Below are positions 1 to 36,974 of a stretch of 36,974 nt of DNA, piece after piece. Source of the stretch: a virus; IMG/VR virus record IMGVR_UViG_3300045988_122510, positions 1-36,974 of that record. The stretch is one strand, 5' to 3'. The notes below the pieces were generated by a model. The model ran no database searches, was not told where the DNA came from, and saw only the letters and a list, made by a program, of their open reading frames with translations. How positions within the stretch are numbered: position 1 is the stretch's first letter; each line of letters starts with the position of its first letter. The position numbers were made by a program, and so were the translations under genes.

Positions 1-55
1 AAATGAAAAAGGTTACAATTCAACAAAAAAAATTTATATTATATTTAGAAAATAT
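1..55. repeat. 55-bp terminal overlap, identical to 36920-36974 (circular contig closure)
   Basis: Read directly: bases 1-55 equal bases 36920-36974. An ORF starting at 36811 reads through the junction to a stop at 144-146. Confidence 0.95.
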
Positions 56-146
56 GTTAGATGATGAAAATGATATATTTTCAGTAGTCAGAGTTAAAGA
101 TGTTTTACAAAAATGCAAAGAGATGTTAGGAGATGATAAAGAATGA
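3..146 (+). CDS. 3' part of the junction-spanning small coiled-coil ORF (36811..36974, continuing at 56..146)
   Basis: In-frame continuation across the 55-bp overlap. Its stop, TGA 144-146, overlaps the next ATG at 143. Contains KKLQQEMKK like its neighbours. Confidence 0.55.
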   Translation: MKKVTIQQKKFILYLENMLDDENDIFSVVRVKDVLQKCKEMLGDDKE

Positions 147-427
147 ATAAAGAAAAAGACTTTTTTAAAACTTGTTTTAATATAGTAGCAGGACTAGAAG
201 TAAGAAATGAAAGCCAAACAATAGCAAAAGAAGTTGTTTTAAGCGAAATTGAACGTTTACAACAGGAAAATAGAAAGCAAAAAGAAATTATTGATGAGAC
301 AATAAATGCTATTGATTTAGTAATTGAGTTAGTAAAACAACAACCAACGGAAGATGATAGGTGGATTTTAGATAGATTAAATGGATTTAAGATTATTTTA
401 GAAGATAAAGAGGTGTCAGATGAATAA
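143..427 (+). CDS. small acidic coiled-coil protein, paralog family (LQQEN core, C-terminal EVSDE)
   Basis: 94-aa ORF with an ATGA overlap to the upstream gene. Motif ERLQQENRKQKEII. Ends KEVSDE, with GAGGTG inside its own 3' end serving as the SD of the next gene. Confidence 0.6.
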   Translation: MNKEKDFFKTCFNIVAGLEVRNESQTIAKEVVLSEIERLQQENRKQKEIIDETINAIDLVIELVKQQPTEDDRWILDRLNGFKIILEDKEVSDE

Positions 428-671
428 AAAAGAAATACTGGGATTATGTGGGCTTTTAAAATTACATGGTTATGAAAATACTGATAATATATCAAAATTC
501 ATATTTGAATTACAACAAGAAAATAAACAACTAAAAGAAGATATAAAAAATATAATAAAAATATTAGACAAAAATTGTGATGATTTAGAAGCAACAGAAG
601 AAGAATTTGATAGTTTAGACAGATGGCAGGGATTACAAGTTGTAGAGTTAGAAAAAGGGAGTGATGAGTAA
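420..671 (+). CDS. small acidic coiled-coil protein, paralog family
   Basis: 83-aa ORF with SD GAGGTG upstream and an overlapping start. Motif ELQQENKQLKEDI. Ends EKGSDE. Confidence 0.6.
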   Translation: MNKKEILGLCGLLKLHGYENTDNISKFIFELQQENKQLKEDIKNIIKILDKNCDDLEATEEEFDSLDRWQGLQVVELEKGSDE

Positions 672-1082
672 ATGAATGATAAAGAATATACTTACGACAT
701 TGATAAATACACGATAGGTGTAGACACAAATGGTGAAGATGGAATTGGTATGACTGTTGCAAAAGTAGAAAATGGTGAGATTTATTTTTTAGGCAATTGC
801 TATGGTGAAAATGCTAGATGCCTAGATTTATTAATAAAAGAAAATCAACAATTAAAAATCCAAATAAGTGCTAGAGAAGAAGAATATAGGAAGTTGGAAA
901 ATAAAGTAAATAAAATTATTGAAACAATAGATGAAGAATTAATATATGATAAAGGAACTGACATTACTTCAGCAATAGGCGATGTAGGAGAAAAAATGAA
1001 ATTTTATTTATCAGATTGTGAATTTTTAAACGAATTTAGAAAATTAGAAAGAGGTGAAAGTGATGAAAATAACAATATATGA
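672..1082 (+). CDS. small coiled-coil protein, paralog family
   Basis: 136-aa ORF whose start abuts the previous stop. Motif LIKENQQLKIQI. C-terminal RGESDE. Confidence 0.6.
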   Translation: MNDKEYTYDIDKYTIGVDTNGEDGIGMTVAKVENGEIYFLGNCYGENARCLDLLIKENQQLKIQISAREEEYRKLENKVNKIIETIDEELIYDKGTDITSAIGDVGEKMKFYLSDCEFLNEFRKLERGESDENNNI

Positions 1083-1392
1083 ATTATTAGGATTAGTTAA
1101 AGATGGTAAAGCACCTAAAAAAATTAAATTTTTGGAATTTAAAATGACATTTATTGAAACGGCAGAATGGGGAGATTATGAAGATGATAATCATCATAAA
1201 TTATCTGATTTTAGGCTAATAGATTGTTTAAATGATTTTGTAGAAATCATAGAAGAACCAAAGAAGATAGAATATGAGCAAATTGAAGAATTAACTTGTA
1301 ATGAATTTGATTTTGAAAAGAAAACTATTAATTCATTAATAAAAAATCAAAGGAAATTAATAGATGAAATTAACAATTTAAAGGAGAAATAA
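1063..1392 (+). CDS. hypothetical small protein (KITIYELLGLVKDGK type N-terminus)
   Basis: The ORF track starts at GTG 1054, but ATG 1063 sits 6 nt after the GAGGTG SD. The N-terminus resembles those of ORFs 2131 and 30032. Confidence 0.55.
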   Translation: MKITIYELLGLVKDGKAPKKIKFLEFKMTFIETAEWGDYEDDNHHKLSDFRLIDCLNDFVEIIEEPKKIEYEQIEELTCNEFDFEKKTINSLIKNQRKLIDEINNLKEK

Positions 1393-1883
1393 TGAAACAA
1401 AAAGATTTAAAAATAGATTTTAGATATTTAACTGGAAACATAGCTTGTTTGAGTGTAGATAGTATAAGTGGTGAATCAGTTCATAATGATATCAATAATG
1501 AAGAAGCAATTATAATTTTTAATTCATTAGTTGGAGAAAAAGCAGATTGTCAAACTGTAAAATCTTTATTAAAAGAAAATCAAGAATTAAAGAAAGAACT
1601 TGAAAAAAATAAAAATCCATTAAAAGGAATATTTGCACAAGTAAATGATGATATGCTTTTAAGAAATTGTGGAGCAATGCAATCCGAAATAGATACATAT
1701 AAAAATCAACAACAAGAGTTTATAAAATATTTAGAAGATGAAACAAAAGAAGTAGAAAAAACAATTGAAATGTTAAGTGATACTAATAGTTGTAGGATAC
1801 AAAATTTGAAGTATAAAGGAAATACTTTAAAAGAAATTTTACAAAAATACAAAAGTATAATAGGAGTATCAGATGAGCATTAG
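1392..1883 (+). CDS. coiled-coil protein, paralog family
   Basis: 163-aa ORF with TAATG coupling. Motif LLKENQELKKELE. Ends IGVSDEH. Confidence 0.6.
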   Translation: MKQKDLKIDFRYLTGNIACLSVDSISGESVHNDINNEEAIIIFNSLVGEKADCQTVKSLLKENQELKKELEKNKNPLKGIFAQVNDDMLLRNCGAMQSEIDTYKNQQQEFIKYLEDETKEVEKTIEMLSDTNSCRIQNLKYKGNTLKEILQKYKSIIGVSDEH

Positions 1884-2118
1884 AAAAAAGAAGGAATTAT
1901 ATGATTTTAATGATATAAAGCCTATAACTCTAATTAATATGGATAAAGAGGATTTACTTGATATTATACAAATGTTAAATACTAACATAAAAGCACATAA
2001 GCAAAGAGAAGATGTAATACGAGCAAGATTAGAAAAATGCTACAAATATTTTGAAAAGCAAGGACTAACTGATAAGGAAATTATAAACATAACACAATTA
2101 GATTGTGAAAAGATTTAG
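1873..2118 (+). CDS. hypothetical protein
   Basis: 81-aa ORF with SD AGGAG upstream. It overlaps the upstream gene by 11 nt. Confidence 0.55.
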   Translation: MSIRKKKELYDFNDIKPITLINMDKEDLLDIIQMLNTNIKAHKQREDVIRARLEKCYKYFEKQGLTDKEIINITQLDCEKI

Positions 2119-2130
2119 GAGGAAATAAAG

Positions 2131-2358
2131 ATGAATAAAAAATATAATATAACTCATATTAAATTATTAAAAATGATTAAAAAAGGAAAACTTAAAGAAG
2201 GAACAAAAATATATGCAAGTGATTTTGTTGCCCCACTATTTTATGAAAATGGAACATTATACTTTTATAATTGTTATGATGAAAGAGAACCATTAACATT
2301 TAAAGGTTTTATTGAAAATATAAAATATGCTAAATTTAAAATAGGAGATGATAAATAA
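2131..2358 (+). CDS. hypothetical small protein
   Basis: 75-aa ORF with a strong SD (AGGAGG), 7 nt upstream. Confidence 0.6.
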   Translation: MNKKYNITHIKLLKMIKKGKLKEGTKIYASDFVAPLFYENGTLYFYNCYDEREPLTFKGFIENIKYAKFKIGDDK

Positions 2359-2528
2359 TGACGGCAAAGCAAAAGATATTTTATTTAATATTATTAATAA
2401 TATGGCTGTTATTGATGATTTGGGAATTTTCTATTGGAGAATATAAAATAATAATAAAATCAATTTGTATTTTTATCGGTAGCTTTATAATGGGCATTAT
2501 ATATGCAAAATTAGGAGATAAAAAATGA
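2358..2528 (+). CDS. small membrane protein (2 predicted TM segments), not in the ORF track
   Basis: ATG 2358 overlaps the upstream stop (TAATG). The 56 codons translate to MTAKQKIFYLILLIIWLLLMIW...FIGSFIMGIIYAKLGDKK. The stop overlaps the next ATG. Confidence 0.5.
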   Translation: MTAKQKIFYLILLIIWLLLMIWEFSIGEYKIIIKSICIFIGSFIMGIIYAKLGDKK

Positions 2529-2881
2529 AATTAGAAATTGGACAATTTGTTAGAACTAAAGATGGAATTATAGCAAAAGTAGATTACATAGATGATAATA
2601 CAATATTTTTTGATAAAGACCTTTATAGAACTTATGGTGATAGTATTAACTTTTTAGAAAAAGATAATTTAGAAAAAATAGTTAAAGCCAGTTATAACAT
2701 AATTGATATTTTGAAAGTTGGAGATTACGTTAATGGAGTTGAGGTAATTAATATTGATGATGAATGGATAACAACGAGTGATATACAAGTTCCAATATTA
2801 AAATCAATAGCAAATGGAATGATTAAATCAGTTATTACACACGAACAAATGGAGCAAATGGCTTATAAGGTAGGTGAGTAA
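2525..2881 (+). CDS. hypothetical protein
   Basis: 118-aa ORF with SD GGAG and an ATGA overlap. Confidence 0.6.
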   Translation: MKLEIGQFVRTKDGIIAKVDYIDDNTIFFDKDLYRTYGDSINFLEKDNLEKIVKASYNIIDILKVGDYVNGVEVINIDDEWITTSDIQVPILKSIANGMIKSVITHEQMEQMAYKVGE

Positions 2882-2883
2882 AG

Positions 2884-3084
2884 ATGAGTGAACATTTAAA
2901 ATTAGTTAAAGAAAATGCTTATATGAAATTATGCATTATACAATTAATAGAAGAATTAAAAGATAATGGGAAAGCGAAAGTTATTAAAGATTATTTGGTT
3001 GATGTTATTGATGGAGTTTATGGGAATACTCTAGGAGATAATAAAGAAAACTATTTTGATAAATTAACAAAGGAACGTGATTAA
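2884..3084 (+). CDS. hypothetical small protein
   Basis: 66-aa ORF with SD GGTGAG. Confidence 0.55.
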   Translation: MSEHLKLVKENAYMKLCIIQLIEELKDNGKAKVIKDYLVDVIDGVYGNTLGDNKENYFDKLTKERD

Positions 3085-4812
3085 ATGATAGATGAAAAAT
3101 TACAAGAAAAGTTGTTAAGTGTATTTGATAAAAGATTTCAAGATTATAATACAAAAGTATTAGAAAAATTAGGAAATGTTATCAAGCAATTTAAAGACTT
3201 AACTCCATCACAGGCTTACGAGTTAGGTCAGCAACTAAAATACAATACAACTGTCAAGGACTTACTAGATGAGTTATCTAAAATAAGTGGCTTGTCTGTT
3301 AAAGACTTGAAAGCAATACTAGAAAAGGTTGCAAAAGAAAACATTGGATTTGCGGATACTTATTATAAATCAAGAGGCTTGGAAACACCTATTTATAGTG
3401 AAAATAAAGCACTACAAAGGCTCGTTAATTCAGTTTATAATATAACTGGCAAAGAATTTAAAAACATTTCCAAAAGCACAGGATTTAGACTTTTGGATAA
3501 GGATAAAAAGCCTTTATTATTAAATATTAACGAAGTTTATAAAGAAGTTATTGATAGAAGTGTAATAGCTGTTAGCGAAGGTAAGGAATCTTACCAACAA
3601 GTTATGAGAAACACACTTCGACAATTGAGTGAAAGTGGAGTTCGTAAAATTGAGTATGAAAGTGGTTACTCTAGAAGAATAGATACAAGTGTTAGGATGA
3701 ATGTTTTAGATGGAATGAGACAAGTGGCAAATGAAAGCCAACAATTATTTGGACAAGAATTTGACAGTGATGGTATAGAAATATCTGTTCATCAAAATCC
3801 AGCTGATGATCATAGCATAGTTCAAGGACGTCAATTTTCAAATAAAGAATATGAAAAATTGCAAGAAACAGGAATTGCTACTGACTATACTGGCAAAGTA
3901 ATTGACATAAATTTAAAAAAGGGATTTAGACCCATATCAACACTCAACTGCTATCATTACATATTTTCAATAGTGTTAGGTGTGAGCAAACCGAGATATA
4001 GTGAAAAAGAATTACAAGATATAAACGAAAAGAATAAAAAAGGGTTTGAATTTGAGGGTAAACATTATACAATGTATGAAGGCACACAATTACAAAGAAA
4101 AATCGAAACTGCTATTCGTGAAGCAAAAGATACACAAATATTGGCTAAATCAAGTGGTGATGATGATTTGGTATTACAAAGCCAAACAAGAATTACACAA
4201 TTAACTACTAAATACAAAAAATTATGTAACGTTAGTGGACTACCTGATAAGTTATCTACTAGAGCAAGTGTAAGTGGCTATAAAAGAACTAAAATTAATA
4301 AAAAACCAAGTATAGTAAAATTTAAAAATGAAGTTGATTTTACTAAAAGCAATCATCCTAAGCCAATTTTGCTTGAAAAAATAGAACGAAAACAAATTGA
4401 TCAAAGAATAACATATTATGAAGATTTAATAAGAAAAAGCGATATAGAAAATGCTATTATTGTAACTAAAAATAATGAAGTTTATCAATGCTTTGGAAAT
4501 AAAGATAACGTATGGCCTGATATTGATTTACCTGATAAATTAGAAAATGCCATTGTGACTCATAATCATTTGAAGGAAAAAACAAGTTTTACATTTAGTA
4601 ATGATGATATTTCATTTTTTGAAAAGAACAAATTAAAAAAATTAAGAGGAACTGATTATAAATACGTTTATGAATTAGATAAAAATGGCAAACCCACATT
4701 AAAAGAACCATTGCTTGACGAAATGGTAGAAGATGGTTCTCTTGAATATATAAAAGCAATAAATTATGCCATTAAAAATGATATTTCTTTTAAAAGATGG
4801 AGACTAAAATGA
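3085..4812 (+). CDS. head morphogenesis / minor capsid protein (MuF, SPP1 gp7-like) with a ~170-aa C-terminal extension
   Basis: Family-typical block YSRRIDTSVRMNVLDGMRQV...GIEISVHQNPADDHSIVQGRQFS, followed by GKHYTMYEGTQLQRKIE. At 575 aa it is longer than the core domain. Confidence 0.8.
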   Translation: MIDEKLQEKLLSVFDKRFQDYNTKVLEKLGNVIKQFKDLTPSQAYELGQQLKYNTTVKDLLDELSKISGLSVKDLKAILEKVAKENIGFADTYYKSRGLETPIYSENKALQRLVNSVYNITGKEFKNISKSTGFRLLDKDKKPLLLNINEVYKEVIDRSVIAVSEGKESYQQVMRNTLRQLSESGVRKIEYESGYSRRIDTSVRMNVLDGMRQVANESQQLFGQEFDSDGIEISVHQNPADDHSIVQGRQFSNKEYEKLQETGIATDYTGKVIDINLKKGFRPISTLNCYHYIFSIVLGVSKPRYSEKELQDINEKNKKGFEFEGKHYTMYEGTQLQRKIETAIREAKDTQILAKSSGDDDLVLQSQTRITQLTTKYKKLCNVSGLPDKLSTRASVSGYKRTKINKKPSIVKFKNEVDFTKSNHPKPILLEKIERKQIDQRITYYEDLIRKSDIENAIIVTKNNEVYQCFGNKDNVWPDIDLPDKLENAIVTHNHLKEKTSFTFSNDDISFFEKNKLKKLRGTDYKYVYELDKNGKPTLKEPLLDEMVEDGSLEYIKAINYAIKNDISFKRWRLK

Positions 4813-4813
4813 A

Positions 4814-4843
4814 TTTACAAAAAATAAATTAATGTGATATAAT
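4814..4843 (+). promoter_or_regulatory. sigma-A type promoter for the non-coding locus
   Basis: TTTACA (4814-4819), 18-nt spacer, TGaTATAAT extended -10 (4835-4843). Confidence 0.6.
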
Positions 4844-4887
4844 TAATGCAGTGGAAAAAGTGTTTTACAATTTCCTTGCGTGTTACC

Positions 4888-5043
4888 TTTATAGGTAGCA
4901 TATTGAGTAAATAAAGAGAGAATGTTAGAGAGGACGTGTCTAACTGGTCGAACCTATTGTTACTATATCTATGGTACCTGATAGTGATAAAGGGCAATAG
5001 GAATGGAATCGAAATTTTATTTACTCAGTATGGTGCTTATAAG
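4888..5043 (+). ncRNA. structured RNA module U1 (about 28 positions of basal helix closing a ~100-nt branched apical domain)
   Basis: 4888-4915 pairs with 5016-5043, with 4 G-U pairs and one G/G mismatch. Internal hairpins are GTTAGA/TCTAAC (4923-4943) and CCTATTG/CAATAGG (4953-5002). Confidence 0.6.
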
Positions 5044-5223
5044 CCTATTTTCCCGTGTGGAGGTAAGATTTAAGCATTATTATTGATATGTAAAGTTAGA
5101 AGTGATAAGACACTTAAAAATCTATCTTGCAAGTACTACATATCAATTCATATACTTCATTGATTAGTTAAAATACGAATGTATGTAGGCTAGTTTGACA
5201 TTATAGTATATGCTTGCTATCTC

Positions 5224-5358
5224 TTGTAGGTAGCATATCGAGTAAATATAAAATAGAGCTCTTGGTAGAGTCTGGGTGCGTACGCCAATCCAAAACTAAG
5301 ACAATGGGGTATAGGTTCGATTCCTATTGATTATATTTACTTGATATGCTGCTTGTAA
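5224..5358 (+). ncRNA. structured RNA module U2 (28-bp basal helix closing a tRNA-like domain)
   Basis: 5224-5251 pairs with 5331-5358 with no mismatch and 5 G-U pairs. The apical 79 nt contain a D-arm-like GCTC-TTGGTA-GAGT (5258-5271) and a canonical T arm ATAGG-TTCGATT-CCTAT (5311-5327). Confidence 0.65.
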
Positions 5359-5499
5359 ATACTAGCAGTCTATAAATGTGTTCCAGAATGGAGTAAATCA
5401 AGAAATTGATGTAGAAATCATCTTTATAGGCAATAAGCACTTATGCAAATAATATATACTTCATTACATTAGCTGCCATTGTTATATATTGACTATCTC

Positions 5500-5592
5500 T
5501 AGTAGGTAGTGTCTAGTGATATAGAAACAACTAGTATCATGTAGCTACTAATCGAGGCTAGGCTCGTATATATCATTAGACAGTATCTATTA
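5500..5592 (+). ncRNA. structured RNA module U3 (24-position basal helix, ~45-nt apical domain)
   Basis: 5500-5523 pairs with 5569-5592, with 3 G-U pairs and a G/G mismatch at the same place as in U1. It has the same TAGGTAG start as U1 and U2 but a different, co-varying helix sequence. Confidence 0.55.
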
Positions 5593-5610
5593 AGATACAT
5601 GAACTGAAAG

Positions 5611-5635
5611 GCAACCTTAATGGTTGTTTTTTTTT
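5611..5635 (+). terminator. intrinsic terminator ending the non-coding locus
   Basis: Hairpin CAACC-ttaat-GGTTG followed by a run of 9 T. Confidence 0.6.
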
Positions 5636-5641
5636 GTGTAT

Positions 5642-5670
5642 TTGATTTTTTTTAGTAAATATGATATAAT
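5642..5670 (+). promoter_or_regulatory. sigma-A type promoter
   Basis: TTGATT, 17-nt spacer, TATAAT, with a TG extension (TGaTATAAT, 5662-5670). Confidence 0.55.
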
Positions 5671-5699
5671 CTATCTAGTGATTAAAGGTAGGCGAGTTA

Positions 5700-5825
5700 A
5701 TGAAAGAATATCGTTGTATTTGTGGGAAACTCTTATTTAAAGGCAAATTTAAAGGTATTATTTCAATAATGTGCCGACATTGTAAAAAATTGATAGAGTT
5801 CCATTCAGAGAGCCAAGATAAATAA
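5700..5825 (+). CDS. Com-like zinc-finger protein (phage Mu Com family), 41 aa, not in the ORF track
   Basis: Translation is MKEYRCICGKLLFKGKFKGIISIMCRHCKKLIEFHSESQDK. This gives CxC...CxxC with the KLLFK signature of Mu Com. SD AGGTAGG lies upstream. Confidence 0.6.
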   Translation: MKEYRCICGKLLFKGKFKGIISIMCRHCKKLIEFHSESQDK

Positions 5826-5845
5826 ATTATCTAGGCTCTTTTTGT
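5809..5845 (+). terminator. intrinsic terminator overlapping the 3' end of the com-like gene
   Basis: AGAGCCaAGATAA (5809-5821) pairs with TTATCTaGGCTCT (5827-5839), followed by TTTTTGTTT. Confidence 0.55.
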
Positions 5846-5981
5846 TTATCACGAGGACTAAAGAGATTAATCAAGTGCAAGTCTTGACTTCGTGGCTTAT
5901 TAAGTGCTTTACACGAGCGTTATCGTGTTAAAATTCAAACTTTCTGCGTGCTCATCACACGAAAAAAAGATGTAAGGAGGA
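5846..5981 (+). promoter_or_regulatory. structured leader upstream of the scaffold and capsid genes
   Basis: Three CACGA boxes (5850-5854, 5912-5916, 5958-5962) and complementary TCGTG/CGTG boxes (5890-5894, 5923-5927, 5947-5950) allow mutually exclusive hairpins. Confidence 0.4.
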
Positions 5982-5987
5982 ATGAAT

Positions 5988-6545
5988 ATGAAGAGAGAAT
6001 TCTTGAAAGGCTTAGAATTGGAAGATGAAATGATTGATAAGATTATGGCTGAATATGGTAAATCTATATCAAGTGAAAAAGCAAAGATTGATGACTTAAC
6101 ATCTAAATTAGAGGCTAGCAATACTAAGATAGCAGAATACGAAACAAAAGTTACTAATCTTGAAAAAGTTTCAAGTGACAGTGCCAAAGTTCAAGAAGAA
6201 TTAGACAACTTAAAAAAATCAATAGCAGAAAATGAAGCAAAAGCAAAAGCAAAAGCAGAAGATGACGCTTTGACAAAAAATATTACAAGTGCATTTGGAG
6301 ATAAAAAGTTCGTAAATGAATATACAAAAAATGCAATTATAGGCGACATTAAAACTGCTTTAAAGGACAGCAACAATGCTGGAAAATCTGCAAAAGATTT
6401 ATTTGAGGAGTTAACAAAAGACAAGGAAGGAATATTTGACAATCCTAACAAAGGAGTTTCAACTCCGCCAACAGGAGATGTTAATACTGGACTTGCAAAA
6501 GAAAATCACGATAGGGAACTATTGGGATTGGATTTAAAAAAATAA
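5988..6545 (+). CDS. capsid scaffolding protein (GP20-like)
   Basis: N-terminus MKREFLKGLELEDEMIDKIMAEYGKSI, then a charged coiled coil. It lies immediately upstream of the capsid gene. ATG 5988 has better spacing from AAGGAGG than the ATG at 5982. Confidence 0.75.
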   Translation: MKREFLKGLELEDEMIDKIMAEYGKSISSEKAKIDDLTSKLEASNTKIAEYETKVTNLEKVSSDSAKVQEELDNLKKSIAENEAKAKAKAEDDALTKNITSAFGDKKFVNEYTKNAIIGDIKTALKDSNNAGKSAKDLFEELTKDKEGIFDNPNKGVSTPPTGDVNTGLAKENHDRELLGLDLKK

Positions 6546-6566
6546 ATAAGAGAGGAATGATTTTAA

Positions 6567-6835
6567 ATGGCTAACGTAATCGCATTAGCAAAGAAATATA
6601 CTCGTCTTGTTGATGAAAAATATCAAAAAGAGAGTTTAACAAATGATTTAACTAGCCCAGCTTCACTTGCTAGAGAAGGAGCTAACGCAAAAGAAATTCT
6701 TTATAGACAAGTAGGAGTTAGTGGATTAGGAGATTATTCAAGAAATAGTGGTTATACAAATAACAGTGTAACTGTTGAATGGAAAACTGCTACATTTAAT
6801 TATGATAGAGGTACTAAAATTACTCTAGACACGAT
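6567..6835 (+). CDS. major capsid protein, exon 1
   Basis: Abundant-structural-protein style ORF ending ...FNYDRGTKITLDT. The frame hits a stop 6 codons past the proposed 5' splice site. Confidence 0.75.
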
Positions 6836-7616
6836 AAACTTAGTTTGTGCTTAATCTGTCGTGTATAAATCCCTGAATTAAGCTGGAAAGCTAAGTTCAA
6901 TATATGGTATAATATATATAGGTGATAATATGAAATGTATTTGTTCAATTTGTAAAAAAGAATTTGACAGAAAACCTGCTTTAATTAAAAGAGCAAAATA
7001 TCCTGTTTGTTCTAGAGAATGCCAAACAGAATTAAAAAAGAAAAGAAAAATAGTACATTGTGTTATATGTGGAAAAGAATTATTAAGAAGTGATAACAGA
7101 TTAGCAATAAGACCTAATCCAACTTGTTCAAAAGAGTGTAAGGCAAAACTTCAACATAAATTATCATATAATCCAAATATAACCGATGAAGAAAGAGAAC
7201 AAACAAGAAAAAATCAAAAAAATTATGATTTTATTAAAATAGTTTTACAAAGAGATAATTATACTTGCCAATTATGTGGCGAATATGGGCAAAAGTTAGT
7301 TGTTCATCATCTAAATGGATATAATTGGGATAAAGAAAATAGATATAATGTAGACAATGGAATAACATTATGTGAAAAATGCCATAAAGCATTTCATAAA
7401 ATATATAGAAATGGAAATAATACCAAAGAACAATATATTGAATACGCTAATCAGAACCGAAGGCTAGATTAAGTCTAGTCAGGGGCAACGCATAGTAGGT
7501 GAAAAGATATAATCCTACCACGAGGCAGGGACAACTTAAAAGTTGAAAAGATATGCTGAGCTTATAGGAAACTATAAGAAGTAAAAGATAAAAAGCTTTT
7601 ACGATAACAAAAAATG
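6836..7616 (+). mobile_element. group I intron (781 nt) in the major capsid gene
   Basis: P1: exon ACACGAT (6829-6835) pairs with GTCGTGT (6858-6864), with a U-G pair at the splice site. P10: exon 2 GGAT (7617-7620) pairs with ATCT (6854-6857). The intron ends in G. Exon lengths 269+613 = 882 nt, in frame. Confidence 0.75.
6930..7472 (+). CDS. intron-encoded HNH homing endonuclease
   Basis: HNH core CQLCGEYGQKLVVHHLNGYNWDKENRYNVDNGITLCEKCHKAFH. Two N-terminal CxxC...C zinc-ribbon repeats. It has its own TGgTATAAT (6905-6913) and an SD. Confidence 0.85.
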   Translation: MKCICSICKKEFDRKPALIKRAKYPVCSRECQTELKKKRKIVHCVICGKELLRSDNRLAIRPNPTCSKECKAKLQHKLSYNPNITDEEREQTRKNQKNYDFIKIVLQRDNYTCQLCGEYGQKLVVHHLNGYNWDKENRYNVDNGITLCEKCHKAFHKIYRNGNNTKEQYIEYANQNRRLD

Positions 7617-8229
7617 GGATAATGAAGAAACAATGGGAGATACTTATTTAATCGCTCAAAATTCATTACAAACTTATCAAGTAGCACCAGAAGGAGACGC
7701 ATTCACATTTGCTACAATCGCTAGCAAAGCTGGTATTTCTGTATCAGCAGAAGATGGTGAAACATTCGCAGATGGAGAAGCATTCTTAACAGCATTATTA
7801 AAAGGTGTTACAAAAATGGACGAAGACCAAGTTCCAGCAGAAAATAGAATATTATATGCTACACCAACATTATTAAATAGTGTTATGGCATTAGATACTA
7901 CTAAATCAAGAGAAGTATTAGGAAAATTTGCAAAGACTGTTGCAATTCCACAAACTCGTTTCTATACTAAAATTGACTTATTAGATGGAACATCAAGTAA
8001 TGAAGAAATGGGTGGATTTAAGAAAGATGTTGCTGGTAAAGATATTAACTTTATGATTATTCACAAACCAGCTGTTATCAAATTTGATAAACATGTTGTA
8101 TCAGACGCAATTCCACCAGAATTAAATGCAGACGCTGACGCATATATCTCTAAATATAGAAAATATGGTTTAGTTGATGTATTTAACAACAAAACTGCTG
8201 GTATCTATATTTCATACAAAGCAGCATAA
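7617..8229 (+). CDS. major capsid protein, exon 2
   Basis: The frame is open from 7585. Splicing creates ...DRGTKITLDT-M-DNEETMGDTYLIAQ... The composite protein is 293 aa. Confidence 0.75.
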
Positions 8230-8242
8230 GGAGGTGTTATAA

Positions 8243-8362
8243 ATGCGAGTAGTAGGAATGGAACATAAGCCTATGAAGAAGGTTGAAGCACCTAAAAAAG
8301 AAGAAATAAAAGAAGTAAAGAAGGTCGAAGAACCTAAGAAATCTTTTAAAAAAGAAGATTAA
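8243..8362 (+). CDS. small Lys/Glu-rich protein (39 aa), not in the ORF track
   Basis: SD AAGGAGGTG upstream. Translation is MRVVGMEHKPMKKVEAPKKEEIKEVKKVEEPKKSFKKED, with an internal KKVE-PKK duplication. Confidence 0.45.
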   Translation: MRVVGMEHKPMKKVEAPKKEEIKEVKKVEEPKKSFKKED

Positions 8363-8380
8363 TGAAAAGGAGGCATTTTA

Positions 8381-8776
8381 ATGGAGTTTAAAGGACAATA
8401 TCTAACTTATCAAGAGTATCTTGCTCTAGGTGGAACTCTTGATGAAATGCCTTTTAATTTATTAGAATTTAATGCTAGAAAAAAAATTGATGAAAGAACC
8501 TTTGGAAGATTAGTTGACAAAGGACAAGAATATAAAGAAGTTAAATTGTGTATTTATAATACGATTATAACTTTAAATAGTTATAGTTCGTATGATACAC
8601 AAAATAAGGCTATTTCAAGTGAAAGCACCGATGGTTATAGTATTTCATACGGAACACCTCAAAAGTCTACTACAGAGGCTAAAAATAGTGAATTAGAAAG
8701 TATTATTGACACATATTTATCTAATCTTATTCTCGATGATGTCCCTGTATTATATAGAGGTGCAGATGTTAGTTAA
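8381..8776 (+). CDS. head-tail connector / adaptor protein (by position)
   Basis: 131-aa ORF with a strong SD. It is the first gene after the capsid gene. The call is positional. Confidence 0.5.
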   Translation: MEFKGQYLTYQEYLALGGTLDEMPFNLLEFNARKKIDERTFGRLVDKGQEYKEVKLCIYNTIITLNSYSSYDTQNKAISSESTDGYSISYGTPQKSTTEAKNSELESIIDTYLSNLILDDVPVLYRGADVS

Positions 8777-9113
8777 TTCAAGCTTAACTGTGTATCATAA
8801 AGTTGAAATAGACCACGATTATAAATGGGTTAGATATTTCTATGAAAATATATGGTGGTTTGGTGGTAAGGGAACAAGTACAAACAAAGGTTATGAAAAT
8901 GCGAACGATGTTCAAATTAGAATATATTATGACTTGAACCCTAGCCTAGACTACAACAATTTTGGAATAGGTGACATTTTAGTTCAAGGTGAATATGAGG
9001 ATATTGTTAGTGAGAATGATTTAAAAGATTTAAACATTCCATATTACAATATTACTTCTTTAAATAATAATGTATTTGGCAACAACAAGCATATTCATAT
9101 AAGTGGTAAGTAA
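8766..9113 (+). CDS. head closure / head-tail joining protein (by position)
   Basis: ATG 8766 is preceded by AGAGGTG. The track start at 8706 would overlap the upstream gene by 71 nt. Confidence 0.5.
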   Translation: MLVNSSLTVYHKVEIDHDYKWVRYFYENIWWFGGKGTSTNKGYENANDVQIRIYYDLNPSLDYNNFGIGDILVQGEYEDIVSENDLKDLNIPYYNITSLNNNVFGNNKHIHISGK

Positions 9114-9457
9114 TGCCAGTAAAAATGAAACCTACAAGTGTTATAAAGGCTAACTTAGGCATAGAACCTAACGGAAGAGTTCAAAAATTCTTTACGAATA
9201 CTTGTTATAGGTATATGGAAAAATATGTTCCTAAAGATACGGGAGCACTAAGAGAAACTGTTACTATTGATAGTAACAGCATTACTTATGAACAACCTTA
9301 TGCTCATGCTCAATATATTGGTGAAGTAAATGGTGGAAAAGTTACTAATTATACAACACCAGGCACAGGACCTTATTGGGACGAAAGAATGAAAAGTGCT
9401 GATATGCAAAATGTTACTGCAGAAGTACAAAACTTTGTTAATAAAGGAGGCAAATAA
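9113..9457 (+). CDS. tail completion / HK97 gp10-like minor structural protein
   Basis: 114 aa, with YAHAQYIGE...GTGPYWDERM typical of this small neck-protein family. TAATG coupling. Confidence 0.5.
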   Translation: MPVKMKPTSVIKANLGIEPNGRVQKFFTNTCYRYMEKYVPKDTGALRETVTIDSNSITYEQPYAHAQYIGEVNGGKVTNYTTPGTGPYWDERMKSADMQNVTAEVQNFVNKGGK

Positions 9458-9900
9458 TGATTATTGATATTGAAAACACAAGAATTGCTAAACTTGGCAA
9501 GTATTTAGAACCTATACTTGAAGAATTAAATAGCGAGTATAAAAAAATAAATGCCGATTTTTTAGGAATAGATGTTAATAATTATTCACTTGATAAAATA
9601 CCAACTGCTAGTGTTGTAGAAAAATGGCCTCTTATAAAAGTGAATGTTTGTAAAGATGTATATTCATTTAGAAGTAGAAATCCATATTCTAGCGACCGAT
9701 TAAGTAATCTTAAAAACATAGGTTTTTTTGAAGCATTTCAAAAAGCAATAAATTCTAATAATGATGATGGCATTTTGCCTGAAATTGATAACATAGAAAG
9801 TATTGAATGCTTAAATCCAGGAACTTTTAATTATGCTGACGAAAGCATGAAAACTGCTGTGTTTGATATTCAATTACAAATAATTTATAGGGAGGATTAA
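9457..9900 (+). CDS. neck / tail terminator-like structural protein (by position)
   Basis: 147-aa ORF with SD AAAGGAGG and a TAATG overlap. Confidence 0.45.
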   Translation: MIIDIENTRIAKLGKYLEPILEELNSEYKKINADFLGIDVNNYSLDKIPTASVVEKWPLIKVNVCKDVYSFRSRNPYSSDRLSNLKNIGFFEAFQKAINSNNDDGILPEIDNIESIECLNPGTFNYADESMKTAVFDIQLQIIYRED

Positions 9901-9901
9901 A

Positions 9902-10102
9902 ATGAAACCAATAAAAGCAAAAGTATTATTTTCATATAAAGGAATTTGGTATGAAGCTGGTGATGAAGTTAAGGTTGAAACTAGAGAAGATTTGGTTAAA
10001 CTTAATGAAAAAGGTTTTATTGAGCCTCTTACATTTAAAGATATTCAAAATTTTGGTAGAAAAGAAGAACCAAAGAAAATTTTTAGAAAAGAGGAGGAAT
10101 AA
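9902..10102 (+). CDS. hypothetical small structural-module protein
   Basis: 66-aa ORF with SD GGGAGG. Confidence 0.5.
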   Translation: MKPIKAKVLFSYKGIWYEAGDEVKVETREDLVKLNEKGFIEPLTFKDIQNFGRKEEPKKIFRKEEE

Positions 10103-10105
10103 AAT

Positions 10106-10600
10106 ATGGCATTAGTACCAAGTGGAATTACTAAAGTTGACAGAAGCCAATGGTTAACTTATTTAGATACAACTCCGACAACTGACACACCAAATTGGGC
10201 TATACTTGGTGTAGGTATTACTGAATTTGCTATTGCATATAATCCACAAGTAGATACTGAAAAATGGATTATAGAAGATAATGCAAGAAACGACCATACT
10301 TCTAACCAAAAACAAGGTAGTGTATCACAAAAAATTTACAAAGGCGACCCATGTTTTGAATTTGCTCACAAAGGTTGCGATAAATTAAATTATACTACAC
10401 ATATACTTGAAATTGACCGTTGGAACGGAACAACAGAAGGCAAATATCCTGCTAAAATGAGTGATGGCATGATAGCAATTACTCAAAAAGGTGGAGATAA
10501 TGCAGTATTAGAATATGATTTATATTTTAATGGTGAACCAACAGAAGGAGAAGTAACATTTACTGAAGATGTTCCAACATTTGCTCCAAAAGTAGGATAA
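10106..10600 (+). CDS. major tail (tube) protein
   Basis: 164 aa, lying upstream of the chaperone pair and tape measure. Strong SD GAGGAGG, followed by a terminator. Sequence style WLTYLDTTPTT...WAILGVGITEF. Confidence 0.7.
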   Translation: MALVPSGITKVDRSQWLTYLDTTPTTDTPNWAILGVGITEFAIAYNPQVDTEKWIIEDNARNDHTSNQKQGSVSQKIYKGDPCFEFAHKGCDKLNYTTHILEIDRWNGTTEGKYPAKMSDGMIAITQKGGDNAVLEYDLYFNGEPTEGEVTFTEDVPTFAPKVG

Positions 10601-10610
10601 TAAGACCTTT

Positions 10611-10645
10611 AAGGGTGGGAGGTAAACTCTCATCCTTTATTTATA
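10611..10645 (+). terminator. intrinsic terminator / attenuator after the tail tube gene
   Basis: AAGGGTGGGAG-gtaaa-CTCTCATCCTT gives an 11-bp stem, followed by a T-rich tract. Confidence 0.6.
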
Positions 10646-10676
10646 TTTTAAATTAAAAAAGAAAGAGGAATTAAGT

Positions 10677-11171
10677 ATGACAGACAATACAGTTCAAAAA
10701 ATAGGATTAAAAAATGAAAATATATTAAAATTAGAAATAGTTGATGAAAAGGGAAATAGTACAGGAGAATTTTTGGAGTTCGATTTGGAAAATATTGAAT
10801 TGCCTTTTAAATATCAAGAGATAATTGAAAGATTAAAAAAAAGTAGAAATAACCTTAAAAATCAATTTACTATAATTGAAAAAAAACAAGACCATAAAGG
10901 CAAGAAATTAATGAGTTCAAATGAAGAAGAAAAGTTAAAAGCACTTAACAATTTTTATAAAGAACAAGTTGAAATATATAATATATTCTTGGGCGAAAAT
11001 GGAGTTCAAAAGTTATTAAATGGTAGAAAGTTGAGATGGACAACTTTAAGTGAAATTGATGAACTTATAGAAAAACAAATTGCTCCACAATTGGATTTAA
11101 CTATGGCAGACATTACTAAAAAGATAAAATCAAAGTATTCAAACAAGAAAGAAGATAATGTACTTGAATAA
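10677..11171 (+). CDS. tail assembly chaperone (by position)
   Basis: 164-aa acidic ORF between the tail tube and tape measure genes. Confidence 0.55.
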   Translation: MTDNTVQKIGLKNENILKLEIVDEKGNSTGEFLEFDLENIELPFKYQEIIERLKKSRNNLKNQFTIIEKKQDHKGKKLMSSNEEEKLKALNNFYKEQVEIYNIFLGENGVQKLLNGRKLRWTTLSEIDELIEKQIAPQLDLTMADITKKIKSKYSNKKEDNVLE

Positions 11172-11757
11172 TCCAGAATATGTAAAAATTGGCGATAAAA
11201 AATATAAGATTAATACCGATTTTAGAGTTGCTATTGAGTGCAATAATATAGCACAAGATGATAGCATAGGGAATACAGAAAGACCTTTAGCAATTATTTA
11301 TAAGTTGTTTGGAGATGAGGGATTAGATAATTCACAAGACTGGGATAAACTTCTTGAATTAGCAATAAAATATCTAACATTAAATAAAGATACAAGCGTT
11401 GTTGATAATAATACCGAAATTGATATGGATTTTAACGAGGATATGGACTATATAGAGGCTAGTTTTATGAGTGATTATAGAATAGACCTTACAACTGAAA
11501 AAATGCATTGGTGGAAGTTTTATAACCTTTTAGAAGGCTTATCAAATAGTGAAATTGGTAATTGTTGTGTGTTAAATAGAGTTAGAAATTTAAGAACTTT
11601 TGATTTATCACAAATAAAAGATAGTAAAGAGCGAGAAAAATTAGCAAAAGCACAGGAAATGGTGGCTTTAAAAAGTGTTAAAAGAGAAGTTGAGCTTACT
11701 AAAGAACAGGAAGAAAGTATGAATAAATTAGATGAACTCATTGGTTTTAAAAAATAA
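11158..11757 (+). CDS. Gp15-like tail assembly protein
   Basis: N-terminus IGDKKYKINTDFRVAIECNNI is typical of the Firmicute phage Gp15 family. It lies directly upstream of the tape measure gene. Confidence 0.6.
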   Translation: MYLNNPEYVKIGDKKYKINTDFRVAIECNNIAQDDSIGNTERPLAIIYKLFGDEGLDNSQDWDKLLELAIKYLTLNKDTSVVDNNTEIDMDFNEDMDYIEASFMSDYRIDLTTEKMHWWKFYNLLEGLSNSEIGNCCVLNRVRNLRTFDLSQIKDSKEREKLAKAQEMVALKSVKREVELTKEQEESMNKLDELIGFKK

Positions 11758-11769
11758 GGAGGTGATTCT

Positions 11770-13653
11770 ATGGATGGAAAAGTTGTAATTGGCTGTGATT
11801 TAGACACACGAAGCTTTGATGCACAAATAGATTATGTTGAAAATCAAATGTTAGAAATTGAAGATAAATTAAAACAAGCAGATATGGGTTTTGAAGTTGG
11901 AGATGTCCAAAAATTAGAGGCTGATTATGAAAAATTAGGAATAAAACTTGATAATTTGCGAAAAAAACAAGCAAAATTAAACCAAGAACAAGCCAACATG
12001 GGAAAACTTGATTTGAGTAATGTTCAAACAGGGATAAACAATACGAATAGTGGATTAACTAAAACCATAAAAAAAGTAACAAGATGGAGCTTAGCAATAT
12101 TTGGGGTTCGTTCTGCTTATATGGCTGTTAGAAGTGCAATGGGTATTATTACACAATATGATGATAAATTGGCTTCAAATGTTGAATATATAAAATATGC
12201 ACTGGCATATACATTAAAACCAGTTATAGAATGGATTTTAAATGCTGTTGTTAAATTGTTACAATATATTAATTATATAGCAAAAGCATGGACTGGCAAG
12301 AACTTATTTAAAACTGCAGACGCTTTCAAAAATGCTCAAAAGGGTGCTAAAGATTTGAATAAAGAATTGCAAAAAACTACTGCCAGTTTTGATGAAATGA
12401 ATGTTTTACAAGACAATAAAAGTGGTGGTGGTAATAGTGGTGCTTCAACACCTAGTATTGATTTAACTGAATTACCAGAAGGAGATGTTCCGAAATGGGT
12501 TGAAGGCATAAAAGATTTCGGATTATGGGTTAAAAAAAATTGGAAAGTTATTCTTGGCATTTTGTTAGGCATTGGTGCTGTAATATTATTGTTTGAATTA
12601 TTTAGTAAAACAACAAAAAAAATGACACCTTCGATAATAGAAGGAGCTAATGCGTTTTTGAAATTTGCTGGAATTGCTTTGATTTTAGGAGCTTTTGCAT
12701 TAATATTGCATGAAGTGGCAAATTTAATTGAAAAGTTTGGGAAAAGTGGTTTAAAATTAACTGATGTTATTGGATTAATGGCAACTGTTTTGGGAACTGT
12801 TATTGGATTAATGGCTTCTGTTGCACTGCTAGGACCTGCAATGACTGCTGGAATGATACCATTTTTAGCAATTATTGGAGGAGTATCAGCAATTTTACTT
12901 ATTATGGCTGCAACATTACCAACAATATTAGATGCAGTTGGCAAATTTATACAGCAAACAGCACCAAGTTTAAATAAGACTTTACAAACTATTGGAATTT
13001 TAATACAAAATATAATATTAGCATTGGGAACAACTTTACCACCTATCATTAATAGTGTTGGCAATTTATGTTCGAAAGTGTTTAATGGCATATCAAAAAT
13101 AATAAATACTGTTGGTATTATCATTATAAACATAATGAGAGAAACTTCAAGATTGGTTAGCAGTGTTTTGAGCACATTATTGCGTTTTATAAATCAACTT
13201 GGACCTGCAATAAATAATTTCGTTGATGGTGCAATTAGAGCAGTTACAAAATTAATTAATTTTGTGGTTAGTGGCATTGAATATTTGATAAATTTAGTAA
13301 TAGTAAACCCTATAAATAATTTAATAAAGACAATAAACAAAATACCAGGTGTAAAAATAGAACTTATGAGAAAGGCAAATGTTCCTAGATTTAGGCCAAG
13401 ACTTGCACGTGGTGGAATTATTAATCAGCCTGGCAGAGGAGTTCCAGTAGGCTATGGACAAGCAGTAGGTGGCGAAAGAGGGCAAGAGGGAGTATTACCT
13501 TTAACAGATAGCCAACAAATGGAATTACTAGGACAGTCAATTGGAAAGTATGTCAGTATTAACTTAACTAACATAACAAAATTAGATAATAGGCAAATTG
13601 CGAAAGAGCAAAGAAAAATTAATGCACAAAATGACTTCGCATTTAATAGGTAG
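11770..13653 (+). CDS. tail tape measure protein
   Basis: 627 aa: an N-terminal coiled coil, a long hydrophobic central region, and a C-terminal GGIINQPGRGVPVGYG...GVLPLTDSQ block. The position is canonical. Confidence 0.85.
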   Translation: MDGKVVIGCDLDTRSFDAQIDYVENQMLEIEDKLKQADMGFEVGDVQKLEADYEKLGIKLDNLRKKQAKLNQEQANMGKLDLSNVQTGINNTNSGLTKTIKKVTRWSLAIFGVRSAYMAVRSAMGIITQYDDKLASNVEYIKYALAYTLKPVIEWILNAVVKLLQYINYIAKAWTGKNLFKTADAFKNAQKGAKDLNKELQKTTASFDEMNVLQDNKSGGGNSGASTPSIDLTELPEGDVPKWVEGIKDFGLWVKKNWKVILGILLGIGAVILLFELFSKTTKKMTPSIIEGANAFLKFAGIALILGAFALILHEVANLIEKFGKSGLKLTDVIGLMATVLGTVIGLMASVALLGPAMTAGMIPFLAIIGGVSAILLIMAATLPTILDAVGKFIQQTAPSLNKTLQTIGILIQNIILALGTTLPPIINSVGNLCSKVFNGISKIINTVGIIIINIMRETSRLVSSVLSTLLRFINQLGPAINNFVDGAIRAVTKLINFVVSGIEYLINLVIVNPINNLIKTINKIPGVKIELMRKANVPRFRPRLARGGIINQPGRGVPVGYGQAVGGERGQEGVLPLTDSQQMELLGQSIGKYVSINLTNITKLDNRQIAKEQRKINAQNDFAFNR

Positions 13654-13661
13654 GTGATAAA

Positions 13662-14042
13662 GTGTTTATAAACAAAGATAGTTTGATAGTAAATGGCATT
13701 AATCTTGGTAGATATATAGTTCAAGCCACTTATAGTTATAATAAATTATGGTCAAGTGATTCGGGTAGAAATTTAGCAGGAGAACAATCTGGTACACTTG
13801 TCGGAATATTCCCTAAAATAGTAGTTCAGTTTAGAAAATTAACACAAACAGAGCTAGAAGACTTAGCACCAGTTCTTGACAGTGCAAGACAAACAGTGCA
13901 ATATTATGACGCTAATAAAAAGGCAATGACAACGATGACTACATATACTGGCGATTATGAAATTGTTAATAAGGGGATTATTGGGCACGTTAAAAACGAA
14001 GGCTTCCAAATTTCCTTTATAGCAACAAAAAGGAGGTCTTAA
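13662..14042 (+). CDS. distal tail protein-like component (short)
   Basis: GTG start after AGGTAGGTGA. 126 aa. First gene after the tape measure. Confidence 0.5.
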   Translation: MFINKDSLIVNGINLGRYIVQATYSYNKLWSSDSGRNLAGEQSGTLVGIFPKIVVQFRKLTQTELEDLAPVLDSARQTVQYYDANKKAMTTMTTYTGDYEIVNKGIIGHVKNEGFQISFIATKRRS

Positions 14043-14043
14043 T

Positions 14044-16533
14044 GTGAAGGCACATACAAGCCAATTTAAAGAAGATATAGTTACAATAGGTCGTCAGTTA
14101 GACAGCAAAATAACTTATGAATTAAATGGAGTGACACAAACTTTAGTGAGTGAGGACTTAAATGGTGTTACTCCCACCTTTCAGGGTACTATTTTAAAAT
14201 CAGTAATGAAAGAATTGGATTTAGATAGTAATATAGATATTCCTTTGGGTACTACTTTAAAGTATCAATTTGGAGTCAAATCATTAGATGGAAATTATGA
14301 ATATCTTGATTATGGCAATTATATTGTTTATTCGAGTGAAAAACAAGAGGATACAAGCTCTTACAAAATAGTTTGCTACGACAAATTGCTTTATTCAATG
14401 AAACAAAATGAGGACTTAGGAGTTACTTACCCTATAAGTGTAAGGAACTATATTAATGCTTTGTGTACTAAATTAGGGCTTAAATTTAAAAATAAAAATG
14501 ACGAGTTTGCCAATTATAATAGAATGCTTGACAAAGAATTATATGTTGGACTCGATTATACATATAGAGATATATTCGATGAACTAGCACAAGTTACGGC
14601 AAGTACAATTTGCTTAGATAATGAAGACAAAGTCGAAATTAGATATATTTCAAAAGAAGCAATTGATACTATTGATGAAAATTTTTTGAAAGATATTAAT
14701 GTTAATTTTGGCCAAAAATACGGGCCTGTAAACTCCATAGTTTTATCTAGAGGTGAAAGTGATAATGTCTATTTGCAAGACGAAAATAGCATAAATGATA
14801 ATGGTTTGACTGAAATAAAAATAAAAGATAATCAAATAATGAATTGGAATGACAGAAGTGATTATCTTCCTGATATTTTAGAGAAGTTGGATGGGTTAGA
14901 ATACTACTTAAATGATTTTTCAAGCACAGGAATAGCCTATTTAGATTTGTGTGATAGATATAATATTAAAGTATTTGATAATACTTATTCTTGTATAATG
15001 TTTAATGATGAATTGTTGGTTACACAAGGACTAGAAGAAAACATTCACACAGATATGCCTGAAGAAACTCAAACCGATTATACAAAAGCAGATAAAACTG
15101 ACAGAAAAATAAATAACATTTCCATTATTGTCGATAAACAACAACAACAAATAGATTTATTGAGTGAGAAAATTGTAGATATATCAACTACAACCAGTTC
15201 TTTTGCAAGTGTAAGTATAACAAATGCTGCCACAGGTAATCCTTATAATATAACTTTAACTGGTAATATAGATTACCCGGTAATTGGCAAAGAAAGTTAT
15301 GGTAGTTCTTCAACCAAAAGTGGTGTTTTTAAATCTGGAGTAACTTTTGCCAGAAGCCCAAAAAACTATGTAAAAGATTTAATAATTGGAAAGTTTAAAG
15401 TAGATGCTCCTATATTGGAGATATATAAAAACGATGAGCTACTAGAAAAATATAGATTACCGATAACTCACATATATGCTTTTGGAAGAGAAAAAGACGA
15501 GTTTCAGATAAATAACAAACAAATGCAATTTATTCAAAAAATAGGTGTAAACAATGATGGAACAAAATATATTTTGAAAAAACCTATAGTACATGACTTA
15601 GGCGAAATAAATATAGTTATTCCTGAAGGAGATAGTGTTTTAAAAATAAGAGGCTTGAATATATCTGTAACTTATCTTAATAAAAATGATTACACTGATC
15701 AATTTGCTACAAAAGTAGAGGTAACAAACGATATTAAAGTTGCTAGTGACCAGATTCTGATAGAAAGTAAGTCTCAGATTTTAGATAATGGCGATGAATT
15801 AATAGCAAGTATTAATACTACTTCTACTGGTAAAGTTAAAATTAAAGCAAGCGACACAATTGCTTTAGAGGGTACTACGACCGTTGGTGATAAAATCAAG
15901 TTCAACTTAGATGGTTCCATAACTGCTCAAGATTTAAGATTATTAGATGGTGGTCAAGTTATCGGTGGTGATGGGTTACTTACGAGTATGCAATTTGAAA
16001 GTGTTGGTGAATACAATGGTTATTCTTTTTTGGGATTTAACTACAATATAAATGGAACTGAACTATTCAACTCAGCGGTAAGTGTAACGTTTAATATTCC
16101 CGATAATTTCACTGTCGATAGTGCATATGCTACTCTTTTACAAACAGTTGTGAATTGGTGGGATTTTAGTAATAATGAAATTGTAGGACACGCGAGAAAC
16201 TTAAAACTTTATAAAGATTTTAGTGGAAATGTTGATGAAATGTATGGTGGCTATAATTCTGGTTATTGGATTACCAACACAAATTTAGGCGGTGAAGAAA
16301 TAATTAATGCTTTTGGAAGTGCTACATATACTCCTAAAGTCAATCAATCTGGTAGCTTAGACATAGTTACAAGTATAAATATTGGTGACAAAGTTGAAAA
16401 CGGTATAAACACATTTTTTGTCAGAACAACAGATACCACGAGTAGTACACAAGAAAGCTCAACAGATGCTTGTAGCAAAACTGGACGTGCCAAGTTAATT
16501 GTTCAAGTTATTGGTCATACAAGTTTTCAATAG
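14044..16533 (+). CDS. tail-tip / tail-associated minor structural protein
   Basis: 829 aa, with a GTG start after AGGAGG. N-terminus MKAHTSQFKEDI... is typical of Firmicute phage minor structural (Tal-like) proteins. Confidence 0.7.
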   Translation: MKAHTSQFKEDIVTIGRQLDSKITYELNGVTQTLVSEDLNGVTPTFQGTILKSVMKELDLDSNIDIPLGTTLKYQFGVKSLDGNYEYLDYGNYIVYSSEKQEDTSSYKIVCYDKLLYSMKQNEDLGVTYPISVRNYINALCTKLGLKFKNKNDEFANYNRMLDKELYVGLDYTYRDIFDELAQVTASTICLDNEDKVEIRYISKEAIDTIDENFLKDINVNFGQKYGPVNSIVLSRGESDNVYLQDENSINDNGLTEIKIKDNQIMNWNDRSDYLPDILEKLDGLEYYLNDFSSTGIAYLDLCDRYNIKVFDNTYSCIMFNDELLVTQGLEENIHTDMPEETQTDYTKADKTDRKINNISIIVDKQQQQIDLLSEKIVDISTTTSSFASVSITNAATGNPYNITLTGNIDYPVIGKESYGSSSTKSGVFKSGVTFARSPKNYVKDLIIGKFKVDAPILEIYKNDELLEKYRLPITHIYAFGREKDEFQINNKQMQFIQKIGVNNDGTKYILKKPIVHDLGEINIVIPEGDSVLKIRGLNISVTYLNKNDYTDQFATKVEVTNDIKVASDQILIESKSQILDNGDELIASINTTSTGKVKIKASDTIALEGTTTVGDKIKFNLDGSITAQDLRLLDGGQVIGGDGLLTSMQFESVGEYNGYSFLGFNYNINGTELFNSAVSVTFNIPDNFTVDSAYATLLQTVVNWWDFSNNEIVGHARNLKLYKDFSGNVDEMYGGYNSGYWITNTNLGGEEIINAFGSATYTPKVNQSGSLDIVTSINIGDKVENGINTFFVRTTDTTSSTQESSTDACSKTGRAKLIVQVIGHTSFQ

Positions 16534-16542
16534 GAGGATTAA

Positions 16543-16701
16543 ATGGAAAAATTCGAAATAGATAATAAAAAACCAACTTATATGATATATAAAAGTATAG
16601 AAGACGAAATCAATAAATTATATGAACTTATTGCCGATTTGAAAAAAGAACAAGAAAATGTTACAATAGAAAGAGAGGAAGATAAACAATGGAAAAAATA
16701 A
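16543..16701 (+). CDS. small coiled-coil protein (52 aa), not in the ORF track
   Basis: SD AGGAGG upstream. Translation is MEKFEIDNKKPTYMIYKSIEDEINKLYELIADLKKEQENVTIEREEDKQWKK. Confidence 0.45.
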   Translation: MEKFEIDNKKPTYMIYKSIEDEINKLYELIADLKKEQENVTIEREEDKQWKK

Positions 16702-17204
16702 ATTTTCAAGATGCCACTCTTACAACACAAGCGTACGTTACTATAGAGGACAAAAATTATAATGTTATAGATAGTGTTTATGAAGGTGGAACTGATTTAA
16801 ATGCAGAGATTTTTAATCAAATGCAAGATAACATCGAAAATGCAATAAAATTAATACATCCAATTGGTAGTATATATATGACAACAGTCGCTACAAATCC
16901 TAGCGAAATATTTGGCTTTGGTACATGGGAATTATGGGGAAAAGGTAGGGTTCCTGTAGGTGTAGACATTAATAATCCTAAGTTCGAAGTAGTTGAAAAA
17001 ACAGGAGGGGAAGAAACTCATACGTTAACAATAGAAGAAATGCCTAATCATTCAGGACACGTTGTTGGTGGTATAACAACATTTTCGCCACTAGCAGGTA
17101 GTGGAATTGCTGGAACTAGTAACCCAGAGGCAATAGGTGGAGGACAGGCGCATAACAACTTACAACCATATATAACTTGTTATATGTTTAAAAGAATTGC
17201 ATAA
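16689..17204 (+). CDS. tail fibre protein with a phage tail collar domain
   Basis: HPIGSIYMT...FGFGTWELWGKGRVPVGVD...GGEETHTLTIEEMPNHSGH...GGGQAHNNLQPYITCYMFKRI matches the tail collar signature. Confidence 0.75.
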   Translation: MEKINFQDATLTTQAYVTIEDKNYNVIDSVYEGGTDLNAEIFNQMQDNIENAIKLIHPIGSIYMTTVATNPSEIFGFGTWELWGKGRVPVGVDINNPKFEVVEKTGGEETHTLTIEEMPNHSGHVVGGITTFSPLAGSGIAGTSNPEAIGGGQAHNNLQPYITCYMFKRIA

Positions 17205-17224
17205 TTAAAAAAGAGGTGATAAAA

Positions 17225-17818
17225 ATGGCTTATGTAAAACAAATTTGGGAAGATGGCGTTACACCTTGTGATGCCGAACACATGAATCACATTGAAGATG
17301 GTATTTATGAAAATTCCAATTTAGATACTGAAATGAGTACCATTTCAGAAAAGGCAGTTCAAAATAAAACTATTACTAATTATATAGGAGAAATTTCTAA
17401 TTTAAATACGACTGATAAAAGCAATGTAGTAAATGCAATTAATGAAATTACTAGCAGAGCAAGTAATAGCAAAATATTTTTTCTGACATCAAATTACACT
17501 ATTTCCTCTGCTGAGGCAACTATTATAAATGAGAGCAAAATAAAATTAAATACAAGTGGTAGAAAAATATTAGCTATGATTTCAGCACCTGTGCATGGAG
17601 CTGGTGCAGGTTCTCCAAGATTGGGTATAGCTGTAGATGGAAGCTTAAAAAGTAGTATATTAGTAACTTCAACACAAAATGTTATTAATGAATTTACAAC
17701 AATTTTATCTTTAGAAGCTGGGGAACACGAATTTGCTATAAGTATGTCAAAAGGTAATGATACTTCTGTGACATTTCAGGCATATTTAGGTGCAAGCATT
17801 TCAATAATAGAATTATAA
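17225..17818 (+). CDS. tail fibre / receptor-binding associated protein
   Basis: ATG 17225 lies 7 nt after AGAGGTGA. N-terminus AYVKQIWEDGVTPCDAEHMNHIEDGI is a common fibre N-terminal motif. Confidence 0.55.
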   Translation: MAYVKQIWEDGVTPCDAEHMNHIEDGIYENSNLDTEMSTISEKAVQNKTITNYIGEISNLNTTDKSNVVNAINEITSRASNSKIFFLTSNYTISSAEATIINESKIKLNTSGRKILAMISAPVHGAGAGSPRLGIAVDGSLKSSILVTSTQNVINEFTTILSLEAGEHEFAISMSKGNDTSVTFQAYLGASISIIEL

Positions 17819-17838
17819 TTATAAAGGAGTAATAAAAA

Positions 17839-18021
17839 ATGAAAAAAACAGTTAAATATGCTTTAAATATACTTGCAATAATCAATGCTTTAATAATTGG
17901 TATTGCTCCAATTTGGAATATAAATGCTGACAAAGTAACCAATACTATAGCAGTGATTATAGCAGTGTTCAGTACTTATCTGTTAGGAGATAAAGCGGCT
18001 ACAAAAATAGGAGGGAAATAA
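17839..18021 (+). CDS. holin
   Basis: 60 aa with two hydrophobic helices and a charged C-terminus. It lies immediately upstream of the endolysin. Confidence 0.65.
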   Translation: MKKTVKYALNILAIINALIIGIAPIWNINADKVTNTIAVIIAVFSTYLLGDKAATKIGGK

Positions 18022-18022
18022 A

Positions 18023-18118
18023 ATGGAAAAAGAAATAGTAACACCGACCGAGGCAATAATTGACAAAGAGCCAGAGGTTACAATAATGAAGCAAATAGAA
18101 GATGAAAAGGAGGATTAA
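18023..18118 (+). CDS. tiny acidic ORF (31 aa), not in the ORF track
   Basis: SD GGAGGG upstream. Translation is MEKEIVTPTEAIIDKEPEVTIMKQIEDEKED. Confidence 0.35.
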   Translation: MEKEIVTPTEAIIDKEPEVTIMKQIEDEKED

Positions 18119-18120
18119 TT

Positions 18121-18187
18121 ATGAATTTTCAAGAATTTATCAATAAAACTTTAGGAAAGGCTATTGATGTAGATGGAGTATATGGGT
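18121..18187 (+). CDS. CHAP-domain endolysin, exon 1
   Basis: SD AAGGAGG upstream. Translation is MNFQEFINKTLGKAIDVDGVYG. The frame stops 2 codons past the proposed splice site. Confidence 0.8.
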
Positions 18188-19033
18188 TAAATTAATTGTG
18201 GCTCATGTAAAATCAGGTGAATTGCTGGAACACCCTTAGAGCCTTATAAACTACAACATAGTTAGTAATAACAAGTGTGAATGTTTGAAAATTATAAGGA
18301 TTGGGCAATCAGCAACCAAGTATCATTGGTAACAGGTGATAAAGGCTTAACGACTAAGTACTTACAATCGTAAGTTAGTGCCTGATAATGTAATCATTTT
18401 GAAATATTATTACTTTGGGGTATAATAGACATAAACGAGGCGATAATATGAAAATAAAACATGGTATGTGTGGTACAAAAGCATATCAAGCATGGAAAGC
18501 GATGAAGCAAAGATGTTATAACAAAAATTATGAACATTATGATAGATACGGTGGCAGAGGAATAAAAGTATCAGAAGAATGGATTAATTCTTTTGAAGTA
18601 TTTTATAAAGATATGGGAAAGCCTCCAACTTCGAAACATCAAATAGATAGAATAAATAATGACGGCAATTATTGTAAAGATAATTGCAGATGGGCAACAC
18701 CATCAGAAAATTGTTATAATAGAAAAAAATATTTTAATAAGACAGGATTTACAGGTGTTAGTGAAAACACTAGCAAAAAAGGAAGATATTCAGCATATTT
18801 CTTCTACAAAAGGAAACATATACAAGTCGGAACATTTGCAAGTCCTGAAGAAGCATATCGTGAAAGAATAAAAGCAATAAAGAAATTCAACAAAGAAAAT
18901 AATGAGAATTTAAAATATATTGAATATGAAGATTACATTAAAGATATAGTCTGACCTTATGTGAAAGCATAAGAGAATTATTATAAAAACATAAAAAGAA
19001 ATTATTATGTGGAGAGATAATTCGTAACAATTG
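18188..19033 (+). mobile_element. group I intron (846 nt) in the endolysin gene
   Basis: The internal guide TTGTGGCTCAT (18196-18206) pairs with the ligated exons ATGGGT|CACAA. P1 is 18182-18187 with a U-G pair at the splice site. P10 is 19034-19038. The intron ends in G. Exon lengths 67+701 = 768 nt, in frame. Confidence 0.85.
18448..18954 (+). CDS. intron-encoded HNH (HNH_3-type) endonuclease with an AP2-like DNA-binding domain
   Basis: IDRINNDGNYCKDNCRWATPSENCYN is the HNH_3 core. FTGVS...YSAYFFYKRKHIQVGTFASPEEAYRERIKA is AP2-like. ATG 18448 follows an SD. The track start at 18415 is a TTG. Confidence 0.8.
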   Translation: MKIKHGMCGTKAYQAWKAMKQRCYNKNYEHYDRYGGRGIKVSEEWINSFEVFYKDMGKPPTSKHQIDRINNDGNYCKDNCRWATPSENCYNRKKYFNKTGFTGVSENTSKKGRYSAYFFYKRKHIQVGTFASPEEAYRERIKAIKKFNKENNENLKYIEYEDYIKDIV

Positions 19034-19734
19034 CACAATGCGTAGATTTATTTAACTACTTTAACAAACTATACAATAACGGAGTATATATTAACTGTAG
19101 ACCAAGTGGTTATGCACGCTCTATAGCTCAAAACAAGGCAAATAATGGACTATTAAACTACTATACCGAAACTACAGTAAATAATATGATTTTCGGAACT
19201 GTTGTTGTTTGGGGTGAGTGTAGAATAGCACCTAAGAGTCATATAGGCTTTTTCCTAGAAGATAATGGAAATGGAACTTTCAAATGCTTACAGCAGAATG
19301 CACCGAAACCATACACTACTATCAATAATATGCCATACGAGGGCATTATAGGAGCATTCATTCCTAAACAGTTAATTAGGCAAGAACAACCTAAAGAAGC
19401 TGACCAAGTGCTTAGTATAGGCTCTAGAGTTAAGTTTAATGGAATGTTTAAAGTAACTTGTTTAGACATACCTCATAATTTATTTGGTAGTACACAACTA
19501 ACTGGTAGAACAGTAGCAAGTTATCATTGGTTGCCTAGTGAAGACTTTACAGAAGTAGATGGGAATGGAAATCCTACCGAAGACCAAATGTTAGGAATTG
19601 GAAGCTTAGTTAAAAATGACAAGATTTATACAGTACAAGCTACTGATAAGAAATCTAATTCTGCTATGTTAAATATTAACGGTAGAACAGTATGGGTATT
19701 TAGTGGAAATTTATATGAGGTAAGCAATTCGTGA
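19034..19734 (+). CDS. CHAP-domain endolysin, exon 2 (CHAP core plus SH3b-like repeats)
   Basis: Splicing gives DVDGVYG-S-QCVDLFNYF, which contains the CHAP catalytic Cys motif. The His motif SHIGFFLED lies downstream. The C-terminus has two IGS-x-VK repeats. Confidence 0.8.
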
Positions 19735-20027
19735 ATACAATAATAAATACAGCCATAAGTACTATTACAGGATTGGTTATAGGATATTTAGTTAAATGCC
19801 TTGCTAGTCATGGCAAGAAAGATAAAGTGCAAAATAAAGCATTAAGGAATTTATTAAAGAGCAACTTAGTAAATCAATATTATGTATATGCAGAAATCGG
19901 CAAAATACCAAGATATGTTAAAGAAGCTTGGTACGATATGTTTGAAAGTTATAGTGAGCTAGGTGGCAACTCATATGTTAAACACTCAATAGAGCCAAAA
20001 TTTGCACAGTTAGAAGTAGAAGATTGA
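19731..20027 (+). CDS. membrane-anchored protein in the lysis cassette
   Basis: The GTG start overlaps the endolysin stop. There is an N-terminal TM helix. 98 aa. Confidence 0.5.
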   Translation: MNTIINTAISTITGLVIGYLVKCLASHGKKDKVQNKALRNLLKSNLVNQYYVYAEIGKIPRYVKEAWYDMFESYSELGGNSYVKHSIEPKFAQLEVED

Positions 20028-20052
20028 CATTTTGTCATAAAATATTTATAAT
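20024..20052 (+). promoter_or_regulatory. perfect consensus sigma-A promoter
   Basis: TTGACA (20024-20029), exactly 17 nt, TATAAT (20047-20052). Confidence 0.7.
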
Positions 20053-20075
20053 ATGTCGACAAGAGGAGGAATAAT

Positions 20076-20273
20076 ATGAAAGAAAAAGATTTAGCAAGTA
20101 GTATTATTGCAAAACAGTTTTGGACAATAATTATTTTAATCGTAGCTTTAGTTGGAACTAATATTGCATGGATTTGGTATATTAACCAATACGATTTTGT
20201 TACTGAAACTGTAGAACAACAAGCAGAAAATGGTGACAATTCAAGTATAAATCAAACGGAGATTGGTGATTAA
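20076..20273 (+). CDS. small membrane protein
   Basis: 65 aa with SD GAGGAGG and one central TM helix. Confidence 0.55.
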   Translation: MKEKDLASSIIAKQFWTIIILIVALVGTNIAWIWYINQYDFVTETVEQQAENGDNSSINQTEIGD

Positions 20274-20348
20274 TAATGGCTAAAGCATATCAAAAAGTAA
20301 CTAGAACATCAAGAATAAAAAGTACTAATAACAATGTTAAAAAAGGAA

Positions 20349-20603
20349 ATAAAAATGCAAAAACTCGCCGAGTTGCTAAAAGAAAAAAATAAACATTTTG
20401 ATTTTCAATTTACAGATAAAGAATATGAATATTTTATGGCTAATGCAAGATTAAAACCAATAGAAAAACAAGTTTTGGAAATGAGAAGAAAAGATATGAC
20501 AAGAGTTGCAATTGCATTAGAACTTGGTACATGCGTTAGTAATGTTGATAAAATTATTAGAAAAATAAAAAATAAAATTATAAAATGTATAATTTTTGGG
20601 TAG
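20349..20603 (+). CDS. sigma-70 region 4-like / ArpU-like transcriptional regulator
   Basis: LKPIEKQVLEMRRKDMTRVAIALELGTCVSNVDKIIRKIKNKI resembles a region-4 HTH. ATG 20349 follows AAAAGGAAA. The track start is 20334. Confidence 0.45.
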   Translation: MKMQKLAELLKEKNKHFDFQFTDKEYEYFMANARLKPIEKQVLEMRRKDMTRVAIALELGTCVSNVDKIIRKIKNKIIKCIIFG

Positions 20604-20756
20604 GAATCGTAAAGGTTCTTATTCTTTTTTTAATTTATAATGAATTTATAAACAGGAGATAATTTTGATTTATAGAAGGAGGAGAATAATGATTAATAAC
20701 GATAAGAAACGTCATTTATATATTATTCTTCTTTTATTTTAGATTGGAGGTTTAAG

Positions 20757-21200
20757 ATGTATAATCCATATAATAATCAAATGTATATGCAAGATTTACA
20801 AGGCTTGAGAGATAGAATTGATAGACAAATGCAGATTGCTAATCAAAATCAACCACAAACTGCACCTATAACACAAAATTTCCAATTAGCACCAAACCAA
20901 AATTCAGGTGGAATCAAATATGTAAATTCAATTGATGACGTTAAAAAAGAATTAGTTTTTGCTGATACGTTATTTGTAAATAAAGAATATTCTCAATTGT
21001 GGTATAAAAATGCTTCTGGCGAAATAAAAACATATGAATTGAAAGAAATTATCGAGTTAGATGAAAAAGACCGCAAAATAGCTGAGTTGGAAGCCAAAAT
21101 TGATATGTTGGTAAAGGAGAAAGAAAATGAACAATATGCTAATGAAAATGTTAATGGGACAACTTCAGGCAAGAAATCCACAAATGGCAAGTCAAATTAG
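20757..21200 (+). CDS. Q/N-rich protein with a C-terminal coiled coil
   Basis: 147 aa with SD GGAGG. N-terminus MYNPYNNQMYMQDLQ...NQNQPQTAP. Confidence 0.55.
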   Translation: MYNPYNNQMYMQDLQGLRDRIDRQMQIANQNQPQTAPITQNFQLAPNQNSGGIKYVNSIDDVKKELVFADTLFVNKEYSQLWYKNASGEIKTYELKEIIELDEKDRKIAELEAKIDMLVKEKENEQYANENVNGTTSGKKSTNGKSN

Positions 21201-21351
21201 TCAAGCAATGCAAAGTGGAACAAATCCGCAATCTTTAATGAAGCAAATGATGGGTAATATGGATAATAATCAGATTCAGAATGCTTTAAATCAGGCTAAA
21301 CAGATTGGTGTACCAGACAACATACTTAAACAAATGCAAAATATTAAATAG
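21127..21351 (+). CDS. Met/Gln/Asn-rich small protein
   Basis: 74 aa with SD AAAGGAG 8 nt upstream of the ATG. It overlaps the previous ORF by 74 nt. Confidence 0.5.
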   Translation: MNNMLMKMLMGQLQARNPQMASQISQAMQSGTNPQSLMKQMMGNMDNNQIQNALNQAKQIGVPDNILKQMQNIK

Positions 21352-21406
21352 TTTAAAACTAGTAATAGTTTTAATATATATATTTTTTTGAAAGGAGGTG
21401 TTATTA

Positions 21407-22054
21407 ATGGAAGCAATGCAAACTGCTGGAATAGTACCAACTATGGATTATTCAAGAAATAATGATGGATTTGGAGATGGTGCTTGGTTTTGGATTATCA
21501 TAATCTTATTTGCTTTTTGGGGAAACGGTTTTAATAGAAACAATGGATTAGAAACTGACATTGATACTCGCTTTTTAGAAAGAGATATCTTTAACACTAA
21601 TCAAAATGTTTCAACAAGTGCTTGTCAAACTCAAAGAGATGTTCTTGAAAATCGTTATGCTTTAGGAACAGGAATCTTAGAAAACAGATTTAATTGTTCT
21701 CAAAATGCTTGCGAAACTCAAAAAGAAGTATTGCAAAATAGATATGATAATGCTTTACAAACTCAAACATTATCTTCTCAAATAGCTCAATGTTGCTGTG
21801 ATTTAAGAGCTGACAATTTAGCTAACACTCAAAAAGTAATTGACATTATCCAACAAGATAAAATCGACCAATTAAGAGACCAAGTTTATACAACAAATCA
21901 AGCTCTTAATAATGCTAATTTGGCAAATACGGTCATCAATGCTGTTAGACCTACACCAGTACCTGCGTATTTAAGCTGTTCACCATATTTTGCTTATAAT
22001 ATGGGTTATGGTTGTAACAATGGATGTGGTTGTGGAAATGCTACAATTATATAA
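21407..22054 (+). CDS. membrane-anchored Cys-rich protein with internal CxTQ(R/K)(D/E)VL(E/Q)NRY repeats
   Basis: ATG 21407 follows AAAGGAGGTG. TM segment AWFWIIIILFAFWG. Repeats ACQTQRDVLENRYA and ACETQKEVLQNRYD. C-terminus YGCNNGCGCGNATII. Confidence 0.55.
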   Translation: MEAMQTAGIVPTMDYSRNNDGFGDGAWFWIIIILFAFWGNGFNRNNGLETDIDTRFLERDIFNTNQNVSTSACQTQRDVLENRYALGTGILENRFNCSQNACETQKEVLQNRYDNALQTQTLSSQIAQCCCDLRADNLANTQKVIDIIQQDKIDQLRDQVYTTNQALNNANLANTVINAVRPTPVPAYLSCSPYFAYNMGYGCNNGCGCGNATII

Positions 22055-22126
22055 TGCAAATGCCTATTGGTAACCTGATTACAGGAACTTGCAAAAAAAC
22101 ATTTTTCTGATGTTAGGAAAGTGATG

Positions 22127-22157
22127 AAGATAGGCTTAAAAACCTATCTTTTATTTT
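22127..22157 (+). terminator. intrinsic terminator
   Basis: AAGATAGG-cttaaaaa-CCTATCTT followed by TTATTTT. Confidence 0.6.
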
Positions 22158-22185
22158 AATTAATATAGAAAGGAATGATAAAGAA

Positions 22186-22626
22186 ATGATAAATTCAGTA
22201 CAAGAAACTGCTTTAACTTTGGCTAGCAATACCGCTAACATTTCATTTGGAGCAGACGTTGTTAGAACTCGTTCAGCCAATTGTGTGTGCGGAGGATGGT
22301 TAAATCATTCAATAGGAAGTACTCAGTATCAAATAACTAGCCCAGGTATTTATGAAATTATGTTTAATACAAATGTAACTTCTGCTACTGTTGGTGTTAC
22401 TGCTCTAGGTATTAAAGCAAATGGCGAATTATTAAGTGGTACAGAAATGGACTATACTGTTGCTACTGCTAATACTTATGGAAATGTATCAGCTAATAGA
22501 TTAGTTCGTATATGCGGTAATGGTTCTACTACTATAACAGTTGGTTCTTTAGCTACTAGTGATGCTACTGCTACTCAAATACCTATTGTTAAAAATTCTT
22601 CATTGATAATCAAAAAAGTTGCTTAA
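22186..22626 (+). CDS. BclA C-terminal domain-like (exosporium C1q/TNF-like fold) protein
   Basis: GIYEIMFNTNVTSATVGVTALGIKANGELLSGT and the ending SSLIIKKVA parallel my recollection of the B. anthracis BclA CTD (FYKITVIANTATASVLGGLTIQVNG..., ending SIIIEKVA). There is no collagen-like region. Confidence 0.6.
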   Translation: MINSVQETALTLASNTANISFGADVVRTRSANCVCGGWLNHSIGSTQYQITSPGIYEIMFNTNVTSATVGVTALGIKANGELLSGTEMDYTVATANTYGNVSANRLVRICGNGSTTITVGSLATSDATATQIPIVKNSSLIIKKVA

Positions 22627-22871
22627 TGAATAATGAAACTAAAATGCCATGGAATTATGATATTTTAAATATCATTTCTATAGCAAGTTATTTGCTTTCA
22701 ATTCAAAATTTGCAATTGAATCAACAAGATTTATCTAATAATAATCTTAATGAACATTTGCAAGAACAAGATAAAATATTAAACGAGCAAAATGAAAAAT
22801 ATTTAACAAAAATAATTCAACAAAATGAAGAAATTATAAAACTTCTGAAAGGAGGTAAAAATGAAAATTAA
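22626..22871 (+). CDS. hypothetical Q/N-rich coiled-coil protein
   Basis: 81-aa ORF with TAATG coupling. Confidence 0.5.
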   Translation: MNNETKMPWNYDILNIISIASYLLSIQNLQLNQQDLSNNNLNEHLQEQDKILNEQNEKYLTKIIQQNEEIIKLLKGGKNEN

Positions 22872-23307
22872 AGAAATGTTGACAAAAATTATAGATAAGG
22901 GAAATATTGAAGATATGTATAAACTTAATGAAATGCTCGATGAACTTATTTGCGATTTAAAAGAACAAAAACCAAAGTTATATAAAGAATATAAAAAGCA
23001 ACTTTACGAATTAGCTTATGGTAATGTCATCTTGGAAGATAAAGCCATAGAAATTGTGGAGCATATGAAACCCTTTGGGGAGCACTATAACATGCAAGAT
23101 GCAAAAGAAATAAAAGAAGATTATTCCATCAAACATAATGTTAGTGATGTTTATTTAGTTGCTAATTCTTTATATAACGATTATCATGACTTGTTAGAAG
23201 ATAACGATGAAATGTATGCAAAAATGACAAAAATGTGGTTGAATGACACAGATGCGGTCGAAGATAAAACTTATTTATATTTTTGTAATATACCAAAAGA
23301 AGATTAA
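22861..23307 (+). CDS. hypothetical protein
   Basis: 148-aa ORF with SD AAAGGAGG. Confidence 0.55.
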   Translation: MKIKEMLTKIIDKGNIEDMYKLNEMLDELICDLKEQKPKLYKEYKKQLYELAYGNVILEDKAIEIVEHMKPFGEHYNMQDAKEIKEDYSIKHNVSDVYLVANSLYNDYHDLLEDNDEMYAKMTKMWLNDTDAVEDKTYLYFCNIPKED

Positions 23308-23319
23308 TTCTTCTTTAAT

Positions 23320-23396
23320 GGGTAGATACTCAAGTGGTCTAAGAGGCAAATCTGCAAAATTTGTATTCATGGGTTCGAATCCCATTCTGCCCTCCA
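23320..23396 (+). tRNA. tRNA-Cys (anticodon GCA) with an encoded CCA
   Basis: Hand-folded cloverleaf. Acceptor GGGTAGA/TCTGCCC. Anticodon stem CAAAT/ATTTG with loop CTGCAAA. T arm ATGGG-TTCGAAT-CCCAT. Discriminator U73, a Cys identity element. A13/A22 mismatch. Confidence 0.8.
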
Positions 23397-23432
23397 ATTT
23401 GATTTTTATGCGAAATTATGGTATATATAATG

Positions 23433-23574
23433 TAAGCAATACAATCAAATGAGTAATTTAATTAATTTTAGTATATGCAATTCAACCCTGCTTTCTTACT
23501 TTATTATGTTTTTTGTTTGAACTCCTTTCTTATCGGTATTGCTTAAGAACTTCTCCCTGAGGTTCTTTTTTTGT
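23433..23574 (+). ncRNA. candidate ~140-nt sRNA with CU-rich (anti-SD-like) segments
   Basis: An upstream TGgTATATA(AT) -10 at 23419-23431. Closing helix TAAGCAATAC (23433-23442) with GTATTGCTTA (23537-23546). Terminator hairpin 23546-23568 plus a T run. No ORF. Confidence 0.4.
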
Positions 23575-23609
23575 GTCTTTCAAAATATAAAAAAAGTATA
23601 AAAAAAGTA

Positions 23610-23639
23610 TTGACTTTTTGCTCAAAATGGGTATATAAT
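23610..23639 (+). promoter_or_regulatory. early-type promoter
   Basis: TTGACT, 18 nt, TATAAT, preceded by a duplicated AAAAAAAGTAT block. Confidence 0.55.
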
Positions 23640-23661
23640 TAAAATGGAAGGAGGGAAAGAA

Positions 23662-23853
23662 ATGAAATTAAAAAAATGGGTAAGAGTTGCGATCACTATA
23701 GTTTTATTTATTACTAGTATATTAATTTATTCAAAAACCAACGTATTGGGAACTTTAGCACAAGATAGTAATTTTTACCTAATTTTAGCCATTATGAGTT
23801 GGAGTTGGCTAATGTGTGGACAATTTGTTATCTACGAATTAATTTGGGAATAG
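23662..23853 (+). CDS. small membrane protein (2 TM)
   Basis: ATG 23662 follows GGAAGGAGGG. 63 aa. Confidence 0.55.
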   Translation: MKLKKWVRVAITIVLFITSILIYSKTNVLGTLAQDSNFYLILAIMSWSWLMCGQFVIYELIWE

Positions 23854-23867
23854 AAAAGGAATAAGAT

Positions 23868-24050
23868 ATGAAAAAAAGAGATATACAATTAAAATTAAAT
23901 GCTCTAGAAATTAGAGTAGATGCTTTAGAAAATATTGATTATATTAAAAGACTAGATAATTTGGAACAAATGGTTACTTTAAAAAAAGAAAATAAAAAGT
24001 TAAGAGAAAAAGTTAATGAATTAAAGGCTCTTTTGAAGGAACGAAAATGA
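23868..24050 (+). CDS. small coiled-coil protein
   Basis: 60 aa with KKENKKLREKVNELK. Confidence 0.5.
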   Translation: MKKRDIQLKLNALEIRVDALENIDYIKRLDNLEQMVTLKKENKKLREKVNELKALLKERK

Positions 24051-24238
24051 AAAAAATATATATAGATAGAAATGAATTTTTTGAAAAAAATTTTATAAAA
24101 TGTCCTAATTGTGGTTATCTTAATAGAAAAGAATCTGTAGCTAAATGGGGAACTTGTCTATCTTGCAAGATTGTGCTTGATAAGAAAGCTAAATTAAAAT
24201 TTGAATTAAGAGAAAGGAAAGTATTAAAATGGAAATAA
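24047..24238 (+). CDS. zinc-ribbon protein
   Basis: CPNCGYLN...x14...CLSCK. ATGA overlap. Confidence 0.55.
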   Translation: MKKIYIDRNEFFEKNFIKCPNCGYLNRKESVAKWGTCLSCKIVLDKKAKLKFELRERKVLKWK

Positions 24239-24393
24239 TAATTTATTATTTAATGATGATTATAGTTGTTCTTATAATTATATTATTCAAAAAAAATGAA
24301 AGGATTAGAATTTTAGAAAATAACTGGGAAGTATCTAAGGAAATAATAAGTTCTTACGATCCTGAATTTGCTAAATATGTAGAGAATAAATAA
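24229..24393 (+). CDS. small membrane protein (54 aa), not in the ORF track
   Basis: Translation is MEIIIYYLMMIIVVLIIILFKKNERIRILENNWEVSKEIISSYDPEFAKYVENK. It overlaps both neighbours. Confidence 0.4.
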   Translation: MEIIIYYLMMIIVVLIIILFKKNERIRILENNWEVSKEIISSYDPEFAKYVENK

Positions 24394-24488
24394 TGGATGA
24401 ATTAACAAGATTAAGAAATGAAGCAATAAAAAAAGAAAAAAATATATTAAATAATGCTCAAGACATACTTGAAGGAATGGGATTATAG
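24393..24488 (+). CDS. tiny ORF (31 aa), not in the ORF track
   Basis: TAATG coupling. Translation is MDELTRLRNEAIKKEKNILNNAQDILEGMGL. Confidence 0.3.
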   Translation: MDELTRLRNEAIKKEKNILNNAQDILEGMGL

Positions 24489-24504
24489 AAGGAAGGAAGC
24501 AAAA

Positions 24505-24675
24505 ATGAAAGTAAGAGTTTGTTATGATAACGGACACGATTATGAAGAATTTGAATATTTTAGTAAATATGACAGAATAAATGCAAGAGGTATCAAAGAT
24601 GAAATACTAAGCGAAATGTTTAGTAAATACGGAAGAAAGTATAAGATAGTAGATTTCTACAGAGTAGAAGATTAG
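24505..24675 (+). CDS. hypothetical small protein
   Basis: ATG 24505 follows GAAGGAAGGAAG. The track start at 24454 lacks an SD. Confidence 0.5.
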   Translation: MKVRVCYDNGHDYEEFEYFSKYDRINARGIKDEILSEMFSKYGRKYKIVDFYRVED

Positions 24676-24701
24676 AGTAGAAGATTAAGGAGAAATGAAA
24701 A

Positions 24702-24938
24702 ATGAATTATACAAGCATTGATAAAAAATTATATGATAAGATAGAAAAACTTACAGCAACATCATTCGGAGGCTTTTGTAGAGAAGATGAAATGTTAATA
24801 AAAAATGAAGATTTAATAGAAATGCTAGAAAATTTAGCAGTAGAGGTAGAAATCAGACAAGAGCAGTATGATAATTTAAAGCAAGATTTACAAGATAATT
24901 ATAGACCGTTGACACCGAGCGAAATGGGGTGGGAATAA
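24702..24938 (+). CDS. hypothetical small acidic protein
   Basis: 78 aa with SD AAGGAG. Confidence 0.55.
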   Translation: MNYTSIDKKLYDKIEKLTATSFGGFCREDEMLIKNEDLIEMLENLAVEVEIRQEQYDNLKQDLQDNYRPLTPSEMGWE

Positions 24939-25363
24939 TGAATCCATTGAAAGAATTTCGAAGAAAAAAACATTTATCTCAACAAGAGATGAGTGATACT
25001 TTAGGAATAACAGTTCGTTCCTATAGAAATTATGAATATGGAAATCGTCAAATACCATATGACATTTTAGCTAAGTTTTTATATATGAGAAATGAATTGG
25101 ATGATAGAAAATTAGCAAAAATATTGGATGAGATAAGTAATGATAATAAAATAATAGCTTTAATAGATGACAATAATGCCAAACCAAACATAGTGGAAGA
25201 ACTAAAGAAGGAAAACGAGAAATTACTTAAAGCTAATACTAAATTGTCTGATAAAAATGTTGAAATAAAGGATGATATAATTTTTATTGGTAAATATTTA
25301 AAAGATAAAATTAAAAAGCCTAGCGATGAAATAAAAGGCATTTTAAATAAATATTATATCTAG
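24938..25363 (+). CDS. XRE-family HTH protein with a coiled-coil C-terminus
   Basis: LKEFRRKKHLSQQEMSDTLGITVRSYRNYEYGNRQIP is a classic HTH_3 motif. Confidence 0.75.
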   Translation: MNPLKEFRRKKHLSQQEMSDTLGITVRSYRNYEYGNRQIPYDILAKFLYMRNELDDRKLAKILDEISNDNKIIALIDDNNAKPNIVEELKKENEKLLKANTKLSDKNVEIKDDIIFIGKYLKDKIKKPSDEIKGILNKYYI

Positions 25364-25373
25364 GAGTAATAAA

Positions 25374-25547
25374 ATGAAGAAAAATTTTGCAATATGCCTG
25401 CTTATTTTACTGCTTATAATTGTTTTTGTCAATTATTTGGGTGTTAAAAAGAGAAATGACGATTTGATAGACTTCAATAATCAACTATCTCGTTATATTG
25501 AAGAGCTAACCAAAAAATACGATTATGAAATACAAAAAAAGTATTGA
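25374..25547 (+). CDS. small membrane-anchored protein (57 aa), not in the ORF track
   Basis: SD TAGGAG upstream. Translation starts MKKNFAICLLILLLIIVFVNYLG... Confidence 0.45.
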   Translation: MKKNFAICLLILLLIIVFVNYLGVKKRNDDLIDFNNQLSRYIEELTKKYDYEIQKKY

Positions 25548-25572
25548 ATATGTATAAAAAATATAGTATAAT
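25544..25572 (+). promoter_or_regulatory. sigma-A type promoter
   Basis: TTGAAT, 17 nt, TATAAT, preceded by AAAAAAAGTA as at 23600. Confidence 0.6.
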
Positions 25573-25595
25573 ATATGACAAGAAGGAGGGATAAA

Positions 25596-25712
25596 ATGAT
25601 ACATATTAAAATTGATGAAGAATTGAAAAAAGAACTTGTATCCGAAGCAAAAGCAAGAGGTCTTTCATTAAATGCTTACATTAGAATGCTTTTAATTGAA
25701 AGGAATAAGTAA
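25596..25712 (+). CDS. ribbon-helix-helix (CopG/Arc-like) protein, 38 aa, not in the ORF track
   Basis: SD GAAGGAGGG upstream. MIHIKIDEELKKELVSEAKARGLSLNAYIRMLLIERNK fits a beta-strand plus two helices. Confidence 0.6.
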   Translation: MIHIKIDEELKKELVSEAKARGLSLNAYIRMLLIERNK

Positions 25713-25713
25713 A

Positions 25714-27129
25714 ATGACACTTGAAGAAGTTAAACGAGAATTAAAAGTGTTTGATAAGTTTACATTTTTTGAAGAAGACCATCATTATGAATGCAATGGC
25801 AAAAAAGTAGGTATTAGTGTTACGAGATTAATTGAAGAATATAGCAATCCGTTTAACCAACAAGCAATTGCCGAAAAAGTAGCAACGAGAGATAATAAAG
25901 ATGTTACTCAAGTTTTGCAAGAATGGGAATATAAAAATAAATTCGCATGTGAAAAAGGCCATTTTGGGCATGAATTTGCACAAAGTTTATGGAGTAATGC
26001 AATTTATCAAGAAAACATAAAAAGTGGCTTAGAAGGCGCAAAAATACCTTTAAATAAGATAAAACAACAAGCGATAAACTTTTATAATGATTTTAAGGGC
26101 AAATTTACACATATTCGAGATGAACAACTTGTTGGAAGCGAAGAATATAATATCTGCTCGGCAATAGATCATTTATTTTTAGATAAAGATGACAAAGTTT
26201 GGTTGATAGATTATAAAACAAATAGCATTCTTAAAGGTTACAATGATGATGAGAAAAATCGAAAATACACTAAAAAAATGCTTATACCATTACAAAATTT
26301 AAAAGATGATGCACTTCATCACTATTATTTACAATTGAGCATTTATAAATATCTCGTTGAAAAATACACGAATATTAAAATTTATAAAACAATGATTGTT
26401 TATATGAGTGAAAATATTAAAAAATATGAGCTTATTGAAACACCATTTCTTGAAAAAGAAGTGAAAAAAATATTAGAATTAAGGAGGGCTAATAAAATGG
26501 CTAAAATGATTTTGGTTATGGGAGAACCAGCGAGTGGTAAAACAGTATCACTTAGAAATATACCCAAAAACGAATTATATTACATAGATTGTGATAAAAA
26601 AGGACTTAATTATAAAGGCTGGAAAAATGATTTTAATGAAGAAAATAAAAATTATTTTAAAACCAATGATGGAGAATTAATTGCAAAATGTATGCAAGGA
26701 ATTAGTGAAAAAAGAGAAGATATTCACTATATAGTTATTGATACTATCAATTCAATAATGATTGCTGATGAAATGAGAAGAAGCAAAGACAAAAACTTTG
26801 ATAAATGGATTGATTTAGCAAGTTGTATATTCAATTTGGTAAATATTGTTCCAGATTTAAGAGATGATATAACAGTTATCTTTATAGGACATACGCAAAC
26901 TGATGATGAGGGATTTACAAGATTATTAACAAATGGTAAAAAATTAAATAAAATTGGTCTTGAAAAATACTTTGATACAGTTTTAATTGCTAAAAATAAT
27001 GATGGAAAATATGTTTTTGAAACTAAATCTCCAAACAGCACAGCAAGAACACCTATGGGAAGTTATGATGATGAAGAATATATTGATAATGACTTATATG
27101 AAGTTATTAAAACATTGAAAGAATATTAA
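25714..27129 (+). CDS. fusion of a RecB-family PD-(D/E)XK nuclease domain and a Sak4-like (AAA_24) recombination ATPase
   Basis: N-terminal half: AIDHLFLD...VWLIDYKT...YYLQLSIYKY (D, (D/E)xK and QxxxY motifs). C-terminal half: ILVMGEPASGKT (Walker A) and YIVIDTINS (Walker B). Confidence 0.7.
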   Translation: MTLEEVKRELKVFDKFTFFEEDHHYECNGKKVGISVTRLIEEYSNPFNQQAIAEKVATRDNKDVTQVLQEWEYKNKFACEKGHFGHEFAQSLWSNAIYQENIKSGLEGAKIPLNKIKQQAINFYNDFKGKFTHIRDEQLVGSEEYNICSAIDHLFLDKDDKVWLIDYKTNSILKGYNDDEKNRKYTKKMLIPLQNLKDDALHHYYLQLSIYKYLVEKYTNIKIYKTMIVYMSENIKKYELIETPFLEKEVKKILELRRANKMAKMILVMGEPASGKTVSLRNIPKNELYYIDCDKKGLNYKGWKNDFNEENKNYFKTNDGELIAKCMQGISEKREDIHYIVIDTINSIMIADEMRRSKDKNFDKWIDLASCIFNLVNIVPDLRDDITVIFIGHTQTDDEGFTRLLTNGKKLNKIGLEKYFDTVLIAKNNDGKYVFETKSPNSTARTPMGSYDDEEYIDNDLYEVIKTLKEY

Positions 27130-27159
27130 AAACACAAAATAAAAAAATAAAAAAGAAAG

Positions 27160-27417
27160 ATGAGGAAAAAAAAACAAATGAATGATTTTGGATTAGAAAT
27201 AAAAAAGGAAGAATACGATTATCTTAAATGGATTGAGCATGAATACGCCAATTTAAATAATGAAGTTGAAAAAATGATTAAAGATGCTGACACTTTGCTT
27301 TCTGGTGAAGATTTGTATCTTGACAATGCTAAAGTTAATGCAATTTTAAAGAGATATTTTGAAGAAGAATATTATGGAAAAATTTTTGAATTAAAAGAAA
27401 AAAAGGAGACTAAATAA
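27160..27417 (+). CDS. hypothetical small protein
   Basis: 85-aa ORF. The alternative ATG at 27178 is also possible. Confidence 0.5.
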   Translation: MRKKKQMNDFGLEIKKEEYDYLKWIEHEYANLNNEVEKMIKDADTLLSGEDLYLDNAKVNAILKRYFEEEYYGKIFELKEKKETK

Positions 27418-28022
27418 TGATAGCAAAGCCAAATAGATATGATGAAGTTGAAATCGTGGAATTTGATTATGAACCAATAATTTTAGGTGGACATAAAGGT
27501 ATAATAAAAAATGTAGAAGAATATATAAGTGAGCAAAGTGGTAAGAAGAGCTTAAAAGTTTATGTAGATATGGCTGGGGATGATATTCAGCAAAGTTACT
27601 TTACTTATCAATATAAAAATGACACACGTCCAGATAGAAAATGGTCTAATCAAGCGATTAAATATGTTTCTTTGGGCGAAGAAGAAAATCAGATAAGAAT
27701 GCTAAAAGGATTTTTAACAGCTTATGAAAATTCCAACAATTGTAAGTTTGACTGGAATGGTGAGTGGAATCAGTTAAAAAATAAGAGAATAGGTTTAGTA
27801 TTTGGATTAGAGGAATACTATAATCAAAGTAACGAATTAAAAACAACCACAAGATTAAGAGACTTTAGAAGTATTGACAAAGTTGAAAACATAAAAATTC
27901 CAAAAGTAAAATTAGTAGAAGGTACTTACGTTGATTATGAAGAATATATAAATGCACAAAAAAATCAACCAAATCAAAAAAATAATTCTAACAATGATAA
28001 AAGTTATGAATTACCGTTTTAA
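27417..28022 (+). CDS. candidate ssDNA-binding protein (partner of Sak4)
   Basis: It lies directly after Sak4. It has a Q/N-rich linker and an SSB-like C-terminal tip, ...DKSYELPF. Confidence 0.5.
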   Translation: MIAKPNRYDEVEIVEFDYEPIILGGHKGIIKNVEEYISEQSGKKSLKVYVDMAGDDIQQSYFTYQYKNDTRPDRKWSNQAIKYVSLGEEENQIRMLKGFLTAYENSNNCKFDWNGEWNQLKNKRIGLVFGLEEYYNQSNELKTTTRLRDFRSIDKVENIKIPKVKLVEGTYVDYEEYINAQKNQPNQKNNSNNDKSYELPF

Positions 28023-28050
28023 AAAAGAGCAAAAACAAGCTCTTTTTTAT
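28021..28050. terminator. intrinsic terminator (A-tract / stem / T-tract)
   Basis: AAAAAAGAGC-aaaaacaa-GCTCTTTTTT. Confidence 0.65.
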
Positions 28051-28308
28051 TAACTAAAAATATAAAAAAACAGTGATTATAGTAAACGCTCTTTTAAAGC
28101 ACTGTAAAGGGCTCATTTAGCCACAAAAGTAATCTGATGATAAATTATACTAAAAACAAGAAAAAAGCCGTATTTTGCCTATTTTTGAACGAAAACAAGG
28201 GTACTTAAGATAAAAATTACTGTTTAAAAACAAAACCGATAATTTTCAAAAATAAAAAATGTTTTTTTATTTTACAAAAAGCCTTATAATTAAACTAGGA
28301 GGCAAGAT

Positions 28309-28578
28309 ATGATTTATAAACTTTACAAAGATAGTGGAAGAGGCTATCAGAATAAGGGAATTTACACGAAAGAAGAGATTATAGTAAGTCTAGACTACAC
28401 GATCATTAAAGAAGAATTTAAGGGTAGAATATTGGTTGTAGAATGGAATCGAAAAGATAATATTGAGTTTCCAGCATTATTATACACAGGGGACATTAAA
28501 CAATATGAAAAATTTAGAAGTTATCTTACTAATGAGAAAATTCCACGCAAAACACAATGGGTTAAGGTTAAAAAATAA
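28309..28578 (+). CDS. hypothetical protein
   Basis: 89 aa with SD TAGGAGG. Confidence 0.55.
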   Translation: MIYKLYKDSGRGYQNKGIYTKEEIIVSLDYTIIKEEFKGRILVVEWNRKDNIEFPALLYTGDIKQYEKFRSYLTNEKIPRKTQWVKVKK

Positions 28579-28602
28579 TCTTAACTTTTTTTTATTCGAC
28601 AA

Positions 28603-28646
28603 ATACCAGTGGTACAAGTGGTATACCCAAAATACCAATGGTTACC
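28603..28646. promoter_or_regulatory. cluster of three dyad-symmetric TACC/GGTA sites (operator or iteron-like)
   Basis: TACCAgTGGTA (28604-28614), the palindrome GGTATACC (28620-28627), and TACCAaTGGTT (28633-28643), just upstream of the -35 element at 28674. Confidence 0.45.
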
Positions 28647-28673
28647 AAAAAACAAAAAAAGTGAAGAAAAAGC

Positions 28674-28702
28674 TTGACTTTTTAAAATAAAATAATTATT
28701 AT
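28674..28702 (+). promoter_or_regulatory. sigma-A type promoter
   Basis: TTGACT, 17 nt, TATTAT. Confidence 0.5.
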
Positions 28703-28724
28703 TTTACTAGAAGGAGGTTAAAAA

Positions 28725-28937
28725 ATGTATTGGTTCAAAGAGAGCGAAAAAGCTAAAGTTCTTCAAGGACGTACAATTAAATATTTAGCGGAAAATAAAC
28801 TTTTTGTAAATAAAGATTATTTATGCCAAATCCTCGGTGGTAAAAGAGGATGCTCAAAATTGCTAGCATATAACATAACTAACTGTATTTGTTGGAATGC
28901 TAAAATTGAAGAATATTTCATTAAGAAGGAGAATTAA
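28725..28937 (+). CDS. small putative DNA-binding protein
   Basis: 70 aa with SD GAAGGAGG. RTIKYLAENKLFVNKDYLCQILGG is HTH-like. Confidence 0.45.
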   Translation: MYWFKESEKAKVLQGRTIKYLAENKLFVNKDYLCQILGGKRGCSKLLAYNITNCICWNAKIEEYFIKKEN

Positions 28938-29654
28938 ATGGAAAAAGAGAGTTTTGTATTTTATAGGTCTTTTTATACAGCTATCTCAAAAGTAGCCGAT
29001 AAAGAATTGAGAGCTAATATATATGAAGCAATATGCGAGTTAGCTTTAAATGAAAGAGAAACCGACATAGAAGACGGAATTGGTAGTATTATCATGGATT
29101 TAATAAGACCACAAATAATTGCAAATAATGAAAGATATATTAATGGTAAAAAAGGCGGAAGGCCTTCAAAAAAAACCATAGGTTTAGAAGAAAAAAACCA
29201 TAGGTTTTTAAAAAAAGAAACCATAGGGTGTGAAAATAAAAAACCTAATGTAAATGAAAATGTAAATGTAAATGTAAATGTAAATGATAATAAAAAGAAA
29301 AATATTAAAAAGAAAAAAAACGAATATGGAAAGTTTGGAAGAGTTAAATTAACTTCGGAAGAATATGAGAAATTGATAAAAGATTATGATGAAAAATTAA
29401 TAACTAATCAAATAAACTTGCTTGATGAATATGTCGAAAGTAATAATAACAAAAACAAATATACAAACTTTAATTTAGTGTTAAGGAAATCAATTAGAGA
29501 AAATTGGTTTGACAGAATTAAAAAGAAAGAATCGAGCAAAGAACCTGACTGGTTTGACAAGAATAATGAAAATGAAGAACTTACAGACACAGAAAAACAA
29601 GAGATGAGCGATTTACTTAATGATTTTAAAAAAAACGTCAGAAACGGCTTTTGA
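28938..29654 (+). CDS. replisome organiser / replication initiator-like protein
   Basis: N-terminus ESFVFYRSFYTAISKVADKELRANIYEAICELALNE and NGKKGGRPSKK are typical of Firmicute phage replication organisers. It contains internal DNA repeats. Confidence 0.55.
   Translation: MEKESFVFYRSFYTAISKVADKELRANIYEAICELALNERETDIEDGIGSIIMDLIRPQIIANNERYINGKKGGRPSKKTIGLEEKNHRFLKKETIGCENKKPNVNENVNVNVNVNDNKKKNIKKKKNEYGKFGRVKLTSEEYEKLIKDYDEKLITNQINLLDEYVESNNNKNKYTNFNLVLRKSIRENWFDRIKKKESSKEPDWFDKNNENEELTDTEKQEMSDLLNDFKKNVRNGF
29170..29288. repeat. iterons plus a hexamer tandem repeat inside the organiser gene (candidate ori)
   Basis: AAACCATAGG(T/G)T occurs three times, with CCATAGG at 29176, 29198 and 29221 (spacings of 22 and 23 bp). 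This is followed by 7 units of (AATGTA/AATGAA/AATGAT) at 29247-29288. Confidence 0.5.
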
Positions 29655-29751
29655 AACGACAAAATATCGTTTGGAGTGTAATTATATTCAAAATGTATAA
29701 AACAGGGCTATACATAGCTAAAAATTAGCAAATAAGGGGGCAATAAAAGAA

Positions 29752-30042
29752 ATGGACAAAGCTATAATGAGTGAAGAAGCATTTAATGAGATAGTAGAAG
29801 GATTTGAACATATAAGGACTTTGACAGAATGGGGTAGTAAGAATATAAAACAACATATTCAAAGATTACAGCAAAAGAACGAAAGCTTAAAACAAGTATT
29901 AGATGAAATTGAAAAAATAATATTAAAAGCAACTACTGATGAAGAAACTGGTAAAGATTTAGGATATAGTGATAAAATTTCTTATGATGATTTATTAGAA
30001 ATAATACAAAAAGCAAAAGGAGATATTAAGAATGAAAATTAA
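29752..30042 (+). CDS. small coiled-coil protein related to the LQQ-N paralog family
   Basis: 96 aa with IQRLQQKNESLKQVLDEIEKI. Confidence 0.55.
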   Translation: MDKAIMSEEAFNEIVEGFEHIRTLTEWGSKNIKQHIQRLQQKNESLKQVLDEIEKIILKATTDEETGKDLGYSDKISYDDLLEIIQKAKGDIKNEN

Positions 30043-30136
30043 AATTATAGATTTGCTTAATAGAATAGCAGTTAATGAAGTAATTCCATATAGAATATAC
30101 TATAATGAAAATATTTATGAAAATGAGGAGAAATAA
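30032..30136 (+). CDS. tiny ORF (34 aa), not in the ORF track
   Basis: Translation is MKIKIIDLLNRIAVNEVIPYRIYYNENIYENEEK. The N-terminus resembles those of ORFs 1063 and 2131. Confidence 0.35.
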   Translation: MKIKIIDLLNRIAVNEVIPYRIYYNENIYENEEK

Positions 30137-30163
30137 ATATAATAGAAAGGAAACGATAAACAA

Positions 30164-30427
30164 ATGTTAAAGATTAAAGATAATACAAGTAAACAAGAAT
30201 TGCCTTATATGAATGCTACATTTTGGAATAATCAAAAAATAAAAGAAATTTTAATTAATATGAAATCAATAAGAAATGGAATTATTTATATAAACGATAT
30301 AACTGTTGATGAATATAACAAGAATACAAATCAAGTTTTTCCAAAATCAAATGCTAGTTTTGTAAGGCAAATAAGAAAATTAAATAAAGAAAATTATTTT
30401 GATATTTATGAAAATGAGGTTGATTAA
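30164..30427 (+). CDS. hypothetical protein
   Basis: 87 aa with SD AAAGGAAA. Confidence 0.55.
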   Translation: MLKIKDNTSKQELPYMNATFWNNQKIKEILINMKSIRNGIIYINDITVDEYNKNTNQVFPKSNASFVRQIRKLNKENYFDIYENEVD

Positions 30428-31825
30428 ATGAATCAAACAACAATATTCGATGTGTTGTATCCTAAATACAAAATAATAAAGCCAATTAGATTAATAGAAT
30501 TATTTTCAGGCTACGGAAGTCAATATTTAGCATTAAAATATCTAGGTGCAAATGTAAAACATTATAAAATTTGCGAATGGGCAACCAAAAGTATTCAAGC
30601 ATACAATGATTTACACATTCAAGATTATTTTGATTATTCTGGGGTTCTAAGTGATGATAATATTTTAAAAGTTTTGATAGAGTTAGGAGTTAGCATTAAT
30701 TATAATGAACCAGCAACCAAAGAACAATTAAAAAGGTTAGATTTTAGAAAAATATATAATAACATAATTGCAACAAATAATTTAGTTAATATTCAAAATG
30801 TCAAAGGTGAAGACTTTAGAATAGTTGACAAAGACCAATATGATTACATTATGACTTATTCATTTCCTTGCCAAGATTTATCACTTGCTGGTAAAGGCAA
30901 AGGCATGGCTGATACTTCGACTAGAAGCGGTATGTTATGGGAAGTTGAAAGAATATTAAATGAATTAAAAGAAACAAATAGTCTACCACAAATTTTGTTA
31001 ATGGAAAATGTTCCTCAAGTCCATGGCTCTGATAATGTGGAACATTTTAATAAATGGCAATTGGCATTAGAAAATATGGGATACAAAAATTATTTTCAAG
31101 ACCTCATAGCCACTGATTATGGAATACCACAAACAAGAAACAGATGTTTCATGGTTAGTATTCTTGGAGAATATTCATATACATTTCCAAAACCTATAAC
31201 ACTTGAATTAAAACTTAAAGATATGTTAGAAGATGAAGTTGATGAAAAATATTATTTGAGTGATAAAATGTTGAATTATTGTTTTGGAGTAAATCAAAAA
31301 GAAAGCAAGTTTCCTAGAAAAGAAAGGTTTTTACAAAGTTTAGAACAAACAAATGATAAATCTATTGCAACAACGATAACTACTAATGCAGGAAACAGAC
31401 CAACAGACAATTTTATTCAAGAACCATTGAAGAAAGAATTATGCAATAAACTAATAAAAGAAGGAGATATAATAAAACATAGTTATACTAATCAAATTTT
31501 AAATGGGAACAAAAAATGTGTAGAACAAACAAATGGTAACATGATAACTTTAACTACTAGAGGAGATTGTTATGGAGTATGCGTTGGAACTTATCAATAT
31601 GCAAAAAGTGATACTTTACAAACTACATCAAAAGAAGCAGTTTGTTATAATGATTTAAGAATAAGAAAATTAACACCTTTAGAGTGCTTTAGACTTATGG
31701 GGGTTAAAGATGAAGATTATTACAAAATAGCCAAAAATCAAAGTAATTCAAGTTTATATCATCTTGCAGGAGATAGTATAGTTGTAAATGTATTAATGGC
31801 GATATTTAAGGAGTTGATTAAATGA
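30428..31825 (+). CDS. DNA (cytosine-5) methyltransferase
   Basis: Motif I ELFSGYGSQ, motif IV SFPCQDLSLAGK, motif VI ENVPQV, motif VIII QTRNRCF, motif IX-like RKLTPLECFRLMG, and motif X GDSIVVNV. A ~170-aa variable region lies between motifs VIII and IX. Confidence 0.9.
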   Translation: MNQTTIFDVLYPKYKIIKPIRLIELFSGYGSQYLALKYLGANVKHYKICEWATKSIQAYNDLHIQDYFDYSGVLSDDNILKVLIELGVSINYNEPATKEQLKRLDFRKIYNNIIATNNLVNIQNVKGEDFRIVDKDQYDYIMTYSFPCQDLSLAGKGKGMADTSTRSGMLWEVERILNELKETNSLPQILLMENVPQVHGSDNVEHFNKWQLALENMGYKNYFQDLIATDYGIPQTRNRCFMVSILGEYSYTFPKPITLELKLKDMLEDEVDEKYYLSDKMLNYCFGVNQKESKFPRKERFLQSLEQTNDKSIATTITTNAGNRPTDNFIQEPLKKELCNKLIKEGDIIKHSYTNQILNGNKKCVEQTNGNMITLTTRGDCYGVCVGTYQYAKSDTLQTTSKEAVCYNDLRIRKLTPLECFRLMGVKDEDYYKIAKNQSNSSLYHLAGDSIVVNVLMAIFKELIK

Positions 31826-32286
31826 TTTTGTTTTGCGACACTAGGCAACAAAAAGGAAAACATAAACTTAAAGAAGAATACTTTGAAAGCCAAGGAATAG
31901 AAATTATAAGAACGAAACTACCATATGGCGACTATTCCACACCACAAAACCCTAATATTGCAATAGATACTAAGAAAGATATTCAAGAATTAATTGGAGA
32001 TTTGACCAAAGACCATGAAAGATTTAAACGGGAACTTCAACTTGCTAAAAAATGCGGCGCAAAACTTATTATTCTCGTAGAAGATGAAGAAGTCACACGC
32101 ATAGATGATCTCTACTTATGGTATAACTGGCGTCTCAAAAATAATCCAAGAGCAACTAAAGGCCGCACACTTGCTAAAATCCTTCATACTATTCAAGCAG
32201 ATAATGAGAATTATTGTTGTGAATTCATGTTTACAAAAAAATCAGAATGTGGAGCTAAAATTGTGGAATTACTTTCGAAAAAGTAA
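31822..32286 (+). CDS. ERCC4/XPF-fold PD-(D/E)XK nuclease (probable structure-specific endonuclease)
   Basis: ILFCDTRQ...LPYGDYS...IAIDTKKDIQELIGDL...ERFKRELQ...GAKLIILVED follows the ERCC4 layout, with DTK in place of ERK. ATGA overlap with the methyltransferase. Confidence 0.55.
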   Translation: MILFCDTRQQKGKHKLKEEYFESQGIEIIRTKLPYGDYSTPQNPNIAIDTKKDIQELIGDLTKDHERFKRELQLAKKCGAKLIILVEDEEVTRIDDLYLWYNWRLKNNPRATKGRTLAKILHTIQADNENYCCEFMFTKKSECGAKIVELLSKK

Positions 32287-32298
32287 TTCTTTTGGCAT

Positions 32299-32327
32299 TT
32301 TACTTTTGACAAATCTTATGGTATAAT
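32299..32327 (+). promoter_or_regulatory. promoter with an extended -10
   Basis: TTTACT, 17 nt, TGgTATAAT. Confidence 0.5.
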
Positions 32328-32360
32328 TTACAAAGAGAGATAATATTTTAGGAGGAATAT

Positions 32361-32750
32361 ATGGCAAAACTGGAAATTGATGCAAGATTACTTGAGCCTG
32401 AAGGCGAAAGCCCAATAACTGAAAACTTTAACAGAGTTATGAAATTTATTGATAATGGTGGAACAGGTAATGGAGCAGAAAAAACACAAGTTGACTTTAA
32501 TGCAACTTTGGAAAACAATGTTATAACTTGCGTATTAGATGAAAGTGTATCAGCAATGACTGGTGCCAACTTACATTTAGGAATATCAAATAGCAAGTTA
32601 AAAAGTGGCACAATAGTTATTTGCACTAGCAACTACGAAAACAACGGAACAACATATAGCAAAGGGCATCAATACCTAATAACAAGTGAGTTTGTTAGTG
32701 GAGAATTAATTCTTAGCTCAGAAGATATTACTGTTGTTCAAACTGCATAA
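32361..32750 (+). CDS. hypothetical protein
   Basis: 129 aa with a strong SD (TAGGAGG). It lies just upstream of terS. Confidence 0.55.
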   Translation: MAKLEIDARLLEPEGESPITENFNRVMKFIDNGGTGNGAEKTQVDFNATLENNVITCVLDESVSAMTGANLHLGISNSKLKSGTIVICTSNYENNGTTYSKGHQYLITSEFVSGELILSSEDITVVQTA

Positions 32751-32764
32751 AAAGAGGTGAAAAT

Positions 32765-33142
32765 ATGGGAGGGGTAGGAAGACCTAGAGCATTTAAAAGT
32801 GTTGAAGAGGTAGAGGAAAAAATAAATGCCTACTTCAACTATTGTGAAGAAAAAGAAAAACCTTACACAATGAGTGGGCTTGCTTATTATTTAGGAATAG
32901 ATAGAAAAACATTATTAAATTATTCTAAAAATGAAGAATATTTCCACGCTATAAAAAAAGCACGCGATAAAGTTCAGATGCAACTCGAAGAATGCTTGTA
33001 TCGCTTGGGCAATAATTCTGGAGTAATTTTCAACTTAAAAAATAATTTTGATTGGAAAGATAAAATGGAAGCTGAAAAAACTGATATGACAAAAGTTGAT
33101 GAATTGTTAAAGGAAATAAAAGACAATGCTTCTAACGAGTAA
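32765..33142 (+). CDS. terS: terminase small subunit
   Basis: GRPRAFKSVEEVEEKINAYFNYCEEKEKPYTMSGLAYYLGIDRKTLLNY is the typical TerS HTH N-terminus. It lies upstream of terL. Confidence 0.8.
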   Translation: MGGVGRPRAFKSVEEVEEKINAYFNYCEEKEKPYTMSGLAYYLGIDRKTLLNYSKNEEYFHAIKKARDKVQMQLEECLYRLGNNSGVIFNLKNNFDWKDKMEAEKTDMTKVDELLKEIKDNASNE

Positions 33143-34430
33143 ACAAAAAGAATTTATTAATAACGGAAATCATCGTTTTAATATAAAAATTGGGGCGACA
33201 CGTTCTGGAAAGACTTATCTTGATATTTTATATACAATAGCAAGTAGAATACGAGAAAGGGCTGGTAAACACGGCTTAAATGTTATTCTAGGAGTTACTA
33301 ATTCAACAATAGAGCGAAATGTATTACAGCCTATGCGTGAAATTTATGGTGATGATTTAATAAGCACTATTAATTCACAAAATATAGCCAAGTTGTTTGG
33401 CGAAGATGTTTATTGTTTAGGTGCTGAAAAAGTAAGCCAAGTGTCTAAAATTCGTGGTGCTAGTATTAAGTATTGTTATTGTGATGAGTTGGCTGAATAT
33501 AATCAAGAAGTATTTGAATTATTAAAATCAAGACTTGATAAACCTTATTCGGTAGTAGACGCAACACTTAACCCTGCAAGCGAAAATCATTGGTTAAAAA
33601 CTGATTTTTTAGACACAATCGAAGAAAAAGACATAGATGCTTATGTTCAAACGTATACGATATTTGATAACGAGTTTTTGTCAAAAGAATTTGTTAATAA
33701 TCTTTGCAAAGAATATGAAGGAACAGTTTATTATGACAGATATATTTTAGGAAAATGGTGTAATGCTGAAGGACTTATTTATAAGAAATTTGCAAATAAT
33801 CCCGAACGATATGGTATGGATTATCAATGCGAATATAAACTTGTTAACGGTAAACAAAAATGGGTTGATAATTTGCCCCTTGGTGAAACTATAATTGGTA
33901 TTGACTATGGAGGTACAAAATCAAGACAAGCATTTGTTTGTACTAGAATTGCTTATGATTATACTAAAGTAGTAACGATGGCAAGCACAAGAATAACTGA
34001 TGAATTAGATAGTAAGCAATTATTGGAAAAACAAATGGAATTTATAGAATATTGCAGAAATAAATTTCACTGCAATATAGACTGTATTTACCCAGATAAC
34101 GAGGAGAGCGTTCATATACGAAGTTTAGATAATGCTGTTCGCGAGCGAGGCTGGAATACTGTTGTTAGAGGTAGTCGAAAACACCCTGTGAATGACCGAA
34201 TAGAAGCTCAAAATAAAATGTTGGCATTTGATATATGGAAATATCTTAATGGCGAATGCGATAGTCTTGTTAAAGCTATGAAAACAGCTATGTGGGATGA
34301 TAACAAACTAGAAGATACTAGATTAGATGATTTTAGTACTGATATAGACTCGATGGATGCGTATGAATATTCTATAGAACGTGATATGAAAAGAATAATA
34401 GATGCAATTGATTATGAGGAGGTTATGTGA
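33126..34430 (+). CDS. terL: terminase large subunit
   Basis: Walker A IGATRSGKT, Walker B-like CYCDELAE, and a C-terminal nuclease half with IGIDYGG. 434 aa. Confidence 0.9.
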   Translation: MLLTSKQKEFINNGNHRFNIKIGATRSGKTYLDILYTIASRIRERAGKHGLNVILGVTNSTIERNVLQPMREIYGDDLISTINSQNIAKLFGEDVYCLGAEKVSQVSKIRGASIKYCYCDELAEYNQEVFELLKSRLDKPYSVVDATLNPASENHWLKTDFLDTIEEKDIDAYVQTYTIFDNEFLSKEFVNNLCKEYEGTVYYDRYILGKWCNAEGLIYKKFANNPERYGMDYQCEYKLVNGKQKWVDNLPLGETIIGIDYGGTKSRQAFVCTRIAYDYTKVVTMASTRITDELDSKQLLEKQMEFIEYCRNKFHCNIDCIYPDNEESVHIRSLDNAVRERGWNTVVRGSRKHPVNDRIEAQNKMLAFDIWKYLNGECDSLVKAMKTAMWDDNKLEDTRLDDFSTDIDSMDAYEYSIERDMKRIIDAIDYEEVM

Positions 34431-35830
34431 TGTTAAAAACTTTGTTTAATTGGATTTTAAAAACATTATTTGGAGTAACTACTGAAACGAATAATGTTGA
34501 AATGACAATGAACGACAAATTTGCTCAAGAATATAGAGCAATTGATGAAATTAATTTTACGAGTATATTTGCAAATAAACTAGCAAATTTTACAGTAAGT
34601 GATAGTACGGCTAATATAGTAGGAAATAACAAACGAACTCAAATGCTTACTGATACTTTAAATTTAGTCATGACTAAAGGCAAAAAAATAGTTGGTATGC
34701 AGTTGGGGTATGGGGGTGTATGTATCGTACCATATATTGACAAGGGACAATTATTGTATACACTTGTCGAGCAAGACAGACTTACAATTGACCAAATAAG
34801 TGGCGATAAAATTACTGGTGCTACATTATTAGCAGAGCAAAAAACAATTACAAGTGGCTCTATAAGCAATACATATTTTAGATGGGTAAATTATAGAATT
34901 GAAAACAATGTAATTATAATGCGACAAAAATACACTGACCAGCAAGGAAGCGAAATTGATGTTAATTTAATTCCCGAATGGGCTACCATTAATCCAGAAG
35001 AAAGAATAATGAATGTTGATAGAGTTTTATTTGGTTATAGTAAATCACCTGTTAATAATAGAATCGGAAATGACAAATATGGGGTTCCTGTTACATTTGG
35101 ATGCGAACATACAATTTCTGAAATAAAAGATTGTTTAAAACAAATTGCTCGTGAATTTGCATTAAAAGAAGCCTTTGTAGGCGTTGACGAGAGAATGTTC
35201 GGCAAAGATAGTCAAGGGCGTCCTAAATTACCTAGAAATGGTTTATTTAGAACATTTAAAAGTGACAGCGACACGGATTTTTTTCAAGAATTTAGTCCGG
35301 CAATAAGGGAAAGTTCTTATTATGCTAGATTAGAAGAGCTATATACAAGACTTGAAAAAGAAGTTGGTGTTAGTAAGGGCTTTTTGACTGATATGGACAG
35401 TTCAAATGCAACTGCTACTGAAATTAGAAGAGCTATGTATGATACTTTTACTTTAGTTAATGATATTCGTAAAAACTTTGAAAAAGGTATAGAAGATTTT
35501 ATTTATGCTTGTAATGTGCTGGCAAATAGATATAATCTAAGCCCTTTAGGCGATTATGAATTGGCATTTAATTGGGATTATTCATTGTTAACTGACACTC
35601 AAGAGGAATTTAATCATTATATTCAAGGCGTTAGCCAGGGTGTTATTTCTAAGGCTGAGTTGAGGAATTGGATTATTCCAAATGAAACAATTGAGGAAAG
35701 CAAAAAAGCAATTGAAGAAATAGAAAATGAAACACCAAACATAGATGAATTGCTTAATAATAGTTCTCAAAGCGATGAAGATTTTGGTGGCAAGAAAGAG
35801 GTAAATGATGAAAAGAATAACAATAAATAG
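34430..35830 (+). CDS. portal protein (SPP1 gp6-like)
   Basis: ~466 aa, immediately after terL. ATG 34430 lies 6 nt after GAGGAGG. Acidic C-terminus. Confidence 0.8.
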   Translation: MLKTLFNWILKTLFGVTTETNNVEMTMNDKFAQEYRAIDEINFTSIFANKLANFTVSDSTANIVGNNKRTQMLTDTLNLVMTKGKKIVGMQLGYGGVCIVPYIDKGQLLYTLVEQDRLTIDQISGDKITGATLLAEQKTITSGSISNTYFRWVNYRIENNVIIMRQKYTDQQGSEIDVNLIPEWATINPEERIMNVDRVLFGYSKSPVNNRIGNDKYGVPVTFGCEHTISEIKDCLKQIAREFALKEAFVGVDERMFGKDSQGRPKLPRNGLFRTFKSDSDTDFFQEFSPAIRESSYYARLEELYTRLEKEVGVSKGFLTDMDSSNATATEIRRAMYDTFTLVNDIRKNFEKGIEDFIYACNVLANRYNLSPLGDYELAFNWDYSLLTDTQEEFNHYIQGVSQGVISKAELRNWIIPNETIEESKKAIEEIENETPNIDELLNNSSQSDEDFGGKKEVNDEKNNNK

Positions 35831-36275
35831 TGAAGATAGAAATTTAAATAGATCAAGTATCGTAGTTGGTTATCTAGAAGAAAACAGAGCAGAAAAAATA
35901 AAATTCGATATTCCAGAAGAATACAAAGATTTTAGTAAAAAAGCTTGTTTCAAATCCCAAGATAAAACATTTGTCAAAATCTTTGACGATGTTGTTAGCG
36001 ATACTTTAACATTTACTAGTGACATTACTAAATACAGTGATTTAGATATGACAATTGTTTTTTTCAAGCAAGACAATGAAGATGAAATAATTGCTAAAAC
36101 CTCAAAATTGCATATAAAAATAAAAGATGCTATTATATGTGACGATGACGTACAGCCAGATGAGCCCAAGGTTATCTTATTAGACCAATTAATAGAGACA
36201 GTTACTCAAAAAATAAATGAAGTCAATAACTTAGATGTTAAAGGCGAAAGAGTAAAATCTTTCTTTTTTTATTGA
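35805..36275 (+). CDS. hypothetical protein (beta-rich N-terminal part, short coiled coil)
   Basis: 156 aa with SD AGAGGT. There is a loose BppU-N-like pattern, ITINSEDRNLNRSSIVVGYLEEN, and it is not firm. Confidence 0.5.
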   Translation: MMKRITINSEDRNLNRSSIVVGYLEENRAEKIKFDIPEEYKDFSKKACFKSQDKTFVKIFDDVVSDTLTFTSDITKYSDLDMTIVFFKQDNEDEIIAKTSKLHIKIKDAIICDDDVQPDEPKVILLDQLIETVTQKINEVNNLDVKGERVKSFFFY

Positions 36276-36300
36276 TTTTTAAATAATTATATTATATAAT
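36272..36300 (+). promoter_or_regulatory. sigma-A type promoter heading the small-ORF operon
   Basis: TTGATT, 17 nt, TATAAT. Confidence 0.6.
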
Positions 36301-36326
36301 TAAATAAAGAAAGGAGATAAAAGGAT

Positions 36327-36470
36327 ATGAAAAAAATAAAAACGATTAATATTGATGAAAAAATTTACAAAGAGTTTCAAATGTATGCAATTATGATTAA
36401 TAAAAGTGTATCATCATTAATAGAACAATTTATGAGAGAAACACTTAAAGAAATTAAAAAAGAGAAATAA
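36327..36470 (+). CDS. ribbon-helix-helix (CopG/Arc-like) protein, 47 aa, not in the ORF track
   Basis: SD AAAGGAG upstream. Translation is MKKIKTINIDEKIYKEFQMYAIMINKSVSSLIEQFMRETLKEIKKEK. Confidence 0.55.
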   Translation: MKKIKTINIDEKIYKEFQMYAIMINKSVSSLIEQFMRETLKEIKKEK

Positions 36471-36475
36471 GAATA

Positions 36476-36814
36476 ATGAATAAAGAAGAAATTTATAAAA
36501 GAATTATGGTATGTGAGAAGAAAGAAAGAGATTTTTTAGAAGCAGGAAATACTAGAACTGCTAATCGTTATCATAATGAAATTCAAAAATGGGAAAAATT
36601 ATTAAATCAATTAAATCCTAAAATGGAAAAAGAATTAAATGAATACAGAAGAGGTTATTACAAGCAAAAAGAAGTTATTGATAAAGCAATAAACGAATTA
36701 TCTATTTTAAAAAATATGATGTATAAACCAGAAACGAGAGAAGAAAATTTTGAAATTCAAAAAAAGCTATCTTCATTAATAAAAAGATTAAATAGTAAAG
36801 AGGTATCAGAATGA
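36476..36814 (+). CDS. small coiled-coil protein, paralog family (ends KEVSE)
   Basis: 112-aa ORF. Its 3' end, AAAGAGGTATCAGAATGA, has the same junction design as 420 and 1873. Confidence 0.55.
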   Translation: MNKEEIYKRIMVCEKKERDFLEAGNTRTANRYHNEIQKWEKLLNQLNPKMEKELNEYRRGYYKQKEVIDKAINELSILKNMMYKPETREENFEIQKKLSSLIKRLNSKEVSE

Positions 36815-36974
36815 ATGAACAAGATGTGTTAGGTGCATTTTTATTAGTTAATAATCCTATTGTATTGAGTGAAGAAGAAACAAAAGATGTTCAAAAAGCA
36901 ATTAAAAAATTACAACAAGAAATGAAAAAGGTTACAATTCAACAAAAAAAATTTATATTATATTTAGAAAATAT
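36811..36974 (+). CDS. 5' part of the junction-spanning small ORF (continues at 56..146)
   Basis: The ATG overlaps the upstream stop. It reads MNEQDVLGAFLLVNNPIVLSEEETKDVQKAIKKLQQEMKKVTIQQKKFILYLEN... with no stop before the window end. Confidence 0.55.
   Translation, partial: MNEQDVLGAFLLVNNPIVLSEEETKDVQKAIKKLQQEMKKVTIQQKKFILYLEN
36920..36974. repeat. second copy of the 55-bp terminal overlap
   Basis: Identical to bases 1-55. Confidence 0.95.

Follow-up and report, generated by a model that had tools for sequence, protein, structure and literature searches.

A locus of about 0.8 kb on the + strand of a phage genome (positions 4814-5635 of the window, that is, of the whole 36,974-nt stretch of DNA analyzed here) carries an array of three tandem structured RNAs, each built on a stem that recurs around different inserts in a family of 239 unique elements. 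The stem is a long-range helix of 24-28 bp with a 5'-GGUAG core, a G·G mismatch and several G·U pairs, and short segments bracketing each unit can pair with the base of this helix to form two local hairpins. We tentatively favor the interpretation that the locus is an autonomous non-coding operon in which the stems act as an RNase III-type stalk or handle, releasing or presenting interchangeable effectors. As far as we found in the databases and literature searched, the stem-cassette family is undescribed.

Organization of the locus

The locus lies between a minor-capsid-2/MuF-like ORF (3085-4812; Pfam Phage_min_cap2, 4e-60) and a 41-aa small Zn-ribbon ORF (5700-5825). A preliminary description of this DNA had called the gap non-coding, and zero + strand ORFs of at least 60 aa were found from 4812 to 5700. 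A conserved small ORF was also considered for the locus and rejected, because the homologues of the U1 cargo are offset from one another by indels of 1 and 2 nt and cannot share a conserved reading frame. The elements named in that description, namely a promoter of the locus's own, a terminator near the 3' end of the array, and three tandem RNAs (U1, U2 and U3) with related long basal helices that each start with TAGGTAG and carry a distinct apical domain, were all found again, with coordinates agreeing within 1-2 nt. Four points were absent from it: the widespread family, the interchangeable apical cassettes, the alternative flank hairpins and the second promoter. The features are as follows:

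4814-4843, + strand: sigma-70-type promoter, TTTACA-18 nt-TGaTATAAT (score 11/12, extended -10), driving the RNA array
4851-4877, + strand: 5' leader hairpin GGAAA...UUUCC, predicted (MFE fold)
4880-4901, + strand: U1 5' flank hairpin, GUGUUACC (a) with GGUAGCAU (b), from sequence reading and the MFE fold
4888-5043, + strand: U1 class-A scaffold stem with cargo; arms 4888-4916 and 5015-5043; G4898·G5033 mismatch
4917-5014, + strand: U1 cargo, three-way-junction domain with seven homologues
5032-5078, + strand: U1 3' flank hairpin, GGUGCUUA with UAAGCAUU, 31-nt loop
5079-5213, + strand: spacer module 1, including the hairpin 5082-5092/5137-5147 (inverted repeat I14)
5215-5235, + strand: U2 5' flank hairpin, UGCUAUC with GGUAGCA (sequence reading)
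5224-5358, + strand: U2 class-A scaffold stem; arms 5224-5251 and 5331-5358
5252-5330, + strand: U2 cargo, tRNA-like domain (D arm, short hairpin and T arm)
5348-5369, + strand: U2 3' flank hairpin, GCUGCU with AGCAGU
5370-5491, + strand: spacer 2, with direct repeats D3 and D6
5492-5510, + strand: U3 5' flank hairpin, ACUAUCU with AGGUAGU (sequence reading)
5498-5594, + strand: U3 class-B scaffold stem; arms 5498-5525 and 5567-5594; G5509·G5583 mismatch
5583-5598, + strand: U3 3' flank hairpin, GUAUCU-AUUA-AGAUAC (sequence reading)
5606-5635, + strand: intrinsic terminator of the array transcript (11-bp stem, 5-nt loop, T9)
5642-5670, + strand: second promoter, TTGATT-17-TGaTATAAT (score 10/12 with TG), given as context

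Inverted repeats of the locus were located at 4889-4915/5016-5042, 5215-5251/5331-5367 and 5500-5523/5569-5592, and a separate stem scan returned stems of 28-29 positions at 4888/5043, 5224/5358 and 5498/5594; no scaffold copies beyond U1-U3 were found within the window. The folding energy of the locus was -226 kcal/mol on the + strand (z = -8.8) and -170 kcal/mol on the - strand (z = -5.4). The transcription signals recur with the arrays of other contigs: the promoter at 4814-4843 is 93-95% conserved 5' of arrays in contigs L010 and L121, the leader hairpin also heads arrays with other cargo in L032, L035 and L121, and a terminator homologous to that of the window ends arrays in L032, L121 and L010. 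The L121 array has promoter, leader and terminator as in the window and a different cargo. Terminator-like sites numbered 3 against 0.8 expected in a 3-kb scan. The second promoter is a direct repeat (D2) of the first promoter region and is predicted to restart transcription into the 41-aa ORF and the scaffold and capsid genes. For annotation, the lesson is that what look like gaps among phage structural genes can be RNA operons in their own right. The sole tRNA of the window is a tRNA-Cys at 23320-23396 (ARAGORN, Rfam).

A conserved stem across phages

Copies of the stem sequence were found in 38 viral, at least 120 metagenome and 4 genome contigs, and the hosts of the family are uncultured phages of low-GC gut and rumen Firmicutes. 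About 25 consecutive positions (-5 to +19) are paired in >90% of the 239 elements, and stem length is 24-28 bp in about 90% of them. The 5' strand UAGGUAG(C/U) is invariant and faces G-U-(G/A)-(C/U)-(U/C), with the G·G mismatch at +4 in 224 of 239 elements. Wobble pairs and mispairs within the stem were distributed as 826 G·U against 43 A·C over all elements, which shows that folding is selected on the transcribed strand; of 79 loci, 74 have their elements on the coding strand.

Pairing and covariation were assessed in 67 diverse stems. Paired cells made up 98.4% in these stems against 71.9% in shuffles, a value that is partly due to the method by which elements were collected and is corrected by an ascertainment-free arm test. 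In this test, 5' arms were chosen by the search pattern alone in other contigs, and for 125 of the 128 unique arms a segment no more than 330 nt away could pair at 19 or more of the 22 positions, with controls mostly at 13-17. Double changes were present at 18 of the 22 stem pairs of the diverse set, and the stem covariation score was 0.79, compared to 0.26 for shuffles and at most 0.16 for slid partners. Pairing is kept in homologous loci, then, and compensatory changes are abundant. The whole family can be searched by one handle, GGUAG plus the partner arm, and the stem offers a defined bait for a protein or nuclease that reads it.

Stem classes include A, A2, A3, B and B2, and the upper half of the stem covaries among them. 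This bears on the reading in which the stem itself is the product, with RNase III dicing the 22-25-bp helix into small RNAs of about 22 nt that base-pair with a host target or guide a host nuclease, the cargo being a spacer or stabilizer. A conserved stem with a variable loop and a length of about two helical turns would fit such a role. We regard it as very improbable, given that the upper stem half covaries freely among classes, so that no single guide sequence is kept beyond GGUAG, that the cargoes are structured and 85-100% conserved across contigs, and that no target complementary to the arms was found in the sequences collected.

Cargoes and spacers

Cargo length ranges from about 10 to 267 nt, and 225 cargoes fall into 126 unrelated clusters. 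Some stems are 'empty', with loops of 10-24 nt. One and the same cargo can occur in several stem classes and also within the loop of a flank hairpin. Of the 40 largest cargo clusters, just 2 contain a T-loop motif. As a functional hint, the diversity of the cargoes looks like that of a repertoire shaped by an arms race. If the interpretation holds, uncultured phages contribute through this family hundreds of loci and more than 100 new candidates for structured RNA domains.

The U1 cargo consists of a hairpin (4923-4943) and a stem (4952-4958/4996-5002) around an apical hairpin, whose loop contains an invariant palindrome, GGUACC, at 4973-4978. This palindromic loop could mediate RNA-RNA assembly. 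Every one of the seven U1 cargo homologues lies inside a class-A stem. A 10-nt inverted match between U1 and U2 (TCGAACCTAT/ATAGGTTCGA) was set aside because it is at about chance level for 1 kb.

The U2 cargo has a D arm at 5258-5271 (GCUC-UUGGUA-GAGU), a short hairpin at about 5273-5284 and a T arm at 5311-5327 (AUAGG-UUCGAUU-CCUAU). The T arm covaries, with four different upper stems among six homologues. U2 itself received no tRNA call from ARAGORN or from Rfam RF00005, even at E ≤ 10. Its homologues in L022 and L068 exceed the Rfam tRNA threshold, at 42.7 bits, a score which makes U2 consistent with tRNA descent.

The U3 cargo (45 nt, about 5524-5568) had no match in any other contig collected. 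A class-B element such as U3 is usually the final element of its array, and the U3 3' flank hairpin is also found 3' of class-B elements in other contigs. Spacer 1 is kept as a block in L047 and L109, and spacers 1 and 2 have a ATATACTTCATT box and a pre-stem box in common. Stable folding of the spacers by themselves was rejected (z = -0.8 for spacer 1 and +0.7 for spacer 2, each against shuffles).

The exchange of cargoes raises the reading of a DNA-level mobile cassette, in which the stems are MITE-like terminal inverted repeats or folded single-stranded DNA sites (integron attC-like or IS200/IS605-like) that move or exchange inserts, with RNA structure secondary. In its favor are the shuffling of cargoes and stems, the presence of elements and whole arrays at differing positions in related phages, TATA beside both arms, and the near-identity of stems across phages with proteins just 37-45% identical. 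We nevertheless consider it improbable. The mispair bias described above, read as G·T at the DNA level, is confined to one strand and its direction is kept over all 239 copies, which argues against transposase-bound inverted repeats, though not against folded single-stranded DNA. Moreover, the elements follow the direction of transcription and have promoters, tRNA genes and terminators on either side, neither a transposase nor an integrase is among the best 25 of the 46 recurrent families flanking arrays, and the cargoes carry RNA-type covariation.

Correia (nemis) repeats of Neisseria are MITEs with inverted ends of about 26 nt; they are transcribed into hairpins that RNase III cuts, the cleavage alters the stability of the flanking RNA, and their interior is essentially uniform. 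By contrast, the arms studied here differ by a strand-specific G·U pattern and enclose more than 100 unrelated structured interiors, and no target duplication or transposase was seen at the stem elements. An element of the MITE or Correia type was rejected on the mispair counts of the transcribed strand and the 126 interior clusters.

Three further ideas were rejected. The guide units of TIGR-Tas systems have a short period. Their tandem guide arrays adjoin a gene for Tas, a Nop-domain protein (PMC12045711); in the stem-cassette arrays, units are spaced 100-330 nt apart, inserts span the 10-267 nt given above, and no Nop-domain was found in the 40 window ORFs scanned. Cargoes taken as spacers derived from phage genes matched only other elements or inserts of flank hairpins. 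A group I intron in a split capsid gene had no Rfam match.

Alternative pairing of the flanks

A 5' flank hairpin of at least 6 pairs was found in 187-188 of 239 elements against 12 of 239 shuffles, and a 3' flank hairpin of at least 5 pairs in 141-142 of them, shuffles again giving 12. The pairs of both hairpins covary family-wide, and both Gs of the G·G mismatch face C within them. At U2, position +4 is a G5233-C5349 pair instead of G·G; the flank partner has changed in step, from C to G, with this G-to-C change at +4'. In the intact chain, the long stem is favored over the flank hairpins by a median of 4.7 kcal/mol. In the window, the 5' flank hairpin of U1, which competes with the base of the long stem, is contained in the MFE fold.

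These pairings could be the function in themselves, as a bistable switch or co-transcriptional clamp resembling an attenuator or a leader-trailer helix, with a:b, b:b' and b':a' as alternatives; the cargo ends would be held for correct folding, or a signal would toggle the states, and any processing would be incidental. The three mutually exclusive pairings all covary, and their energies are a few kcal/mol apart in many elements, with the U1 fold as an example. A precedent is that leader-trailer helices assist the folding of 16S rRNA (PMC10250234). We judge this reading unlikely, as the long stem wins nearly always by the median given above, no ligand or signal is evident, and a clamp needs no sequence invariance. 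The 3' flank hairpins are followed by no U-tract and are therefore not terminators.

Comparison with phage and Y RNAs

The preliminary description had proposed YrlA-type Y RNAs as relatives. What stands of this proposal is the layout of U2, a long stem with a D-arm/T-arm module; a Ro gene, a Ro motif and a matching cargo in U1 or U3 were not found, and the likeness is one of architectural analogy only. As in YrlA, a long stem formed by the ends and bearing a conserved element of the kind recognized by proteins is topped by a variable module, which in both YrlA and U2 resembles a tRNA in having D and T arms. Phages carry both kinds of RNA, and either can share a transcript with tRNAs. The 5' strand of the YrlA stem carries a GGUCCGA-like Ro motif with a bulge (Chen et al. 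2014, PMC4201824), whereas the stem here has GGUAG and the G·G mismatch. Most cargoes, including those of U1 and U3, are not tRNA-like, more than 100 unrelated modules sit on one stem, the flank hairpins covary, and no rsr/TROVE gene was found nearby. The earlier statement that this phage lacks rsr/Ro agrees with our Pfam scan, in which none of the 40 window ORFs matched TROVE; nor is TROVE among the best 25 of 46 recurrent families in 150 array-flanking ORFs.

A Y-RNA-like ribonucleoprotein scaffold is a minority possibility in our assessment. In such a scaffold, the stem, its groove widened by the G·G mismatch, would bind a single protein of host or phage origin, Ro60/Rsr-like or of another dsRNA-binding type, and the variable cargo would tether or gate different partners, much as PNPase is tethered by the loop of a Y RNA, with no cleavage required. 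It would account for a GGUAG and G·G core that stays invariant though the rest of the helix covaries, for one handle with many modules, for the YrlA layout of U2 (PMC4201824) and for the 'empty' stems, which suggest a role of the stem of its own. Against it stand the missing TROVE/Ro gene (none in the window, none recurrent among the flanking families listed), a stem without a GGUCCGA-like motif, the lack of an Rfam match to a Y RNA-type model in 4700-5750 at E ≤ 10, and the covarying flank hairpins, which it leaves unexplained.

Phage T4 species 1 and 2 (RNAs C and D) are small stable RNAs that are co-processed with tRNAs and are partly tRNA-like. The stem cassettes resemble them as small phage RNAs that lie beside tRNAs and are partly tRNA-like; we know of no common long scaffold stem, cassette diversity or such arrays for the T4 RNAs.

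Database and literature searches gave the following results. Rfam at the gathering score returned no family for the locus over the whole window, and cmscan of 4700-5750 at E ≤ 10 returned only noise (STnc420 on the terminator and SpF41 on the T arm). Rfam searches of related loci (14 by E-value, 13 by gathering score) returned no class for the cargoes except tRNA-like. BLASTN of the locus and two stem variants showed the stem to be absent from 50,697 GenBank phages, and the whole phage gave two trivial matches only against GenBank phages. Literature searched by concept and by motif string contained no description of a scaffold with swappable inserts, and the 200 of 408 supplementary files covered from one large csRNA survey contained no match.

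A proposed processing stalk for RNA effectors

RNase III makes a staggered cut of both strands that leaves a 2-nt 3' overhang. The largely uninterrupted duplex of at least 20 bp expected of its stalks is present in the stem elements, with one mismatch. In B. subtilis, RNase III cuts duplexes in which segments of one molecule pair over a long range of >100 nt (PMC11780869). Like the stalks of rRNA leader-trailer pairs, T7 R sites and B. subtilis transcripts, the stem elements have a two-turn duplex with arms 60-300 nt apart, an enclosed structured RNA and polycistronic transcripts shared with tRNAs, and the predicted cut would leave hairpin-protected ends, as at the R sites of phage T7. They differ from these stalks in a sequence conserved across distant phages, an invariant mismatch, the reuse of one stalk for more than 100 small RNAs, and dedicated refolding flanks.

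In the mechanism that we favor, the transcript would take the long-stem form, favored by about 5 kcal/mol, and host RNase III or a related dsRNA-specific factor would cut the two-turn helix, for which the G·G site may provide a sequence-specific protein handle. The cut would free a stable, stem-capped cargo RNA. The weak basal duplex, rich in mismatch and wobble, would then separate, and each flank would refold to a fully Watson-Crick hairpin that could shield the neighboring RNA ends from exonucleases. The cargoes would be effectors, most likely acting in trans on host factors for RNA handling, translation or defense, and identical stems might double as homology arms for cargo swapping between phages. 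That GGUAG and the G·G mismatch are nearly invariant goes beyond the known needs of RNase III and may point to another factor; no recognizable RNA enzyme or RNA-binding partner was found among the 40 window ORFs scanned. The flank hairpins could instead guide co-transcriptional folding or be a genuine switch. The effector role is a guess, since a match to a known RNA class exists for the tRNA-like cargo alone.

A bolder version, which we hold with less confidence, is an RNA 'cassette display' in which the bistable two-turn stem is a processing and protection module, and possibly a recombination module, for a hypervariable repertoire of more than 100 effectors that gut and rumen phages would deploy and swap. 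Such cargoes might mimic tRNAs, self-associate, or act as protein decoys against host defense or translation. The earlier suggestion of RNase III-processed tRNA-mimic decoys is compatible with these data, in that the stem geometry fits and a minority of cargoes are tRNA-like. If processing by the stem is correct, a natural, portable stem that excises, stabilizes and insulates RNA inserts, and also caps the RNAs beside them, would be an expression scaffold for Gram-positive hosts.

Genomic neighborhood of the arrays

The position between head genes had been described as unusual. The array is instead a self-contained unit present at several hot spots: the gap between the minor capsid 2 and scaffold genes, the region 5' of the small terminase gene, and tRNA islands. 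Unit spacing within arrays is the 100-330 nt given above, and 26 of 138 arrays have tRNA genes no more than 400 nt away, on the same strand in 25.

Two neighboring ORFs were considered as protein partners and rejected. The Zn-ribbon ORF at 5700-5825 gave only a sub-threshold match to Com (E = 0.044), and no similar ORF lies beside the arrays in 162 other loci. A small Cys-rich ORF lies 3' of 10 of 119 arrays, so is not universal, and has no Pfam match.

Membership in the ROOL or GOLLD classes, also raised in the preliminary description, was rejected, as neither the ROOL model nor that of GOLLD, with its conserved 3' half and pseudoknots, gave an Rfam match in the locus at E ≤ 10. These RNAs are likewise found in phages and prophages of gut and rumen Firmicutes beside tRNA genes (PMC12286853). 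They form a single fold of 580-800 nt, in contrast to the modular stem-cassette units of 60-300 nt, and have no sequence or structure match to the stem elements, so that the link is one of neighborhood. The arrays offer a way to ask what phage non-coding islands (tRNAs, ROOL, GOLLD) are for; in the bolder 'cassette display' version they would be an RNA counterpart of anti-defense gene islands, co-resident with ROOL in tRNA islands. In contigs L041 and L119, where ROOL (RF03087) scored 178 and 153 bits and provided the positive control for the ROOL search, stem elements lie directly downstream of ROOL within the tRNA islands.

Organization of the locus

A preliminary description of the locus from sequence had given it a promoter, a terminator, three inverted-repeat stems and an ORF-free gap; all of these were found, the anatomy it gave is correct, and the feature is real. 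The three stem elements (U1, U2 and U3, each a long basal stem with an apical insert, or cargo) were each found by inverted-repeat search to be closed by a long inverted repeat, and the stem coordinates listed here are from a separate stem scan.

Features of the locus and its neighbours in the window
3085-4812, minor-capsid-2/MuF-like gene, upstream neighbour (Pfam Phage_min_cap2, 4e-60)
4814-4843, promoter TTTACA-18-TGaTATAAT (score 11/12)
4888/5043, U1 stem, 28-29 positions
5224/5358, U2 stem, 28-29 positions
5498/5594, U3 stem, 28-29 positions
5606-5632, terminator, 11-bp stem and T9 run
5642-5670, second promoter, a direct repeat of the first
5700 (start), 41-aa ORF, downstream neighbour of the array

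No + strand ORF of at least 60 aa was present between the MuF-like gene, which ends at 4812, and the ORF at 5700. The predicted fold of the locus had an energy of -226 kcal/mol (z = -8.8) on the + strand and -170 kcal/mol (z = -5.4) on the - strand. Head-gene transcription is restarted by the promoter at 5642-5670, and the array is therefore an autonomous unit. The 41-aa ORF (5700-5825) encodes a CxC...CxxC zinc ribbon with a sub-threshold match (E = 0.044) to Com of Mu (PF10122), an RNA-binding activator of translation; no similar ORF adjoined the arrays in other loci.

Conservation and pairing of the stem

The principal new finding is how widespread this stem is: as a conserved scaffold it carries more than 100 cargoes that are unrelated to one another. 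An exact match to the 22-mer from the 5' arm of U1/U2 occurred in 38 IMG/VR stretches, and a slightly degenerate form of it matched in at least 120 metagenome stretches (from human gut and from other sources, apparently rumen or animal gut) and in 4 contigs from genomes, among them an uncultured Bacilli MAG and Clostridium sp. CAG:1000; the stem had no match in 50,697 GenBank phage records. A matching 3' arm lay 50-190 nt downstream of the 5' arm in 38/38 viral loci. When unique 5' arms were chosen by search pattern alone, a partner that pairs at no fewer than 19 of the 22 positions existed for 125 of 128; most controls reached 13-17.

We collected 239 unique elements from 162 loci and the window, and numbered stem positions from the first G of GGTAG. 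Pairing exceeded 90% at positions -5 to +19 except at +4, where 224 elements carry G·G. Compensatory pair types were plentiful (e.g. position +9: GC 98, UA 84, CG 32, AU 15), and G·U pairs numbered 826 against 43 A·C pairs, which argues that folding was selected on one strand only. Across 67 diverse stems, both-side changes occurred at 18 of 22 pairs and the covariation score was 0.79 (0.26 in shuffles, ≤0.16 with slid partners); 98.4% of cells were paired compared to 71.9% in shuffles, a figure owed partly to the stem collection procedure and controlled for by the pattern-defined arms. The stem is 24-28 bp long in ~90% of elements. Two main classes, A (GGTAGC...GGTGCY; U1 and U2 of the window) and B (GGTAGTG...CAGTATC; U3), share a common base and each has several covarying upper-stem variants. 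An array has 1-4 elements and in rare cases five, the final one usually being of class B.

These elements very likely constitute a genuine family of structured RNAs. Neither Rfam 15 nor the literature open to search, in which coverage of large csRNA catalogues was incomplete, yielded a description of it. MITE membership was rejected by the strand-specific wobble and heterogeneous interiors, and the defining tests for tRNA and TIGR array membership failed.

Flank hairpins and proposed processing

Short segments beside the stem can pair with its base. Of the 239 elements, 187-188 have ≥6 pairs between an upstream segment a (GCTATC-like) and stem base b (GGTAGCAT), a number that drops to 12 when the flanks are shuffled; in 141-142 of them the base of the 3' arm, b' (GGTGCT-like), forms ≥5 pairs with a downstream segment a' (AGCAC-like), against 12 in shuffles. 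Covariation was present in both hairpins (for b':a', UA 70 and CG 58 at position 0; GC 69 and AU 55 at position 2), and in U2 of the window a rare G-to-C at +4' is matched by C-to-G in a'. In these hairpins a C pairs with each G of the G·G mismatch, and their loops (UUUAUA and UAUAA) consist of the two strands that pair with one another at stem positions -5 to -1. In the intact chain the long stem is favoured (median 4.7 kcal/mol). What the data show is an RNA scaffold that is backed by covariation, is specific to the transcribed strand, takes modular inserts and has alternative pairings in its flanks.

Duplexes between distant segments are cut by B. subtilis RNase III (PMC11780869). As a long-range two-turn helix, the stem would be an RNase III-type substrate, its cleavage releasing a cargo RNA capped by stem; the leftover basal duplex, because it is weakened by the G·G mismatch and wobble pairs, would dissociate, whereupon the two flanks would fold anew, each as a perfect hairpin that caps the neighbouring RNA ends. 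We propose this cleavage and refolding tentatively, at slightly less than even likelihood. That the core of GGUAG and G·G is invariant suggests a sequence-specific reader of the stem, acting in addition to RNase III or in its place, as in the rival Y-RNA-like reading. We see the elements as phage non-coding RNAs with a stem handle, probably processed by RNase III; the RNase III-processed tRNA-mimic decoys proposed in the preliminary description are a plausible hypothesis. In their working the elements most resemble Y RNAs (handle and module) and the rRNA or T7 RNase III processing stalk. The YrlA assignment suggested earlier holds as an analogy of handle and module and fails as membership (the 40 window ORFs scanned include no Ro gene, the stem motif differs and the model gives no match).

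Cargo diversity

The 225 cargoes of ≥25 nt sort into 126 clusters, of which 83 have a single member; cargoes range in length from about 10 to 267 nt. Every multi-member cluster was conserved across contigs, and the same cluster recurs under differing upper stems, of class A as well as class B. A cargo cluster found elsewhere in a class-A stem was also seen within the loop of a 3' flank hairpin (GGTGTC...GGCACT; contigs L010, 13826-13900, and L008, 2738-2791), so that cassettes can also be accommodated by the short flank stems. L010, the closest relative, has one extra element between promoter and leader, and the L121/L032 array has the promoter, leader and terminator of the window with a different cargo at a different genome position. 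In 27 loci scanned against Rfam, cargoes matched no family apart from tRNA-type matches. The diversity and shuffling of cargoes suggest trans-acting effectors under diversifying selection, and the stems, being identical, may serve as homology arms as well; that this is a categorically new cassette system we regard as less likely than not.

The U1 cargo has 6-7 homologues, all within class-A stems, and folds as a three-way junction. Its apical loop, of roughly 17 nt, includes the palindrome GGUACC (4973-4978), which is invariant in all homologues though the stem that supports the loop varies, and which is a candidate kissing-loop dimerisation site. A coding frame was ruled out because homologues differ by 1- and 2-nt indels. 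The U2 cargo is tRNA-like (D arm 5258-5271; T arm 5311-5327, loop UUCGAUU), with covariation across 6 homologues; two homologues, or similar sequences, exceeded the Rfam tRNA threshold (42.7 bits), and U2 itself fell below it. The U3 cargo (45 nt) is so far unique.

Genomic context

Of 79 loci of ≥4 kb, 74 had their elements on the coding strand. tRNA genes lay ≤400 nt from 26 of 138 arrays, on the same strand in 25, and some elements start 6-30 nt downstream of a tRNA 3' end. In two contigs (L041, 4561-5760; L119, 6560-8214) the order is tRNA, ROOL (178 and 153 bits, respectively), class-A element, class-B element, tRNA, from which we conclude that the family shares ncRNA islands with ROOL. 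The suggested ROOL/GOLLD relationship survives in this neighbourhood and common niche; as membership it was rejected, with no model match.

Genes beside arrays are chiefly minor capsid 2, small terminase and scaffold. Among 150 array-flanking ORFs (best 25 of 46 families), Ro/TROVE, transposase or integrase genes did not recur; three, from three loci, carry an RNA_ligase domain (PF09414, best 4e-14), possibly linked to tRNA or RNA repair. No RNA enzyme was found among 40 ORFs scanned in the window phage. A small Cys-rich ORF (MKKKKENLKLCMIYHCKECPRARKCEEEE..., 40-60 aa) without a Pfam match follows 10 of 119 arrays (e.g. L008, L013, L016, L020, L021 and L034).

Other features of the window phage

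The major capsid gene is apparently split: ORFs 6567-6854 and 7633-8229 correspond to neighbouring portions of a single gene in contigs L007 and L031, and an HNH endonuclease ORF (6930-7472) separates them. The arrangement resembles insertion of an intron or a homing endonuclease; Rfam gave no group I or II intron in 6567-8229. If the window is a circularly permuted genome, 1-3084 and 35805-36974 form ~4 kb of small ORFs without Pfam match between portal and MuF-like gene; two of these (1392-1883 and 2525-2881) have homologues that immediately precede the arrays of several other phages. The window also encodes a C-5 cytosine DNA methylase (30428-31825; Pfam 3e-51) and, away from the array, a single tRNA-Cys(GCA) (23320-23396).

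Follow-up and report, generated by a model that had tools for sequence, protein, structure and literature searches.

Element U2 of the phage DNA analysed here (the window, a stretch of 36,974 nucleotides) is best explained as a cassette in a three-module non-coding RNA operon, which extends from a promoter at about 4814–4843 to a terminator at about 5606–5640. With confidence only a little above even, we read this cassette as the combination of a constant helical handle and an interchangeable head descended from a tRNA, in which the handle would act as a processing stalk and the head as a decoy. What appears to be new is the modular arrangement, in which one handle brackets at least 51 head families and for which no match was found in Rfam, INPHARED or the searched literature. 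The array that contains U2 lies between the minor head and scaffold genes of the window and has the following outer parts:

4814–4843, plus strand: promoter-like site, composed of TTTACA, an 18-nt spacer and a TG-extended TATAAT (11 of 12 consensus positions; a consensus match only)
4880–5042, plus strand: module U1, with flank X at 4880–4888 and handle arms at 4889–4915 and 5016–5042
5491–5598, plus strand: module U3, with flank X at 5491–5498 and class-C handle arms at 5500–5523 and 5569–5592
5606–5640, plus strand: intrinsic terminator, an 11-bp stem followed by a T run, which closes the three-module unit

The promoter-like site directly follows the stop codon of the minor-head gene and, as judged from its match to the consensus, is likely to be the start of the U1-U2-U3 transcript. 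A homologous terminator follows the last module in many other loci. The head of U1, which measures 100 nt between the listed arms and 104 nt between the 22-nt handle cores, belongs to head family F2, present in at least nine other loci; the head of U3 is 45 nt long, and its 3' flank forms a Z:Z' hairpin at 5583–5598. Between these two modules, U2 comprises the following features:

5215–5235, plus strand: 5'-flank hairpin X:Y, 5215–5222 with 5228–5235 (8 bp, 5-nt loop)
5224–5251, plus strand: 5' arm of the handle, with the basal motif TAGGTAG and the class-A upper handle CATATCGAGTAAATA
5252–5330, plus strand: head, a 79-nt tRNA-derived domain
5258–5271, plus strand: D-arm-like hairpin GCUC-UUGGUA-GAGU (pair probability ~0.73)
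5273–5292, plus strand: anticodon-arm relic, which holds the invariant palindrome GCGUACGC (5278–5285)
5311–5327, plus strand: T arm AUAGG-UUCGAUU-CCUAU, a local match to the Rfam tRNA model (model positions 44–63, 14.0 bits)
5331–5358, plus strand: 3' arm of the handle, paired with 5224–5251
5348–5369, plus strand: 3'-flank hairpin Z:Z', 5348–5353 with 5364–5369

The first-pass annotation described the helix formed by 5224–5251 and 5331–5358 as a perfect 28-bp duplex. All 28 positions do pair, but five of them are G-U wobbles (the other 23 are Watson-Crick pairs), hence the helix is perfect only if the wobbles are counted, and it reads as RNA of the plus strand; on the minus strand the wobbles turn into A-C mismatches. 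The minimum free energy is -54.6 kcal/mol for the plus strand versus -37.1 kcal/mol for the minus strand, and the plus-strand z-score relative to shuffled sequences is -5.7. U2 is an RNA-level structure of the plus strand. All 22 positions of its handle core are paired, and the three pairs at the junction are mismatched (A·A, A·G and T·T), as had been noted before. The two flanking hairpins, both read from the sequence, involve the base of the handle: X:Y and the handle base are mutually exclusive, and Z:Z' overlaps the base of the 3' arm.

The same annotation took this helix for a U2-specific replacement of the acceptor stem, an interpretation that fails, as the handle is common to U1, U3 and altogether about 170 modules with unrelated heads in 93 gut-phage loci. 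U2 belongs to this handle family, which we defined by a helix of at least 22 bp that starts from a purine-rich basal motif (TAGGTAG) and has a compensatory 3' arm. The apparent invariance of the basal AGGUAG is partly a matter of ascertainment, since the detector required the motif; basal variants include TAGTTAG, TAAGTAAC and GAGTAGC. The class-A 22-mer of the U2 5' arm has matches in 38 IMG/VR loci, and a 20-mer of this arm occurs in 55 gut-metagenome contigs and five genome contigs, three of which are gut Bacilli MAGs or Clostridium sp. CAG:1000; an archaeal match to the 20-mer has no module. The handle-bearing phages form a clade of uncultivated gut phages with Bacilli-like hosts. We counted handle pairs on an ungapped fixed register, as the MAFFT alignment introduced register-breaking gaps. 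Among 54 distinct 22-bp cores, 93.7% of the cells are paired, double-sided changes occur at 17 of the 22 pairs, and G-U cells outnumber A-C cells by 142 to 10. Pair 7 is a G·G mismatch in 52 of the 54 cores; U2 of the window is the sole core with G:C at this position, while the U2-type copies in loci L020, L061 and L097 retain G·G. Judged by these patterns of substitution, the handle is a real, selected RNA helix.

The heads on this handle fall into at least 51 unrelated families, and small ORFs are bracketed by it as well. Modules range from 80 to 330 nt, and each phage has one to four of them, which differ from each other. A single upstream flank was found before five different heads, and a single head family on up to four handle classes; conservation of the handle could partly stem from recombination among related phages rather than from recognition by a protein. 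Flanking hairpins are a general feature of the family: of 118 distinct modules, 110 have an X:Y-type hairpin with 6 bp or more (24% of shuffles), and 83 have a Z:Z'-type hairpin of the same minimum length, with Watson-Crick covariation (16% of shuffles). Modules are probably co-transcribed with the neighbouring genes: of the 498 ORFs no shorter than 120 aa that were counted up to 4 kb from a module, 467 share its strand. A tRNA gene is found within 500 nt of 45 of the 170 modules, in L044 and L071 the modules are immediately preceded by ROOL RNA, and a PF09414 RNA ligase is encoded nearby in 21 loci. In the window we found no conserved partner protein adjoining the modules: the commonest neighbours elsewhere (a 149-aa regulator-like protein, the RNA ligase and terminase subunits) were considered and rejected for this role, being absent from the window or merely positional. 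Searches of INPHARED phage genomes with the non-coding island (megablast and blastn) returned no match, and Rfam searches of the window and 37 module-bearing related loci, with gathering as well as permissive thresholds, returned only tRNA and ROOL, and no head or handle. The searched literature contains no description of the handle element, though a motif of a catalogue of 10,006 phage RNA motifs could overlap one of the heads. For handle class B, the hammerhead (CUGAUGA) and C/D-box assignments were dismissed on inspection, because the motif is fully Watson-Crick paired inside the handle.

The head of U2 had been annotated as a tRNA mimic with canonical D and T arms, without a 7-nt anticodon loop and without CCA. 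Its length of 79 nt stands, and so do the underlying segments GCTC-TTGGTA-GAGT (5258–5271), GGTG-CGTA-CGCC (5275–5286) and ATAGG-TTCGATT-CCTAT (5311–5327). The T arm is indeed canonical, with a 5-bp stem, the G53:C61 pair and a UUCRANN loop. The D arm, which in a standard tRNA has G18-G19 and a loop of at least 8 nt that includes A14, does not fully conform: its 4-bp stem, which includes one G-U pair, closes a UUGGUA loop that has the GG but only 6 nt, two fewer than in the relatives (AAUUGGUA). The 13-mer of this D arm is identical to the D arm of three real type-II phage tRNAs of 90–91 nt. The anticodon relic has two possible folds, GGUG-CGUA-CGCC and a bulged 6-bp stem with the 7-nt loop CGUACGC; the latter reaches -39.2 kcal/mol versus -41.5 kcal/mol for the fold proposed initially, so the favoured folds lack a 7-nt anticodon loop and the bulged alternative provides one. 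According to ARAGORN, the homologous position in L121 is an anticodon ACG. No CCA is encoded at U2. Thermodynamic folding bears the annotation out in part: ViennaRNA supports the D-arm hairpin, yet gives the T arm a pair probability of only about 4%, as it is outcompeted by a U2-specific helix of 5302–5309 with 5322–5329, and a cloverleaf-like fold is 7.2 kcal/mol worse than the minimum. For 21 of 78 real tRNAs, too, this method fails to find the T arm.

As expected for a non-decoding element, ARAGORN makes no call at U2; its sole call in the window is tRNA-Cys at 23320–23396. Trimmed and CCA-tailed U2 constructs also went uncalled at default settings and were recognized only with lowered thresholds and introns allowed. 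Rfam 15 at gathering thresholds assigns no family to U2 and matches only tRNA-Cys within the window, and a wider Rfam scan at E ≤10 gave nothing at U2; scored directly against RF00005, U2 obtains its 14.0 bits from the T arm alone (gathering threshold 29). By contrast with U2 itself, homologous heads match RF00005 over the full length and above the threshold: 42.7 bits for the L022 type, 43.4 for L112 and 48.2 for L121. A second head type, exemplified by L004, scores 46.8 bits. In the three divergent homologues the top seven handle pairs serve as the acceptor stem, and an insert of 33–34 nt takes the place of the anticodon arm; within this insert the palindrome GCGUACGC is conserved among the relatives. 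L112 is a positional homologue of U2 with the same downstream spacer, and the head of L121 is called tRNA-Arg(acg) by ARAGORN. A covariance model (R1) built without U2 finds U2 as its best match in the window (39.5 bits, E ~4e-7). By these comparisons, U2 is a homologue of tRNA-like heads whose scores exceed the Rfam tRNA threshold, and those closest to it resemble a tRNA-Arg(ACG) that has a long variable region.

All U2-type copies (n=4) are identical, so covariation was measured on the divergent relatives. Compensatory changes occur at two of the five T-stem pairs (four variants), and UUCRA is kept in the T loop of all four variants; the T arm is conserved. From these four variants only, RNAalifold pairs the D region in another way rather than as the D arm. 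Across the family, T-loop hairpins are present in 7 of 105 distinct heads versus 0.72 expected from shuffles. L020, L061 and L097 carry the very same head as U2, over the 85 nt that separate the 22-nt handle cores; with four identical copies, selection on the peculiarities of U2 is inseparable from recent transfer. Wider pattern scans for further relatives of U2 yielded mostly coding false positives. Recent descent from a particular phage tRNA was also considered and rejected, since in local alignments with 92 tRNAs nothing but the D and T arms matched. Overall, the tRNA-mimic reading is largely right, on the support of the relatives and not of U2 itself: the homologues confirm a non-decoding tRNA-like fold with a long helix at the acceptor position, but U2 alone is weak at 14 bits. 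U2 is a degraded member of its head type: its T arm is still there, its D arm is shortened, and its anticodon loop survives as a relic. Compared with tRNA (RF00005), its anticodon arm is replaced or degraded, and its acceptor helix runs for 28 bp without a free end and without CCA. Loss of a usable anticodon arm and of a clean acceptor/T junction makes decoding impossible.

Several alternatives have to be weighed against this interpretation. tRNA genes without CCA are normal in Bacilli, and it could be argued that U2 is a working precursor of tRNA-Arg (ACG), whose handle is a leader-trailer pairing removed by RNase III, RNase P and RNase Z before CCA addition; the ARAGORN call for L121, the RF00005 scores of the relatives, their 7-bp acceptor equivalents and a discriminator position would all fit. 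We consider it very unlikely, because U2 has three non-Watson-Crick pairs beside the T stem, a 3-nt linker and the shortened D loop, its favoured folds lack a 5-bp anticodon stem with a 7-nt loop, and ARAGORN rejects even the trimmed, CCA-tailed constructs unless thresholds are lowered and introns allowed. Even L121 has an anticodon stem with two G-U pairs and a C·A mismatch, C at position 37 and a barely paired long variable arm. The degradation of U2 may instead indicate decaying cargo, a functionless pseudo-tRNA relic on an array of which only the handle or the whole is selected. Two D-loop nucleotides that L022, L112 and L121 possess have been lost from U2, which has also gained the junction mismatches and the helix that competes with the T arm, and the U2 type is rare (4 of about 170 modules). 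However, the 85-nt head is identical in four phages that differ in handles and flanks, its T arm and palindrome are intact, and functionless AT-rich DNA is usually deleted quickly from phages; we regard this explanation as unlikely. Somewhat less probable still is processing punctuation, in which the tRNA-like fold only recruits RNase P and RNase Z and the released head has no function, in analogy to transcript cutting at mascRNA of the MALAT1 3' end and at mitochondrial tRNAs. RNase P and RNase Z measure from the elbow formed by the T and D loops, and the modules lie inside polycistronic units between protein-coding genes, as this explanation would have it. On the other hand, about 44 of the 51 head families share the handle without having a T-loop hairpin, so that the processing feature common to the modules would be the handle rather than the tRNA fold; conservation of the anticodon-replacing insert with GCGUACGC among the relatives argues for a function of the head itself; and a fully paired leader and trailer make a poor RNase P substrate.

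Two further explanations concern the stem rather than the head. The inverted repeats could belong to a DNA-level element (a MITE, an IS200/605-type palindrome, integron attC-like ends or a cruciform), a possibility suggested by the cassette-like behaviour (one flank with several heads, one head with several handles) and by the two similar sub-terminal hairpins X:Y and Z:Z' in direct orientation. It is made highly improbable by the ratio of 142 G-U to 10 A-C cells, as predicted for RNA from one strand, by the co-orientation with genes in 467 of 498 cases, by the RNA-type covariation of the heads, and by the presence of one to four different modules per phage, not many copies of one; moreover, the Pfam scan found no transposase or integrase among the scanned window ORFs. 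The first-pass annotation had likened U2 to YrlA-class Y RNAs, and the corresponding explanation, that U2 is a YrlA/Yrn1-class Y RNA whose stem binds Rsr (Ro60) and whose tRNA-like module tethers another factor, can be given hardly any credence. Y RNAs such as YrlA of Salmonella and Mycobacterium and Yrn1 of Deinococcus do combine a long stem of the 5' and 3' ends with tRNA-like T and D arms, as U2 does, and they are likewise small, non-coding, not chargeable as encoded and in some cases phage-encoded, with likely Y RNAs in 22 phages (PMC4201824). Thus the overall architecture fits, and in having D before T and its stem at the acceptor position U2 resembles D. radiodurans Yrn1 as described (PMC4201824). 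In YrlA, however, the arms follow the order T, closed acceptor-like stem-loop, D, with the long stem at the anticodon position (PMC4201824), whereas U2 has D, relic anticodon arm, T, and its long stem at the acceptor position. Pfam detected no TROVE/Rsr domain in the 35 window ORFs that were scanned, among them every one of the seven with at least 400 aa, and a regular-expression search for GNCGAAN0-1G, the proposed Rsr site on the 5' stem strand (PMC4201824), found no match in 4871–5600, the region of the modules. Apart from the T-arm match, no Rfam family is found even at E=10. In addition, the stem of U2 is a generic handle that also carries at least 51 unrelated, non-tRNA-like cargos, including ORFs, which is not a property of Y RNAs. 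For these reasons the comparison with YrlA fails.

We therefore return to the reading of U2 as a handle-and-head cassette, on whose processing and decoy function we can only speculate. The handle would be a stalk for processing, protein binding or both, on which exchangeable RNA heads are presented. A host double-strand-specific RNase of the RNase III family could cut it, or a dedicated factor could bind it, and either event would free each head from the polycistronic transcript and stabilise it. The X:Y and Z:Z' hairpins might then re-form after processing and cap the neighbouring RNAs. Once freed, the head of U2 would not be chargeable but would expose a tRNA elbow and a U-A-C-G loop that proteins which bind tRNAs could recognise. 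It might serve as a decoy or competitor towards a nuclease that targets tRNAs, or towards an enzyme that modifies or processes them.

Known systems provide partial parallels to such a design. The tRNA-like domain of tmRNA, MALAT1 mascRNA and the synthetic tRNA scaffold, which stabilises inserted RNAs, have no anticodon arm; as here, they keep the body formed by the acceptor, T arm and D loop, and other RNA replaces the anticodon arm. That body gives stability and recognition by tRNA enzymes. In these RNAs the acceptor ends are free and processed, whereas in U2 a long conserved duplex encloses the acceptor. The processing stalks of rRNA, cut by RNase III or Mini-III, are like the handle long helices of flanking sequences around a structured RNA and are polycistronic with tRNAs (PMC4357697). 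BsMini-III prefers the site ACC^U/AGGU and also cuts AUC^U (PMC4357697), and the basal AGGU of most handles equals one strand of this site. The resemblance is a 4-nt match only, always with G-U wobbles and not in every handle variant, and a Mini-III target ACCU/AGGU at the handle base was set aside as a weak lead only, as some basal variants lack AGGU. U2 sits in, or at the equivalent of, a phage tRNA island, and ROOL and GOLLD (RF03087; PMC12286853) are, like the handle modules, phage or prophage non-coding RNAs near tRNA genes. There is no sequence or structure similarity between the modules and ROOL, which is a single fold of about 600 nt that forms nanocages (PMC12286853).

A more far-reaching idea, which we advance tentatively and hold to be rather less probable than not, is that the handle is a universal RNA socket: recognition by one factor would allow a library of at least 51 heads to be expressed, excised, stabilised and exchanged by recombination in the arms, with the heads serving as decoys or inhibitors. 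The socket would then consist of the conserved duplex with its fixed purine·purine mismatch and switchable flanking hairpins, read by a host or phage factor, and the heads (structured RNAs and mini-genes, among them U2 and its tRNA-Arg(ACG)-like relatives) would be aimed at different proteins of host defence or RNA metabolism. If this is true, the handle would be a counterpart of integron cassettes at the level of RNA.

Phage tRNA islands have long been puzzling, as have the RNAs that accompany them (ROOL, GOLLD), and defence systems directed at tRNAs have turned out to be common. U2, a non-chargeable tRNA look-alike with a relic of an Arg(ACG)-type loop in a dedicated operon, is a concrete and directly testable candidate for a decoy. 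As a natural scaffold, the handle might also be of use for stable RNA expression in Gram-positive bacteria. It will be interesting to search for the factor that binds or cuts the handle, as such a search, carried out once, would open a whole library of uncharacterised phage RNAs.

Module U2 (5224-5358), one of three modules (U1, U2 and U3) in the non-coding island of the window, has exactly the architecture described in the first-pass annotation. Its helix (5224-5251 with 5331-5358) is paired at 28 of 28 positions, by 23 Watson-Crick and 5 G-U pairs, and the 79-nt apical domain holds all the hairpins listed there. Between this helix and the T stem, three pairs are non-canonical (A·A, A·G and T·T). 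The G-U wobbles become A-C mismatches on the opposite strand, and the folding energy is -54.6 kcal/mol on the plus strand (z = -5.7 versus shuffles) and -37.1 kcal/mol on the minus strand, which together point to an RNA read from the plus strand. As had been anticipated, the only ARAGORN call in the window is a tRNA-Cys (23320-23396), with none at U2, and the same tRNA-Cys is all that Rfam matched at gathering thresholds. U2 and its surroundings comprise:

3085-4812, minor head gene, upstream border of the island
4814-4843, strong promoter-like site ahead of U1
4889-4915 with 5016-5042, arms of the U1 helix
5215-5222 with 5228-5235, hairpin of the 5' flank of U2 with its basal 5' arm (X:Y)
5258-5271, D-arm-like hairpin of U2, GCTC-TTGGTA-GAGT
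5275-5286, hairpin of U2 at the anticodon position, GGTG-CGTA-CGCC
5311-5327, T arm of U2, ATAGG-TTCGATT-CCTAT
5348-5353 with 5364-5369, hairpin of the basal 3' arm of U2 with its 3' flank (Z:Z')
5500-5523 with 5569-5592, arms of the U3 helix
5606-5640, intrinsic terminator after U3
5642-5670, second promoter, TG-extended, after the terminator, a predicted restart of transcription
5982-6545, scaffold gene, downstream border of the island

Judged from the predicted promoter and terminator, U1-U2-U3 look like a single unit of ~790 nt. A spacer motif after U1, GCCTATTTTCCCGTGTGGAGG (5043-5063), was seen again after modules in three other loci (L029, L066, L097), which suggests conserved elements in the inter-module spacers too. 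The segment 5642-5825 consists of the second promoter and an ORF of 41 aa that has two CxxC pairs (MKEYRCICGKLLFKG...CRHCKK) but no Pfam match and no homologue in the related loci; the ORF product may resemble the zinc-ribbon translational activator Com of phage Mu. An HNH endonuclease ORF (PF01844, 6930-7472) separates the scaffold gene from the head genes further downstream.

The 28-bp helix had been read as U2's own replacement of an acceptor stem. This view is not supported: U1, U3 and other loci carry the same helix, which is a generic "handle" bracketing variable sequences ("heads"). U1 (4880-5042) and U3 (5491-5598) belong to the handle family of U2; the head of U1 (family F2, 104-106 nt) is found in nine or more further loci, the 45-nt head of U3 was found in this window alone, and neither has an Rfam match. 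The 22-mer of the 5' arm matches 38 IMG/VR contigs exactly, and a 20-mer of the handle arm occurs in 55 human-gut metagenome contigs and five genome contigs, including two uncultured Bacilli MAGs and Clostridium sp. CAG:1000; no module was found in the matching archaeal genome contig. Across the matching contigs the arms are nearly constant and the sequence between them is wholly different. A detector biased to one basal motif (AGGTAG-like, with at least 20 of 22 ungapped pairs) identified ~170 modules, mostly one to four in tandem, in 93 metagenomic loci that include near-duplicates.

Among 54 distinct 22-bp cores, 93.7% of cells are standard pairs, double-sided (compensatory) changes occur at 17 of the 22 handle pairs, and G-U cells outnumber A-C cells by 142 to 10. 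At pair 7, 52 of the 54 cores have a G·G mismatch, U2 of the window being the sole G:C exception. The upper handle falls into at least six sequence classes with matching 3' arms. The apparent invariance of TAGGTAG is partly due to the basal motif required by the detector, and modules with other basal motifs (TAGTTAG, TAAGTAAC, GAGTAGC) exist. Pairing of at least 6 bp joins the 5' flank (X, e.g. AUGCUAUCU or ACACUAUCU) to the basal 5' arm (Y) in 110 of the 118 distinct modules versus 24% of shuffles, and the basal 3' arm (Z) to the 3' flank (Z') in 83 of the 118 versus 16% of shuffles, the latter with clear Watson-Crick covariation. Both hairpins compete with the handle base; the three pairings are mutually exclusive, and all are retained.

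The 105 distinct heads group into 51 unrelated families of 32-162 nt. Since the same upstream flank precedes heads from five different families, and a single head family is mounted on as many as four handle classes, flanks, handles and heads shuffle independently. Two of the cargos, 281-293 nt long, each consist of a small ORF (81-84 aa) with its ribosome-binding site (L012 9780-10104 (-), L029, L065, L092 and L079 5075-5411 (-); coordinates on the module strand). Here an ORF with the C-terminus ...LMNNEGKTIEKLI/V and no Pfam match replaces the non-coding head.

U2 on its own provides weak evidence for a tRNA origin: the Rfam tRNA model aligns only to its T arm (model positions 44-63, 14.0 bits), and the four U2-type copies (window, L020, L061, L097) are identical and thus devoid of covariation. 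Pattern scans revealed divergent homologues on other handle classes, namely the L022 type (five loci), L112 (a positional homologue, as its downstream spacer is that of the window) and L121. These align full-length to RF00005 with 42.7, 43.4 and 48.2 bits, respectively (gathering score 29): the top seven handle pairs form the acceptor stem, positions 8-9 are UA, the D arm is ACUC-AAUUGGUA-GAGU, an insert of 33-34 nt takes the place of the anticodon arm, and the T arm, which is canonical, directly adjoins the 3' handle arm. ARAGORN calls L121 natively as tRNA-Arg(acg), 93 nt long, whose anticodon stem is weak and whose variable arm is long. The unrelated L004-type head, with a 67-nt insert, is likewise full-length on RF00005 (46.8 bits). 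RNAalifold predicted the T arm over the four variants, the distinct sequences behind the covariation in this family, with compensatory change in two of five pairs (AU×2/GC×2; UA×2/UG/CG). The T loop, on whose conservation in homologues the mimic had been made to depend, is UUCRA-NN in all four. A covariance model (R1) built from the three relatives without U2 ranks U2 (5249-5336) first among its matches in the window, at 39.5 bits and E about 4e-7 and with the family-specific middle region aligned as well, versus 26.4 bits for the genuine tRNA-Cys; real tRNAs elsewhere score 33-44 bits, so the signal is partly generic tRNA-likeness. T-loop hairpins occur in 7 of the 105 distinct heads versus 0.72 in shuffles, enriched yet a minority. 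Taken together, the sequence comparisons indicate that the U2 head is derived from a tRNA.

R1 also matched tRNA-like segments of 95-97 nt (L026 348-444 (-), L062 2221-2317, L085 9610-9704 (-); 32.6-38.8 bits). ARAGORN calls none of them, and at least the one in L026 has an ordinary GC-rich acceptor stem and no handle. The unusual short D arm GCTCTTGGTAGAGC is common to U2 and type-II tRNAs of 90-91 nt from unrelated phages, called tRNA-Ile(tat) (L039 3872-3961, L040 1098-1188, L041 7840-7930 (-)).

Of the tRNA-mimic reading, then, the tRNA-like part stands, through relatives that pass RF00005 and a covarying T arm; its assignment to YrlA-class Y RNAs does not. U2, too, combines a stem with a tRNA-like module, but every testable feature spoke against that class: no TROVE gene was found among the window ORFs scanned with Pfam, U2 has no GNCGAA motif, and its topology differs. 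As to the fold, a U2-specific helix of CAAUGGGG with UCCUAUUG (5302-5309/5322-5329) beats the T arm in ViennaRNA, where the T arm has a pair probability of ~4% (although it is likewise missed in 21 of 78 real tRNAs) and the cloverleaf-like fold lies 7.2 kcal/mol above the minimum; a bulged stem that closes the 7-nt loop CGUACGC can also form, at -39.2 kcal/mol. U2 departs from its relatives in a D loop 2 nt shorter, AGA instead of UA as linker, the three non-Watson-Crick pairs next to the T stem, and an additional G and C flanking GCGUACGC (5278-5285). This 8-nt palindrome, unchanged in U2 and the three relatives, coincides with the position read by ARAGORN as anticodon ACG in L121, and may be the remnant of a loop, a hairpin paired with itself or a site of kissing-dimer formation. 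Neither Rfam nor ARAGORN classes U2 as a tRNA, although its relatives are borderline tRNAs; we regard it as a degraded member of its tRNA-derived head group. It resembles other tRNA bodies lacking the anticodon arm, such as the tRNA-like domain of tmRNA, mascRNA and the synthetic tRNA scaffold.

In other loci the arrays are found either between the terminase genes and a gene for a 149-aa regulator-like protein or, as in the window, between the minor head gene and the scaffold gene. Modules share the strand of the neighbouring genes (of 498 ORFs with 120 aa or more inside 4 kb, 467 are co-oriented), and 45 of 170 have a tRNA gene at most 500 nt away. ROOL RNA (RF03087) is located directly upstream of modules in L044 (4643-5238, 178 bits) and L071 (7526-8129, minus strand, 153 bits), in the order tRNA, ROOL, modules, tRNA; modules thus share phage tRNA islands with ROOL, which is located near such islands (PMC12286853). 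In 21 loci a PF09414 RNA ligase is encoded 1-3 kb upstream (e.g. L028 459-1082, 207 aa, E = 6e-12, KxDG motif), a possible connection of the modules with RNA repair or ligation; the window has no homologue.

As for function, which we infer for handles and heads alike, the simplest interpretation is of the handle as a processing and/or protein-recognition stalk that would free each head from a polycistronic transcript and stabilise it. It may be likened to the long helices of 5' and 3' sequences around rRNAs, cut by RNase III-family enzymes, and its purine·purine mismatch, which is fixed, and the conservation of its basal sequence speak for a specific reader rather than one of generic double-stranded RNA. 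The preferred site of B. subtilis Mini-III is ACC^U/AGGU, with AUC^U cleaved as well (PMC4357697); this agrees with the basal AGGU of most handles, but is only a lead, as the match is 4 nt long, always includes wobbles and is not universal. Once the head is excised, the flanking RNAs could be capped by X:Y and Z:Z' hairpins that form again. The U2 head, unchargeable, would present the elbow of a tRNA together with a U-A-C-G loop, which is consistent with a role as decoy or competitor for a nuclease or enzyme that binds tRNA. U2 is a variant within a known class, the tRNA-like non-coding RNAs. The handle has no description in Rfam families, INPHARED genomes or the literature searched, and the handle-and-head cassette system, which appears to be undescribed, is a more interesting result than U2 itself.

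Follow-up and report, generated by a model that had tools for sequence, protein, structure and literature searches.

The major capsid gene (phrog_422) of a Firmicute phage is very probably interrupted, at positions 6836-7616 of the DNA analysed here, by a mobile group I intron that encodes an HNH endonuclease and is spliced by the group I pathway. The window, meaning the whole stretch of 36,974 nucleotides taken from one IMG/VR virus record, had been read in this way by a first-pass annotation made from the letters alone, and this reading is now supported by intron-less alleles of the gene, by a covarying ribozyme core and by covarying splice-site helices (P1 and P10).

Insertion boundaries in the capsid gene

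The capsid locus comprises the following features:
6567-6835, plus strand: capsid exon 1, 269 nt (89 codons plus AT), phrog_422 profile positions 1-87
6836-7616, plus strand: very probable group I intron, 781 nt, a segment absent from 93-94% identical intron-less alleles
6930-7472, plus strand: putative HNH homing-endonuclease ORF, 180 aa, in L5; Pfam HNH PF01844, phrog_1271
7617-8229, plus strand: capsid exon 2, 613 nt including the stop, phrog_422 profile positions 106-294

Both parts of the broken capsid ORF described at first pass, 6567-6854 (95 aa) and 7633-8229 (198 aa), are present and match PHROG 422 'major head protein'. Excising 6836-7616 restores an intact 882-nt, 293-aa capsid ORF: the exon lengths add up as had been claimed (269 + 613 = 882 nt, or 293 aa and a stop), and the insertion splits a conserved Met codon (LDT-M-DNEET) after its second base. 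The predicted ATG is rebuilt there as AT/G, giving the junction DRGTKITLDT-M-DNEETMG.

The boundaries are fixed by alleles that carry no insertion. Three IMG/VR contigs (L013, L014 and L015) hold uninterrupted 882-nt genes with 93-94% nucleotide identity to exon 1 plus exon 2; exon 1 is collinear with them as far as T6835, and their junction, GACAC(A/T)AT followed by GGATAATGAAG, is the proposed exon join (L013 reads TTAGATACTATGGATAATGAAG around the insertion site). Because T6835 differs from G7616 and A6836 from G7617, the boundary cannot slide and has a single register, and the splice sites placed by the annotation after T6835 and G7616 prove exact to the base. The predicted spliced junction is GACACGAT/GGATAATG, with ITLDTMDNEETMGDTYLIAQNSLQTYQVAPEGDAFTFATIASK as the junction-spanning peptide. 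Furthermore, a MAG contig (L213) matches with a 95%-identical capsid protein in one uninterrupted 879-nt stretch, and the capsid proteins of all four intron-minus alleles are 95-96% identical.

The block DRG-x5-D-x-MDNEET, which the annotation had named, is real: homologs without the interruption have DRGRKFSVDNMDNEET, DRGRSFTVDSMDNEET and DRGRKFTVDAMDNEET in gap-free alignment. No gap opens at the junction when seven more distantly related capsid proteins, also uninterrupted, are aligned, and MDNEET is conserved in them. In 65 phage records one tblastn match spans 80% or more of the spliced protein and, among the matches listed, single capsid matches are found in all 80 relatives from the genome collection and all 80 from IMG/VR.

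Ribozyme core and splice-site helices

The elements of the core and of the splice sites are, in order:
6829-6835, plus strand: P1 5' strand in the exon, ACACGAU, with U6835 at the splice site in the pair U6835.G6858
6854-6864, plus strand: internal guide sequence, P10 part AUCU (6854-6857) and P1 part GUCGUGU (6858-6864), both covarying with the exons in relatives
6870-6875, plus strand: P3 5' strand UCCCUG, pairing with 7526-7531; 6 of 6 pairs changed on both sides across the family
6883-6891, plus strand: P4 5' strand CUGG (6883-6886), J4/5 AA and P5 5' strand AGC (6889-6891); RNAalifold columns 44-52 with 139-147
6895-6905, plus strand: P5a 5' strand, pairing with 7433-7443 (11 bp) and closing the ORF-holding loop
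7433-7454, plus strand: 3' strands of P5a (7433-7443), P5 (GCU, 7446-7448) and P4 (UCAG, 7451-7454)
7457-7484, plus strand: P6 (CC 7457-7458 with GG 7483-7484) and P6a hairpin (7462-7468 with 7474-7480); every pair covaries
7488-7494, plus strand: P7 5' strand, with A7488, bulged C7489 and G7490-A7494; helix 5, 100% paired
7495-7518, plus strand: domain-7 hairpin P7.1, GUAGG (7495-7499) with CCUAC (7514-7518), 14-nt loop; helix 6, 99.6% paired, 5 of 5 pairs covarying
7526-7531, plus strand: P3 3' strand CAGGGA, with an invariant CACGAG directly before it
7532-7545, plus strand: P8 hairpin, CAACU with AGUUG; helix 7, 97.3% paired
7546-7557, plus strand: J8/7 AAAAGA and P7 3' strand UAUGCU (7552-7557)
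7561-7578, plus strand: P9 hairpin with GAAA tetraloop; helix 8, 97.8% paired
7581-7602, plus strand: P9.1 hairpin with invariant loop AUAAAAAG; helix 9, 97.8% paired
7603-7616, plus strand: 3' tail GAUAACAAAAAAUG, with GAUAAC invariant in the family and terminal G7616; 3' boundary set by intron-less alleles

The fold was read from an alignment of 51 non-redundant relatives with the window, 52 sequences in all. In alignment A3 all sequences were trimmed to begin just before P3; the full-length MAFFT alignment of subfamily B (A2) misregistered the 5' end of the window because the L1 and P5 of the window are longer. RNAalifold on the 52 sequences yields P3, P4, P5, P6/P6a, P7.1, P8, P9 and P9.1, with 43 of 46 pairs changed on both sides. 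When the P7 pseudoknot is added, 95.7% of pair cells are paired as against 34-41% with the partners slid, 45 of 52 pairs are changed on both sides, and double-change cells number 734 (94-183 when slid); none of 500 shuffles reaches the observed value on any measure. Of the alignment columns, 68 are conserved to at least 90% among the other 51 sequences, and at every one of them the window itself carries the consensus base; a covariance model built without the window (R1) gives a full-length match at 7485-7612 (123.7 bits, E 3.5e-23).

P4 has 4 bp including one G.U and occurs in the family as CAAG/CUUG, CGUG/CACG and CGGU/ACCG; P6 proper has 2 bp, and helices 3 and 4 (P6 and P6a) are 100% and 96.5% paired. 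In P7 the G7490-C7556 pair, next to bulged C7489, is invariant in 52 of 52 sequences and is a candidate guanosine-binding site, while the pair beyond the bulge is A-U in 35 sequences and G-C in 17. The 11 contiguous pairs of P5a come from a single sequence and were matched by 23 of 1000 shuffles (p ~0.02), which is modest support.

Several other pairings were considered. In the 5' region 6838-6843 could instead pair with 6893-6898 and 6849-6854 with 6878-6883, and a second CAGGG at 7481-7485 could compete with P3. The longer UCAGGG at 7480-7485, which complements CCCUGA at 6871-6876, was rejected as the 3' strand of P3: CAGGGGCA stays unchanged throughout subfamily B, irrespective of the P3 5' strand, and a position 5' of P7 would break group I topology. 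A local hairpin UUAAGC-UGGAAA-GCUAAG (6878-6895) was set aside as P4-P5, the long-range P4 and P5 being those that occupy the covarying columns of the family. Single-sequence folding cannot show a pseudoknotted core; minimum free energy folding of the ORF-deleted intron recovered P1, P5a, P6a, P7.1, P8, P9 and P9.1 and mispaired P3. Elsewhere in the window, a weak covariance-model match at 3449-3527 (E 0.067, with an exact GGAUAAAAAGCC) lies inside an intact 575-aa ORF (3085-4812) and was treated as chance.

At the splice sites, both helices named at first pass are found where it had placed them: P1, ACACGAU (6829-6835) with GUCGUGU (6858-6864), has 7 bp and ends in a U.G pair, and P10, AUCU (6854-6857) with GGAU (7617-7620), has 4 bp. 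P1 alone is weak evidence, since 10.6% of the U residues in the window have a 7-bp P1-like helix within 60 nt; what rises above chance is that this helix falls at an insertion boundary defined independently and accompanies a ribozyme core supported by covariation. Position 6833 is G in the window, where it pairs with C6860, and A or T in the intron-less alleles. Two relatives (L124 and L149) have ACACGGU/GCCGUGU as P1, covarying with that of the window, and others have GACU/GGUC, AUUGU/ACAAU or GCAUU/GAUGC as P10, a helix of 4-8 bp with differing sequences in six relatives. All seven members tested combine an exon-final U, an intron-final G, a P1 of 6-7 bp and a P10 of 4-8 bp, with covarying sequences. 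The exons of L124, L149 and L002 are shorter than the 150-nt flanks used on either side in the ORF-continuity test, which these three did not pass for that reason; L124 has another intron 15 nt upstream.

The HNH reading frame, its relatives and the intron subgroup

Between the capsid parts, the HNH ORF reported at first pass runs from 6930 to 7472; residues 113-156 match PF01844 (25.0 bits, cut-off 21.4) and the protein matches phrog_1271 (3e-23). Its location between the covarying P4/P5 strands (6883-6891 and 7446-7454) places it in L5. AGGTGAT stands 5 nt upstream of its ATG, and its last ~40 nt overlap P5a', P5', P4' and P6, with the stop codon in the P6a loop. In the protein, two Cys-rich repeats at the N-terminus precede an HNH at the C-terminus, and its best match among solved structures is a weak one, 5h0m (E 0.0014). 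In Staphylococcus phage PG-2021_4 and Bacillus phage BMBtp13 an HNH of the same family lies immediately 5' of the same core; the HNH adjoining the phiCP26F core copy is unrelated to that of the window.

The 180-aa protein would act as a homing endonuclease, most likely cutting or nicking the intron-less capsid alleles of co-infecting relatives, and repair from the intron-bearing copy would then spread the intron together with some flanking exon sequence. The intron is polymorphic, being present in the window and in L295 and absent from L013, L014, L015 and L213, and such sporadic presence among close relatives is consistent with homing. The sibling L295 (contig ERZ1034873 NODE-326, 94% identity) has identical junctions and an intact HNH ORF (169 of 180 aa identical). 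Moreover, it carries compensatory changes in P7.1 (3+3, which is there GGUAG/CUACC), P8 (1+1) and P9.1 (1+1), which point to ongoing selection for structure.

In unrelated phages the same core sits in genes for terminase, portal, tape-measure and capsid proteins. Its strict exact pattern occurs in at least 120 IMG/VR contigs, and the core is present in 83 GenBank phage records, nearly all unannotated; these include phages of Clostridia, Bacilli and staphylococci as well as crAss-like and jumbo phages of Yersinia, Aeromonas and Acinetobacter. Among the 83 records there is no classical model intron (Twort, SPO1, SPbeta, T4) and no experimentally validated member of the intron sequence family to which the window belongs. 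The lineage is marked by CACGAG, invariant ahead of P3', by AAAAYRUAYGCYG as its J8/7-P7 segment, by GAUAAAAAG as its P9.1 loop, by one domain-7 hairpin and by ORFs in L5. As a tentative suggestion of rather low probability, the intron could be part of a large group I lineage, uniform in structure and carried by phages, which annotation resources have missed and which may deserve a subclass and model of its own.

The Infernal search proposed at first pass was negative for this intron: Rfam RF00028 returned nothing at the gathering threshold over the whole window, nor at E <= 10 over 6700-7750. We read this as a gap in model coverage, worsened by the 543-nt ORF inside L5. At the L009 locus a homologous element was missed by RF00028 and the other intron there was detected, and the J8/7-P7 segment reads AAAAKAUAUGCYG, versus GAUAUAGUC in the RF00028 consensus. 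Subgroup IA2 is defined by the hairpins P7.1 and P7.2 and by an extended domain 9 with P9.0, P9.1 and P9.2 (PMC4227781). Instead of two domain-7 hairpins, the window has a single one (7495-7518) between P7 and P3'; in some relatives a second hairpin is nested in the P7.1 loop and not placed beside P7.1. In domain 9, P9 and P9.1 are present and covary, and the 14-nt tail is too short for P9.2.

Predicted splicing, alternative explanations and known systems

The splicing steps proposed here are those of the established group I pathway. In the late capsid transcript, the guide at 6854-6864 would pair with the end of exon 1 (P1, with U6835.G6858) and the start of exon 2 (P10), and the P4-P6 scaffold would assemble with the P3-P7-P8-P9 catalytic domain. 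Free guanosine bound at G7490-C7556 in P7 would attack after U6835, terminal G7616 would replace it, and the 3'-OH of exon 1 would attack after G7616, joining the exons into the 882-nt ORF of the 293-aa capsid protein. Catalysis and splicing in vivo are thus predictions from sequence. Without splicing, translation would end at 6852-6854 after 95 residues, so that capsid production should depend on the ribozyme.

It is unlikely that the element, although group I by descent, is a ribozyme that self-splices inefficiently, leaving the phage defective or in need of a maturase-like factor from host or phage. P4 and P6 are short (4 and 2 bp), 5' pairings compete, translation of an ORF that overlaps P5', P4' and P6 may interfere with folding, and the 83 GenBank records offer no experimental family member; however, the short P4 and P6 are common to the whole family and covary, the window follows the consensus at 68 of 68 highly conserved columns, the sibling carries compensatory substitutions and the HNH ORF is intact in both alleles.

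There is very little probability that the capsid gene is simply split by a free-standing HNH cassette, with fragments that are translated apart and assemble, or in a dead phage. Phages commonly carry HNH genes that stand alone (PMC3706429), each of the two fragments is an ORF and an in-frame ATG is available in exon 2 at 7633, but no clear ribosome-binding site precedes that ATG and neither fragment would retain the conserved MDNEE (residues 90-94 after splicing). Moreover, the insert begins after U and ends in G, with P1 and P10 to match, and the 238 nt of it outside the ORF form a ribozyme core that is conserved and covaries. Phage genes are also interrupted by inteins and group II introns, and intein annotations adjoin a family member in the terminase region of Listeria phage LIS04; here their probability is negligible, both being excluded already by the stop codon and the fold. 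The exon-1 frame stops at 6852-6854 with no in-frame read-through as an intein requires, a group II intron is opposed by the lack of a reverse-transcriptase ORF and by the length of 781 nt, and the topology, with its P3/P7 pseudoknot, is that of group I.

If the insertion is a spliced group I intron, both this phage and its sibling would make a 293-aa spliced capsid protein, and not two fragments alongside a stray HNH gene. The endolysin gene is likewise split, by a second group I intron at 18188-19033 (expected junction GTATATGGGT/CACAATGCGTAG), and gene callers will mis-annotate both genes. In the 36,974 bases analysed, two key late functions, capsid and lysis, would depend on ribozyme activity, and the phage carries two putative homing nucleases. 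Intron endonucleases were recently shown to mediate competition between co-infecting phages (PMC11620839), and the intron-plus and intron-minus capsid alleles from metagenomes (93-94% identity) form a natural pair for testing this idea. The 52-sequence alignment and structure could seed a model recovering many split phage genes, as RF00028 misses a widespread lineage. Current understanding of group I introns is unchanged by these results.

Among known systems, the Twort ribozyme has a P9/P9.1 and 3' tail that resemble those of the family, and I-HmuI is a comparable phage intron-encoded HNH homing endonuclease. IA2 introns, among them T4 td and the intron portion of the IStrons of Clostridium and Bacillus (PMC4227781; PMC3984707), are, like the intron in the window, small, AT-rich and found in phages or low-GC Gram-positive bacteria; they share with it an extra domain-7 hairpin, a P9 GAAA loop followed by P9.1, a tail of the form ...AACA..UG and peripheral-loop ORFs that may extend into the core, and differ in that P9.2 is missing from the window, whose domain 7 has a single hairpin. 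I-PfoP3I of cyanophage Pf-WMP3, an HNH endonuclease from a group IA2 intron (PMC3428280), is likewise encoded by a group I intron that interrupts a phage gene and has a sporadic distribution that implies homing; the HNH protein of the window differs from it in domain layout.

Group I introns in phage capsid genes are known from mycobacteriophage LittleE and lactococcal phage Tuc2009, and splicing in LittleE was demonstrated with RT-PCR and with protein sequence read through the junction (PMC3706429). In these phages, as in the window, an intron of ~0.8 kb in the major capsid gene follows an exon 1 that ends in U, ends itself in G, carries a homing-type endonuclease, is absent in close relatives and was defined against an intron-less allele (PMC3706429). 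Hosts, capsid families and insertion sites differ; the LittleE endonuclease is LAGLIDADG-related and transcribed in the opposite direction, whereas the HNH ORF of the window has the same orientation as the capsid gene and runs into the core. Endonuclease-bearing group I introns of capsid genes are already published (PMC3706429), and the intron in the window adds another member.

The interrupted capsid gene

The capsid locus of the window has exactly the layout described by the first-pass annotation, which had called a group I intron at 6836-7616 within the major capsid gene.

Reading frames of the capsid locus
6567-6854: capsid ORF, 5' part, 95 aa; PHROG 422 'major head protein' profile positions 1-87
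6930-7472: HNH ORF, 180 aa; PF01844 at 25 bits against a threshold of 21.4, phrog_1271 'HNH endonuclease' at 3e-23
7633-8229: capsid ORF, 3' part, 198 aa; PHROG 422 'major head protein' profile positions 106-294

Because the outer frames cover separate stretches of one profile, they are two parts of a single capsid gene and between them lack about 18 profile positions; the Pfam and PHROG matches bear out the HNH assignment of the inner frame. Joining exon 1 (6567-6835) to exon 2 (7617-8229) reproduced the annotated sum of 882 nt and the junction ...DRGTKITLDT-M-DNEETMG... in a 293-aa protein. Uninterrupted homologs of this product were found, with 65 of 50,697 phage records covering at least 80% of it in one match (tblastn). 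Six of the closest were fetched, including MT835795, Eggerthella phage PMBT5, Ruminococcus phage RG-TP1 and bajarodcaudo virus 4. All those of full length, five in number, cross the junction gap-free and share D-R-G-x5-D-x-M-D-N-E-E-T, confirming the block of related capsid proteins with which the annotation had compared the junction.

The boundaries are fixed by intron-less alleles on three IMG/VR contigs (L013-L015), whose uninterrupted 882-nt capsid genes are 93-94% identical to the two exons and read ...CTAGACAC(A/T)AT-GGATAATGA(A/G)GAAAC... across the junction (hyphen). Since the bases before the two boundaries differ (T6835 vs G7616), as do the bases after them (A6836 vs G7617), the inserted segment is 6836-7616 and nothing else; the splice sites proposed after T6835 and G7616 match these alleles in no other register. 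A fourth uninterrupted copy, on the MAG contig L213, encodes a protein 95% identical, and the other 79 genome-collection relatives among the matches listed, mostly Clostridia prophages, are single continuous matches too.

Fold and splice-site pairing

The group I fold, its boundaries and selection on both are shown by comparison with relatives, and the original intron call was correct and unusually precise.

Helices of the capsid intron (5' strand / 3' strand)
P1: 6829-35 / 6858-64, U.G at splice site
P10: 6854-57 / 7617-20
P3: 6870-75 / 7526-31
P4: 6883-86 / 7451-54
P5: 6889-91 / 7446-48
P5a: 6895-6905 / 7433-43, 11 bp
P6: 7457-58 / 7483-84
P6a: 7462-68 / 7474-80
P7: 7488, 7490-94 / 7552-57, C7489 bulged
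P7.1: 7495-99 / 7514-18
P8: 7532-36 / 7541-45
P9: 7561-67 / 7572-78, GAAA loop
P9.1: 7581-87 / 7596-7602

P2 is absent, and the 3' tail is GAUAACAAAAAAUG, ending in G7616. These positions place the HNH ORF in the P5 loop; the final 40 nt of the ORF also serve as P5a', P5', P4' and P6, with the stop codon in the P6a loop. Introns whose ORF extends into the core are known (PMC3984707).

In an alignment of the window intron, without its ORF-bearing loop, and 51 non-redundant family members, RNAalifold given no hints predicted P3, P4, P5, P6/P6a, a domain-7 hairpin, P8, P9 and P9.1, and 43 of its 46 pairs stay paired through changes on both sides. P7, which RNAalifold cannot see because it is pseudoknotted with P3, was added before pairs were counted. 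Standard pairs then occupy 95.7% of 2,657 cells (34-41% with partners shifted 1-3 columns), both-side changes occur in 734 cells vs 94-183 in the shifted controls, and none of 500 shuffles reached any of five measures. Pairing in P7 is complete (100%), with the invariant G-C pair G7490-C7556 adjoining bulged C7489 and the next pair being A-U in 35 sequences and G-C in 17. This layout is the one expected of the guanosine-binding helix described in reviews (PMC3984707). Furthermore, 68 columns are at least 90% conserved among the other 51 sequences, and at each of them the window carries the consensus base. When the 51 relatives, with the window left out, were used to build a covariance model of the 3' core, the model matched window 7485-7612 over its full length (123.7 bits, E 3.5e-23; next best in the window E 0.067).

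Seven-base-pair P1-like partners occur within 60 nt at 10.6% of U positions in the window, and P1 alone is not strong evidence. The P1 of the first-pass annotation nevertheless coincides with an independently fixed boundary, and both it and the proposed P10 covary among relatives with different exons. P1 is ACACGGU/GCCGUGU in the IMG/VR members L124 and L149, UUUCGGU/GCCGAAG in L105, AGUCGGU/GCCGACU in L185 and CAUGGU/GCCAUG in L002, while P10 varies as GACU/GGUC, AUUGU/ACAAU, GCAUU/GAUGC and UAGCAUUA/UGAUGCUG. U precedes the 5' and G the 3' splice site in all seven members tested. The sole P1 exon-strand position unlike all three intron-less alleles is G6833 (vs A or T), a synonymous Thr third base, and G is the base able to pair with C6860.

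By the standard group I pathway (PMC3984707), P1 and P10 would align the splice sites, P7-bound guanosine would attack after U6835 and be replaced by G7616, and the exon-1 3'-OH would attack after G7616. We infer both this catalysis and the target of the HNH endonuclease. Since only a 95-residue truncated product would be made from unspliced RNA, the phage relies on splicing to synthesize its capsid protein.

An imperfect inverted repeat lies in the 5' part of the intron (6838-6854 and 6878-6898), with ACUUAG (6838-43) complementary to CUAAGU (6893-98) and GCUUAA (6849-54) to UUAAGC (6878-83). Were these helices to form, the guide sequence and the P3 strand would lie inside them, and P1, P10 and P4 would face competition; the repeat may reflect chance in AT-rich RNA or an alternative fold tied to HNH ORF translation.

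Mobility and the wider intron family

Rfam gave no match for the capsid intron in the whole window at the gathering threshold or in 6700-7750 at E <= 10, and its curated group I model RF00028 gave none even at E <= 10 in window 6836-7616. RF00028 also misses the family copy in Staphylococcus phage SA2 (L009 2001-2123), yet detects a different intron 900 nt downstream at the same locus, so the negative result reflects model coverage and not the nature of the element; that RF00028 misses the whole family is an annotation-coverage gap. A decaying remnant is argued against by a 94%-identical sibling phage (28-kb metagenome contig L295) that has this intron in the identical position. Its junctions match exactly, no base differs in the 5' ribozyme part, its HNH protein is intact (169/180 identical), and the 3' core has 17 differences, most of them paired. 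In P7.1, GUAGG/CCUAC becomes GGUAG/CUACC, P8 has an A-U to U-A swap and P9.1 an A-U to G-C swap.

Intron-plus (window, L295) and intron-minus (L013-L015, L213) alleles coexist at 93-96% identity. Around the insertion site, both intron-plus alleles agree over the final 20 nt of exon 1 and the initial 42 nt of exon 2, whereas the intron-minus alleles differ from them at -3, -6, -11 and -15, the pattern expected if homing had co-converted the flanks. In Staphylococcus phage PG-2021_4 and, within a tape-measure gene, Bacillus phage BMBtp13, this core is immediately preceded by an HNH protein gene whose product is 47-48% identical to that of the window, so intron and nuclease travel together; the unrelated HNH in the phiCP26F member shows that ORFs also get exchanged.

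About 170 nt 3' of the HNH ORF (7446-7620) resemble unannotated DNA in 75-83 phage records (blastn), and the family extends to 83 GenBank phage records and, by a strict core pattern, at least 120 IMG/VR contigs. Among the hosts are Staphylococcus, Bacillus, Clostridium, Clostridioides, Listeria and Streptococcus; further copies occur in crAss-like phages and jumbo phages of Yersinia, Aeromonas and Acinetobacter. Copies are mostly labelled 'none' or 'hypothetical protein', and every annotated case lies inside a split gene: terminase (SA2, Listeria phage LIS04), tape measure (Arcanobacterium phage TPWB06), portal (C. difficile phage CD1801) or capsid (bajarodcaudo virus 1). Among the matches listed, 92 of 123 are preceded, mostly at a distance of 75-150 nt, by a 6-nt P3 partner of perfect complementarity, and are compact ORF-less introns of ~225-250 nt. 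Two subfamilies can be told apart by J3/4, P4 and J6/7; the smaller one contains the window, LIS04 and, from IMG/VR, members including L105, L124 and L149.

In L124 (IMGVR_UViG_3300043009_000020, reverse strand), a second member appears to lie in tandem just upstream of 7664-7884, across a 15-nt mini-exon (...GAUAAAAAGCUUACUGAUAAUAACAAUUUG-GGAAGAAGACACGGU-AAAAAUGACU...); the pair looks like twin introns in one gene. In L002 (bajarodcaudo virus 2, PQ006093), an ORF-less 248-nt member (2329-2576) occupies an unrelated Gly/Cys-rich gene, with a 3' exon starting GGATAAT and AAUCU in the guide sequence, both as in the window. This match could reflect shared target preference or ectopic transposition carrying exon sequence along.

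The phage and comparison with known introns

The window also contains a group I intron of another type (18188-19033), which splits a CHAP-type endolysin gene (18121-19734) and carries an HNH ORF (18415-18954; phrog_374 'HNH endonuclease', 1e-56). Below threshold, RF00028 matches this intron to either side of its ORF (18210-18386, E 9e-6, model positions 47-158; 18901-18971, E 0.013, positions 159-251). Joining 18121-18187 to 19034-19734 gives a 255-aa protein (...VYG-S-QCVDLFNYF...) whose matches to endolysin PHROGs span the junction; Pfam CHAP matches residues 19-111 at a score below the cut-off (21.9 vs 26). The intron boundaries were placed by eye, with putative P1 AUGGGU/GCUCAU and 3' end ...GUAACAAUUG. 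A tRNA gene lies at 23320-23393 (+) (RF00005, 61.3 bits, E 4.5e-11). Megablast of window 1-25000 against 50,697 deposited phage genomes found no close relative and matched only a pair of short segments inside the endolysin intron. The nearest capsid genes come from IMG/VR contigs of 22-38 kb and from a 37.5-kb contig assigned to an 'uncultured Firmicutes' MAG. GC content is 28.8%, and the window appears to belong to a small tailed phage, so far undescribed, that infects a low-GC Firmicute.

The extra domain-7 hairpin and the P9-P9.1 arrangement of the capsid intron point to subgroup IA. The published IA2 definition needs two hairpins, P7.1 and P7.2, plus P9.0-P9.2 (PMC4227781), whereas this intron has one domain-7 hairpin and no P9.2 and so falls outside it. 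Capsid-gene group I introns are on record in lactococcal phage Tuc2009 and mycobacteriophage LittleE, the latter with splicing proven by RT-PCR and N-terminal sequencing (PMC3706429), as are HNH endonucleases in phage group I introns (PMC3428280, PMC3984707). As such, the capsid intron is of an already documented type and would not surprise a specialist; the mildly novel point is the family it belongs to, which is large, almost entirely unannotated and invisible to RF00028.

Follow-up and report, generated by a model that had tools for sequence, protein, structure and literature searches.

A putative mobile group I intron with an HNH-AP2 nuclease gene at the catalytic-cysteine codons of a phage CHAP endolysin

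Group I introns of Gram-positive phages, among them Twort nrdE-I2, the SPO1/SP82 DNA polymerase introns (I-HmuI/II) and the Streptococcus thermophilus phage lysin introns, carry HNH nucleases, often in the P8 loop, and are inserted at codons for functionally critical residues. The Twort/SPO1-type introns differ from the present locus in their host genes. According to a review, critical-codon targeting and overlap of the ORF with ribozyme core sequence are general features (PMC3984707). Intron-split endolysins account for 20 of 205 staphylococcal phage endolysins (PMC9430571). The phage K-type lysK intron carries the homing endonuclease I-KsaI (ksaI) and the lysin of Staphylococcus phage PT1-4 (L001) is similarly split, and spliced lysK RNA was reported for vB_SauM-515A1, as cited in a preprint (10.64898/2026.06.13.732091). 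Phage DW2 contains an ORF-less group I intron, similar to Twort, in the CHAP domain of its tail-associated hydrolase (Keary et al. 2014, PMC4124061).

The locus described here lies in a viral sequence of 36,974 nucleotides, the whole of which is hereafter called the window. Different from the lysK-type and PT1-4 introns, which sit between the CHAP and amidase regions, its intron sits at the CHAP Cys motif, and its nuclease is an HNH-AP2 protein encoded in the P8 loop, whereas the PT1-4 ORF follows P9 and belongs to another family (NUMOD4 + HNH_3). The introns of Staphylococcus phage tail hydrolases are of the same ribozyme lineage, with 72-74% identity over the 252-nt ORF-deleted core. Those of vB_SepS_BE28 and of IMG/VR locus L025 carry an HNH-AP2 ORF, situated in the P8 loop and ending in J8/7, as in the window, and the nuclease is homologous (47% identity). 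However, the host gene there is a virion tail hydrolase in phages of a different host genus, and the insertion is directly before the CHAP Gln-Cys codons (GGT GCT|CAA TGT), 2 nt downstream of the window's; it falls between codons, the window's one base into the codon that precedes Gln. The Staphylococcus nucleases are also longer (206-209 aa), with an N-terminal Cys-rich region and Glu/Ala at the position of the window's His64. In Streptococcus pyogenes and S. dysgalactiae prophages (L049/L050 and the Javan phages in INPHARED), a CHAP lysin gene is interrupted by an intron whose P8-encoded nuclease (P0130, source-named AP2 domain protein) is 69% identical to the window's, with a core identity of 66%. 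This intron likewise lies directly before the CHAP Q-C (GGA ACT|CAG TGT), 2 nt downstream of the window's point, a junction confirmed by uninterrupted alleles such as Javan470 (71/71 residues in one piece). Unlike the window's lysin, the Streptococcus lysin is CHAP + SH3_5, and its carriers, unlike the window's phage, are temperate phages of a cultured pathogen; no description of this intron was found in the searchable literature. We conclude that 18188-19033 is very probably a mobile group I intron, lodged in the one reading frame that can supply the endolysin with its catalytic CHAP Cys.

The endolysin gene and its surroundings comprise the following features.

17839-18021: holin-like gene of the lysis cassette, upstream of the endolysin
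18023-18118: small ORF of the lysis cassette, between the holin-like gene and the endolysin
Directly 5' of exon 1, + strand: Shine-Dalgarno sequence AAGGAGGA
18121-18187, + strand: endolysin exon 1, 22 codons plus 1 nt, encoding MNFQEFINKTLGKAIDVDGVYG followed by T
18188-19033, + strand: group I intron, 846 nt
19034-19734, + strand: endolysin exon 2 including the stop codon; completes the Ser23 codon and encodes Gln24, Cys25, His92 and the C-terminal cell-wall-binding region
19039-19041 and 19240-19242, + strand: codons of catalytic Cys25 (TGC) and of His92 (CAT), within exon 2

Exon 1 starts at the ATG at 18121, aligns with the N-termini of uninterrupted homologues and ends at T18187 (…GGA GTA TAT GGG T), from where the unspliced frame continues as TTA AAT TAA and stops after two codons. 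The exon-2 frame is closed upstream by TAA at 19018-19020, with no ATG, GTG or TTG before the Cys codon, and its earliest start codon, at 19186, is downstream of Cys25. An active enzyme made from a downstream start without exon 1 was therefore ruled out. Joining 18187 to 19034 gives the predicted ligated sequence …TATGGGT|CACAATGC…, in which the exons sum to 768 nt (67 + 701), which is 255 aa and a stop codon; the residues at the junction read …GVYG-S-QCVDL. Database homologues of the spliced product number 254, and it matches seven endolysin PHROGs. Sixteen uninterrupted homologues, 46-96% identical, align through the junction and, set against the majority, show no indel there; Q24, C25 and H92 never vary among the uninterrupted homologues (C25 and H92 over 17 aligned sequences). 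The nearest intron-less allele (L003, 96% amino acid identity) is collinear in DNA and reads …GACGGTCAATATTCTTGTCAATGTGTAGAC… at the site. While the product itself scores 21.9 bits against Pfam CHAP (PF05257), below the gathering threshold of 26, many of its homologues carry a precomputed PF05257 match, and the family profile matches the solved CHAP domains of lysin L2 and LytN (E 1e-7) with QC on QC.

The ends of the intron are further marked by an internal guide, TTGTGGCTCAT (18196-18206), which pairs with both exon ends.

18182-18206, + strand: P1 hairpin; exon strand AUGGGU (18182-18187), loop 18188-18200, guide strand GCUCAU (18201-18206)
18196-18200 (UUGUG) with 19034-19038 (CACAA), + strand: P10, 5 bp, perfectly paired

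The 6-bp P1 contains two wobbles, G18185.U18203 and the splice-site pair U18187.G18201, and the last intron base is the omega G, G19033, ligation after which restores the reading frame. A 6-bp P1 with a terminal U.G pair within 40 nt is common, being found at 693 of the 10,824 T positions of the window. A contiguous 11/11 guide to both exon ends arose in 22 of 200,000 random 40-mers of local composition (~1e-4). In relatives, P1 co-varies with each host exon while the U.G pair is kept (AUCGCU/GGCGAU in PT1-4, GGAACU/GGUUCC in the S. pyogenes prophage and AUGGCU/GGUCAU in L137). The original prediction, made from the letters alone, had specified these exons, the 11-nt guide with its two G-U pairs, P1, P10, the terminal G19033 and a CHAP Cys motif created at the junction; its positions and sequences all agree with ours, and the splice sites gain support from the indel-free alignment of homologues and from a diverged second copy with an identical junction (see below).

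The ribozyme itself lacks P2, has a P7.1 hairpin and holds the ORF in the loop of P8.

18212-18386, + strand: 5' core, P3 to P7.1, identified by RF00028 match, fold and covariation
18212-18217 with 18381-18386, + strand: P3
18223-18228 with 18309-18314, + strand: P4
18233-18235 with 18303-18305, + strand: P5
18242-18249 with 18292-18299, + strand: P5a
18256-18264 with 18269-18278, + strand: P5b, GNRA loop
18316-18317 with 18344-18345, + strand: P6
18321-18325 with 18337-18341, + strand: P6a
18352-18356, + strand: P7 5' strand (GACUA)
18360-18365 with 18370-18375, + strand: P7.1
18387-18939, + strand: P8, a perfect 9-bp stem of AAUGUAAUC (18387-18395) and GAUUACAUU (18931-18939), with a 535-nt loop containing the nuclease gene
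18940-18951, + strand: J8/7 (AAAGAUA) and P7 3' strand UAGUC (18947-18951), which pairs with GACUA at 18352-18356
18956-19033, + strand: 3' part with P9, P9.1, a conserved GUAAC motif and the omega G 19033
18956-18962 with 18967-18973, + strand: P9, GAAA loop
18975-18981 with 19017-19023, + strand: P9.1, with an inner stem 18989-18994/19005-19010

All helices from P3 to P9 were located, including the P3/P7 pseudoknot; AAGAUAUAGUC was matched exactly at J8/7, and 18941-18951 is the single occurrence of the J8/7-P7' core motif AAGATATAGTC in the 37-kb window. P8 likewise encloses an ORF in L025, L044 and L049, with different sequences. A minimum-free-energy fold of the ORF-deleted intron recovered P4, P5, P5a, P7.1, P8, P9 and P9.1. 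Against the Rfam model RF00028 (Intron_gpI, gathering threshold 50 bits), the gathering scan and the whole-window E-value scan returned no match. A narrow 1-kb scan gave two local matches flanking the ORF, at 18210-18386 (E 6.5e-6, 31.2 bits) and 18901-18971 (E 0.0095, 20.7 bits). The model is thus matched only as two sub-threshold halves because the nuclease ORF and its 535-nt P8 loop split the core, and we attribute the whole-window miss to this loop and to search filters rather than to absence of a ribozyme. The PT1-4 lysin intron, to which the 5' half of the window's intron is ~80% identical, has an uninterrupted core and scores 85.9 bits over its full length; a similar core was present in 286 phage records.

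To this we added a covariation test on a hand-built P3-P9 structure of 65 pairs in 14 related introns with the ORF removed. Paired cells amounted to 88.2%, a percentage somewhat inflated because the window sequence was itself the source of the structure and parts of the alignment were trimmed by hand, compared to 31-39% with slid partners. The MAFFT alignment is unreliable at P3, P7.1 and P8 of distant sequences, where 62-70% were paired. Both sides had changed in 44 pairs, and the covariation score was 0.499 vs 0.08-0.11 in slid controls, with none of 500 shuffles reaching the observed values. Together with the two RF00028 halves and the identity to the PT1-4 intron, this covariation bears out the earlier assignment to group I introns.

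The P8 loop encodes the predicted nuclease.

18399-18426, + strand: promoter-like TTGAAA-16 nt-TATAAT in the P8 loop, 5' of the nuclease gene, with 11/12 consensus matches; putative function
18448-18954, + strand: predicted HNH-AP2 homing endonuclease ORF, 168 aa, with Shine-Dalgarno GAGG at 18437-18440

The last eight codons of this ORF and its stop (…DYIKDIV*) double as the P8 3' strand, J8/7 and the P7 3' strand, so RNA core and protein tail share bases. TGnTATAAT stands at the equivalent place in related introns. The ORF is probably served by a promoter and a ribosome-binding site of its own. A hairpin hiding this ribosome-binding site with the promoter in its loop, as with I-TevI, was considered and found unsupported: the window's fold pairs the SD/AUG with 18404-18417 at a z-score of -0.98, the L045 variant lacks such a fold (z +0.5), and the upstream strand is missing in relatives.

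The nuclease matches phrog_374 HNH best (E 9.6e-57), along with eight further HNH PHROGs, and contains the HNH motif KHQIDRINNDGNYCKDNCRWATPSEN; among the Pfam HNH models none matched the ORF, NCBIfam gave nothing, and a PDB sequence search returned nothing significant. It has 3,352 homologues, several source-named 'AP2 domain-containing protein'. Its own score against Pfam AP2 (PF00847), 13.9 bits (E 0.068), is below the gathering threshold of 33.3, whereas 11 of 24 homologues match at E<=0.01, and the BE28 homologue reaches 33.5 bits. An AlphaFold model (alignment of 22 rows, pLDDT 85) comprises a predicted beta-beta-alpha unit (strands 65-68 and 80-83, helix 85-93) followed by an AP2-like fold of three strands (104-106, 114-120 and 123-130) and a helix (133-151). 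The top five PDB matches of the model are the AP2 domain of Arabidopsis TEM1 (probability 1.00, modest E-values of 0.007-0.04, rmsd 1.3-3.9 A), followed by a P. falciparum AP2 domain and WRINKLED1. The HNH-AP2 label initially given to this protein is thus upheld by phrog_374, the homologues and the model, its own Pfam AP2 match being sub-threshold. Between the window's ORF and the L045 copy, dN/dS is 0.18, which indicates that the nuclease protein is under purifying selection.

Interrupted copies were found only via the nuclease protein. Four other metagenome contigs (L045-L048, from samples SRR22255883-909) have the intron in diverged form at the identical site, with the same junction, and show compensatory changes in P5b (GUUA/UAAC to ACUA/UGGU, with the GNRA loop kept) and in P7.1 (ACUUAC/GUAAGU to AUUUGC/GCAAGU). 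Over the 3' 393 nt of the intron, the window and L045 share 99-100% identity, compared to 83-92% in the flanks. In 15 related endolysin loci from IMG/VR, GTDB genomes and a metagenome, the intron is missing and the gene uninterrupted. In the intron-less L003 allele (~93% identical), ~11 substitutions are clustered within 15 nt either side of the insertion site. For L131-L133, a convincing P1 was sought and none found, and hence no insertion point is claimed for them. When 24 kb of the window were compared by megablast to 50,697 phage records, only two short intron/ORF pieces found a match, so the set includes no sequenced close relative of this phage. A further intron lies in the major capsid gene of the window (6836-7616), its ends fixed by three intron-less relatives and its terminal G following an (G)AUAAC motif; the endolysin intron had already been called the window's second.

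Could the ribozyme splice while the nuclease is attenuated or inactive, the intron being a resident inherited vertically or via ordinary recombination? We regard this as unlikely, though of some weight. The window's nuclease is a short form lacking the ~60-aa N-terminal Cys-rich region (CxxC…CGC) present in most homologues, including those of 223-235 aa, and could be attenuated for that reason; moreover, its presumed catalytic His, H64, is not conserved in the family, being Tyr or Ala in several members, the Staphylococcus ones included, and ordinary recombination could explain the near-identity of the 3' 393 nt with L045. But three further clusters (P0121, P0122 and P0136) also contain short forms, the window's protein has H64, D67, N79 and N91, the low dN/dS indicates selection on it, and the presence/absence polymorphism together with the substitution cluster at the site fits ongoing homing.

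Much less credible are two readings that deny either the 3' splice site or splicing altogether. Cleavage after G19024 instead of G19033 would also join in frame (18187 to 19025), giving a 258-aa enzyme with three added residues (…GVYG-LTIA-QCVDL), as two homologues (P0042 and P0073) tolerate at this place, and UUCG|UAAC is conserved in close relatives. This site was rejected, and we give it a very small chance, since the 5-bp P10 pairs with 19034-19038 and not with UAACA, 14 of the 16 uninterrupted homologues have the shorter spacing, the equivalent site in the related intron of L137 leads to a stop codon while the canonical one restores YGCQC, and the capsid intron likewise places its terminal G after the (G)AUAAC motif. 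Slightly more remote still is the case that nothing splices and a free-standing nuclease gene killed the endolysin, leaving a 24-aa stub and a Cys-less fragment with lysis dependent on functions elsewhere. The intron does stay under the curated Rfam threshold, and a preprint (10.64898/2026.06.13.732091) proposes, for the Sb-1 lineage, that lysis genes are disrupted by HNH insertions lacking an intron. Yet the full set of core helices is present with covariation, the guide matches both exon ends beyond chance, two diverged copies alike preserve both exons whole and in frame, no start codon precedes Cys25 in exon 2, and no other lysin was noticed beside the holin-like gene.

For the favoured reading, a mobile self-splicing intron, the analysis shows directly the anatomy of the locus, its homologies, the covariation, the presence/absence polymorphism and the purifying selection; splicing, cleavage, homing and promoter use we infer along the following lines. 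The lysis cassette would be transcribed through the holin-like gene, the small ORF and then the endolysin, and the intron RNA would fold into the P3-P9 core, with the guide bound first to the end of the 5' exon (P1) and next to the start of the 3' exon (P10). External guanosine would attack after U18187 and the freed exon 1 after G19033, and ligation would yield GGG UCA CAA UGC (…Y-G-S-Q-C…) in an mRNA encoding the active 255-aa enzyme. The 168-aa P8-loop protein, predicted to fuse an HNH nuclease to an AP2-type DNA-binding domain, would be expected, by analogy with characterised phage HNH homing enzymes, to nick or cut the endolysin alleles that lack the intron in co-infecting phages, close to the CHAP motif, and repair would then carry the intron, together with a few adjoining exon bases, into the cut alleles.

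Intron-split phage lysins, HNH-AP2 homing enzymes, insertion at active-site codons and overlap of ORF and ribozyme core are already documented, and this intron leaves the established concepts unchanged. In annotation, gene callers break the locus into a 24-aa stub, an 'HNH' gene and a 182-aa fragment without the Cys, so that the phage would seem to lack a functional endolysin, the real enzyme being the predicted spliced product; this matters for mining lysins from gut phages. With this locus, the phages that need RNA self-splicing for their lysis gene would also include an uncultured gut-phage lineage.

Homologous intron and nuclease cassettes lie at the CHAP "G-x-Q-C" motif, within 2 nt of the window's insertion point, in the Streptococcus prophage lysins and Staphylococcus tail hydrolases. 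The host genes are non-orthologous, comprising endolysins with differing cell-wall-binding domains and virion tail hydrolases, in phages of Staphylococcus, Streptococcus and uncultured gut Bacilli. The exact place of insertion shifts by 0-2 nt but always follows a U, with P1 re-tuned to each host exon. These data suggest that one intron/nuclease lineage has repeatedly colonised the CHAP catalytic motif, and we lean towards the view that the window's intron and HNH-AP2 nuclease belong to a cassette clade specialised for the CHAP 'Y-G-x-Q-C' catalytic-cysteine codons rather than for one gene. If true, nature would here provide a case of a homing element spreading ectopically across genes and host genera under the direction of a shared domain, and a tractable system in which to examine the movement of such elements between different genes with a common domain.

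The endolysin gene is interrupted by an 846-nt insert (18188-19033), and each coordinate given for it in the original prediction was borne out on reading of the sequence. The features of the locus are as follows.

17839-18021, holin-like hydrophobic ORF (60 aa) upstream of the endolysin gene, where a 31-aa ORF is also found
18121, + strand, endolysin start codon, with AAGGAGGA upstream
18187, + strand, exon 1 end (T18187; …GGA GTA TAT GGG T)
18196-18206, + strand, 11-nt guide TTGTGGCTCAT
18210-18386, first match to Rfam Intron_gpI (RF00028), model positions 47-158 (P3 to P3'); 31.2 bits, E 6.5e-6
18387-18395 / 18931-18939, P8, a perfect 9-bp helix closing a 535-nt loop around the nuclease ORF
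18448-18954, nuclease ORF (168 aa; SD GAGG)
18901-18971, second RF00028 match, model positions 159-251 (P8' to P9); 20.7 bits, E 0.0095

Unspliced, exon 1 continues into TTA AAT TAA and stops two codons on. As proposed, the 3' part of the guide (GCUCAU) pairs with AUGGGU (18182-18187) to form P1, with G18185.U18203 and, at the splice site, the wobble U18187.G18201. The 5' part (UUGUG) forms P10 by perfect pairing to CACAA (19034-19038), and the last intron base (19033) is G. Ligation of the exons (67 + 701 = 768 nt) yields a 255-aa product with the junction …DVDGVYG-S-QCVDL…. A 6-bp P1 alone is weak evidence, because one is available at 693 T positions in the window; a contiguous guide pairing both ligated exon ends occurred in 22 of 200,000 random 40-mers (~1e-4). 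In the exon-2 frame, the stretch from the stop (19018-19020) to the Cys codon (19039-19041) has no start codon, the first being at 19186; a Cys-containing enzyme cannot be made unless the transcript is spliced. When the intron is folded without its ORF, the minimum-free-energy structure joins the P1 loop UAAUUGU (18193-18199) to ACAAUUG (19027-19033), the final seven bases of the intron; this pairing and P10, which uses 18196-18200, are mutually exclusive.

A protein search with the spliced product found 254 homologues. An alignment of 16 full-length homologues that have no interruption (46-96% identical) runs across the junction with Q24, C25 and H92 invariant, and 14 of the 16 keep the spacing D-x-D-G-x-Y-G-x-Q-C. 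The closest intron-less allele, gut-metagenome contig L003 (protein 96% identical), is collinear in DNA with the ligated exons, and a diverged version of the intron occurs in this gene in four Logan contigs (L045-L048), where the junction is identical and P5b and P7.1 show compensatory changes. The spliced protein falls just short of the Pfam CHAP threshold (21.9 vs 26 bits); it matches seven endolysin PHROGs, many homologues are annotated with PF05257, and its C-terminal half is similar to the end of ScrM that binds the cell wall. The family profile matches solved CHAP domains (lysin L2, LytN; E ~1e-7) and places QC on their QC, which, together with the invariant C25, upholds the claim that the junction creates the CHAP Cys motif. 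The intron splits codon 23 after its first base; the catalytic Cys25 lies two codons further on.

The assignment to group I also held, on two RF00028 halves, likeness to a known intron and covariation, with the gathering score not reached. RF00028 gave no match in whole-window scans; in a 1-kb scan it matched the intron as two collinear pieces separated by the nuclease ORF. The J8/7-P7' motif AAGATATAGTC has a single exact occurrence in the window (18941-18951). The lysin intron in Staphylococcus phage PT1-4, which has ~80% identity to the 5' core and whose own core is uninterrupted, scores 85.9 bits over the full-length model; similar cores occur in 286 phage records (blastn), and an exact 25-mer of P4/P5 is present in 24 IMG/VR contigs. 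With the ORF deleted, the core was aligned with 13 relatives (MAFFT), and a hand-built structure of 65 pairs (P3, P4, P5, P5a, P5b, P6, P6a, P7, P7.1, P8, P9) was counted. Standard pairs filled 88.2% of cells vs 31-39% with partners slid by 1-3 columns, a percentage somewhat flattering because the structure was taken from the window sequence. The two-sided changes, found at 44 pairs, are free of this bias; the covariation score was 0.499 vs 0.08-0.11 in slid controls, and none of 500 shuffles attained the observed pairing and covariation values. P4, P5 and P7 are uninformative because they are invariant, P5a, P5b, P6a and P9 co-vary cleanly, and P3, P7.1 and P8 co-vary among close relatives but are misaligned by MAFFT in distant ones.

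The prediction had called this intron the second one, and a first is indeed present: a 781-nt insert (6836-7616) splits the major capsid gene.

6567-6835 and 7617-8229, capsid gene exons
6930-7472, HNH ORF of the capsid insert (PF01844, phrog_1271), different from the lysin-intron nuclease, with TGGTATAAT and AGGTGAT upstream

Three intron-less relatives (L051, L052, L061) break exactly at 6835/7617 by blastn, and ligation restores …KITLDT-M-DNEETMG…. The insert begins after U and ends in G, and its 3' end (AAAGATATGCTGAGCTTATAGGAAACTATAAG…GATAACAAAAAATG) is similar to the J8/7-P9 tail of the lysin intron; RF00028 did not match it, narrow scan included. Elsewhere, the minor capsid protein 2 gene (3085-4812) is followed, before the scaffold gene (5982-6545), by an ORF-poor stretch of ~900 nt (4815-5700; no + strand ORF >45 aa). 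At the corresponding position L051 has a free-standing HNH-like gene of 168 aa (2228-2734), so the stretch may be the remnant of a nuclease gene or simply non-coding. A single tRNA gene, tRNA-Cys (GCA), lies at 23320-23396.

An in-frame 3' splice site at G19024 was also considered for the lysin intron. It is disfavoured, as P10 pairs with 19034-19038 instead, the homologue spacing agrees with the product of the G19033 site, use of the corresponding site in the related L137 intron would lead to a stop codon, and the capsid intron, whose ends are exactly known, also has its terminal G after a (G)AUAAC motif.

The nuclease was predicted to be of the HNH-AP2 type. The HNH part was confirmed by PHROG HNH families (phrog_374, E 1e-56); the AP2 part is supported by fold and homologues and not by the protein's own Pfam AP2 score, which is sub-threshold (13.9 bits). 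Among 3,352 homologues, several are named 'AP2 domain-containing protein'; that of Staphylococcus phage BE28 passes Pfam AP2 (33.5 bits), and 11 of 24 aligned homologues reach E<=0.01. An AlphaFold model (22 sequences, pLDDT 85.4) predicts a beta-beta-alpha unit (residues 65-93) and a unit of three strands and a helix (104-151), and among PDB structures it is closest to AP2 domains, led by that of TEM1 (probability 1.00, E 0.007) and followed by those of P. falciparum and WRINKLED1. The window nuclease lacks the Cys-rich N-terminal region (~60 aa) of most homologues. A dN/dS of 0.18 between the window and L045 copies indicates that the protein is under selection. Its end, …I-K-D-I-V-stop (18931-18954, GAUUACAUUAAAGAUAUAGUCUGA), doubles as P8', J8/7 and P7', and the tail …(D/E)(Y/F)IKDIV* is kept in many homologues from unrelated contigs. 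ORFs overlapping the ribozyme core are a known arrangement (PMC3984707). The recurrent KDIV tail is a signature of shared RNA/protein coding and marks family members located in the P8 loop of such introns. Upstream, a near-consensus site, TTGAAA-16-TATAAT (18399-18426), may be used as a promoter; TGnTATAAT stands at the corresponding place in related introns. Part of the ORF (18579-18698) has 79% DNA identity to a free-standing gene, 'hypothetical protein', of the Kayvirus Staphylococcus phage vB_SauM_JDYN (L002, 2684-3370), directly downstream of an uninterrupted lysK-type amidase gene.

The intron is present in the window and the four Logan contigs and absent from fifteen related endolysin loci. 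L003 and the window are ~93% identical overall vs ~11 substitutions within 15 nt either side of the insertion site, where L003 (200-240) reads GACGGTCAATATTCTT/GTCAATGT and the window (18170-18187 + 19034-19050) GATGGAGTATATGGGT/CACAATGC (slashes mark the insertion point), turning GVYGS into GQYSC. The window's flank is common to both intron-bearing variants. This cluster would fit co-conversion plus P1/P10 constraint, and resistance of the empty site to cleavage is possible. Over the final 393 intron nucleotides (18641-19033), identity between the window and L045 is 99-100%. It is lower elsewhere: 92% for the 5' ribozyme, 78% for the loop ahead of the ORF, 83% for the ORF's 5' portion and 91% for exon 2. 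This contrast suggests recent recombination or a conversion tract ending at or near the 3' splice site.

Phage endolysins split by introns are already well documented: 20 of 205 staphylococcal phage endolysins are split (PMC9430571), and spliced RNA has been reported for lysK, whose intron carries I-KsaI (cited in preprint 10.64898/2026.06.13.732091). In those staphylococcal cases, including lysK, the introns lie between domains. Closer relatives share this core, and in P8 they have an HNH-AP2 ORF homologous to the window's; they lie in tail-associated hydrolase genes of Staphylococcus phages (nuclease 47% identical; site GGT GCT/CAA TGT) and in CHAP lysins of S. pyogenes/dysgalactiae prophages (69%; GGA ACT/CAG TGT). 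The former has its ORF in BE28 and L025 and is ORF-less in phage DW2, where the insert was described as a putative intron (PMC4124061); the latter junction is confirmed by uninterrupted alleles, e.g. Javan470. The window insertion point is 2 nt upstream of theirs; all three follow a U, and P1 fits the local exon. The closest nuclease relatives (clusters P0122, P0126, P0127; 73-75% identical) also lie within CHAP lysin genes beside Q-C, and L137 has the same insertion phase as the window (GGC T/GT CAA TGT). In three independent contigs with P0127 (L134, L135, L136), a related intron whose P1 is identical (AUGGGU/GCUCAU) has A instead of G at the expected terminal nucleotide (…GTAACACAATTA/CACAATGC), and no G close by gives the usual spacing. 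Splicing after GGGTT and after …TTCG would stay in frame and put four more residues before Q-C.

Together, the lysin intron is real and the earlier interpretation of it is correct, with splicing and homing being what we infer from the sequence. We lean towards the view that this lineage of introns and nucleases has specialised on the catalytic motif of CHAP domains, in different genes and in phages of different host genera.
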